Below, piece by piece: positions 1-42,439 of a stretch of 42,439 nucleotides of DNA. The notes beneath the pieces were generated by a model, which was not told where the DNA came from, searched no databases, and worked only from the letters and a program-made list of their open reading frames with translations. The stretch is taken from positions 1-42,439 of the IMG/VR virus record IMGVR_UViG_3300049009_000475; one strand, 5' to 3'. The position numbers and the translations under genes were made by a program. The DNA comes from a virus. Lineage: Duplodnaviria > Caudoviricetes. Numbering within the stretch: position 1 is the first letter of the stretch; every line of letters starts with the position of its first letter.

Positions 1-2
1 GC

Positions 3-74
3 CATAAGCTAAATACTAATATTGATACTGCCGAATTTGAAGACGACTTTTCGGGCGATATAGAGCCTAGCTAG
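3..74 (+). CDS. 3' end of an upstream gene (partial; position suggests a tail assembly chaperone)
   Basis: Frame 3 is open from the window edge (HKLNTNIDTAEFEDDFSGDIEPS*) and ends at TAG 72-74, 8 nt before the tape measure ATG. Product inferred only from synteny. Confidence 0.45.
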   Translation, partial: HKLNTNIDTAEFEDDFSGDIEPS

Positions 75-82
75 GTACTAAA

Positions 83-3000
83 ATGGCTGTTTATGATGTA
101 GCAACTAGACTTGTTGTTCAGGGGGTAGATACTGCCTCCGTTCAAAGAGCCGTATCTACTATAAACACCCAGCTAGATCGGGGAACGGCCAGTGCTAGGT
201 CGTTCTCCGACGCTCTGGCTCTTAGGGGGATTAATCTTGCTGGATATACAGCTTTGGGGGCTGTCGTGGTCCGCGTCAGTGCCTCTATCGCCAAAGCGAC
301 AAATGATGCCATCAAGTTTGAGTATGAATTAGCAAAAATTGCACAGACGGTTAATAAGAGTAATGCGGAAGTGTTGCAGCATGCCGACTCCATTAGAAAG
401 ATCTCGGTCGCTTATGGGCTCTCTGCCCCAAAAATTGCAGAAACAGTCAGGGTTTTAGCTCAGGCTGGTTATTCATTCAAAGAAGCTAAGGCTTCAGCAG
501 ACTCATTGTCGCAAACGACGCTCTTGTCTTCTTTTGACAATATTACAGATACTACTGATGGCTTGATTGCTATTAATAAGCAGTTCACTTCCACAATGGG
601 GCAGTCTGCTCGCGTACTCTCCGTCCTTAATACTGTCTCGAAGAAGTACGCTGTAGAATCTCGCGACCTTGTTGAGGCCACTCGAAAAGCAGGGGGCGTA
701 TTTGCTTCCACTGGCGGCAATCTAGAAGAGCTAGTTTCTATCTTTACTGTTGTTAGAGATACTACTAGAGAAAGTGCTGAGACTGTAGCCACTGGCTTGC
801 GTACAATTTTCGGTAGATTGCAGAGACCTAAAACAATTGAGTACCTACGTGAGCTTGGAATAGAGCTTACAGACCTTAAAGGTAATTTCATAGGCAACTA
901 TGAGGCTATTAGGGCGATCCAAGAGGGAATTGCAAGAAACAGGATAGCTCCAAATTCTCTGCAATTTGCAGAAATTGTTGAGCAACTAGGTGGGATCAGA
1001 CAGCAGTCTAGGGTTATTCCACTCCTGACACAAGCAGCTAAGCTTCAAAAAATTTATTCTGATGCTCAGTCTTCTACAAGCGATACAGCTAAAGACTTAG
1101 CTAAAGCACAGGAGACGCTTTCTTTTAAGATCTCTCAGACTCAGCAGAATTTTTCTAAATTCATTGGGGATATAGCGTCTACCGAATCATTCAAAGTGAT
1201 GATAAGTGGAATCCTATCGGTCACAAACGCGACAATAGGATTTGCTTCTGCTCTTAAAGAATTAATCCCATTAATAGCCACTATTGCTACTGTAAAATTG
1301 GGGACATCGCTTGTTAGGGCTCTTGGCAACCCAGCCGCAGCATTCGGGAATATAGGACAAAAGAGGAAATTTGCTAGTGGAGGATTCGTTCCCGGAAGTG
1401 GCAATGGGGATACTGTTCCAGCACTACTGACTCCGGGTGAGTTCGTCATAAATAAGAAGTCTGCTGAAGCTTTCGGCTACGGAGAATTAGGAAGGATAAA
1501 TAAGTATGCCAAAGGCGGCGTTGTTTCTAAGATACAAAAGTTCGCAGAAGGGGGTAAGGTAGATCCAGACGGCCTGACTCAGGAATTGAGAGACCTGATA
1601 AGCGAGTTTAAAAAGAAAGCACCATTCCTATACAAGAGAGGGAAAAGCAGACTAGATCTAGATGGGATTTCTGAAAATGATCTAGCCGACCTAGAAGCTC
1701 AAGCAGAACAGATTAGGGCTCTCCTTAAAAAACAATCTGGGAAGGTGCATCCAGATAGGTTTCAAGGTGAATCAGGGGCAGCAGATAGATTCAAGTCTGT
1801 TAGGTCTAAATTCGACGAGTTTAATGCTGGAACTGAGCAGATTAAAAAGAAAAGAGCTACTGCGGCACCTAATCCCGCAAGTAGCCCAGTAAATTCTGCA
1901 GAGCAGGCCAAGAGGGCACAAGAGGCTTATGATCAGGCTCAAGCTCAAAAAACACAACAGCAGAGAGAAGACGATAAAAAAGCCGCAGAAGCTACAGCAA
2001 GAGCAACAGCAGAAGAGGCTCGTCGTACTCGCGAAGAGTATAAAGAAAAAGAACGCAAGTTCAATGCACAAAATGGAGGATTAGGTGGGGCAAATGGAGA
2101 TTCTACATCTCATCCAGATGATCTAGGAGCAGCATCGGCTAGACAGAGAGCATACAATAGAAGTCAAGAAAGTGCCGGACTTGGTCCAGCAGAAGGAAAT
2201 ACTAAATCTAGAGCTGATGACTTTGATACAGCCTCAGCAAGACAAAAGGCGTACAATACTAGTCAAGAAAATGCTCAAAATGCTGGACTAGGGCCAGCCA
2301 GAGGAAACACTTCATCTTCCCGACCAACTAATATAGCCACTCCCGGAATGGCGGCTAAACAAGCCGCCTATAATACTAGCCAAGAAGCTGCTGGTCTTGG
2401 CCCAGCAATTGGGAATACTGCCTCGAAGCCAATTGATATTGGAGCCATAGGAGATAAACTTACGACCGATAAAGCGGCTGCGGCAAAAGCTGCCGAAAGG
2501 TCACAGCAATTAGCTGGCACATTTGCTACTTTAAGTTTTGTGATAGCTGGTGTGGCCGATCAATATACCGATCAAGAGACAGTGATGGGTCGTATGACTT
2601 CATCAGTCCTAAACTTAATTTCTGGACTTAGTCTTCTTCAGGCCACATTGGGTCAATTTGGCAAATCACTAGATCCAAAATCAGTCTTAGATTTCGGCAA
2701 AAATCTGCTAAAATTTAATACCGGAGGCAAAGGTGCTATAGCTGGAAAGATCGCCAATGCCTCTTCTGGCTTTCTAGGCAAAGCCGGTGGAGCCCTGTCT
2801 GGACTTGGAGGTAAACTATCTGGGGTAGGGGCAAAATTTGCAGGATCTACTGGTGCTCTCGGCATCGTAGGAAAAGCTTCTGCCTCTGCTGGGGCTTCTC
2901 TAACCGCTAGAGGAGCTACCGTTGCTGGCAGCTCTGGTTCAGTGGGTGCCGCTGGTGCTAGTGCAGCAGCCTTCGCTGCTGCCGGAGCCGCTGCTTATGG

Positions 3001-5500
3001 TTTCGGCAAAATCCTTGATACAATAAGGGGTCTAGAAGAACAGAGGGCAAAAGCAATTTCTGATGGAAACACAGTGGAAGCTGGTAAGTCCGCAGTATCG
3101 CTACAGGTCCAAGATGATCTAACTAAGCTATCTGCGGGAGCAGCCATAGTAGCAACCGCATTTGGGGGTCCTCTACTAGGTGCAGCGGTAGGATTTACAG
3201 TAAAGCTAGCTGGACTAATTCCGGGAGTTGAAACTGGAGTAGGAAAACTTAGAGATTTAGGTGCCGCTCTTGGAGTATTAGAGTCCACAGCACTAATTGC
3301 TGCTAGATCACAATCTGAAGCCGCATCAGTTGCTGCCGACTCTAATCGAGAGAAACAGGCTGGAATAGTTGGCAAAAAGATAGACAAAGTAAAAGATACT
3401 AAAGGTGCAAATGAACTAGTAGACTCTGGAGAATTTAAAAATGCGGCACAGGCTTTGGCTACCAAGAAAGCGGCTGTGGACAAACAAGTTGGAGAAGCAA
3501 GAAAAGCACTTAGTCAGCAGGCTAATACTAGTGGCTTAGGAGAGAGCATTGACGCCGTTACTAGTCTCGGTGGCCTGATAGGGGAGAATCTAGATGAAAC
3601 AGCCACGCGACTAGACAAAGAAATCTCAGATGCTCAGGCTGGACTAAAAGAACAAGCCGAAGCCGATTTTCAGCAATATAGTAAGGTGTTTGACGTTAAA
3701 GTGCAAGACTTTGCTTCGTCTGGAGAACAAGACTGGGGCAAATTCATGAGTTCGCTAAGCAAGGGCGAACAAGATCTCATAACGCTTTCTGGCAGTGCTA
3801 ATATTTTGCAAGAAAGTCTAAGACAAGCGGCGGATATCGCTAAAGCAGAAGCCGCTGAAAGGCTCCTCAATTGGCAGATCATGCAGAAAACCTCTGGTGC
3901 TCTACAACAGCTTGCGGCAGTATCAAAAAAAGGAGCAGAAGTTAATCGATTAGGAGACGTTTCCTCTAGTCTAGCATCTGGTAATTTTAGAAGCTCGGCC
4001 ATTTCTTCAGCCGCTAGTAGTGATTCAATTAAGCAGCAGGCTGTAGCGGCTAAAGCATTGGGCATCAATAATTATGAGAGCATCGTCGGTGAGACTAGCA
4101 AGAATAAAGATGTTCTCAAGAGTGCTGAAGACAAATTTGCTCAGGGGACCCTCAAGGGAGGCTCTGGGGAGCTAGACAGAATCAAGAGAGAAATTGTACA
4201 AGACGCGAACCCGGATGCTAATGTCAAGGACCTTAAAGGTGATGAGTTAAATAAGGCAGTAGAGGAGGTCTTCAAGGGTGGCGATGCAATGAAAGAGGCC
4301 CTAATGAAGGCCGCTCAAGACGCAGAATCCGGATTTGGAAAATATTTAGATTCAGTTAGTCGATTGACTTCTGCACAGACAGAATATGAACAATCGTTGC
4401 TCGATTTTAATCAATCTAGTACCAATAGAGACAAAGAGAAGCAAAGCTTTCGAGTTGGTGGATCTACGATAGCGGAAATTAGAGATAGACAAAAGCCTAT
4501 TGCGTCTAATGCTGCTAATAGAGCTGCTCTAATTTCTAGTTCGGCAAAGCTCACACAAGCTGGTACTTCTATTGTAGAAAATCAGGCAGCACAATCCACT
4601 AGTGGTAAAGAAGATCCAAGTAAAACTGCTGCCACAGTATCTCAAGGAATAGAGCTTCAGAGGACATTTTCTGGATTGCAGATAGCTGTAGATGCCCAAA
4701 AAGCAGCAGTAATGCAAGATACTCAGGCTAGACAACAACTTATCGAAGCACTAAAAGAAGAGATTGAACTAGAAAAAGGCAGGGCTCAGACTCTAGACGA
4801 ATTCAATACTGCACTTTCTGGGGCCGCTGGTGCTGAAGCCAAAAGAGACGCTCAGAAGAAACTAGCTTCTGTCAAGCGGGTAGAACAAGCCTATGCGACT
4901 GGTGGTGTTGAGGCCGCGAATAAAGAGATCGGTCGAAGTGTTGATAAGGGAGTCTCTAGAGAATTTTTACTATCTGCAATGCAGACTCAGACATCTGAAG
5001 CACTGGGCTATCAGGCTTCAGAAGCTGGGAGTACAGAGGCACGGAGGAGATACGGGGCTGGGTCTAATCAGAGTGGATTCATCGCTGACAGTAGCAGTGT
5101 GGCTTTTGGTACAGATGCCGAAGGCAAGAGGACTAAACAGACGATAAGAGGAGCTGAAGTAGCAGCACAAGCAGGAGCACAAATGGGTGAGCAAAAAGCC
5201 AATGAGGCGGCACTACTTCAACTACAAGCTGACAACATAGAAATGCTAAGCAATTCAGCTAAAATCTTTGGCGATTCTATAGTTCAAATGACGGCTGGTT
5301 TGGGAAGCTTCAACACTGAGTTAAAAACTATAGTTGCCTCTCTGAAGGATTCTTCTATTAGCATGAAGCTTGACACCACAAAAGTAGTCGTAGACATAAA
5401 TTCATCTCAAGGACTAGATGCTCTCTCTGCAGAGACCAAAAAAGTATTTAGACAGATGATTGCTGAACAATTGTTAGCACAGCAACAGGGACAAATTTAA
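83..5500 (+). CDS. Tail tape measure protein
   Basis: 1805 aa, Ala/Gly/Ser-rich and helical; N-terminal TP901-type tape-measure region (LAQAGYS...LNTVSKKYAV...TRESAETVATGLRTIFGRL); FASGGFVPGSGNGDTVPALLTPGEFVI motif typical of tape measures; central hydrophobic Gly/Ala segments. Confidence 0.93.
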   Translation: MAVYDVATRLVVQGVDTASVQRAVSTINTQLDRGTASARSFSDALALRGINLAGYTALGAVVVRVSASIAKATNDAIKFEYELAKIAQTVNKSNAEVLQHADSIRKISVAYGLSAPKIAETVRVLAQAGYSFKEAKASADSLSQTTLLSSFDNITDTTDGLIAINKQFTSTMGQSARVLSVLNTVSKKYAVESRDLVEATRKAGGVFASTGGNLEELVSIFTVVRDTTRESAETVATGLRTIFGRLQRPKTIEYLRELGIELTDLKGNFIGNYEAIRAIQEGIARNRIAPNSLQFAEIVEQLGGIRQQSRVIPLLTQAAKLQKIYSDAQSSTSDTAKDLAKAQETLSFKISQTQQNFSKFIGDIASTESFKVMISGILSVTNATIGFASALKELIPLIATIATVKLGTSLVRALGNPAAAFGNIGQKRKFASGGFVPGSGNGDTVPALLTPGEFVINKKSAEAFGYGELGRINKYAKGGVVSKIQKFAEGGKVDPDGLTQELRDLISEFKKKAPFLYKRGKSRLDLDGISENDLADLEAQAEQIRALLKKQSGKVHPDRFQGESGAADRFKSVRSKFDEFNAGTEQIKKKRATAAPNPASSPVNSAEQAKRAQEAYDQAQAQKTQQQREDDKKAAEATARATAEEARRTREEYKEKERKFNAQNGGLGGANGDSTSHPDDLGAASARQRAYNRSQESAGLGPAEGNTKSRADDFDTASARQKAYNTSQENAQNAGLGPARGNTSSSRPTNIATPGMAAKQAAYNTSQEAAGLGPAIGNTASKPIDIGAIGDKLTTDKAAAAKAAERSQQLAGTFATLSFVIAGVADQYTDQETVMGRMTSSVLNLISGLSLLQATLGQFGKSLDPKSVLDFGKNLLKFNTGGKGAIAGKIANASSGFLGKAGGALSGLGGKLSGVGAKFAGSTGALGIVGKASASAGASLTARGATVAGSSGSVGAAGASAAAFAAAGAAAYGFGKILDTIRGLEEQRAKAISDGNTVEAGKSAVSLQVQDDLTKLSAGAAIVATAFGGPLLGAAVGFTVKLAGLIPGVETGVGKLRDLGAALGVLESTALIAARSQSEAASVAADSNREKQAGIVGKKIDKVKDTKGANELVDSGEFKNAAQALATKKAAVDKQVGEARKALSQQANTSGLGESIDAVTSLGGLIGENLDETATRLDKEISDAQAGLKEQAEADFQQYSKVFDVKVQDFASSGEQDWGKFMSSLSKGEQDLITLSGSANILQESLRQAADIAKAEAAERLLNWQIMQKTSGALQQLAAVSKKGAEVNRLGDVSSSLASGNFRSSAISSAASSDSIKQQAVAAKALGINNYESIVGETSKNKDVLKSAEDKFAQGTLKGGSGELDRIKREIVQDANPDANVKDLKGDELNKAVEEVFKGGDAMKEALMKAAQDAESGFGKYLDSVSRLTSAQTEYEQSLLDFNQSSTNRDKEKQSFRVGGSTIAEIRDRQKPIASNAANRAALISSSAKLTQAGTSIVENQAAQSTSGKEDPSKTAATVSQGIELQRTFSGLQIAVDAQKAAVMQDTQARQQLIEALKEEIELEKGRAQTLDEFNTALSGAAGAEAKRDAQKKLASVKRVEQAYATGGVEAANKEIGRSVDKGVSREFLLSAMQTQTSEALGYQASEAGSTEARRRYGAGSNQSGFIADSSSVAFGTDAEGKRTKQTIRGAEVAAQAGAQMGEQKANEAALLQLQADNIEMLSNSAKIFGDSIVQMTAGLGSFNTELKTIVASLKDSSISMKLDTTKVVVDINSSQGLDALSAETKKVFRQMIAEQLLAQQQGQI
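2078..2440 (+). repeat. About 3.5 degenerate copies of a ~33-aa repeat inside the tape measure gene
   Basis: ASARQRAYNRSQESAGLGPAEGNT / ASARQKAYNTSQENAQNAGLGPARGNT / MAAKQAAYNTSQEAAGLGPAIGNT, preceded by a partial GLGGANGDS copy. Confidence 0.85.
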
Positions 5501-7119
5501 TGCCAATCATAGTAAACAACAAAAGAATTGTACCAGCTCCAATAGTGAGTTTTTCTAAGACACCTATTCTGTCTGATGATGGTATTAGTATTGGGGCAGA
5601 CTACACCTTATCACTAAATGGGAAGATTCTTCAGAACAAAGGGAACCCTATATCAAGTACTGGGGCTATATTCAGTTCTTCCATGTCTACTGATGCGTGG
5701 ACAATTACTCAGTCACCAGATGATGATCCGCTCCATGGAGTCGCTGATTCTGATCTGCTCATTTCTACAATAACAAAAATAGAACAACTAAGAGCATTAG
5801 TCTCACCACCAACTGGCATAAAAGTTGAAGTAGTGGGCTTCAGTCACGACCAAGGTATCAAGTTTTATGGAGACTTAAAATCTTTTAACGTCGACTCTGA
5901 AGGTAATTGGGCGAAACCGGCTAACTACACTATGGAGTTTGGTTTTTCAAACTTTATTGGACCTGCCATATCAGGACTTTTCGGAGCTGGCTCCTCAGAA
6001 GACTCATTCGGCTACTACGTAGCATCAGTAAAAGAGAATTGGGCAATTCAAGAAGCCGATCAGGTCGTTGTCAATACGGGCAACTGGGCCGATATCGGCA
6101 AGGTCTATAACATCACCCACTCAGTAGATGCTAAGGGTAAGAGAGTCTACAATTCTTCTGGGGTATGTGTTCTGCAGCCTTGGCAGCAAGCAAGCGGGTA
6201 TGTAGGGGCGGTTATCGGCCTAGGCATATCAAATCTGCCAGACAGCCTATTGGGCATAACCTCTGGATACTATGCCACCAATCACAAAATTAGCGAAAGC
6301 ATAGACAGAACTGCTGGCACATATGGTGTAGAAGAGACATTCTCGTATGTTCCTTCTGGGATGATGCCGTCTGGGCAGTGGGCGTTTGAAGAATGTTCTG
6401 TGAATATTGATAAGTCCGAAGGTGCTCTTACCAATATTACAATTCAGGGAACAATTAATGGAATTGAGACCAACCCTCCGACAGGAGTGCAGGCTACTGG
6501 TGTTTCCAAATACTCAAATGCTTTAGCTTACTACAATGTGATTGAGCCAACCCTCTATAATAGAGTTAAGCAGAATGCTGGCGTACTTACTTGGGTTCAT
6601 CCATCTCCCAAGACTACAGCTATCGGAAAGATGCCGAATGCTGGACAGATTACCTATAGTTACAGCTATGATGATAGGCCACCTAATCTTATTAGTGGGA
6701 GCATCTCGGAAGAGATATCGATAAACGACACTTATCCGGGTCAGATTTATTCAGCCACTCCAGTGATAGGACGAAATCAGCCCATTTTGCAGTATCTCGG
6801 ATCAAGGACTGAGTATAAGAGGACTTTGTCAATTAATATACAAATGGGGTCCATTTCTAGGAACTGGACATACAGTAATGTTGACGCTAGTGGGAAATTG
6901 ACATCTCCTACAGCAACTGGTGTTAGAAATTGGCTGATCACTCAAAAACCGAGCATTAGCCACTCTGGAGATTTTCAGGTTATTTATGATGCGGCCAATC
7001 CGGCCAATGAGGCTGGAGTAATACCTACTAAGGTTTTCTATGATGCACCACAAGAGTCATGGAATCCAAAATCAGGTAGTTACTCATATAGTATTAATTG
7101 GTCATATGAAAGAAGTTAG
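5500..7119 (+). CDS. Putative tail structural protein (distal-tail/tail-tip position)
   Basis: 539 aa, beta-strand-like Ser/Thr/Tyr-rich composition; TAATG-coupled directly to the tape measure stop. Confidence 0.6.
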   Translation: MPIIVNNKRIVPAPIVSFSKTPILSDDGISIGADYTLSLNGKILQNKGNPISSTGAIFSSSMSTDAWTITQSPDDDPLHGVADSDLLISTITKIEQLRALVSPPTGIKVEVVGFSHDQGIKFYGDLKSFNVDSEGNWAKPANYTMEFGFSNFIGPAISGLFGAGSSEDSFGYYVASVKENWAIQEADQVVVNTGNWADIGKVYNITHSVDAKGKRVYNSSGVCVLQPWQQASGYVGAVIGLGISNLPDSLLGITSGYYATNHKISESIDRTAGTYGVEETFSYVPSGMMPSGQWAFEECSVNIDKSEGALTNITIQGTINGIETNPPTGVQATGVSKYSNALAYYNVIEPTLYNRVKQNAGVLTWVHPSPKTTAIGKMPNAGQITYSYSYDDRPPNLISGSISEEISINDTYPGQIYSATPVIGRNQPILQYLGSRTEYKRTLSINIQMGSISRNWTYSNVDASGKLTSPTATGVRNWLITQKPSISHSGDFQVIYDAANPANEAGVIPTKVFYDAPQESWNPKSGSYSYSINWSYERS

Positions 7120-7128
7120 GACAAATTC

Positions 7129-10100
7129 ATGGAAAGCATTGCCCCATTTGGGTCTGGCAATACATCTGATGTTCCCGTACAAAAATTTATGGGGGCCACA
7201 GTCTCAAAATTCAATTGTTCGGCAGACTTTGCTTCTCAGCCGGGATCATGTTCTATTGATCTTGTTGTGGACGACACTCAGGGGGATGTCTTTGCTCCCG
7301 GAGTTATTGGATCGCCCTACTACTTTAAAATTGTCGATATAAACGGCGACACTATCTTTGGCTTCAACGGAGTTCTTGAGTCGATCTCTAGAGAATCCAG
7401 CCCGGAAAACAAGCTGTATAAGGTTACTCTACTAAGTCCCCTGAAGATTCTTGAAGCGGTCACTCTGATCATTGATGGCTACACAGGCTATGGGTCGGCC
7501 CTAGAAGGGCTTCCGAGATACTTCTCCGATGATGGATATTATCAGATTGAAGACTCAGACAAGCAGCCGGGCTACCTGCCTGACGGGGTCAGTATGACCC
7601 CAACTGTAAGCTACTTTGAAACTGCCCAGTTCTCTTTCGCGACAAATAATGCGAATCTCTCTTTTACCGGAATGTGGAATAGATCCTACAACCTGATCAA
7701 TGTTTTTGCCGCTTACGAAAATGAGTGGGTCGACGGTGATGGGAATTCCCTAGCCGTCGTCCCATTCGCCGGATTCGGGGCATCAAGTGTAACTTCTGGA
7801 ATGAGAGTTGACAAGATTGCTTATGCAATTGATGAAATAGTCAATAGGACAGAAGCCACCTCCCCAAGAAGATACATTGGCGGAAACCTGATGTATGGGG
7901 CGAACACCTACAATATTTGTGGTACTGCTAGTGGGTACGTGCCACCATACCCATTCTTCTATGGGTTTGATATTATTGGATTCGTTTCCTCAGTACTAAA
8001 CTACCTGCCTGAAGACTTTGTGATTCCCGGCCCATCGATCTCGATAGCCGAATTTATCGCAATCATCTGCGATACTATCAATGCCGACTTCATAGTTGAA
8101 CTGAATGATTCGAGCTATAAGAATGGGGCTTTTGCTGCCTCTATGAGTCAGACATACCCGAACTCTGTGTTCGGCGGCATCATTTCTATTTTACTGATTC
8201 CCAAGAACCAGTATGTTACTTGCTCAAAGCCATTTAGTCAATTCACCTACGATCTTCTCAATCTTGAGAAGCCAGATACGGGTGATTATGCGTCGAGCGG
8301 CAATGTAAATCCGGGAATTCCACCAACAGACGATGGTAGATTTATCAACCCACTAGATCTGGACTATGTCAGACGTGGTACTGAGGGATCTGTCCCGTAT
8401 GGCGGAAGATTCCCAGTAACTCCAACTCCTACCGAAATTCTGAATAGTATTACAAATCGGCCAGTTAATTTGTCGGTTTCTCTGAAGTCTACCAACCCGA
8501 CAGTCGGTAAAATGGTAGTGGGCGGCTATCAGACCAGAATGAATATTGTGCCGCGAGACTACATCTACCAGTACTGGGGCGAGATCACGCTCGTTACGGC
8601 CTCTGGGGATGCCTGTGGTGTCACCAGAAATTCCCAGAAGTCAATCCCCGTCATCACGCAAACTCTGCCCCCTAACGACGTGTGGGACTGGATAGCTATT
8701 GACATCCAGCACATAGTATCGAGTAATACCGCGACTGGGGCATTCTACGATGGGATATATTTCGCTTCGATGTTAGAAGTTAGGGCCGCTATGTCCTCTT
8801 ACGAGGCGTGGGTCCAATTTATGGAATCTGTTAAATCACATAAGTGGGAAATTCTAAATGGAGGGGCTGTAGACACAATTGTCGGAAGATCTACTCCACA
8901 ATATGTTTCTACTATCTTAAAATATCAGGCATTTGTAGGACTGGGCAATACTACAAATGCTCAGTCATCATTTGAGCGACCCAGCGTAGATGGGATCTTA
9001 AATAAGATTTGGCAAAAAGTTAAAGACATAGGGGATACTCACTATGGGAAAAGCTGGGTAGCACCAATTCCAGTATTCCAGACAAAGATGACTCAGAGTG
9101 GTGAAAGCTTAGTTGGAAACTTTGTCAGATCTTGGGACGTCAGTGATTCTGCTTATGTTGAACCATATGCTTATGGACAGATGGAAGCCCCAAAAGATTC
9201 TGCTTTCATCCAAGACGGGAGACTGAAGGCTTTCGCGAACTTTGAACACTCTTTTACTGCTGGAGGAGATGATGATGTGGCCTACGGCCTGCTGACTGGG
9301 TCATTGACTGGATTCGCCTCTGGAGTGAAGTACAAGTTTGACTTTTCTGAGCATAGTAGTAGCACTACATTTGATTTAGACCCATCGGCTACTGGCAATT
9401 GTCCAACTATTGGCCTAGCCCATGTACAGCCAAGTATTGATGAGAAGTATATTTTTGTCCCTAGCCAGTATTTTGACTATTATAATCGTGGACATTGCCC
9501 ATTTATAGATACAGTTGACACTTCTGGAGCAGTTGGTCAATTGATGCCGTATGGATCATTCTATCTATACACGTACTCTTATAATAATAAGAGTATTACT
9601 CGGGGTGCGTCATCTAGTATTCCAAATAATGCCATAAATGACTCTAACTCTAAAAATTTTGCTACGAGCGGAGATATCGTTGGCAGTATGACTAAGTTTA
9701 AGTCAAATGGATTTTTCGGCTATCCTAGCAGCTATGATACCTACGGATTATTCACGACGGTCTATACACCTTCATCTAGCTTGTTTAATCATGACGCCTA
9801 TAGTTCTGGGTATTACATTCAAGAAATTCAATCAAGTAATGATTTTGGGATAGTCTCAGTACAAAATGCTATTGAGCCAGCAACTGGAATATACACTGCA
9901 CATTTTTCCTTTCACTATTCTGGCACTGCACTAAAAGATATATTAGGCGGAATAGTTAGCAATCCAGCCAATGACACCGGATCTGGTCTTCCGTTTATTA
10001 AGTTTACTACTGACCCAGTCTACTATCCCTCTAGTTTTCAGACCGAGGGAATTAACCCAATTGATGGTTCATATGTCGACCATATGGCCGAAATGATGCG

Positions 10101-10722
10101 GGCCGAAAGATTCTTTGCCTTAGACAATGGGCATGCAGACATCGCTAGTTTTGGAGAGACATTTGGCGGCGGTTCCTCGTCTAGAGCCGCCGTATCACCT
10201 AGGTCCATCGGAATCCCCCAGAGATCTAATAGGTACGTTTACGGGCCATGGATGACTAACTCCTCAGAAACCATCTACTGCGGTAAAATGGAATATGAGC
10301 AGAATGAAGAACTCGTACCAGAGAACTTCATGATTCCAGTCTACGGCACGATCAGTACTAATTGGCAAGTGGTCGATACTGAGGGGAATGTGACCAGAAG
10401 CATTGATTCGGTTAATGGCACATCCCTAAGTGGATTTGCCGGAATGAATCTAGCTGGGCAGGCCATTGCCAATAGTATTGATGACTTTTCCCTATTCGCA
10501 CAGGAGGAGGGGAACCTCACTTTGAACGGTCTTCCTATAATAACAAGAGTGGGACAGACCTTGTCAAATGGCCCAAGAATCACCGATATTAGCATCAGCT
10601 TTGATAATTCGCAAGTTCAGACCACATACAACTTCCGAACACTTTCCCCAAGGGCTGGTAAGAACAGTAAGGAGTTGCTAAAGCAGCTCCGCAAGATCTC
10701 TAATACGATTAGGAACAAATAA
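7129..10722 (+). CDS. Putative baseplate hub / tail tip protein
   Basis: 1197 aa; hub-like N-terminal strands (FMGATVSKFNCSADF...CSIDLVVD) and C-terminal PRITDISISFDNSQVQTTYNFRT followed by a helix; second gene after the tape measure. Confidence 0.6.
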   Translation: MESIAPFGSGNTSDVPVQKFMGATVSKFNCSADFASQPGSCSIDLVVDDTQGDVFAPGVIGSPYYFKIVDINGDTIFGFNGVLESISRESSPENKLYKVTLLSPLKILEAVTLIIDGYTGYGSALEGLPRYFSDDGYYQIEDSDKQPGYLPDGVSMTPTVSYFETAQFSFATNNANLSFTGMWNRSYNLINVFAAYENEWVDGDGNSLAVVPFAGFGASSVTSGMRVDKIAYAIDEIVNRTEATSPRRYIGGNLMYGANTYNICGTASGYVPPYPFFYGFDIIGFVSSVLNYLPEDFVIPGPSISIAEFIAIICDTINADFIVELNDSSYKNGAFAASMSQTYPNSVFGGIISILLIPKNQYVTCSKPFSQFTYDLLNLEKPDTGDYASSGNVNPGIPPTDDGRFINPLDLDYVRRGTEGSVPYGGRFPVTPTPTEILNSITNRPVNLSVSLKSTNPTVGKMVVGGYQTRMNIVPRDYIYQYWGEITLVTASGDACGVTRNSQKSIPVITQTLPPNDVWDWIAIDIQHIVSSNTATGAFYDGIYFASMLEVRAAMSSYEAWVQFMESVKSHKWEILNGGAVDTIVGRSTPQYVSTILKYQAFVGLGNTTNAQSSFERPSVDGILNKIWQKVKDIGDTHYGKSWVAPIPVFQTKMTQSGESLVGNFVRSWDVSDSAYVEPYAYGQMEAPKDSAFIQDGRLKAFANFEHSFTAGGDDDVAYGLLTGSLTGFASGVKYKFDFSEHSSSTTFDLDPSATGNCPTIGLAHVQPSIDEKYIFVPSQYFDYYNRGHCPFIDTVDTSGAVGQLMPYGSFYLYTYSYNNKSITRGASSSIPNNAINDSNSKNFATSGDIVGSMTKFKSNGFFGYPSSYDTYGLFTTVYTPSSSLFNHDAYSSGYYIQEIQSSNDFGIVSVQNAIEPATGIYTAHFSFHYSGTALKDILGGIVSNPANDTGSGLPFIKFTTDPVYYPSSFQTEGINPIDGSYVDHMAEMMRAERFFALDNGHADIASFGETFGGGSSSRAAVSPRSIGIPQRSNRYVYGPWMTNSSETIYCGKMEYEQNEELVPENFMIPVYGTISTNWQVVDTEGNVTRSIDSVNGTSLSGFAGMNLAGQAIANSIDDFSLFAQEEGNLTLNGLPIITRVGQTLSNGPRITDISISFDNSQVQTTYNFRTLSPRAGKNSKELLKQLRKISNTIRNK

Positions 10723-12389
10723 TGGCAATGGAACGAGATCTGATCAAGGGAACCCAGTTCATCATATCGACCACGATCGATAATGTGAGATCGACTGGGG
10801 ACGTAATGTCTAGTGGTGAAACCACTTATGACTTTTCAAGATTTGATACCATTATTGTAGATGCTGAGTACTTTGAGAAGTATACGCAGTTGATCTCTGC
10901 ATCTGGCAACCGAGATATGCTCAATAGGGTTGGTGCTGTTAGTATGGATGGGCTTTATGTCCCATACTCTACTTCCCCCTATCATACAGGGTCTCTCCCA
11001 CACTTTGAAGTTCCTACAGACATCGGGCAAGATGTAATCAATGTCTATGCTCTGAACCCATTTAACCCTTCCAATATATTTGGGACTGGAGTAGTAAGTA
11101 CTGGAGTAGTTGATACCGGGACCTACAATACTGGAGTATGGGCGTCTGGTGGGCACAATATTACTGCAGCACTCGTCAACAATCCAAGCTCTACTAATAT
11201 TAGTATGGAAACAGGCGTACACCCAGTAAGTAGCTTTTTCGATGCTGACTTCTACTTTAGAAAGAAAACAGAGCTACTTGATGTAAGAAGCGTGGCTCAT
11301 AGAGCCCCATTGATTCTCAGTGGTCCCGGATACGATATTGATGGCAATCCTGTTCCAACAGGATCTGGCGGCGGGATGCATCCTCAGGCCTATTCAAATC
11401 CATCCCTGTGGAAGACCGGACCACTAGACGTAAGATGGGATCAATCGAGGGCTGTATGGACAGCCGGATCTACAACAAAAATCTACCTATCTAAGGTTAC
11501 GAACACCTACAACCCATCAAATTTTTCTTACGAGGTTGAAAGAAGTAGCTCCAGAGATCAGTTTAGTAGAGTCGGCCCAACAATAAGAAGAGATTTTAAT
11601 GCTGCTGATCCGATCTATGACCCAGAACAGATCGCTTATGATGCTGATGATAATAATGTAGGAGCCTATGAAAAGTTAGATTACACAGGGTTAGAATTCC
11701 CACATTATGAGGCCTTTATTCTACGACAAACAAGTGATGATGTCGGCCCGTCGTATTATAATATTTGGACTGAAGATTGTTCTGATTGTGGCCATACATC
11801 AAACCCATGTCCATCTGGAACATCTACTCAAAATGGAGATGCTAGTGCTGGTAAAAAGATATTGATCGAAAATCCACTTAAGCAGAGCTTAGAAGCTGGA
11901 GATCTCTGCTTTACTGTGAAGACCGGGCGGACCAAAAACGTAAATACTGGATCGTTTGTCGGTGGATCTGGTGTTGGAGCATCTGGATATATCACAACAA
12001 ATTCTTCAGGAGTGGCCGCTTTCGTAGTTTCTAATTCTGGATCTGGCTACATTTATGGGGGATTTGCACTGATATCTTCTGGTATTTGTGCTGGAGTTAC
12101 TCCATCATTCACTAGCGGAATGCTTTCTTCTGCGACAGTGGTTCCTGCAAGCGGCCTGCCGAGAAATAGAACCTATCAGGTGAGTGTCTACCCGCTGAAC
12201 TCAGCCGCCGAAACAGAAGCATTAGACGTACATTGGATCATGCAGGCTGAATTTAAAACTACCCAAGTGGCCACATATGTTGGATGCGATGGTGGAGTTC
12301 TTCAAACCTGCTCAAGAAAAATACAAACTCAGGGAATGGTTAGTTGTGAGTACTGTGGGACGAGCACAGCTCTAATTAACAGTTTTTAG
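10722..12389 (+). CDS. Putative tail/baseplate protein
   Basis: 555 aa, TAATG-coupled; Gly/Ser-rich GVGASG...VVSNSGSGY segment of the kind seen in phage tail proteins; CxxC pairs (DCSDC, SCEYC). Confidence 0.55.
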   Translation: MAMERDLIKGTQFIISTTIDNVRSTGDVMSSGETTYDFSRFDTIIVDAEYFEKYTQLISASGNRDMLNRVGAVSMDGLYVPYSTSPYHTGSLPHFEVPTDIGQDVINVYALNPFNPSNIFGTGVVSTGVVDTGTYNTGVWASGGHNITAALVNNPSSTNISMETGVHPVSSFFDADFYFRKKTELLDVRSVAHRAPLILSGPGYDIDGNPVPTGSGGGMHPQAYSNPSLWKTGPLDVRWDQSRAVWTAGSTTKIYLSKVTNTYNPSNFSYEVERSSSRDQFSRVGPTIRRDFNAADPIYDPEQIAYDADDNNVGAYEKLDYTGLEFPHYEAFILRQTSDDVGPSYYNIWTEDCSDCGHTSNPCPSGTSTQNGDASAGKKILIENPLKQSLEAGDLCFTVKTGRTKNVNTGSFVGGSGVGASGYITTNSSGVAAFVVSNSGSGYIYGGFALISSGICAGVTPSFTSGMLSSATVVPASGLPRNRTYQVSVYPLNSAAETEALDVHWIMQAEFKTTQVATYVGCDGGVLQTCSRKIQTQGMVSCEYCGTSTALINSF

Positions 12390-12397
12390 GACCTAAT

Positions 12398-15300
12398 ATG
12401 GCTGACATGTTTAACGACTGCCACGAATGTGGCAAGAATTGTATTGAGACAGCCTTCTGTTCAGAAGGTGCTTCGTTTGATAATAGTCAGACTGGTGGTA
12501 TCTCAGTACCAAGGAACCTAAAGGTTAAGGTCATTGCTAACCCAGCCTTCTGGGGATTTGAAGGGGTATTAATTTCTGGATGGGCCAGATATGAGAATGG
12601 TCACTTTGACTACTTTGATGGGTTTCAAGAGTCGCACCTAGCCGAGAGAACCTGTAACTCAATAACTTACGGGCCGTTCATGAATGAACAAAGGCCAGAC
12701 GTTCTATACAGGTCTGTTTTTGATCCAGATGGAACGAAGCACTATGGAAGCGACGGAACCCTTGATGGGGTGGAGAGAGGAGGGGCAGAGGTTTATCTTA
12801 TTGATAGAGCGGCTGGAGAAGTTGAGCCCGTTTCTGCGGATAATCCATCATGCGATACTACAAAGCCGACCCAAGTATTCAAGAAATTTCCAGAAAATTA
12901 TGGCTTTGGCAACAAAATAAATTTCAAAGAATCTGTCTACAAAAATGCCACTGGCGCATGGCGTATGACGTCTCTTGAATCATGCTATGAGTCCACTATC
13001 TCTAGCAACTATCACGTAAAAGAGTGCGACGACACATACAAAGAACACTTTATCCACGATGATAATTTCGGAACTCAATATGATCCAGCTTCTGTCAGGG
13101 TTAGTGGGGCCAGAGACTGTCTCCCGGACGGGGCAATGGCTGGCAGATATGCTGGAGATATTAAGCCAACTGGCTCCATCATCAGAGACACTGGGGTCTC
13201 CTATTTGGCCGCTGCTACCATAAATTACAATGGAGGAGCTGCGTCTGGTCTGAAGGAGGGGATGGTACTCTCTTTTACTGATGTCGGCCCGTATAGTAAA
13301 TCCTATCACATTCACTCTGTTTCTCATTCTGGCTCCTACACCCGCGTAGAGCTTCTAGGGACATGGGGCACAAATAACGAAACAGTAAATGGAAGTGGGT
13401 CTTGGGTCGCTCATAACACATACGATCCATACACATGCTGCGGTGGTGCCGCTTATGGCGTAGATAATGATCTGAAGCAATTCTCTAATCAGGTTCAGTA
13501 CCACTCAGATTTTGGCAAGATCTTCAATAATAATAAGAATAAGATTCAGTCTAATAGATTCCCAGAGAACAGATACACCTATCAGGCCGATACTGTATCC
13601 CCAATAAGTTCTGGATATCGTAAGGACTATTCTTATCCTTCAGTTTCAGATAGCGGGACCGTGGAGATGTCTAGTGGAGTCCCCGTATTTGAGAGGACTT
13701 TACCATACTATGGGCCATTTTTCGAAGTGGACTTGTTTGATTCACAGACTCGGCATGATAGCTCATATAATACGACTATTGGTCGTAATGGTACTTGTTA
13801 CTCTAAAAAAGCGACCCTAGATATCTTCCCGGATTGTGTAACTCAGTTCATCCAATATGATGAGTGTGTTACTGAGACAGATCTATACAGCACCAATAGA
13901 CTACAAAGATTGGCTTTTGTCTATCGCGGCTGCGACTTTGCCGATGATTGTTCTTTTGATGGGTCTGGTAGGCCAATAGCTGGATGGAGCGGTGGAGCCC
14001 CGACAAATATACAGGACCTAAAGAGAGGATTGGCTGGCCAAGAATTGTACATGTATTTAAATCTCAGCACAGCTTGGGGAGGCGTCATAAAGAGATGCCC
14101 TTGCGATTGTAGCGAGGACCCACCAGCGGGAGAACTGCCGCCTACGATGGTTCAAGTGCTATCACCAGTATCTTTTCCTTGCCTTTTAGCATTTGATCTA
14201 CACCCCGAAGTGTATGGATGTCATGATACTAGATATCAAGTATCTAAATATAAAGAGTATCTTAGCACATCATTTTCACATGAGCTATGTGATCCATTCC
14301 CTGCACTGCCAGAAGCATGTAATGTTAGACAGCCATATACGACATATGGCTTCATGAGGAATCTCTGTGGTAAAGAGAGCAGAGACAGAAAAGACGTGAT
14401 CACTTCAGCGTTTGCCAATTTGCATCAAAACGGAGAATATAGAAATTCTACTCCGTCCGTAGATGTAGATGCTCCCATGTATTGGGAGTTTCAGAATTAT
14501 GGACCAGAGCCTCCAGTTTTTGGCTCTGGTGATTGGAATGGGGCCACTAGCGACAATGGGAAATTTCATGACTCTGGACTGTATCCATATTGGGGATTAT
14601 CTGACCAAAATGGGGCACTAGTAAGCCCATATTTTGCTGCCAAGAGTGGAGAATTTCTCTGCTGCCCAACTGATAGCCCGACTAACTATGTCGATTTTGA
14701 TGGCTCTGGAACATTCTTTAATGGCTGGCCTACTGACCGTGTTCCATTCTTGATCGAAATTGACCATGATGATATGTGTGCCGGATGCGGCACCGTGACA
14801 ATGGAAAATAGAGATCTCATGCTGACACTTGAAGGCATGGATACAAAATACCTTCATAACTTAGACTACAGTAGCTCTACTGGCGGTAAGTATGGCTACA
14901 ATAATTGTAAGTACAAGGGGGCAGTATTAAATCCAACATATAATTGTGCTAGTGGATATAGCCCTTCGTACTGCTCATCTGGGGATTCAATCGCTGCAGA
15001 ATATGGTCAGCCATATACTGGGAGTACATGTGCATGCATAGATGGAACAGAGATTCCTCTACGAGTGAAAACTATAGCTGGTAGCAATCTTGTAATTGGT
15101 TGGCAGTCTAGTGGAGTCAACAACTCGTTTGTCGAGATATCTGGATGCAATGATATGGCATCCAATTATATCATAGAAGACTACTTCCCAGCGGCTCCAG
15201 CGGGCTTATTGGTATATGGATCTTTCACTCTAGCCTGTGCTGAAAATATACCATATGTTACTGAGCCCTCTTTTCCATTTTCTTTTTACACTGGAGATTC

Positions 15301-17848
15301 AGTATCCAACTTATGGTCATGCTCTGATGGTAGTTGTGTAGAATCGTACCCGGCCCAAGATGGCAACCTGACTCTGCGAGCTAAGTTCTTCGTAGTTTCC
15401 CAACCTATGCGTGCTCAGTTTGAAGCACTGACCGAGCAGGAACTTCAAGGATTCTCTGGCTCAGACCCTGCAATAATCTTAAGAGATGGTATCAAGGTTG
15501 GTCCGCCAATTAACAATACCGCCGCTAACATAACACTTTGTTCCGGAGAAAAAGTATTCCTTTATGGGTGTGCTATTGGTGGATCTTTCTACCCATGTGC
15601 TGGATGTACTCCAGAAAGTGTGTGTGTTAGTTGCTCTGGTCAGGGCGTAGTGTGTGATAGTTGTGACGAAGTAGTATCTGTAAACGGCGTTGCAACCAGA
15701 AGAGTTCCTGCTCATTATGAGCTTAATGCTTGTAAATGCCAGTGTTCTACTCCTACTCTCATGAGAGAATATGACGTAACAAATACTGGGCTCGTACTAG
15801 CTGTTAGCTATGAGCCTTATGGATGTGTAGGCACCGGCTACTGGATATCGATAAGTGGAGCAAATAGAGTAACGGACCCATTCTTGATTAACCCATCTCC
15901 ACCATATGTACACATTGGAGTTGGGCCATATACTAATGATGCTATTAGCTATTGCTCATATCATACTGGGCCTAATGCTGAAGTCGATAACATATACTAC
16001 AAGTTCACGGAGCCGTCAAAAGATGTAGACTGCTTACATCTTACCCCAGAGACTTGTAATACGGGACCATGCTTAGATGAAAGAGCCTCATCTTCTGTCT
16101 GTGGTGATCCAGTTCCTTTTACTGGGGTCCCAGCAAGTGGTCTGACGGTCAATAGAAGATCGTGCTTCCCAGAAATTATGATAGTCAACAAGATTGACTG
16201 CTTAGCTACTGGATATGCTCTGCATGTATCTAGAGAGTACCATTCTCATGATAGGACTTGGAGAGATTCAGAAATAGTAGATCTTGAACCAACGTGCGTC
16301 ACTAGATATGGGGCCTACAATGATGGAGTATCCTGCACTCAGATTCCGTACGCTGTACCATCAGATTCTGTAACACCAGCTTATGACGGGCCATGCGATA
16401 TCCATCCAGCTTCTGGCGAATTCGCCAATCAGGACTTTCAATATGACACTCTGTGGAACTACTTCAATCTGTACTACGCGAGCGGAGTCCCGTCTTCGTA
16501 CTATAAAGCCTCTGTGAGCCCAACAGGGTGTGAGATCTTGACAACCCCTCTCGATACAACTGTCATATTTGGGACTGGCGAGCCGAACAAAAGACATAGC
16601 TGTATTCAGGACATAGGTGAATGTGGTGGGGACTTTTTCTGTAACAAGATGTTTTTCCCTAGAAGAAATTATGCTAGTGGCACGAAAGTTACAGCATTTG
16701 GAGCACTGTCTATCTGTACCCAGAATGCCCAGCACAAAACTCCAAGCTGGTATAGCGGGTATCAGAGCTTTGATCAAGTCCCCAAAGTCCTCTCTGAATC
16801 ACTATTGGGTAAGCTTATAGATCCATGTGATCCAGATATGACTGCTACGACCATGTATGACATGGGAATAGATGATACGATCATATATGTAGATGACTAT
16901 TTGCCACTTGTCGGTATTTCTGCCCCAAGCTTTAGAAGTACTATTGATGTTAAATCATGTGTTATCGCGAAGAGTGGGGAAGACTGCAACGTCACACTCC
17001 CAATGACACATACTGATGCTACTCTTGGTGTAGCATTTAATGGACCATCTACCCTGATTCAAGACGGCGTTGATTCTATGGGCTACTTTACCAGTACAGA
17101 AGCTTCTGGTAGCAACAATTGCCTATTCAACAAATTTAAGATCTTTGTAGATGTGGAATGTTGTCCAGACAGAGTTCGGAGAGTTAATAGCACCTTAGAC
17201 AGCCCGACAATGCTGAATTACGTCTTTACAGACGTGAATGCTGCTGTCTGTAATGGCCTAGTAACCGCTCCAGCTTGTGCATGTGCTGGGTCCACATGTG
17301 GAAGCTCTTTTGTAGATCCCGGTGTATGTACCGCAGTAAAATTGATAACTGAGGTGTATGGGAAAATCGAATGTAGTGGGGTTGAATACGCTGGCGGGTT
17401 CCCTATCTATCTCAATAGAGCCTTAATTGATTATGACGGAACCGCTGTTAGGGCGTCGACCGTGTCTCAAGGCAGATTGGATTGCGATCACGAACCATAT
17501 CCGCTGGAACTATATGAGTCCGACTGCGTCTCGGGTGTATTCGCCGTAGAGGAATACTCAATCAGAACTTGGCAATGTGGTGACGTGGTTTATGGTAATT
17601 TAGAATCTGCCAAGCAGAGAGATTGCTGTGACATTGTAGGCTATAGTAGATGTAGCGTGATCGCGTCAGGAGTGAAATTTGGGGTTGATGCATCTTGTGT
17701 ATTCATGGACTCACACATCAGCGGGGAGAGTCTCACAGACGTAAATGCGGGCTGGAGAACAAAGTGTGACTGTACATCGGTACTAGGAGACGAAATGCCT
17801 TGCTCTGATGGCTCTATGATTAAGGCCACAATTACTGAATTAATATAG
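12398..17848 (+). CDS. Large cysteine-rich virion protein, candidate tail fibre / receptor-binding protein
   Basis: 1816 aa; about 85 Cys by hand count, with CxxC, CxC, CC and CxCxC groups; last large gene of the tail operon. ORF is certain, function inferred from position. Confidence 0.55.
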   Translation: MADMFNDCHECGKNCIETAFCSEGASFDNSQTGGISVPRNLKVKVIANPAFWGFEGVLISGWARYENGHFDYFDGFQESHLAERTCNSITYGPFMNEQRPDVLYRSVFDPDGTKHYGSDGTLDGVERGGAEVYLIDRAAGEVEPVSADNPSCDTTKPTQVFKKFPENYGFGNKINFKESVYKNATGAWRMTSLESCYESTISSNYHVKECDDTYKEHFIHDDNFGTQYDPASVRVSGARDCLPDGAMAGRYAGDIKPTGSIIRDTGVSYLAAATINYNGGAASGLKEGMVLSFTDVGPYSKSYHIHSVSHSGSYTRVELLGTWGTNNETVNGSGSWVAHNTYDPYTCCGGAAYGVDNDLKQFSNQVQYHSDFGKIFNNNKNKIQSNRFPENRYTYQADTVSPISSGYRKDYSYPSVSDSGTVEMSSGVPVFERTLPYYGPFFEVDLFDSQTRHDSSYNTTIGRNGTCYSKKATLDIFPDCVTQFIQYDECVTETDLYSTNRLQRLAFVYRGCDFADDCSFDGSGRPIAGWSGGAPTNIQDLKRGLAGQELYMYLNLSTAWGGVIKRCPCDCSEDPPAGELPPTMVQVLSPVSFPCLLAFDLHPEVYGCHDTRYQVSKYKEYLSTSFSHELCDPFPALPEACNVRQPYTTYGFMRNLCGKESRDRKDVITSAFANLHQNGEYRNSTPSVDVDAPMYWEFQNYGPEPPVFGSGDWNGATSDNGKFHDSGLYPYWGLSDQNGALVSPYFAAKSGEFLCCPTDSPTNYVDFDGSGTFFNGWPTDRVPFLIEIDHDDMCAGCGTVTMENRDLMLTLEGMDTKYLHNLDYSSSTGGKYGYNNCKYKGAVLNPTYNCASGYSPSYCSSGDSIAAEYGQPYTGSTCACIDGTEIPLRVKTIAGSNLVIGWQSSGVNNSFVEISGCNDMASNYIIEDYFPAAPAGLLVYGSFTLACAENIPYVTEPSFPFSFYTGDSVSNLWSCSDGSCVESYPAQDGNLTLRAKFFVVSQPMRAQFEALTEQELQGFSGSDPAIILRDGIKVGPPINNTAANITLCSGEKVFLYGCAIGGSFYPCAGCTPESVCVSCSGQGVVCDSCDEVVSVNGVATRRVPAHYELNACKCQCSTPTLMREYDVTNTGLVLAVSYEPYGCVGTGYWISISGANRVTDPFLINPSPPYVHIGVGPYTNDAISYCSYHTGPNAEVDNIYYKFTEPSKDVDCLHLTPETCNTGPCLDERASSSVCGDPVPFTGVPASGLTVNRRSCFPEIMIVNKIDCLATGYALHVSREYHSHDRTWRDSEIVDLEPTCVTRYGAYNDGVSCTQIPYAVPSDSVTPAYDGPCDIHPASGEFANQDFQYDTLWNYFNLYYASGVPSSYYKASVSPTGCEILTTPLDTTVIFGTGEPNKRHSCIQDIGECGGDFFCNKMFFPRRNYASGTKVTAFGALSICTQNAQHKTPSWYSGYQSFDQVPKVLSESLLGKLIDPCDPDMTATTMYDMGIDDTIIYVDDYLPLVGISAPSFRSTIDVKSCVIAKSGEDCNVTLPMTHTDATLGVAFNGPSTLIQDGVDSMGYFTSTEASGSNNCLFNKFKIFVDVECCPDRVRRVNSTLDSPTMLNYVFTDVNAAVCNGLVTAPACACAGSTCGSSFVDPGVCTAVKLITEVYGKIECSGVEYAGGFPIYLNRALIDYDGTAVRASTVSQGRLDCDHEPYPLELYESDCVSGVFAVEEYSIRTWQCGDVVYGNLESAKQRDCCDIVGYSRCSVIASGVKFGVDASCVFMDSHISGESLTDVNAGWRTKCDCTSVLGDEMPCSDGSMIKATITELI

Positions 17849-17858
17849 GAACAAGGAT

Positions 17859-18338
17859 ATGACAGAAGACAAACCCAAGACACCATGTGAATGCCCTTTG
17901 GCTGGATTCTGCAACAGGCATCAGGTAGATAAAACTCCACACTGGCATAAGCTATGTCAGAATCATATGGGGTATTTTAATGCATGGGAAAAGTGCATGG
18001 GGCCGGGGCAGAACCAGTCGCAATGCGGTAAAAAGGAAGTGACCCAAGGGGCTCCTCCGGAGATTCCAGTCGCTCAGCAAGGCTCTCAGCAAGGCTCTCA
18101 GCAGCCACAACAGATGCCAAGCTTGTTCACTCAGGCGGCTAACTTAGCTAAGTCGGCTGCTAAGCACGCTCTAAGCGGAGGGGCAAATGTATCTCCAGAA
18201 CAGAAACAGGCACGATTAGATATTTGTTATGGTTGCGACAAATTCGTTAAAGAAACCATGAGGTGCTCGGCTTGTGGATGTTATCTCAACACTAAGACCG
18301 AATGGAAGACATCGTCATGCCCACTAGGAAAGTGGTGA
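17859..18338 (+). CDS. Small two-domain Cys-rich protein (C-terminal DUF6171-like domain), candidate fibre assembly factor
   Basis: N-terminal CECPLAGFCNRH...LC; Gln/Pro linker; C-terminal RLDICYGC...RCSACGC...SCPLGKW, resembling DUF6171-type proteins; AAGGA directly upstream of the ATG. Confidence 0.65.
   Translation: MTEDKPKTPCECPLAGFCNRHQVDKTPHWHKLCQNHMGYFNAWEKCMGPGQNQSQCGKKEVTQGAPPEIPVAQQGSQQGSQQPQQMPSLFTQAANLAKSAAKHALSGGANVSPEQKQARLDICYGCDKFVKETMRCSACGCYLNTKTEWKTSSCPLGKW
17900..17922 (+). repeat. Left arm of a 23-bp imperfect inverted repeat (partner 19259-19281)
   Basis: ggctggattctgcaacaggcatc versus reverse complement of 19259-19281 ggctggattctgcgacagacatc: 21/23 identical. Confidence 0.85.
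18073..18102 (+). repeat. 12-bp tandem repeat (2.5 copies) encoding QQGS-QQGS-QQ linker
   Basis: ctcagcaaggct ctcagcaaggct ctcagc. Confidence 0.8.
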
Positions 18339-19307
18339 TGGATGGTATACCGTCATATTATCCATGCATAAAACAGTCTTTCCAGTAGCTTTGAAAATTG
18401 TCTTAGCCTGAACCTCACTAGATTCGCAGAATGTGCTATAGCCAGACTTAGCAAAATGCTCTGCCTTCCAGAGGCCCACTTCCTCGTGGGTGCCAGAATC
18501 ATTCTCTGGCCACATTATCAGATCTTTGATACGGAATCCAGAATCTGTTAGCCATTTTTCCGTTTGTGGCCGATACTTCTCCAGCCTGCCGGTAACAAGA
18601 GACAAGGGGTATTTCACTGGATTATTCTGGGTTCTCTGCATTGATTGTAGGGTCTTCAAATACAATTCTTCGTTTTTACATTCTTCTTCTGAAAAGTCGC
18701 GACACAAAACTCCATCAATATCATACATGATTGGAAGACAGTTAAACAAATTCCACTCAAAGAAATGTAGTTCATAGCTTTTTGCGTAAATATCTAGTGA
18801 TGCTCTAGTTATGCTATTGGAGTAAATAGCGACTCTGACGATCTCATTGCCGACCACTGTCTTTAGATGGTCATAGCACTCCTTCATTGCTAAGCCACTA
18901 CATGAAGAGTCATCGACTAGATAGATCTTTTTAGATCCAAGGCCTATTTCCTCTGGATCGACTATCCTCCTGCCTGAGCCTACGTCAGTAAAGTCAAGAG
19001 TTTTTCGACTCATTGAGTATAGCGGCAAATGCATACTAGTCGCGAGAATAGATGCTGGTAGCATGCCAGATCTTGGGATTCCAACTATAATGCTGTTTTG
19101 ATCTATACGAGGAATTATTGACTGAGTATCTTTGACAAGATCGGCAGTTGATATCAATCTCTCCTGATGTTTCAGCCCGTATACGATCTTATCGTAATAC
19201 TCGCGGTATTGCCAATCTGACCTACATAGCCTAACTTCCTTTATGTCTTTGTCTCTTAGATGTCTGTCGCAGAATCCAGCCTTGAAACAATTACACGGCT
19301 CTATCAT
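18324..19307 (-). CDS. Cys-domain + type I phosphoribosyltransferase + HAD phosphatase fusion
   Basis: IVGIPRSGM and PRPP-binding KIYLVDDSSCSG; HAD motif I YDIDGVL and motif II VTGR; N-terminal CNCFKAGFCDRH...LC. Start moved to ATG 19307 (MIEPCNC), overlapping the upstream stop. Confidence 0.8.
   Translation of the reverse strand: MIEPCNCFKAGFCDRHLRDKDIKEVRLCRSDWQYREYYDKIVYGLKHQERLISTADLVKDTQSIIPRIDQNSIIVGIPRSGMLPASILATSMHLPLYSMSRKTLDFTDVGSGRRIVDPEEIGLGSKKIYLVDDSSCSGLAMKECYDHLKTVVGNEIVRVAIYSNSITRASLDIYAKSYELHFFEWNLFNCLPIMYDIDGVLCRDFSEEECKNEELYLKTLQSMQRTQNNPVKYPLSLVTGRLEKYRPQTEKWLTDSGFRIKDLIMWPENDSGTHEEVGLWKAEHFAKSGYSTFCESSEVQAKTIFKATGKTVLCMDNMTVYHPSPLS
19259..19281 (-). repeat. Right arm of the 23-bp imperfect inverted repeat (partner 17900-17922)
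   Basis: gatgtctgtcgcagaatccagcc on +; reads gct gga ttc tgc (AGFC) in frame on -, the same phase as the left arm. Confidence 0.85.
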
Positions 19308-19527
19308 ACTTTTGGACCTCTTTAATGGCCTGAATTCCATCAACCATCGCTTCTAGATACTCTCGCTGCAAAGACATGAAGTGCAAATGTCTCCCATCGG
19401 ACTGCCTTAGAATCGGCTTTTCCCAGTTCATGGTATTAAAAGTCTGTTCGTCTATCTCCTGCTCGATCAGATCAGAGATCATAGCAGACCCATTCTCACA
19501 CTTAAAGATCAATCTGTAGTATTTCAT
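19291..19527 (-). CDS. Hypothetical protein
   Basis: 78 aa; AGGA upstream of the ATG; fills the gap between the terminator and the PRTase-HAD gene. Confidence 0.7.
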   Translation of the reverse strand: MKYYRLIFKCENGSAMISDLIEQEIDEQTFNTMNWEKPILRQSDGRHLHFMSLQREYLEAMVDGIQAIKEVQKYDRAV

Positions 19528-19545
19528 TTTATTTTCCTACTATGT

Positions 19546-19576
19546 AAAACAAAGGGCCGGGACAAAAGCCCGGCCC
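19546..19576 (-). terminator. Rho-independent terminator
   Basis: On -: GGGCCGGG-CTTTTGT-CCCGGCCC (perfect 8-bp GC stem) followed by TTTGTTTT, 25 nt after the stop of 19602..20198. Confidence 0.88.
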
Positions 19577-19601
19577 CTCTGGATATTGCGAACCAATAGG
19601 T

Positions 19602-20198
19602 TTACTGATTCAGATATGGATTCAGTTGGTCGCGACAGAACGCATCGGCATCAGCAGCCACCGCCCCATCTAGGGCCGATAGTGTGAAGGATGGGGTGAA
19701 GTACTTGACCGCCCCTTTCTTCTGCTGATCGCCCTTGCTAGCTGCAACGGTCGCGTTGTAGATATTGCCAAGACCATTGGTCTCAACGAACTTAGACCAG
19801 TCTCTCAGACAGGCCCCAGATAGCTGGATATCGACAGGAACCCAAGCTTCGTTAATCTTTGCTAGTGCGAAGATGTTCGTGACGAACTTGCCACCGGCTG
19901 CAATAACCTCATTCTTGATGTCAGCATATGGTCCTTCAACAAGGACCACCTTGCCAGCACGTACGATGAATGGAGTCTTCGTGCTTTTGACAACATTGGA
20001 GTGGATGCGACAATTATTCGACTCGCTCCATCCTCCAACCGATGATGCAATCTCCATAACCACAAATTCGAGAGCGTCAGCTCTCACGTTCTTTTCACCA
20101 TCCCAATATGCCCACACACCTTCGGAACCACCGAATTCGATGTAGTACTTAACTGGGGACTTAATTCTGTTTGATGCTGGTGCGTCTACTCTGCTCAT
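19602..20198 (-). CDS. Conserved phage protein, candidate ssDNA-binding protein
   Basis: 198 aa, aromatic/beta-rich (VGGWSESNNCRIHSNVV, GPYADIKNEVIAAGGKF, KKGAVKYFTPSF); adjacent to an annealing protein and followed by a strong terminator. SSB call is tentative. Confidence 0.5.
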   Translation of the reverse strand: MSRVDAPASNRIKSPVKYYIEFGGSEGVWAYWDGEKNVRADALEFVVMEIASSVGGWSESNNCRIHSNVVKSTKTPFIVRAGKVVLVEGPYADIKNEVIAAGGKFVTNIFALAKINEAWVPVDIQLSGACLRDWSKFVETNGLGNIYNATVAASKGDQQKKGAVKYFTPSFTLSALDGAVAADADAFCRDQLNPYLNQ

Positions 20199-20234
20199 AA
20201 CTTCGCCTTTTGAAATAGATTTGTGGACTGGAGA

Positions 20235-20897
20235 CTATCGCCAGTCCGTATAGACTTTGATTGACTCGTCAATCTTAGTCTTGTCGTTTGTTAACTCTGT
20301 TAACTTCTTGATCATCTTTGCTGCTGTATCTCTCGTCACGTCGTAAATGCTGCGATATTGCTTCTCCCCAGAGTTAATAAAGGCGACAACATTGATGTCA
20401 AGCTTCTTACACTTACTATCAATGAAACTAATTTGTTCATTGGAGACTTTCTCCACGGTTTCTTCGGCCACAATTTTGGCCACATCATTTTTACTAAGCT
20501 CTTCTGCGGAACACTTCTTAAGCTTTAAAGCCTTGCGGAGGGCTCTTCCCTCTGCTCGGGTGGAGGCGGTCGCTACGGCGTATCCGCAGAAGAGTGCGTC
20601 TGTGTTACCGTGCCATACGTCAGCTACTTCAGAGTACTCTCTGGTGGTGCCACCAGAGTTCCAATCGAATACTACAGTGTATACCACAGTAGCTCTAGAA
20701 GGACCATTACCCTCTGATGGAAACACCTGAGTTGGGCCGCTCTGGACAATTGGTCCTAGGAGTAGTTCGGCCACTCTGCGGAGCCCAGCGGCATTGGGAT
20801 GCCCATCCTGAAGCTCATTCGGGACAAACTGAGACATCGCATAGGCGTCCCACTCTGGCGATAAATAATCTGGAACTTTCGCTTCTTCAGTGCTCAT
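20235..20897 (-). CDS. Rad52/Sak/Erf-like single-strand annealing protein
   Basis: Beta-beta-beta-alpha pattern ending in AVATASTRAEGRALRKAL...SAEEL, plus a small C-terminal helical domain (SNEQISFI...TRDTAAKMIKKL). Confidence 0.65.
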   Translation of the reverse strand: MSTEEAKVPDYLSPEWDAYAMSQFVPNELQDGHPNAAGLRRVAELLLGPIVQSGPTQVFPSEGNGPSRATVVYTVVFDWNSGGTTREYSEVADVWHGNTDALFCGYAVATASTRAEGRALRKALKLKKCSAEELSKNDVAKIVAEETVEKVSNEQISFIDSKCKKLDINVVAFINSGEKQYRSIYDVTRDTAAKMIKKLTELTNDKTKIDESIKVYTDWR

Positions 20898-20904
20898 TCT
20901 TGTC

Positions 20905-21714
20905 CTATCCTATTCGTCTGGTTACACCGTCTTTGATCTCAAGCTCGATCAATCTTTTCCCAACCGGAGGGAATTCAACTTCAATCTTCCGAAGTTCTGA
21001 AAGGATGAGGTCATAAACATCCTTCATTCTTTTTACCGACATCGATTTGTCGATCTGTCGTACTCTTATTATAGCATAGCCGTTTGCCAAAAGCAGACCT
21101 TGTTTTGCCGTATCCGCCGATTGCTGCTTTTTCAATTTGTCGTCACCCCAAACGGGGAGCCAGTGCGAAGGACCATCAATTTCAATAGCGGTCTTAAGAT
21201 CTGGGACGAACATATCGACTTCAAGAGCCTGACTCTGGATTAGGTTTCTGGCATGAATGATGACTCCATAACCTTCCTCTTCTAAAGCTGCCGACACGTA
21301 TCTTTCAGTCTTTGAGCCAATCTCGGCTGATTCTCGAATGGCCGCATAAGCCGCAGATCTCAATTCAGATCGGGCAGACTCGCTCATATTCTTCCATTGT
21401 TCCTTTTTCACATCCCGGAACTTCTGCTTATCTTCCTCAGGAAGATCCAGCCAAGCTTTTGATCTCTGGGCCGAGATGTTATTGATGGTCTCCTTAGAGA
21501 GCTTCTTACCCTTCGTGGGGTGCTTGGCTACGCCCTGAGCGATAGCCACACTCTGAGCCTCTGCATAGGAGCGAATTGTTACCCCAAGGAACTTAAGGGC
21601 TCTCCTGATTTTGGTTTCATTGGTGCCCATCTCGACAGCAATAACTGGAACAGATTTTAGTTCTTCAAGATAGGCATGACGGAGCTTAGCTCCATTTACG
21701 ATAGCGTATTGCAT
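20905..21714 (-). CDS. HTH + NUMOD3-like + Vsr/DUF559-type endonuclease (probable homing endonuclease)
   Basis: N-terminal HTH (KSVPVIAVEMGTNETKIRRAL), HPTKGKKLSKETINNIS, C-terminal EVDMFVPDLKTAIEIDGPSHW...D..K...GYAIIRV. Confidence 0.75.
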   Translation of the reverse strand: MQYAIVNGAKLRHAYLEELKSVPVIAVEMGTNETKIRRALKFLGVTIRSYAEAQSVAIAQGVAKHPTKGKKLSKETINNISAQRSKAWLDLPEEDKQKFRDVKKEQWKNMSESARSELRSAAYAAIRESAEIGSKTERYVSAALEEEGYGVIIHARNLIQSQALEVDMFVPDLKTAIEIDGPSHWLPVWGDDKLKKQQSADTAKQGLLLANGYAIIRVRQIDKSMSVKRMKDVYDLILSELRKIEVEFPPVGKRLIELEIKDGVTRRIG

Positions 21715-22136
21715 ATAGTATCCACATTAAACGGTAGGACAATTGAATCAAGATTGAAAAGGTTCTTGATGAATCTCTGATGGTGCTCAGATCTGACGAC
21801 AAGCTTGAGACCAGACAGAGTTTCGTAGACAGCATTAAAGTCGTACGGCTTCATAAGAAAGCTTAGATCCATAAGATAATACGCTTTTGTGGCATTTATG
21901 GCCGTCTTTTTGAGTATATCGGCTGACATTAGGCAAGTCGCCACCAGAGTCCAACCATAAGCATTGGCAATCTCTGTTATGTTCATGATGGAGAAATCTG
22001 CATCAGTCACCTGAGAGCTAATATTGACGTAAAAAAGAGAGGCCTCATCGGTCCCTCTGGCCACCTTATTAAGCTCCTCAAACGCCATCACTGATCTCTC
22101 TGAGAAGTTAGTATCGGCAACAATTAAACCAAACAT
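21696..22136 (-). CDS. Hypothetical protein, possible stand-alone GT-B N-terminal-like domain
   Basis: 146 aa Rossmann-like pattern (TLVATCLMSA...KAYYLMDL...LVVRSEHHQRFIKNLF); last gene of the sugar-enzyme block. Confidence 0.45.
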   Translation of the reverse strand: MFGLIVADTNFSERSVMAFEELNKVARGTDEASLFYVNISSQVTDADFSIMNITEIANAYGWTLVATCLMSADILKKTAINATKAYYLMDLSFLMKPYDFNAVYETLSGLKLVVRSEHHQRFIKNLFNLDSIVLPFNVDTICNTLS

Positions 22137-22813
22137 TTCTTCTCCTGTAGCACTTTTTTAGAGATAGCCGCAAATCCTATTTCTGTCAAAATTTGTGACA
22201 GTCTGTCAAAATTCGTATTATTGCTGAGCACTACTGACTTAGACATGCTTGGCTTAAACTTTTTGCCCTTAATGCCTTTGACTGCTTCAGTGATGAACTC
22301 ACTTTTGGTCGTGTACTTGAGAGGATTGCCATCAGAAGCAATGATGTCTAGCTCTCTATATCCAATATCAGACTTTGGGATGGGGGAAACATTTGCCGAC
22401 CTGTAGATGTTCCAGCAATCATGTGCTCCAACTGAGCCAGAATAGCACGGTAAAAGAGAAGGGCTCCCAAAGAAGTTTTTCACATTATATCCCAACTTAT
22501 AGAGATCCAATAGTGATGACTCCATATCAGAAATGGCCCCAATGTATGATACATCAGATTCATACTTGGTCAGCTTGATCGATTCAACAAATGACAGCAG
22601 ATTGATGAACGGACGTACACCAGATAGCTTCTTCAGATCGTACGCATCTGGGGTATTCTCTATCTCATCCGAGAACACAATGTCTGCATTAAAGTCGGCA
22701 ACAGAAGCTGCGTCATACTTTTGCAGGAATCCAACCTCCATGATATTTCTCAATGGAGCAATCAGAGACTGGACCCGAAAGTCATTTCTGTTAGTTATTA
22801 CTAGCGTCTTCAT
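22124..22813 (-). CDS. CgeB-like / GT-B-related protein
   Basis: KYESDVSYIG, NIYRSANV, YRELDIIASDG and VLSNNTNFDRLSQIL recall the CgeB / Glyco_trans_1_2 C-terminal pattern. Confidence 0.55.
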   Translation of the reverse strand: MKTLVITNRNDFRVQSLIAPLRNIMEVGFLQKYDAASVADFNADIVFSDEIENTPDAYDLKKLSGVRPFINLLSFVESIKLTKYESDVSYIGAISDMESSLLDLYKLGYNVKNFFGSPSLLPCYSGSVGAHDCWNIYRSANVSPIPKSDIGYRELDIIASDGNPLKYTTKSEFITEAVKGIKGKKFKPSMSKSVVLSNNTNFDRLSQILTEIGFAAISKKVLQEKKCLV

Positions 22814-23435
22814 AGTTCTTATTTATCTCCACGGCTCTCACGCCATCATAGACAATAGACATGTCCACATTTTTCAGTAACATATTCACGTACTCAAATG
22901 TCATCTTATTGTTCTTGAATGAATTGATGACAGACCGAGCAACCTGAAAGTCTTTTTTCGTTATATGCAATATCTGAGCCCATTTATCCTGCAGCCCATA
23001 TGATAGATGAATCACACGCCCGGCATCGTGAGAGACCCCCACACTCTTCTTATCCTCATTAGAGCACACAGATACTGAAGAATCAGAGTTTGGGCTGAGA
23101 GAAGCTTCGTTGAATATCATGTCCCCATGAATTACGTAGACAGAATCTTTCCGGATTGCATTCATCGCGAGTCGGAGACTGTCGGTTTGGCTTGTGAGCT
23201 TATAATTCTGGTTAACGATAAGCCGTATGTCATACTCTTTTTTACTGATGTGCTTAACGATTTTGTCATGTCCAACACCAGTGACTATGACTATATCGGC
23301 CTTTTTGTCAAATCTACAGATGGTCCTGATCTGATGATCTATGACCGTAGTTCCATCATATGATAATAAGGCTTTCGCACCTCTCGTCTGCATCGATCTG
23401 CCAGAGCCTGCGGACAAAAGAATGTATGTGCTCAT
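22791..23435 (-). CDS. Sugar/choline-phosphate nucleotidyltransferase (LicC/RmlA-like NTP transferase fold)
   Basis: YILLSAGSGRSMQTRGAKALL, DIVIVTG, NQNYKLTSQTDSLRLA, VIHGDMIF, AVEIN. Confidence 0.8.
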   Translation of the reverse strand: MSTYILLSAGSGRSMQTRGAKALLSYDGTTVIDHQIRTICRFDKKADIVIVTGVGHDKIVKHISKKEYDIRLIVNQNYKLTSQTDSLRLAMNAIRKDSVYVIHGDMIFNEASLSPNSDSSVSVCSNEDKKSVGVSHDAGRVIHLSYGLQDKWAQILHITKKDFQVARSVINSFKNNKMTFEYVNMLLKNVDMSIVYDGVRAVEINKNYEDASNN

Positions 23436-23800
23436 GCAGTGATCCTGAAAATTGGGCGAGGAACGTAGGAGATAATGTTGTTCTTACAAATCTCCTCAAT
23501 TGGATTCATAGTCTTGCATTCTGCCAATAGTGATCCCTTGTACAGTATTCCGGGATATACAGTTCTTATGGACGGAAACATACAATGAAGAGAATATATG
23601 CCATTTTGGTCATAATAGTCTCCATAGTAGGCACCAGCACCATTGAGCCATTTTCTTGGATCTTCTTCTAGCTGGCCGAGAGTTATATCAATGGCGTAGT
23701 CGCAGTCCAAGTCTGAGTATTTGCCCAACTTAACCACTTCGTCCACAAATGGACTTGTCTTTGGGGGGTTGTCCCGCAATGAATAGCCGATAATCTTCAT
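23432..23800 (-). CDS. Hypothetical protein, possible degenerate GT-A fragment
   Basis: 122 aa; GAYYGDY and IISYVPRPIF resemble the middle and end of GT2 domains; ATGA-coupled to the next gene. Confidence 0.45.
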   Translation of the reverse strand: MKIIGYSLRDNPPKTSPFVDEVVKLGKYSDLDCDYAIDITLGQLEEDPRKWLNGAGAYYGDYYDQNGIYSLHCMFPSIRTVYPGILYKGSLLAECKTMNPIEEICKNNIISYVPRPIFRITA

Positions 23801-24476
23801 CTATCTTCTTCCATTCTACTGTGGCACCATCGATCCCAAGAATCGCAGCATGCATATTTCCGAGATGACCTTTGAAGTATTTGTAGGCTACTGACATATA
23901 ACAGACCATACCAGTAGTGGCCAAGTGCCTACTCATCTTATAGTTAACAGAATGATTCAAGACATTCAGGGTGTCCTTATCGACCCTGTCACCAGACTTG
24001 ATAAAAAAGATCCAGCCGTTTTTGGCCTTCTTGAATGCTTCATCACAACCGGCCCCATCATACAGGGCTTCGACTATCTGAACGCATGAGAACCTATCCG
24101 TCCCGAACTTCTTAGACCACTGGTTGTAAATCTCAAGAAGGTTTTTAGTCGTATGACATACTATAACCCTTGGCGGCTTTGGAGTATCAAGATTATAGAT
24201 GTCTTCCAAAGTTTGGCCTAGGTCGTCACCCTCATCATGCATGACCACTATATTTGACCTGATATAGACATCTTTCTCGATATCTCCACCAGTCCAATCA
24301 GACCTCCTCCACATGCAGAGTTGGTCAATTTTGTAGAACGTGGAATCCTCATCCTGATATCTGGATATCTCGGTTCCAGCCTCCCTGAATCTATCTAAAA
24401 CATTAAGGGAGCAACCAGTCTGGACTTTGCCATGCATTTCCTTGAATGCACAATCTTTGCATGTAGTACTAATCAT
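23730..24476 (-). CDS. Cys4 domain + GT2-like protein
   Basis: N-terminal CKDC...GC...LC; then IVVMHD...LGQTLEDI...RVIVC...DEAFKKAKNGWIFFIKSGD, a GT2-like pattern lacking the DxD motif. Confidence 0.5.
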   Translation of the reverse strand: MISTTCKDCAFKEMHGKVQTGCSLNVLDRFREAGTEISRYQDEDSTFYKIDQLCMWRRSDWTGGDIEKDVYIRSNIVVMHDEGDDLGQTLEDIYNLDTPKPPRVIVCHTTKNLLEIYNQWSKKFGTDRFSCVQIVEALYDGAGCDEAFKKAKNGWIFFIKSGDRVDKDTLNVLNHSVNYKMSRHLATTGMVCYMSVAYKYFKGHLGNMHAAILGIDGATVEWKKIDEDYRLFIAGQPPKDKSICGRSG

Positions 24477-26124
24477 TTAGCCAATCCTCTCTCTGTAGTT
24501 GTCTTTTGCCACATCTTACAGATTCCCAAAAATTAAAGATCTCTGCCTTTGTCTTTAGTATCTTAATTACGTGGTTCCTATTGAATTCCACGAAATTGAC
24601 CCGATTGAAGTATGAATTTTCTGAATAGAAGAATCCACATGGGTTCGGCTTATACGATTGAAAGTTCAAATCTCTCAATAGGCAGTTAGCCTCGTACGAA
24701 TTCATCATGTCTGAGTGAGGCAGGTAGGAGCTGATGGCCCAATCCAAAAAGGCCTTATTATTGTTAAATGTGGGGATTGTGGTCTCGTCTGGAATTTTGA
24801 TCTGGCGGAATGGCTTATCCCAATTGGCCTTTGGGGCATCGTCCAAGGAAATCATCCATTTAGCGACAACATCGTCCCAGTTGAAATTCTTCTTGTAGGC
24901 CGACAATGTGGCTTCGGACAACTTAGATCTATCAGACTCCGGTAAAGAGAAAAACATTTTCCAATAGTCGACCACCTCATCGATATCTGGAATCGCCCTG
25001 TAGCATCCTGTTTCAAGCTCAAGTGCTTTCACTTTTACTGGAATAGGGAACCCAGCAACTTTTCTAACGATCGATTCCATGGCCGAATAATCTGTGGACA
25101 TTACGGGAATTCCACAAGCGGCGGCTTCTAGCTGGCCGATTCCCATGCCTTCGCTATTGCTATACTGAATATATAGATCAAACAGATTATATATTTTGGC
25201 TAGCTCAGCAGTTGTAGCACCATTACTAACACTAGAAAGCTTTGAGGCATACTTCTTACAACCCTTACACTGCTTAAGTGTATCGCTGAATTTGGATACG
25301 GTCAGCTTTCCACATTCTTCGCAGGCGTACGAAAAGAGTACCCGAGATGAAATCCCATACTTCATCATAAGCTGTGGAAGATCCCACCCATTATCTGGGT
25401 ATGACGTGTGACAGTATAGGTAGGTCTTTTCGTCTTTACTGGTGGCAAGATAGAGAGCGAAGGCCTCTAGGAGGTCAGGGAAGAGCTTACGTCTCTGATT
25501 CCGCATTACCGTCCCAATAATCTTCCAGTCAGGGTCAAGGCCCATGGAGAGTCTATGGGCGACCTTGTTGGGGACAGGCTTGAACTCGTCAGCCGCACAC
25601 ATTGTGACAGAGCCTATTAGGTTCACTGAGTCTCCAGCCTGCTCCTTAACGACTCCTTCTGCCCACTCCGAAAGGGTATAGAAGTAGTCTGCGTCGGCAA
25701 ACTGATTAATCCACTCAGGATTTTGGGGGGCTGAGTCTACTGTACTGGCCCAAGACCATGAGAAAAATGGCCTGAATGGAGATTGCTTTAGCCAAGAATC
25801 CATCCATGGGTCTTTTTGCATCAAGACTACATCTGGCTTAAAGTCCATACAGATGCGTTCGAATCTCCAAGCACCAAATTGGTTAATTGGATTAGAAGCA
25901 TAGATGTTTTTGACTTCGTCGGAGTCTGACTTGGACGGAGCAATTGGATAATTCTTCCAAGGAATCTCTTTGCGTCTGGGGTCATCTGCTGATCCATAGC
26001 AGGACATCTCGGCCACTTCATATTTGCCGGTCGCTATAAGTCTCTTGATTAATTCGCGACCATAGGATGCATATCCAGTGTTCAGATACGAGGCTTCAGA
26101 GCCGACTAAGATTCTTTTGAGCAC
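24469..26124 (-). CDS. GT4 (Glycos_transf_1) glycosyltransferase with Zn-ribbon insertion
   Basis: LNTGYASYG; IGTVMRNQRRK; IYNLFDLYIQYSNSEGMGIGQLEAAACGIPVMSTDYSAM (EX7E motif); inserted CEEC...CKGC. Confidence 0.9.
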   Translation of the reverse strand: MLKRILVGSEASYLNTGYASYGRELIKRLIATGKYEVAEMSCYGSADDPRRKEIPWKNYPIAPSKSDSDEVKNIYASNPINQFGAWRFERICMDFKPDVVLMQKDPWMDSWLKQSPFRPFFSWSWASTVDSAPQNPEWINQFADADYFYTLSEWAEGVVKEQAGDSVNLIGSVTMCAADEFKPVPNKVAHRLSMGLDPDWKIIGTVMRNQRRKLFPDLLEAFALYLATSKDEKTYLYCHTSYPDNGWDLPQLMMKYGISSRVLFSYACEECGKLTVSKFSDTLKQCKGCKKYASKLSSVSNGATTAELAKIYNLFDLYIQYSNSEGMGIGQLEAAACGIPVMSTDYSAMESIVRKVAGFPIPVKVKALELETGCYRAIPDIDEVVDYWKMFFSLPESDRSKLSEATLSAYKKNFNWDDVVAKWMISLDDAPKANWDKPFRQIKIPDETTIPTFNNNKAFLDWAISSYLPHSDMMNSYEANCLLRDLNFQSYKPNPCGFFYSENSYFNRVNFVEFNRNHVIKILKTKAEIFNFWESVRCGKRQLQREDWLND

Positions 26125-26546
26125 ATTAACTCTCCGACTTTCAAAAGTCTACTTTTGATCTCCCTAGTTGGCAATTGTAGCCTTCTAGCTATTTCTCTTT
26201 TACTGTGGCCTGCGGCCAACATACGGATCATTTCTGTCTCTTCTGCTGGCAGATCCGGAAGGGATTCCCACAGATCTGACTGATCGTCTATAGCCACATC
26301 TTTTGGAAGGATGGTATTCGAAAAAGCTCGATTATGCTTTTTTACGAACTTGACCATGTCACGGCGAACACACAGAGTGAAAAAGGTACTTCTCTGAGAT
26401 TTTGACGGATCAAATGATTGTTCAAGCCTTATAGCCGACTGCAAACCTATCTGGAAGAGGTCTTTAAAGTCATAGAGGTGAGTCTTCCTATAGAGAGAGT
26501 GTGCCAGATCGGCTATAAGGGCTTCATACTTTGCTAGTTCTTCCAC
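26106..26546 (-). CDS. Phage RNA polymerase sigma-70-family factor (regions 2 and 4 only)
   Basis: Region 2 DFKDLFQIGL...SFDPSK..RSTF; region 4 LPAEETEMIRML..GHSKREIARRL. Start moved to GTG 26546, which has GGGAG upstream. Confidence 0.85.
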   Translation of the reverse strand: MEELAKYEALIADLAHSLYRKTHLYDFKDLFQIGLQSAIRLEQSFDPSKSQRSTFFTLCVRRDMVKFVKKHNRAFSNTILPKDVAIDDQSDLWESLPDLPAEETEMIRMLAAGHSKREIARRLQLPTREIKSRLLKVGELMCSKES

Positions 26547-26559
26547 GAGCGTCTCCCAA

Positions 26560-27213
26560 CTAAACAGAGAAACAATTCTCGAATTTGACGGTGCCAACTG
26601 CTTTTCGGATTAGTCGCATGGACTTAATCAGGACCTCTGCGGTCATAATCACGTCACCAAGAGCATCGTGCGATTCTCCTTTGTCCTTCCAGCCCATATG
26701 CTTACGGATCAGAGAGTCGGCAGATAGACGAGTGACGTTCTTATCGTTCTCGAAAAAATTCCACATTAGCATCATAACATCCAACTTGATTGTTGGATGG
26801 AATGGATCTTCAATACCGAATCTATTGAATTCTCTGTTGAGGATTGGTAAGTCGTAGTTGATAATATTATAGCCAGAAACTATTGGGGCCTTCCATTTTG
26901 TTTTAGAGTAGTTATGACTGTGGACGTATGTCACAAAATTTTTCAGTCCGGTCTCTATATCGACCCCTTTTTCGGCCAATAGAGCGTGCCCCTTTTTGTG
27001 TACAGCTATAGCCCCCTCTGTGATTTCTTCTAGGCCCTTTGCTTTGGCTTCTTCTCCGTAAAGGGGCTTAGTGAGAATATTGAATTCTGAACCTTCTATA
27101 ATCTCAAGCCTCCTAGCGTCGACAGCAATTGCCCCGATCTGTACTATCTGGGATCTCTCGGTTGAAAGCCCCCCGGTCTCCAAGTCGGCTACCACTATGG
27201 TCGAATAGTTCAT
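26560..27213 (-). CDS. DEDDh 3'-5' exonuclease (DnaQ-like)
   Basis: ExoI VADLETGG, ExoII GYNIINYDLP, ExoIII HDALGDV. Confidence 0.9.
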   Translation of the reverse strand: MNYSTIVVADLETGGLSTERSQIVQIGAIAVDARRLEIIEGSEFNILTKPLYGEEAKAKGLEEITEGAIAVHKKGHALLAEKGVDIETGLKNFVTYVHSHNYSKTKWKAPIVSGYNIINYDLPILNREFNRFGIEDPFHPTIKLDVMMLMWNFFENDKNVTRLSADSLIRKHMGWKDKGESHDALGDVIMTAEVLIKSMRLIRKAVGTVKFENCFSV

Positions 27214-27287
27214 TTTTTACTCAATTCTGCTTAAAGAAAGCGTATCTATGTTAGAAAGTACTTCATTACACATTAGGAGTGATAGAA

Positions 27288-28352
27288 ATGCCAAAAATAG
27301 TTGACAAAAACAAAATTCTTGAAATGTATTCCTGCGGGGCATCTCTAAAAGAGATCGAAGAAGAAACCAAATACAGCAGAACAACTATCCTGAAACACCT
27401 GAAAGCCAGCAATATATGGGTTAGCAAATCCGAGCAGGATAAAGAAATTTTGAGAAAGTATATTGATGAGGGAAAATCTATGGCACAAGTTTCTAGAGAG
27501 ACTGGACTCTGTAGGAATACGATATCCTATAGACTCAATGTAAACAACGCCGAAATTAGGTCCAATGAAATTGACGGACACGAAGTGGTCGAGCTATACC
27601 ATTCTGGCTTGCTTATATCTGAAGTCGCCAAGGCTGTAGGATGCAGTGCCAACACAGTCACAAGCAAGTTAGTAAATTCTGGCCTAGTACCAGATAATCA
27701 TCTACTGAAGATAGACGACAAAGAGCTACTAGATACGTATACGGGATATGGAAGCTTGACAAAGACCGCTGCCCATTTCAGGGTCTCTACTCATTTCATC
27801 AAAAAGAACTTAATAAAGAACGGCATAACCGTCTTTAGGCATAAAAATTGGGATGCCGCAGATACTCCGGAAGCTATCGAATTATATAGGCTTGGCATGT
27901 CGACTGCAAAAATAGGAAGGAAATTTGGCTTCAGTCATACAACGATAATCTCTGAGTTAGAAAAGTCTGGAGTCCAGCTAAGAAAAAAGCATACAGAGGC
28001 GGTCAGAGGATCTGGATATTCAAAAATTTCAGACTCGTTTATGGGTCGGATAAGGACTGGAGCTAGCAAAAGAGGTTTAAGCTTTGAAGTAGATAGCGAC
28101 TTTCTTTTTTGTCTTTTTTCCTCCCAAGGGGGGAAATGTAAACTTTCTGGGGTTGATATATCTTTGCCGAAAAATTATTCAGAATTTAGCTTAGGCGATT
28201 GCACAGCTTCACTAGACAGAATTGACTCCTCCAAAGGATATACAAAGGATAATGTGCAATGGCTTCACAAGTCGGTCAATGTGATGAAAAATGCTATGTC
28301 CGATCAGGAGTTCATCTCTTGGTGCAGGAAAATATCAGACCTCAACCCTTAG
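27288..28352 (+). CDS. Multi-HTH HNH-like endonuclease (probable free-standing homing endonuclease), antisense to its neighbours
   Basis: Five tandem HTH units, then QGGKCKLSG...ASLDRIDSSKGYTKDNVQWLHKSVNVMK. AGGAG at 27275-27279 favours ATG 27288 as start. Confidence 0.85.
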   Translation: MPKIVDKNKILEMYSCGASLKEIEEETKYSRTTILKHLKASNIWVSKSEQDKEILRKYIDEGKSMAQVSRETGLCRNTISYRLNVNNAEIRSNEIDGHEVVELYHSGLLISEVAKAVGCSANTVTSKLVNSGLVPDNHLLKIDDKELLDTYTGYGSLTKTAAHFRVSTHFIKKNLIKNGITVFRHKNWDAADTPEAIELYRLGMSTAKIGRKFGFSHTTIISELEKSGVQLRKKHTEAVRGSGYSKISDSFMGRIRTGASKRGLSFEVDSDFLFCLFSSQGGKCKLSGVDISLPKNYSEFSLGDCTASLDRIDSSKGYTKDNVQWLHKSVNVMKNAMSDQEFISWCRKISDLNP

Positions 28353-28362
28353 GTCTCGTAAT

Positions 28363-28578
28363 TCATCTGAATCCTTTATCAAAATTTGGCCCATACACCT
28401 TATGATCCTGCGATGGATCGAATGCTGCAGCTAAAATATGAAGCTGTTCACTATTTATTACTCTATCTCCATATGCTCGGCAAAGTATTCTACTTATGCT
28501 CGCATTCCAAATATCGTGAGTAGTCTTCAAGATTTCTTCAGTCTTTCGGTTCAAGCGACACCTCGTTTCTTCCACCAC
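28363..28578 (-). CDS. Hypothetical protein
   Basis: 71-aa ORF filling the gap in the - operon; start uncertain because it overlaps the upstream gene. Confidence 0.5.
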   Translation of the reverse strand: MVEETRCRLNRKTEEILKTTHDIWNASISRILCRAYGDRVINSEQLHILAAAFDPSQDHKVYGPNFDKGFR

Positions 28579-29581
28579 CAGAGTACACCTTCATCCTGTT
28601 CAGGTCGGCATACTTGGCTGTAACAGCATCCAGTCCGATTCTTTCAATTTCACTACGGATGAACATGCAGGCTGGCACATCTGGGGAAATTTCTGGAATA
28701 ATCTGGGAGAAAGCACACAGATACTTGCACTTGAAATGATTACAGGTTTTACTAACCACTCGGGGAAACTTATCATCTCGGATAGCCTCAAACTGCTCCC
28801 GAATCATAAGCTCCGCTTTTTTGAAGTCTTTGTCATCAAAGGCAAAAGTGAAGACTCCACCGGGCACAAAAACCTTATCAATGGTGTAGTCGTTCGTGTA
28901 ATAGATGGAGATGTAGAAATGCTTATCTGGATACTTTAGTCTTAGGGCATAGTAATAAAGCAGTAGTTGCTTATCTTCCGCCAAACAATCGTAGGTCTTG
29001 ACCTTCTCGGTAGCCCAGTTGTATCTTCTTCCAGACTTATAGTCTACGATATGGAAGAATACGTCATCCTCCTTGAGGATCAGGTCCACTGTTCCCTTTA
29101 GGCCGAGCCTGCCCTCGATGACCTCGTCCCCAACCTTGTATGAGTAATTCGCCCACTCATGAGGAACTTCAACCTCAAAGAACTCCTCTACAGCATGGAC
29201 ATTCTGATTCAGAGGATTCATCTCGCCATCCATCTTTGTGATGGCCAAATGAGTCCAGTCCAGCGTAATCTTCTTAGAATTCTTCGGCATTATTCCCGGA
29301 AAGAGCTTTTCATAATAGGCGTGAGATAGATCATTAAAGTACTCGATAGAGCACTTAGAAAAATTTATCTTACCAAACTCTTCGTCTACAAAGCTTCGCT
29401 TCTTATTCTGCTGAGCTATTTTCTGTTTCCCTAATAGCTCAAGATTTTTATGCATGGTACTGCCCATAATGGCCTTACCATTGTCCTTATCCTTCATACC
29501 TAAGACGTATGTGAATAAGTACTTCTGGGGGCACATTGCATAAGTGCCTATCGAACTAGAGCGTAGGTAGGTCAGAATCAT
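28538..29581 (-). CDS. Cas4/RecB-like PD-(D/E)xK exonuclease
   Basis: RSSSIGTYAMCPQKY; LKGTVDLI...IVDYKSG; QLLLYYYA; C-terminal CNHFKCKYLC, giving the split 1+3 Cys arrangement of Fe-S nucleases. Confidence 0.85.
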   Translation of the reverse strand: MILTYLRSSSIGTYAMCPQKYLFTYVLGMKDKDNGKAIMGSTMHKNLELLGKQKIAQQNKKRSFVDEEFGKINFSKCSIEYFNDLSHAYYEKLFPGIMPKNSKKITLDWTHLAITKMDGEMNPLNQNVHAVEEFFEVEVPHEWANYSYKVGDEVIEGRLGLKGTVDLILKEDDVFFHIVDYKSGRRYNWATEKVKTYDCLAEDKQLLLYYYALRLKYPDKHFYISIYYTNDYTIDKVFVPGGVFTFAFDDKDFKKAELMIREQFEAIRDDKFPRVVSKTCNHFKCKYLCAFSQIIPEISPDVPACMFIRSEIERIGLDAVTAKYADLNRMKVYSGGGRNEVSLEPKD

Positions 29582-30423
29582 TATTCAGCCTTATTTACGA
29601 ATTCGCTAATACCCTTTTGGACCAAGAATTCCAAAAGCTGTTGGTTCGCAGACTTGATGTCAAGCTTCTCGTTATCTAGGACAAGGTCGAAGTCAGTGAA
29701 CTCCTTGAGTCCTTCTTCTGAGGCGTGGCTGTCTCTTGTTGGGCGACGGGTTAGTCGCACGATCGTGCCGTCCTCATCTTTTACCGCCTGTGCCTCATTA
29801 TCAAAGCGGCAATCGGCAATAACTGCAACAAGGGGAGAATCCATCTTGATTTTATTCATCAGGATCTTAATCCAAACCGGCTCGTACATGCGGCGGAAGA
29901 TATCGGTGCCCACGTACTGGAGTACTTCACGGGCGGTCATAAAGCCGGGCTTATGGACCATGATTCCATGCTCTAATAGGTGCTGCTCATCGTACCCGCC
30001 GCCATCATTAGAGAATAGGCTCTTGGCTTTTTCGGGGGTGATAACCCCCGGCATGTTTTCCCACTTGAGCTTAGTCAAGCTATTCTTGTAGCTTCCGTAA
30101 GCCTGCTCATGGGAAATGTCGAACATGGTGATGCACAGTTCCTTTAATGCATCAGCAAAGTTATACATCTTTACATACGGCCAAATCATTTGGTCGGCAT
30201 ACTGGACATATAAGTCATCCTTGCGGGATAGATCGAGAACTCCCATATCCTCTTTAACTTCCCCATCTTTCATATAATGGGTGTTGACCTTGAGTTCTCC
30301 GTCTTTGGTGATGTCGTATTCGCGAATGACTTCATTGAGCTTCAATAGGTGCCCATGAAGGAAATTCGCGGCTGTAGTCTTACCAGATTCTTTCGCTCCC
30401 GCGAGGCACACAATTTGGGTCAT
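29581..30423 (-). CDS. Deoxynucleoside monophosphate kinase
   Basis: AGAKESGKTT P-loop; NFADALK; TAREVLQYVGTDIFR; IADCRFDNE; HASE. Confidence 0.88.
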   Translation of the reverse strand: MTQIVCLAGAKESGKTTAANFLHGHLLKLNEVIREYDITKDGELKVNTHYMKDGEVKEDMGVLDLSRKDDLYVQYADQMIWPYVKMYNFADALKELCITMFDISHEQAYGSYKNSLTKLKWENMPGVITPEKAKSLFSNDGGGYDEQHLLEHGIMVHKPGFMTAREVLQYVGTDIFRRMYEPVWIKILMNKIKMDSPLVAVIADCRFDNEAQAVKDEDGTIVRLTRRPTRDSHASEEGLKEFTDFDLVLDNEKLDIKSANQQLLEFLVQKGISEFVNKAE

Positions 30424-31430
30424 AGCTTTAATCCTTGAACTTCCTCAATTGACATTTCCCCAACATCGTCGACGTCAGGCACAACATGTTTTACATTAAA
30501 CAAGCGATTCAGCTTATTACAATCTTCCCTACACTTATCGCCAGCCTCATCCCTATCAAACACAGTGACCACATTTGTGACCCCAGTCTTTTGTAGTAGA
30601 AGCTCCTGATGGTCTGATAGGCGAGATCCGAAAATCCCAACGGCGTTTTTGATTCCGGCCTCATGGAAACGTATCACGTCACCTTGGCCCTCTACTAGTA
30701 TAACCTTGCCAGCTTGACAAATAGCTTGAAAAGCCAACCAAAGCCCATATAGGTGATGGGATTTTTTAAACCCCTTTTGGTTCTTCCACTTATCAGGAGC
30801 GTTGATTAATGTTCGACCAACACAACCTATGAAGATTTTGCCAGTTGGATCATATACTGGGAATACAGCCCGCCCATGCATCTCCTTCGTCGGATCATTA
30901 CATATCCCAACGTCAAAGATGTCAAGGATTTCGGACGAGAAACCCCTCTTTAAGTAGAAGTCTACTGGTCTTATCAGCTTACTACGAATTTCTTGTCTTG
31001 ACGGACCAGTTGGCTTATCTTTATCCCTAAGTACTATGTCATTGAAAACGTCAGAGACATAATCAACTTGTTCGGTTCCACAGAATGTGGAGGCCAGCTT
31101 AAGGACCTCAGTAAAAGATAAGTTGCCATTTACAGTCGCGAGGCCCCTGAGCAGCCCAAGGACGTCGCCACCATATTTCTTATGACACCCAGCGGTATTA
31201 CAAAACCAGCGTCCGCAGTATTCAGAAGTGATGTCCGAATTAACATTGAAGGCAGTAACATTGTCCCCATCATGTATTGGACAATTACAAACCAGTAGCT
31301 GTCCAGATCGATAGGTTCGCACGCCAAAGTAATTGAGGATCTCTGGAATCTTAGCCTTCAGTTTCCCCTTCAGGTTCTTCAGATCGTTCTGGGAACTCTT
31401 TACTTCTAGAAAGTCGTCTAACAGTGCCAA
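30420..31430 (-). CDS. dnaG: DNA primase (Zn finger + TOPRIM)
   Basis: CPIH...WFCNTAGC; RAVFPV...GCVGR; LVEGQGDV; FDRDEAG. No ATG before the Zn finger; TTG 31430 has AAGGA 9 nt upstream and overlaps the helicase by 80 nt. Confidence 0.9.
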   Translation of the reverse strand: MALLDDFLEVKSSQNDLKNLKGKLKAKIPEILNYFGVRTYRSGQLLVCNCPIHDGDNVTAFNVNSDITSEYCGRWFCNTAGCHKKYGGDVLGLLRGLATVNGNLSFTEVLKLASTFCGTEQVDYVSDVFNDIVLRDKDKPTGPSRQEIRSKLIRPVDFYLKRGFSSEILDIFDVGICNDPTKEMHGRAVFPVYDPTGKIFIGCVGRTLINAPDKWKNQKGFKKSHHLYGLWLAFQAICQAGKVILVEGQGDVIRFHEAGIKNAVGIFGSRLSDHQELLLQKTGVTNVVTVFDRDEAGDKCREDCNKLNRLFNVKHVVPDVDDVGEMSIEEVQGLKL

Positions 31431-32790
31431 TTTCTTTCATCCTTGCTAATTCGCCCTTCATTTCGAGACAGATATACCCGTCATCAGTCATTCCGGGGCC
31501 ATGTCTTGATAATACTGGTACTAGCTTGCGGTTGCCATTTTTAGGGCCATCATCAGCGATTTCATCTACTGACTTTTGCTTAAGGATGGTGAACGAAGTA
31601 CAGAGCCAGCCAATTCTGTCAGACTGGGAGATAACATCGGCTGATTCTTTGTCGATACCGTCCCTATTTAACTGGACAAAAGACAAGCAAGGTACATCAT
31701 GTTCAACACAGAAGTTGTGCAACTTTGTTGCTTGGAATCCCATAGCCTGAAATTCTGCTATGTTTTCTGATAGACCAGATGAATCCATCAGTTTAAAATA
31801 GTCGTAGATGATTAGGCAGTCTTTAGTTCTGCCGGTTGGCTCAAACCCAACTTCCTTGAGCACCCACCTACGAGCAATTGAGAGAATCTCATCGAAGCCC
31901 TTGCCAGATACATTAATGTAATAGTAGGGCATTTGCTGGAGCGAATCTCTGGCAGACTTGACCGAATCAACAGACAGTGGGTCGGACTTAAACTCACCCT
32001 TCTTAATAGTATTGATCGGTATGCCAGATAAATTAGCCCATGATCTATTCATATGGTCTAGTTCTGACATTTCGGTGTCTAGAACTAAAACAGGAATGCC
32101 TAATTTACCAGCAACATGCAGTGACACATTTTCGCAGAAAATACTCTTTCCGCCTTTGGTTCTTGCTCCGACAAGATCCACACACTTCCTAAGGAACCCA
32201 CCGCCTATCGCATCATCATATGATGGGAAGCCGCTTGGAATACCGACCTGCTTAATCTCATCAGACATTAAGTAATCGAAGTAATCCATACCGCTGTCGC
32301 CAAGGATTTTCGGCTTATTCTCATCCTTCTTCATGTAGGACGTTGAGGCATTAGAAAGTGGTGTATCAACAACTGCAATAATGTCAGAGAGGGATTCCTC
32401 TCCTGAGATCTCATTGAGGCTCTTGTAGGACTCCTTGATGGTTTCCTGCAAATGTCGGGCGAACTGGAGCCTTCTGATCTTCTTAGCATGCCCTAAGACG
32501 CTTGAGACGTCCACTGGAGTGGCTAAGACCCCATTGAAATGCTTCAGGACGTCTGGCTTGTTTACATACTCTCCGAGGGAAAGGTCAGTTGCTGCTGAAA
32601 GCAGCGACACAAAATCAACCCTGTCAGACTTATTCACTATGTGCTTGATGCACTTATACATGACCTTATTAAAGTCTACAGTAAAAGTGGCCTCTTCAAG
32701 GAAGGCCTCAGTATCAAGATAGCAGTCGACTCCGTGAGAGCAGATACCAGCCAGAACTGCTCTCTCACTAGCCACATTACTCAGGTCCAT
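31351..32790 (-). CDS. dnaB: Replicative DNA helicase
   Basis: SERAVLAG N-terminus; GIPSGFPSYD; Walker A GARTKGGKS; LDTEMS; IIYDYFKLM; FVQLNR; SRHGP. Confidence 0.93.
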   Translation of the reverse strand: MDLSNVASERAVLAGICSHGVDCYLDTEAFLEEATFTVDFNKVMYKCIKHIVNKSDRVDFVSLLSAATDLSLGEYVNKPDVLKHFNGVLATPVDVSSVLGHAKKIRRLQFARHLQETIKESYKSLNEISGEESLSDIIAVVDTPLSNASTSYMKKDENKPKILGDSGMDYFDYLMSDEIKQVGIPSGFPSYDDAIGGGFLRKCVDLVGARTKGGKSIFCENVSLHVAGKLGIPVLVLDTEMSELDHMNRSWANLSGIPINTIKKGEFKSDPLSVDSVKSARDSLQQMPYYYINVSGKGFDEILSIARRWVLKEVGFEPTGRTKDCLIIYDYFKLMDSSGLSENIAEFQAMGFQATKLHNFCVEHDVPCLSFVQLNRDGIDKESADVISQSDRIGWLCTSFTILKQKSVDEIADDGPKNGNRKLVPVLSRHGPGMTDDGYICLEMKGELARMKEIGTVRRLSRSKEFPERSEEPEGETEG

Positions 32791-33286
32791 TTATTTTCCC
32801 TTTTAGGAGACACTTAGTACACTTGTAGACTTCTGGATCTCTCTTGAAGAGAGGGGCAACAGTTTCTGTTGCTTTACATAGACTGCACGTCATTTCGACC
32901 GGCTTAAAAGGCTTACGTGTTCTTGGAGTCAATGGTACATTGTCATTAATCCCATCTGCCCCTGCTTCCTCTGGAGACTCTCCAGTGTCCACATATTCGA
33001 TCTTGCCAGCTTTGGCTGGTGTCTTCTTCTTTCTTCCACGAGAGGGTTTTGGCTTCTCTGGTTCGACCAAATCTGGCTGAGTCTGTTGTCTGATATTGGA
33101 ACGAGCGGGCCTCATTGTAAAGTCATCTAGGTCATTTTTCTTCCTGACTTCTGGGATTTTCTTGCTTGGCTCTCGGGCCGCTGGTGGGACCACTGGCGAT
33201 TCCAAAGTTCCAGTAAGTTGCCGATAAAACTCGACAACTAATGCCCAGTCTTTTTTATCTATTGCCAATTTAAGCTTATCGATCAT
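32777..33286 (-). CDS. Hypothetical protein with low-complexity basic middle and C-terminal Zn finger
   Basis: CSLC...YKCTKC at the C-terminus; start moved to ATG 33286 (MIDKLK), overlapping the upstream stop. Confidence 0.7.
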   Translation of the reverse strand: MIDKLKLAIDKKDWALVVEFYRQLTGTLESPVVPPAAREPSKKIPEVRKKNDLDDFTMRPARSNIRQQTQPDLVEPEKPKPSRGRKKKTPAKAGKIEYVDTGESPEEAGADGINDNVPLTPRTRKPFKPVEMTCSLCKATETVAPLFKRDPEVYKCTKCLLKGKINGPE

Positions 33287-33764
33287 AGGATCTCTTCTTT
33301 CCAATATCTTGTAGGATGTCGGCCATTCTCTTTACTGAATCGAGCTTCTGGTCAGACTGAATAATTACTGCGTTCAAATAAATCCGCATCTTCTCGACCT
33401 TAGTCGCAAAGGTGTCTTCTGAGATAATTGCCTGTCTTTTTACCTCATATTTCATATATTCAGAATGGTTGCTCCAATTGCGGGCAACTATATTGTGAAT
33501 GATTTCCTCGCACCATGCTCGCTTCGCTATGCATTTGTCTGTTTCCTTGCGGACAAACACACAATATGAGTGGAGCTTGAAAGCCCCAGCATAGGCTTCG
33601 TCCGAAGACAGAGAAATAAGATCCTCGTGCGGCATATCCAGAATGGTCTGGACGATAGGATCAAAACTACAATCAGGAGTCATGAACTCAAGACAGTATC
33701 TGTCTACAAACGAAGTGAGTTCTTTCAGCCCTGTGATATCGCTGAACTTATCAAGTTCTTCCAT
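33276..33764 (-). CDS. UvsY-like recombination mediator (tentative)
   Basis: 162 aa, all-helical; YMKYEVKRQAIISED...KVEKMRIYL...KLDSVKRMADIL follows the pattern of the T4 UvsY C-terminal half as I recall it; two genes from recA. Confidence 0.5.
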   Translation of the reverse strand: MEELDKFSDITGLKELTSFVDRYCLEFMTPDCSFDPIVQTILDMPHEDLISLSSDEAYAGAFKLHSYCVFVRKETDKCIAKRAWCEEIIHNIVARNWSNHSEYMKYEVKRQAIISEDTFATKVEKMRIYLNAVIIQSDQKLDSVKRMADILQDIGKKRSYDR

Positions 33765-34117
33765 TTGTCCTCCTCATCGTGTGGTAGAGATACTAGCGTG
33801 ATGCTGTTAAGGCTGCACCATTCTGATTTATCTCGATCTCTCTTGCGAGCCAGCAAGAAATCGGCTTTAGTCTTATGAAAGAATGGGACAAATTCATAGT
33901 GCTGTCTACCATGAACCTCGACAGCCAGAGAGATAGACGGCATAAAGATGTCAAGATAAAGGCCACAGCCCGGCAGTGTTACCTCTTCAAAGATAACAAC
34001 TCCGGGCAGGATCTCCAGTAAAAGAGAAAGGGCCTTTTGATGCGGGGCTGACTTAGCCCTAGTCTTCCGTTTGGTGGACTGGAGGATGAGCTTATGCTCT
34101 TTCCCGTCCAATCCCAT
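33725..34117 (-). CDS. Vsr/DUF559-like endonuclease
   Basis: FEEVTLP..LYLDIF...LAVEVHGRQHY...RDRDKSEWC..NSITLV. Confidence 0.8.
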   Translation of the reverse strand: MGLDGKEHKLILQSTKRKTRAKSAPHQKALSLLLEILPGVVIFEEVTLPGCGLYLDIFMPSISLAVEVHGRQHYEFVPFFHKTKADFLLARKRDRDKSEWCSLNSITLVSLPHDEEDKWKNLISSAISQG

Positions 34118-34119
34118 TA

Positions 34120-35163
34120 CTAGGCGAGCAATGATCCTAGCTCCTTCTTGAGGAATTCACTAGCCGATGGAGTAGACGAGATGAAGTCATAGACTTTCTG
34201 TTGTCCCTGAAACTTCTGCTCGGCTACCGAGGCTAGATCTGGATGCTCGGCCAAGTACGGAAGAGTAAACCACGCTCCGGCCTTTTCGATCAAGCCAAAG
34301 GATTCGCCAAGCTCAATGAACTCCTTAGTGCAGTCAATGCCATGGCCGAATCTTAGATAGGAGGTTACTGTGTTGCCACTAGCACCCATTGCTGAGCAAC
34401 TAATGTCACATGTAGTCTTCTGGCCTATCTTTTTACCGTTTTCTTCCCATGGTTCTACGTGAGTGAAATCAAGCCGATTGTCAGCCTGATACTGCACCAT
34501 AACACCACAGTCAGCAACTTTATGCTTACCGTACCCACTAGTATTGGTAATGTAGTGAGTGATAAGGATCATGAGAATATCATTTCTCACGACAACCTGA
34601 GCGTTCTGCTTGACCCAATGTGACAGCATCTTTGGTAGCTGTGCTCTGAGCTTAGAAGAAACTTCGGCATCCATCTCGTCCCTTGGGAGCAGTGATGAGG
34701 TGGAGTCAATCACACATACACATCCTCTGTTTTTGGGCAGACGGATCATAGCATTGACAGCATTAAGTGTGTCTTCGGCAGAAAGATCTTCATCCTTACT
34801 GCTGATGACTTCAATCTCTTTTCGGTCAAGGTTATGGATTCCGGCAAGGTTGTACATCTTAATGCGGCTTTCAGCGTCCGCATAGATGCCCCTACGGCCT
34901 TGTGCTTGAGCATTCGCAATAAGTTGAAGGCACAAGCTTGATTTACCGCATTTTGGAACTCCAGAGATCACCGTCCAACTGCCTTCGAGGATGCCTCCAT
35001 TTAGACCCAGATCATAAGCAGGACTAATCCCAATACATTTCTTGTTGCACTTTTCATCAAAGATATCAGTGCCACTACGGATGATGTCTCCGTACTTTTT
35101 CTTGATAGCGGCCATGCCAATATCGCCCGGATCAATAATTTCACTCTTTGCTTTTTTCGCCAT
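34120..35163 (-). CDS. recA: RecA/UvsX-like recombinase
   Basis: DLGLNGGI; Walker A GVPKCGKSS; YADAES; Walker B VIDS; FGHGID; IEKAGAWF. Confidence 0.92.
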   Translation of the reverse strand: MAKKAKSEIIDPGDIGMAAIKKKYGDIIRSGTDIFDEKCNKKCIGISPAYDLGLNGGILEGSWTVISGVPKCGKSSLCLQLIANAQAQGRRGIYADAESRIKMYNLAGIHNLDRKEIEVISSKDEDLSAEDTLNAVNAMIRLPKNRGCVCVIDSTSSLLPRDEMDAEVSSKLRAQLPKMLSHWVKQNAQVVVRNDILMILITHYITNTSGYGKHKVADCGVMVQYQADNRLDFTHVEPWEENGKKIGQKTTCDISCSAMGASGNTVTSYLRFGHGIDCTKEFIELGESFGLIEKAGAWFTLPYLAEHPDLASVAEQKFQGQQKVYDFISSTPSASEFLKKELGSLLA

Positions 35164-35164
35164 G

Positions 35165-35404
35165 TTATCTCATAACCCTCGAAAGTAACTCACTAATCTG
35201 CAAAAACACTTCTCTCTTCATCTTTATTGAGATGTCCAAAACTACTTCATCAGACCTGAAAGGCAAGGAGAACATATTGCCCTTCGAGTCTCCGCAAATG
35301 TCTGCAAGAATATCGGCGGTAGAATTCACCCGATATATTTGAAGTTGCCCATTATCGGAATTATCCAACATCATCTGGAAAAGTTCTTTTTGGGTAATAC
35401 TCAT
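35165..35404 (-). CDS. Hypothetical protein
   Basis: 79 aa; ATGA-coupled upstream and 1 nt from the recA start. Confidence 0.7.
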   Translation of the reverse strand: MSITQKELFQMMLDNSDNGQLQIYRVNSTADILADICGDSKGNMFSLPFRSDEVVLDISIKMKREVFLQISELLSRVMR

Positions 35405-35811
35405 AGTTCGCTGAGCCTATTAATTTTTCCAAACGGTTTGGTCGGAACGACCACTTCTTCTACTTTCGACTTTTCGATAATCTTCTGGTTATCTTCCATC
35501 TCTTGCTGAAATTTTTCAGCCAGAGCAACTAACTGCGGATTCTTAACCGAGCAAGCATTAGTCTGCTTGAAGGCCTTAAGGATGCAAGACGAGCATACTC
35601 TCTCAAGCAGCTTATTGATCCGCATTATCTCAATCTGGTAGTCCTTTTTGTACTTAGGATTGTTCCAGAAGGATTGTGGGAGGGCCGATTTGCTAAACTC
35701 GGCTCTCCTCTTGAACAACATCTCAGCAATATAATTATCCACTGTCACACACCCCTCCTTATACATGGAGGGAAACGGCCTCATATCACTCTGGTCGTAT
35801 CTTTTGAACAT
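35401..35811 (-). CDS. Hypothetical protein
   Basis: In-operon ORF (NYIAEML...LPQSFWN.PKY); start likely ATG 35811 or 35784 rather than 35853. Confidence 0.7.
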   Translation of the reverse strand: MFKRYDQSDMRPFPSMYKEGCVTVDNYIAEMLFKRRAEFSKSALPQSFWNNPKYKKDYQIEIMRINKLLERVCSSCILKAFKQTNACSVKNPQLVALAEKFQQEMEDNQKIIEKSKVEEVVVPTKPFGKINRLSEL

Positions 35812-36154
35812 TCTTAGCCAATCTTGGAGACATTCGAGATGTGCGAGTAGCATCCCCCATTTCTGAGGCAGCTTGTGTCATTACTGTAGCACCACGCTTC
35901 TTATTATGCATCATCAGATCATCTACTCTGATCTGCTTAACTCCGGGATCTGGTGGCTTATTTGCTTCGACTTTAGCCGCTTCAGCAGCCTTTTTCGCCT
36001 CATCCTTCGTCAGAAAAGACAAGTATGCTCGCACTAGCTTGATCGAGACCCCAATATCGACTGAAAGAGTTTTAGGGTCTCTTTCTCTGTGACCAGCAAT
36101 ATAAAACTTCTGAACCTTATTGAGGCTTTCTGTATTCTCGCTCTGCTTTTTCAT
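35786..36154 (-). CDS. Hypothetical protein with HTH-like N-terminus
   Basis: LNKVQKFYI...PKTLSVDIGVSIKLVRAYL; C-terminal RGATVMTQAASEMGD. Confidence 0.7.
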   Translation of the reverse strand: MKKQSENTESLNKVQKFYIAGHRERDPKTLSVDIGVSIKLVRAYLSFLTKDEAKKAAEAAKVEANKPPDPGVKQIRVDDLMMHNKKRGATVMTQAASEMGDATRTSRMSPRLAKNVQKIRPE

Positions 36155-36428
36155 AATCTTGATAATCGCCTGTTGTTAGGGCATGTAGAAACTTTTCAAA
36201 ACACGATTTAGAGATTGCCCGATATTCACGCTCCCTAGGGAACTTAATAGATGTCGGGTCAAAGATAGATCCATTGTGGACGAGGGCCTTATAGGCACTG
36301 TGACCATCTGAAGTTACTGACATCAGAATAGCCTTTTCAGGAGTACACTCCTTGCCAGACTTGCCATAGCAAGTAGTGACAACCAGTGTTCTATTGATTT
36401 GGCTTGGGTCGCTGATAAACTGAGTCAT
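36117..36428 (-). CDS. Hypothetical protein
   Basis: 103 aa; TAATG-coupled to the upstream gene. Confidence 0.7.
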   Translation of the reverse strand: MTQFISDPSQINRTLVVTTCYGKSGKECTPEKAILMSVTSDGHSAYKALVHNGSIFDPTSIKFPREREYRAISKSCFEKFLHALTTGDYQDYEKAEREYRKPQ

Positions 36429-36745
36429 TATTCGCCCTCGATGTACTTGATTTTTTGTTTTTCGGTCATATTGTTGATTGCGTTGATCTCTTTGATCTTC
36501 TGCTTAGCCGCCACCTTGCGGTCGTTTGCCTCGCTCTGTAGAGAAGATCCGGCCTTCTTGGTATTCTTCTCTGCTAGTTGGCCAAGAGTCCGGATAGTCT
36601 TGACTTGGCCCATAACAGGAAAGATTAGCCGCTCCAGCCCCAGCTTATTGCACTTTGGGCACTTCCTTTTTACCGGATCTTTGACGCCCTGATAAATCTC
36701 AAACTGATGCTGGCATGCGGAGCACGCATATTCGTATTGTGGCAT
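36428..36745 (-). CDS. FmdB-family zinc-ribbon protein
   Basis: MPQYEYACSACQHQFE...KRKCPKC...LERLI; start at ATG 36745 (TAATG coupling), not 36874. Confidence 0.88.
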   Translation of the reverse strand: MPQYEYACSACQHQFEIYQGVKDPVKRKCPKCNKLGLERLIFPVMGQVKTIRTLGQLAEKNTKKAGSSLQSEANDRKVAAKQKIKEINAINNMTEKQKIKYIEGE

Positions 36746-37077
36746 TATGTAACCAAGTAAAAGAGAAGGGATGCTTGAATAGCGGCCATTATGAATACGA
36801 CAGATTTGCTCCACCGAGTATTCTTTTTGACCATCCATTCGAGGATGTCGGCAGCAGCTAGCAGACCAAGACACTTGAAAGCCACGAGCTTGGATACGTC
36901 AATCTTAGGGTCTGACTGGTCTGAGATTGTGCGAGGCAGTACGGGAGAGTCACCTTTATATATGAGCATTCTAGCTACTGCGTTCTGTTCTAATATATGT
37001 AGGTTATCAGCATACTTTACCGTTAGGTAAATATCATACACGCATACCAGACATATGAATAGAACAATGAATCTCAT
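36745..37077 (-). CDS. Small membrane protein (DUF5658-like)
   Basis: Three hydrophobic segments; YDIYLT...EQNAVARMLI...LVAFK pattern. Confidence 0.6.
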   Translation of the reverse strand: MRFIVLFICLVCVYDIYLTVKYADNLHILEQNAVARMLIYKGDSPVLPRTISDQSDPKIDVSKLVAFKCLGLLAAADILEWMVKKNTRWSKSVVFIMAAIQASLLFYLVT

Positions 37078-37289
37078 AAGAAGTACTTAACTTTCTCTAC
37101 TAGGTCAAAGCCTATGATTTCGCAATCCTCGGCCTTGATCTGCATGTCCTTTTGGAACACCTTCTTTTTGTTCACTCTAGTAAGATAGTTTTTCAGTGCT
37201 ATCTTAGCATTCTTGAGTGACATGTAGATGTTATCCTTATTAGACCTAGTCTGTATCTGGTTGCCGTCTTGAAATAGGCGAAATATCAT
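37074..37289 (-). CDS. Hypothetical protein
   Basis: 71 aa, basic; AGGAG upstream; ATGA-coupled downstream. Confidence 0.7.
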   Translation of the reverse strand: MIFRLFQDGNQIQTRSNKDNIYMSLKNAKIALKNYLTRVNKKKVFQKDMQIKAEDCEIIGFDLVEKVKYFL

Positions 37290-37297
37290 GATAGCTC

Positions 37298-38011
37298 CTA
37301 GTATGAGCCGAGACCTCTGTAATCAAGCTGTTCTAGAATCCTACCAATGAGTGGATGACGCAGAATATCGGAGGAGTCCAAACTGACCATCCCACACAAA
37401 TCTGGAGAATCGAAAAGCTTCCTCTTCAAATATGATAGCCCGTCTTCTTCCCCGCGAAGGTCTTTTTGGTCTGTGTCGCCCTCAAAGACCATCTTGCAGT
37501 TTTCGCCAATTCTTGTAATAGCCATTACTGCCTGTGGCACTGTCATGTTCTGGGCTTCTGTGATAAGAACGAAACAGTTCTTGTATGTGAACCCCCTCAT
37601 TAATTCAATAGCCTGAAGACAGATGGTTTCGGACTCTAGGAGCTTTTCAAGCTCATATTTAGCCCCAACCAACTCTTCAAGATTGGCCAGAATTGGAGCG
37701 AACCATGGCTTGAGCTTGTCAATGAGACTCCCCTTAATCCAAGGAAAATCCTTGGTAGAGGTAGAGATCATAGGTCTAGTAACATAGATCTTTTGGTGGG
37801 GCTTGTTTGGGTCTGACATATGGGAAATGGCAGTGGATAGAGCCACCAGCGATTTACCACTTCCGGACGGGCCAGAGCAAATAGTTACATCATTATTGAT
37901 AATCGAAGAAACATAATCTCTCTGATTAAGGGTCTTAGGCTTAACCAGTTTGTATTTTGGAGATGGAGAGTACGGAGTACTTGCTTCAGTTTTAGTTCTT
38001 CGACGTGTCAT
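37298..38011 (-). CDS. phoH: PhoH-family protein (atypical motifs)
   Basis: PKTLNQ; GPSGSGKS; VTRP; MRGFTY; TEAQN; TRIGENCK; GDTDQKDL; DILRHPLI. Confidence 0.9.
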   Translation of the reverse strand: MTRRRTKTEASTPYSPSPKYKLVKPKTLNQRDYVSSIINNDVTICSGPSGSGKSLVALSTAISHMSDPNKPHQKIYVTRPMISTSTKDFPWIKGSLIDKLKPWFAPILANLEELVGAKYELEKLLESETICLQAIELMRGFTYKNCFVLITEAQNMTVPQAVMAITRIGENCKMVFEGDTDQKDLRGEEDGLSYLKRKLFDSPDLCGMVSLDSSDILRHPLIGRILEQLDYRGLGSY

Positions 38012-38333
38012 CTGTGCCCCTTAGTTTAGCATACATTTCTGAAAGTTCAAGACCTTGTTCTGTGCAGGTGTATTTCACGCCCTCTTCGGTAAACTCGGCT
38101 TCTACTAGGCCATCTTCTACCAATTTGGACGTTATATACCCGTTAATCAGCTTGCAGATTTCATCATACACTTCAGAGAATGGAGAATCTACACCGACGA
38201 TGTTCATACAGTATAGAGTAATGAGTTCTCCGCTTAGGCCTTCCATCTGATAGTCAGTCATTGACTGATTCTCAAGCAAGATCTCTAAGAGCTGCTCATC
38301 ATTTATATGGTCCGTTATCTTAACCATTACCAC
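37992..38333 (-). CDS. Hypothetical acidic protein
   Basis: 113 aa between nrdB and phoH; winged-helix-like end (SKLVEDGLVE...YTCTEQG). Confidence 0.7.
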   Translation of the reverse strand: MVMVKITDHINDEQLLEILLENQSMTDYQMEGLSGELITLYCMNIVGVDSPFSEVYDEICKLINGYITSKLVEDGLVEAEFTEEGVKYTCTEQGLELSEMYAKLRGTDDTSKN

Positions 38334-39370
38334 TCCAGTGTAGCATTAGATAGATCATTCTTATAGGCCCCAATTTTGTAGGAGATAATCTCCTGCTCTT
38401 GTGGGGCAGTCTGTTTCCCTTTACTGTCGGCTTCCAGCCAGCTAATTGGGTTCTTGGTTCCAAAGTGTTTCTCTAGACCGGCTCCCACCAATCTCTTATC
38501 CACTAAGGATTCGATGTACTGATGCATGATCTTCTCATTGAGACCGATCATCCCGCCATCCCTGAACAGATAAGAGGCCCATGCCTTCTCTTCATCTGCT
38601 GCTTCTAAGAACATGGAGGTAGCTTCAGCCTTGCAGGCCTCGGCGACCTCCTGAAAGTCTTCCTTCTCATTCTCTCGCATAAACTTCAGAATGGTTTGGG
38701 TAATACTCATATGCACAGCTTCGTCATTTCTGATAAGCTTGATGATCTGTGCGTTACCGCACATTTTGTTGTTCTGTTCAAAAGCCAGAGCACAAGCAAA
38801 ACTGACATAGAATCTGACAGCCTCCAAAATGTTTGTGGCCATTAGTCCCAAATAGATTCTCTCTTTGATTGGGCGATCACTAGTCTCAAAGTTGAGTGCA
38901 TCAAATGCACTCGATACAGAATTAGCCCTTTTAACGATCTCTTCGTCTTTCAGGACATCGTCCAAGACTTCAGAAGGGTTTGGATACACATTGTTAATCA
39001 AGTAGCTATATGAGTAGCTGTGCAAAGTCTCAAATGCCGCCCAGATATTCATACATGCTTCGAGTTCGGGCAGACTCACATACTGAGTCAAGTTCGGAAT
39101 TGCCCTAGCGATCACAGAATCCATCATCGTTTGGAACTTAAGATTCGAAGTGAAGATGAATTTCTCATGCTCACTAAGTAACTTATAGTCTCCAATATCC
39201 TTAGACAGAGAGATTTCTTCGGGTCGCCAGAAAAATCCCAACTGCTTCTTGAACAAAGTTAGGAATATCTCATACTTGCATTTGTCGTAGCGTTGTAGAG
39301 ATAGTCCTTCTCCAAGAAACATTGGCTGCTTTGTGGTGTCGACCACCATTGTGTTTAGGACACTTCTCAT
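38327..39370 (-). CDS. nrdB: Ribonucleotide reductase class Ia beta subunit
   Basis: FFWRPEEI; QTMMDS; FETLHSYSY (metal ligands and radical Tyr); LEAVRFYVSF; NDEAVH; APQEQEIISY. Start likely ATG 39370 (ATGA overlap with nrdA). Confidence 0.96.
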   Translation of the reverse strand: MRSVLNTMVVDTTKQPMFLGEGLSLQRYDKCKYEIFLTLFKKQLGFFWRPEEISLSKDIGDYKLLSEHEKFIFTSNLKFQTMMDSVIARAIPNLTQYVSLPELEACMNIWAAFETLHSYSYSYLINNVYPNPSEVLDDVLKDEEIVKRANSVSSAFDALNFETSDRPIKERIYLGLMATNILEAVRFYVSFACALAFEQNNKMCGNAQIIKLIRNDEAVHMSITQTILKFMRENEKEDFQEVAEACKAEATSMFLEAADEEKAWASYLFRDGGMIGLNEKIMHQYIESLVDKRLVGAGLEKHFGTKNPISWLEADSKGKQTAPQEQEIISYKIGAYKNDLSNATLEW

Positions 39371-41583
39371 AGTGTACACGAGCCTCCGGAGCAGGATGTG
39401 TCTGCTTCTTCGTTGTCATTTGGAGTATTGTTATAGTACATGGTGCGAAGCCCGTACTTGTAAGCATTAATGATATCCTGAACCACCACAGAGATTGGAA
39501 TTTCCCCATTCTCATAATGGTTGTAATTCAGATATGTATTAAAGCTGATAGACATATCAATCCATTTCTGGAATGCACCAGCCATTTTAATACAATTCAG
39601 ATTGCTTCTCATGTCCCAAGCAATAGTGTACTGCTTTTTATTCTTAGGGTAGTTAGGTGTAAGCACCTTCTTTACCCCATTCTTAGCAATCTTCTCGGTG
39701 AGCAAGGCTCTGATCGGTTCGAACCCATTCGTAGATGAGTGAAGTACACTGGAACTCTCAGCAGGCATCAAGGTGGACATTGTGCAATTGAGTAAGCCAG
39801 TCTTAGCAATCTCGGCTCTCAGCCACTCCCAGTCCTGCTTTAGGGGAAACTGGAGATCATCCGGTAAAGAGGAATGGTTGTCAATTGGGAGCCAACCGCG
39901 TGAGTACTTTGATGCGTAGAAGTCGGGAGCATGCCCATTTTCATCTGCCATCTTCGAGGAAGCGAGAAGCAGGTTATATTGGATGTACTCCATGAGGTCA
40001 TTGGATGCTTCGACTGATTCGGGAGACTCATGATTCATCCCGTGCTCTGCCAACCAAGCAGCAAAGTTGGTAATGCCGATTCCTAGGGACCTCTTTCTTT
40101 TACAGAAGAGTTCAGCCGCTGGGAATGGATAGAGCTGGTAGTCGATAAGGCTGTTGAGCAGCCTGACTATAGTCTCACAGACTTTGGGGATTTCTGCATG
40201 CTTGGTTTCCAACAAGTTAATCGAAGATAGAATGCAGATGCCAATTCGAGCATTCTCATCATCAACCGATGATAGTGGAGATGTTGGCTGTAGGATCTCC
40301 ACACAAAGGTTCGTCATCTGGATAAGCTCATCCCATGATGACTGATTGCAAGAATCCATGAACATGACATAGATTCGGCCAGTTTCAAGTCGCTCTTTAG
40401 CGATTAGGAATAAGAGATCCCTAGCCTTGATGGTCTTGGAAAGTCTTAAAGACTTACCTTCGACTTCTTCGTATTTCTCAGTAAACTCTTTACTTCCCCA
40501 ATACTGGTAGAGATCCGACTCATGTGGACAAACCAGAGTGACATCTTCATCGTTCTTGACTCGATCAAAGAAGGTCTTGTCAAGCTGGATGCAGTAGTCT
40601 AGCTTTTTAACCCGATTGTCATCGGTGCCACGATTGTTCTTCAGAACAACCACATCTTCAATCTCGTAATGCCACCATGGGACTGATACTGTAGCCCCGC
40701 CACCTCTGGTGCCGTTTTGAGAAGTGGATTTAACCGTAGACTCCATTACTCGTAGGAATGGAACAATCCCAGTAGAGATTACTTCACTATCACGAATCGG
40801 GCAATTCTTGGCTCGAATTCGGCCCATATTGATGCCGATGCCGCTTCTTCGAGCGGTGTATTTACCAGCCACCATAGAGGAAGTGAAGATCGAGTCTAAG
40901 CTATCGCCACAATCAATTAGTACACAGGAACTGTAGTACTTCGTGCGAGAGCGCACGCCAGATAGGACTGGAGTTGGCAAGTTAATCTTGAACTTCGAGA
41001 TGTAGTTGTAGGCCTGCTTGATCAACTCCATACGGTCTTCTCTGCCTGCGTAAAGAACCATAGGGATAAGAATAAAGGCAAACTGTGGGGTCTCAAAGAT
41101 TTTCTTGGTAGAGCGATCGCAGATGAGATACTTCTCAATCATCTGCTGAATACCGGCGTGGGTAAAGCGATAATCCCTATCATGACTGATCATCTTGTCA
41201 ATCTTGTGGATTTCTGACTCCGAGTAAGACTCTAGGAGTACATCGTCATACACCTTCTTGTTCTTCTTAAGATGGTCTAGTAGACGTGGGGGAAGATTGC
41301 CGCCCCAAACCTCTTTGCGGAGGGCATACAGTCTCAGACGTGCTGCAACGAACTGGTAGTTCGGAGTATCTTCGCTGATTAAATTATATGCCGACTGAAT
41401 AAGGACTTCCTGAATATCCTTAGTCTTGATCTTATTAGAGATACTGAGCTTAGCGTTCATCGCGACGTCGCTAGGATTAACGTCGGAAACTCCCTCACAC
41501 GCCCATTCTAGTACCTTGTTAACCTTTTCCGCATCAAATTCTTCCATCTTCCCATTACGTTTTTTTACTAACAATTCAGTCAT
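39367..41583 (-). CDS. nrdA: Ribonucleotide reductase class Ia alpha subunit with ATP cone
   Basis: VKKRNG ATP cone; PTPVL; SSCVL; TNLCVEI; ICILSSINL; MPAESSS; RTMYY; C-terminal CSGGSC. No intein or intron seen. Confidence 0.97.
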   Translation of the reverse strand: MTELLVKKRNGKMEEFDAEKVNKVLEWACEGVSDVNPSDVAMNAKLSISNKIKTKDIQEVLIQSAYNLISEDTPNYQFVAARLRLYALRKEVWGGNLPPRLLDHLKKNKKVYDDVLLESYSESEIHKIDKMISHDRDYRFTHAGIQQMIEKYLICDRSTKKIFETPQFAFILIPMVLYAGREDRMELIKQAYNYISKFKINLPTPVLSGVRSRTKYYSSCVLIDCGDSLDSIFTSSMVAGKYTARRSGIGINMGRIRAKNCPIRDSEVISTGIVPFLRVMESTVKSTSQNGTRGGGATVSVPWWHYEIEDVVVLKNNRGTDDNRVKKLDYCIQLDKTFFDRVKNDEDVTLVCPHESDLYQYWGSKEFTEKYEEVEGKSLRLSKTIKARDLLFLIAKERLETGRIYVMFMDSCNQSSWDELIQMTNLCVEILQPTSPLSSVDDENARIGICILSSINLLETKHAEIPKVCETIVRLLNSLIDYQLYPFPAAELFCKRKRSLGIGITNFAAWLAEHGMNHESPESVEASNDLMEYIQYNLLLASSKMADENGHAPDFYASKYSRGWLPIDNHSSLPDDLQFPLKQDWEWLRAEIAKTGLLNCTMSTLMPAESSSVLHSSTNGFEPIRALLTEKIAKNGVKKVLTPNYPKNKKQYTIAWDMRSNLNCIKMAGAFQKWIDMSISFNTYLNYNHYENGEIPISVVVQDIINAYKYGLRTMYYNNTPNDNEEADTSCSGGSCTL

Positions 41584-41590
41584 GTCTTTA

Positions 41591-41635
41591 CCTAGCGAGA
41601 AATGAGGTGCATTATTTAATACGTCCTAGCGGACG
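41591..41635 (-). promoter_or_regulatory. Structured intergenic element upstream of nrdA (hairpin plus AT-rich palindrome)
   Basis: cgtcc-tagc-ggacg hairpin (41622-41635); imperfect palindrome gcattatttaatac (41609-41622); direct repeat cctagcg at 41591 and 41625. Function unknown. Confidence 0.35.
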
Positions 41636-41643
41636 GAGTTGAT

Positions 41644-41862
41644 TCACAAATCTTTTGATTTTGACTTAAACCTAGAAGTCATAGGAAAGCCAAAATGGCC
41701 TAGGAGAATGCAACATACTCCATAGCCTACTGGACTAATGTTCACGAAATCCACGATAAATTGGCTGATTGAGGCAGAGTCGTTCCCGCCAGAGCACACC
41801 CAAACATCGTAGATTCCCAGAATTACAAAAGTGGCCAACATTACCATCCTAGTTGTACCCAT
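41644..41862 (-). CDS. Small two-TM membrane protein
   Basis: 72 aa; two hydrophobic stretches and a basic C-terminal tail (SRFKSKSK), a holin-like topology, but no endolysin nearby. Confidence 0.6.
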   Translation of the reverse strand: MGTTRMVMLATFVILGIYDVWVCSGGNDSASISQFIVDFVNISPVGYGVCCILLGHFGFPMTSRFKSKSKDL

Positions 41863-42439
41863 CTACCGCCTCCACAATTGCCCTGACATCACAGTAATAC
41901 CAGCCAGCACTAAGCAAGCTGTTTACTTCTAGTACCTTATATGCTCCTTCTGAGCGGCAAATGTCAAGTGTCCACATTGGGGCGGGATCGTATCCTGTCG
42001 AGAGGCAGGATTTCGCAAATTCTTCCGCCTCTTTTCCGCACTGTATATTATCTCCGTAGCCCGAGTAAGTCAAGACAGAATTGTCATTTATGACGAATCT
42101 CCATTCGGCCTCAATTGGCTTCTTCTGAGCGAGCATCAGAAGCTCGTGGGAAAATAGGCCAGTTTCCTTTTTGCCAGAGCCCACCATTCCGGTGAAGGTC
42201 TTGTAGCCGGAATTCTGCTTGATGAACCACTCTGGATTTTCAAGAAACTCAGCCAGTAAAGAAAGAGTGCCCGACTCTACAAACATGTGGGGATTATTTA
42301 GTGCTAACCCCTGAAAGTATGGGAGGTAATAGTTACAGTCATAGACATAGTCATAAAGCCAAGATAGGGCCTTTGGGCCATGAGCTTTTTGTAGGCGTCT
42401 ACCTATGACTGGAGAACCGTAGAAGATGTAGTCTGTAAC
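41849..42439 (-). CDS. ATP-grasp domain protein (DUF4343/R2K-like), 5'-truncated by the window edge
   Basis: WFIK...KTFTG; EAEWRFVI; WTLDIC...KVLEVN...AGWY. The frame stays open for 51 codons upstream of 42286 to the window end (VTDYIFYGSP...YDCNYYLP). Confidence 0.8.
   Translation of the reverse strand, partial: VTDYIFYGSPVIGRRLQKAHGPKALSWLYDYVYDCNYYLPYFQGLALNNPHMFVESGTLSLLAEFLENPEWFIKQNSGYKTFTGMVGSGKKETGLFSHELLMLAQKKPIEAEWRFVINDNSVLTYSGYGDNIQCGKEAEEFAKSCLSTGYDPAPMWTLDICRSEGAYKVLEVNSLLSAGWYYCDVRAIVEAVDGYN

Follow-up and report, generated by a model that had tools for sequence, protein, structure and literature searches.

Paralogous Cys/His modules on two facing phage genes probably account for an in-phase inverted repeat beside an exchangeable cargo slot

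Does an in-phase inverted repeat near the 5' ends of two facing phage genes mark a segment that flips, or does it record the kinship of the proteins encoded on either side? The question is raised by the window, the 42.4-kb phage fragment analysed here as a whole, whose + strand carries a tape-measure gene and four large unnamed genes and whose - strand carries genes of replication and metabolism. At the meeting point of these two arms, gene A, a conserved gene of the phage family, and gene B overlap tail to tail by 15 nt (A ends at 18338, B at 18324), as the original prediction had described (Table 1). That prediction proposed an invertible cassette, either an active switch possibly driven by the phage RecA or an annealing protein, or the scar of a past duplication or inversion. 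Its labels for the two gene bodies, PRTase-HAD and DUF6171-like, are correct, since B yields phosphoribosyltransferase and HAD folds and the DUF6171 match of A lies above its cut-off. The start of B needs correction and is most likely the ATG at 19307 (327 aa), given a Shine-Dalgarno-like AGAGG just upstream and the agreement with homologue N-termini. The reading we prefer, and hold to be fairly probable, is that the repeat consists of paralogous modules and very likely does not flip, that B is an exchangeable cargo slot, and that both enzyme bodies compared in this slot are predicted to add a furanose to a phage-made glycan.

Table 1. Features at and around the junction of the two arms, in window coordinates.
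Feature	Position	Strand	Description
1816-aa cysteine-rich protein	12398..17848	+	86 Cys (4.7%); final large gene of an arm whose first gene is the tape-measure gene
Gene A	17859..18338	+	159 aa: N-terminal Cys/His module, low-complexity linker, C-terminal DUF6171 / phrog_13558 domain
Module copy in A	17883..17993	+	37 codons compared
Left arm of the 21/23 inverted core	17900..17922	+	Residues 14-22 of A; candidate short conversion tract
DUF6171 match (PF19668)	18207..18335	+	Residues 117-159 of A; 29.1 bits against a cut-off of 27
Gene B	18324..19307	-	327 aa: module, type I phosphoribosyltransferase, HAD phosphatase
Exchanged cargo interval	18340..19188	-	Without blastn match to the two closest relatives
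HAD phosphatase domain	18345..18740	-	About residues 190-321 of B; DxD at 196
Type I PRTase domain	18741..19169	-	About residues 47-189 of B; PRPP-loop-like VDDSS at 131
Module copy in B	19188..19298	-	37 codons compared
Right arm of the 21/23 inverted core	19259..19281	-	Residues 9-17 of B
78-aa gene	19291..19527	-	Conserved, no known family; overlaps the start of B
Terminator-like hairpin	19551..19579	-	Upstream of the 78-aa gene; consensus match only

The repeat has the form that was first described. The two N-termini align without gaps over 37 codons (from 17883 and 19298), with 15 identical residues and 59/111 identical bases, the core is identical at 21/23 positions in a shared codon phase, and a computed crossover within it leaves open frames of 332 and 154 aa, so that the proposed in-frame chimeras are indeed possible. 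The longest exact run between the arms is 13 nt, a length at which the window contains 37 inverted exact matches, plus one unrelated 16-mer. Inverted matches of at least 21/23 number two in the window and one in 12 Markov controls together, and the repeat exceeds random-sequence expectation. The other of the two, found by searching the window for further copies of core quality, pairs 18026-18048 with 36653-36675 through a 16-nt exact run, with no protein context noted as common to the two sites. Once the protein sequences are taken as given, the excess at the DNA level is modest: the same codon is used at 10 of the 15 identical residues (6.5 expected; P 0.056), and recoding by codon usage gives 21/23 in 0.6% of 20,000 trials. 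For the suggested comparison of synonymous identity between core and flanks, the same codon is used at 5/6 in the core (P 0.036, for a window picked afterwards) and at 5/9 in the flanks (P 0.40). Judged from these alignments, the inverted repeat arises from two related copies of one module on facing genes.

This module comprises roughly 40 N-terminal residues with the pattern C-x-C-x5-C-x-R-H-x3-K-x7-C, and a profile search for it returned 722 clusters (50% identity). Among the best 150 of these, C5, C7, C13, H16, K20 and C28 are invariant, suggesting that the module binds metal, and it is N-terminal in 141. No Pfam, PHROG or NCBIfam model covers the N-terminal module, it lies outside the aligned range of the gene B fold matches, and the Atlas gave no usable lead for it or for the 78-aa protein, whose predicted complex with gene A scored 0.01. 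Partner domains among the best 150 clusters include a DUF6171-type domain (31), an Erv1/Alr-like group (22; Pfam match in 7/41 scanned, 4 of them over the cut-off), GT2, GT4, methyltransferase and several small unnamed domains; since the majority are small and non-enzymatic, docking of glycan enzymes would not be the module's sole use. Fusions to Erv1/Alr-like sulfhydryl-oxidase domains occur in the unplaced proteins P0190, P0195, P0208, P0283, P0291, P0225 and P0233 and might reflect a role in forming disulfides in cysteine-rich phage proteins; an Erv1/Alr search of five related records gave no match, nor did it in the controls. A literature search returned no paper on DUF6171. In the accessible parts of the papers found, phage work joining Erv1 with glycosyltransferases concerned giant viruses only, that on phage islands held nothing on this locus, and a moraphage paper described a different lineage.

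Relatives were sampled regardless of orientation by searching with the 78-aa gene as anchor, giving 73 loci, of which 72 were classified by layout and one (L098), being without the anchor gene, was set aside. In 17 of the 72, gene A occupies the tail arm and faces B, which is the layout of the window; it lies on the tail arm without B in 21, and behind the 78-aa gene without B in 30; B is visible with A out of reach in one locus, and no module gene is in reach in three. Many loci are duplicates or near-copies, and the first three layouts comprise 12, 14 and 18 distinct anchors, respectively. The inverted layout that had been predicted, with B on the tail arm, occurs in 0/72, all 17 loci with both genes are oriented as in the window (0/17 inverted), and the orientation is the same in the window, L022 and the L094 fragment.

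Read evidence was taken from the assembled contigs of four (X1-X4) of 20 listed runs, X1 possibly being the run from which the window derives. An X1 contig (15500-19524) and an X2 contig (17313-19630) pass unbroken across both arms in the window orientation, and X3 contigs cross each arm in that orientation. No strand-change joint was found in the assembled contigs of any of the four runs, a limit that applies only to a common inversion, because contigs drop rare forms. Smaller variants were seen in the same data: in run X4 the B body is present at 18588-19018 as two alleles, which show 8 and 51 differences in 431 nt, and there is a joint at 18323-18332, and a short tandem repeat in the gene A linker (18073-18101) shows 12-15 nt deletions in runs X2, X3 and X4.

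The absence of an invertase, conceded from the outset, is borne out among the 41 ORFs of the window, a genome fragment reaching 17.8 kb to one side of the locus and 23 kb to the other. Integrase and resolvase families (PF00589, PF00239) were found in 0/5 related records that are 44-86% complete, with controls positive in 14 and 12 of 14. The suggested annealing protein (20235-20897) has no family in Pfam, PHROG or NCBIfam beyond a weak unnamed PHROG. A lone + gene within the replication arm (27279-28352), with numerous HTH repeats and one end resembling endonuclease VII, is probably a homing endonuclease.

Between the arms of 11 other genomes that carry both genes, the best 23-nt stretch reaches 10-18/23, the mean being 15.1/23 within genomes and 14.6 across genomes (the comparison excludes L081, whose module has an insertion, and loci that are duplicated or cut), and the DNA core is not conserved in relatives. 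In a module tree of 45 columns with unsettled bootstrap, all 20 of the A modules fall together (99/97) and away from the 24 B modules, so far as this short alignment resolves them, placing A-type and B-type modules in separate groups. Both genes also have their own start and ribosome-binding site, so an inversion, exchanging only about 14 and 9 N-terminal residues, would switch nothing on or off and would only shift the genes between arms. The layouts, the arm-spanning contigs, the lack of a kept core and the separate module groups do not support an active switch, and the repeat is very likely not one. The weaker version of the original prediction, a scar of past duplication or inversion, fares better than the live switch: the arms are paralogous, A stands flipped in one clade lacking B, and the core carries a pattern resembling patch conversion.

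For the extra DNA identity of the core, a one-off patch conversion from B to A and coincidence are about equally likely. The former supposes that a single past pairing of the arms in the window lineage copied about 23 nt from B into A by gene conversion without crossover, and we give it an even chance. At informative core sites, the window A gene follows B at 10/10 positions when compared with its sister L026 and at 9/9 with L050, whereas outside the core it follows the sister at 40/46 and 40/45 (permutation P at most 5e-5). Of 24 core bases, 12-13 distinguish it from the sisters and 2 distinguish the sisters from one another, and L051, the sole other PRT-type locus, has the second-best arm pair, 18/23. 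On the other hand, the core residues of the window A gene equal the family consensus, so the sisters may be the derived ones, and a tree of A minus the core leaves the relevant fork unsettled. A distant A gene (L059) matches the window core at 20/23 and another at 19 (51 distinct cores), cross-genome pairs of A and B reach 20/23 in 2/132, and the core is the most constrained part of both proteins, at a site picked for standing out. Such a conversion adds to the explanation by module and slot and does not replace it; if it took place, the arms paired once and left no inversion.

In an unrooted tree built from the anchor and the end of the large late protein (36/44 deduplicated loci; 8 lacked enough tail sequence), the flipped layout occupies one side of a single branch with support 100/94, which points to one old flip of the whole A gene in a lineage without B; the flipped genes retain A-type N-termini. 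At L002, L005-L012, L015 and L024, where A is flipped (~6001-6450), its stop often abuts that of the large late gene, and L016 carries a GIY-YIG/NUMOD3 homing endonuclease (5163-5930) between the large late gene and A. One might suppose that B itself arose by inverted duplication of A at the junction, the present layouts resulting from loss of the left copy, loss of the right copy or fusion of the right copy to an enzyme. This scenario, which we regard as possible although doubtful, accounts for all three layouts, and it agrees with the place of A in the flipped clade, exactly where B stands in the window, directly behind the 78-aa gene, and with the confinement of the module to this junction in 5/5 related records. 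Against it, a locus with two A genes appears in 0/72, the flipped clade falls among A-only lineages and not beside B-bearing ones in the unrooted tree, and module-enzyme fusions are common elsewhere, so that B could have arrived ready-made.

What changes at the junction, on the preferred reading of paralogous modules and cargo slot, is the body of B. The window matches L001 (the same contig as L026) and L050 at about 73% DNA identity up to 18339 and again from 19189 (blastn), and between these flanks both relatives carry a WbbM/GT111-like transferase body together with a UDP-galactopyranose mutase. The B module is kept across the change, with 28/39 residues as in the window; P0035 (PRT-HAD) and L026 (GT) share 34/39 module residues although their bodies are unrelated, and the module tree shows two or more changes of body type on well-supported branches. 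Gene B thus reads, from comparison of its alleles, as a variable cargo slot in which the module stays and the enzyme body is exchanged between phages. The GT allele, from a model of middling quality (pLDDT 71.6), matches 6u4b_A, the WbbM N-terminal fold, over residues 7-264 at 14% identity (Z 11.3, which is 2.6 above the next row; rmsd 3.6, 184 aligned). DUF4422 scored 21.5 and 19.9 bits, below its cut-off of 25, and gave no match in five other GT-type alleles; a bromodomain, found only in weak rows of a sequence-profile search of solved structures, was rejected for this allele. A mutase is present in 11/17 GT-type loci and in 0/55 others, many of the 55 being short, and is absent from the fetched DNA of 6/17.

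The junction also carries cargo genes resembling methyltransferases and glycosyltransferases, on one arm or the other, and on the tail arm cargo enzymes occur either behind A or before it (L022, L051, L080). At L051 (460-2464), the module of A departs from the A consensus at its N-terminus, and A and B are separated by a methyltransferase-like gene. L013 (7592-12209) carries an epimerase, a DegT aminotransferase, a B12 radical SAM enzyme and a dTDP-sugar epimerase directly upstream of the 78-aa gene. In L044 and L068, a tRNA-like sequence, recognized by eye, lies about 90 nt upstream of the anchor (5001, 3220), where other relatives have a hairpin.

The body of B in the window is modelled with confidence (pLDDT 91.4) and has the fold of a type I phosphoribosyltransferase with, behind it, that of a HAD phosphatase. 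The former matches 4z1o_A (Z 15.0, rmsd 2.9, 146 aligned), the best matches being purine phosphoribosyltransferases, and the latter matches 5uj0_B, the T4 Pnkp phosphatase (Z 12.4, rmsd 2.8, 119 aligned); the matches listed comprise purine and orotate phosphoribosyltransferases and HAD enzymes. The type I PRT loop suggests that PRPP is used. A search for the PRT-HAD family returned 3629 matches, of whose best 120 this module is carried by 15, a looser version by 21 and another Cys-rich N-terminus by 19. Bacterial homologues without the module stand among glycosyltransferase and polysaccharide genes in 3/3 annotated plasmid regions, two of them near-copies (a fourth region, without annotation, was left out of the count). 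A direct search for B in viral contigs gave no match, neither A nor B had a full-length match among named phage records (the C-terminal domain of A alone matched, in 42), and a GTDB genome search yielded a single match, on a 1.8-kb contig in a MAG.

Several characterized systems resemble parts of this arrangement. PRPP-dependent ribofuranosyltransferases are described in Klebsiella O4/O7 (gPRT-PRP), Hib (CrpP-CriT) and Campylobacter jejuni (Cj1432) in the accessible portions of PMC11231755 and PMC12096443. These enzymes, as far as those portions describe them, also join a PRPP-using transferase to a HAD phosphatase, a likeness that rests in B on fold and motif and extends to the glycan gene clusters of its bacterial homologues. 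They differ from B in that the phosphatase precedes the transferase in the Hib and Cj1432 proteins (accessible text of PMC12096443), whereas B has the transferase first, with a type I PRTase fold; no structure of any of these enzymes is among the matches listed for B in sequence or fold searches. The alternative allele is likened to GT111/DUF4422 by its best fold match and adjoining mutase, and is set apart by its low identity and sub-threshold Pfam score, its phage-borne location and its fusion to the Cys/His module. For gene A, the likeness to DUF6171 / phrog_13558 covers the C-terminus only and not the N-terminal module. Mycobacteriophages, according to the part of PMC12619734 available, glycosylate their virions with phage glycosyltransferases. 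Phage-encoded glycan enzymes near structural genes are common to that case and to this locus, which differs in being known from genes alone; that part describes neither an N-terminal module held in common nor a slot open to exchange.

The slot may work as follows. Alleles would be exchanged by recombination between co-infecting phages, with homology supplied on one side by the 78-aa gene and the module and on the other by the 3' end of A. By analogy with the gPRT-PRP enzymes, the window PRTase-HAD would move ribose-5-phosphate from PRPP to a sugar acceptor and then remove the phosphate, and the GT111-like allele would transfer galactofuranose, made by the linked mutase, from UDP-Galf, so that with either allele a phage-made glycan is predicted to receive a furanose, ribose in one case and galactose in the other. 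The module would bind metal and dock the enzymes on what they act upon, the likeliest candidate being a virion structure made of the adjacent cysteine-rich protein. This 1816-aa protein has no family match in Pfam, PHROG or NCBIfam; a homologue adjoins the junction in relatives and flanks the slot in all layouts, and its position suggests a tail or virion appendage. L047, L084 and L092 are relatives in which it is split in two or three. The virion is the preferred target because A follows this late gene and because virion glycans have been reported in other phages, in the available part of PMC12619734.

The slot enzymes could instead act on phage DNA, through sugar hypermodification, or on host surface glycans, the module then being a nucleic-acid- or membrane-targeting zinc finger, which we think unlikely. 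Gene B does stand on the replication-gene arm, with GT1, GT2 and nucleotidyltransferase genes upstream, its HAD domain is closest to polynucleotide-kinase phosphatases, and the same partly available paper (PMC12619734) reports modification of DNA and of host serotype by glycosyltransferases of phages. Nevertheless, the other module gene, A, follows the cysteine-rich late gene, cargo enzymes also occupy the tail arm in the three loci named above, in the window a terminator-like hairpin stands between the replication genes and the pair formed by the 78-aa gene and B, and no base-modifying enzyme was found among the ORFs of this genome fragment.

Comparison with Mu G and P1 C also bears on the last alternative. 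Inversion of Mu G uncovers a silent allele. This locus resembles both systems in its tail-to-tail genes and in-phase inverted repeat near 5' ends beside tail genes, and differs in that no recombinase was found, the exact match is short and not conserved, orientation does not vary, each gene has its own start, and the two bodies do not represent variants of a single protein. Programmed gene-altering inversions with tail-to-tail genes and repeats near the 5' ends are surveyed in PMC9881135, in the accessible text of which some lack a nearby recombinase. A recombinase-free segment flipped at the 23-nt core by the phage RecA (encoded at 34120-35163) or an annealing protein would suit this geometry, the in-frame products, a core above codon expectation (P about 0.006) and a gene A that works on either arm in the family, yet it is highly improbable in view of the fixed orientation, the unbroken contigs, the equal arm identity within and across genomes, the short exact match, the empty recombinase searches and the lack of any silent allele to turn on.

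Combined into one picture, the module would be a docking tag for swappable sugar enzymes at a cysteine-rich virion protein, the furanose cap would vary between ribose and galactose by swapping, PRT-HAD would be a second ribofuranosyltransferase class on a purine-salvage fold, and patches would be exchanged without a recombinase; as a whole, we consider this conjunction rather improbable. The analysis nevertheless removes a plausible false inverton, since an in-phase inverted repeat of facing genes can stem from a shared protein module. It leaves an unnamed module present in at least 722 clusters, and a locus whose natural alleles indicate what an uncharacterized enzyme may do: because a GT111-plus-mutase allele stands at the position of PRT-HAD, the proposal that PRT-HAD adds ribofuranose becomes a direct test. 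The PRT-HAD family is large and occurs in bacterial polysaccharide clusters as well. If the proposal is true, it would represent a further route to ribose in glycans and a source of sugar-coat variation for aquatic phages.
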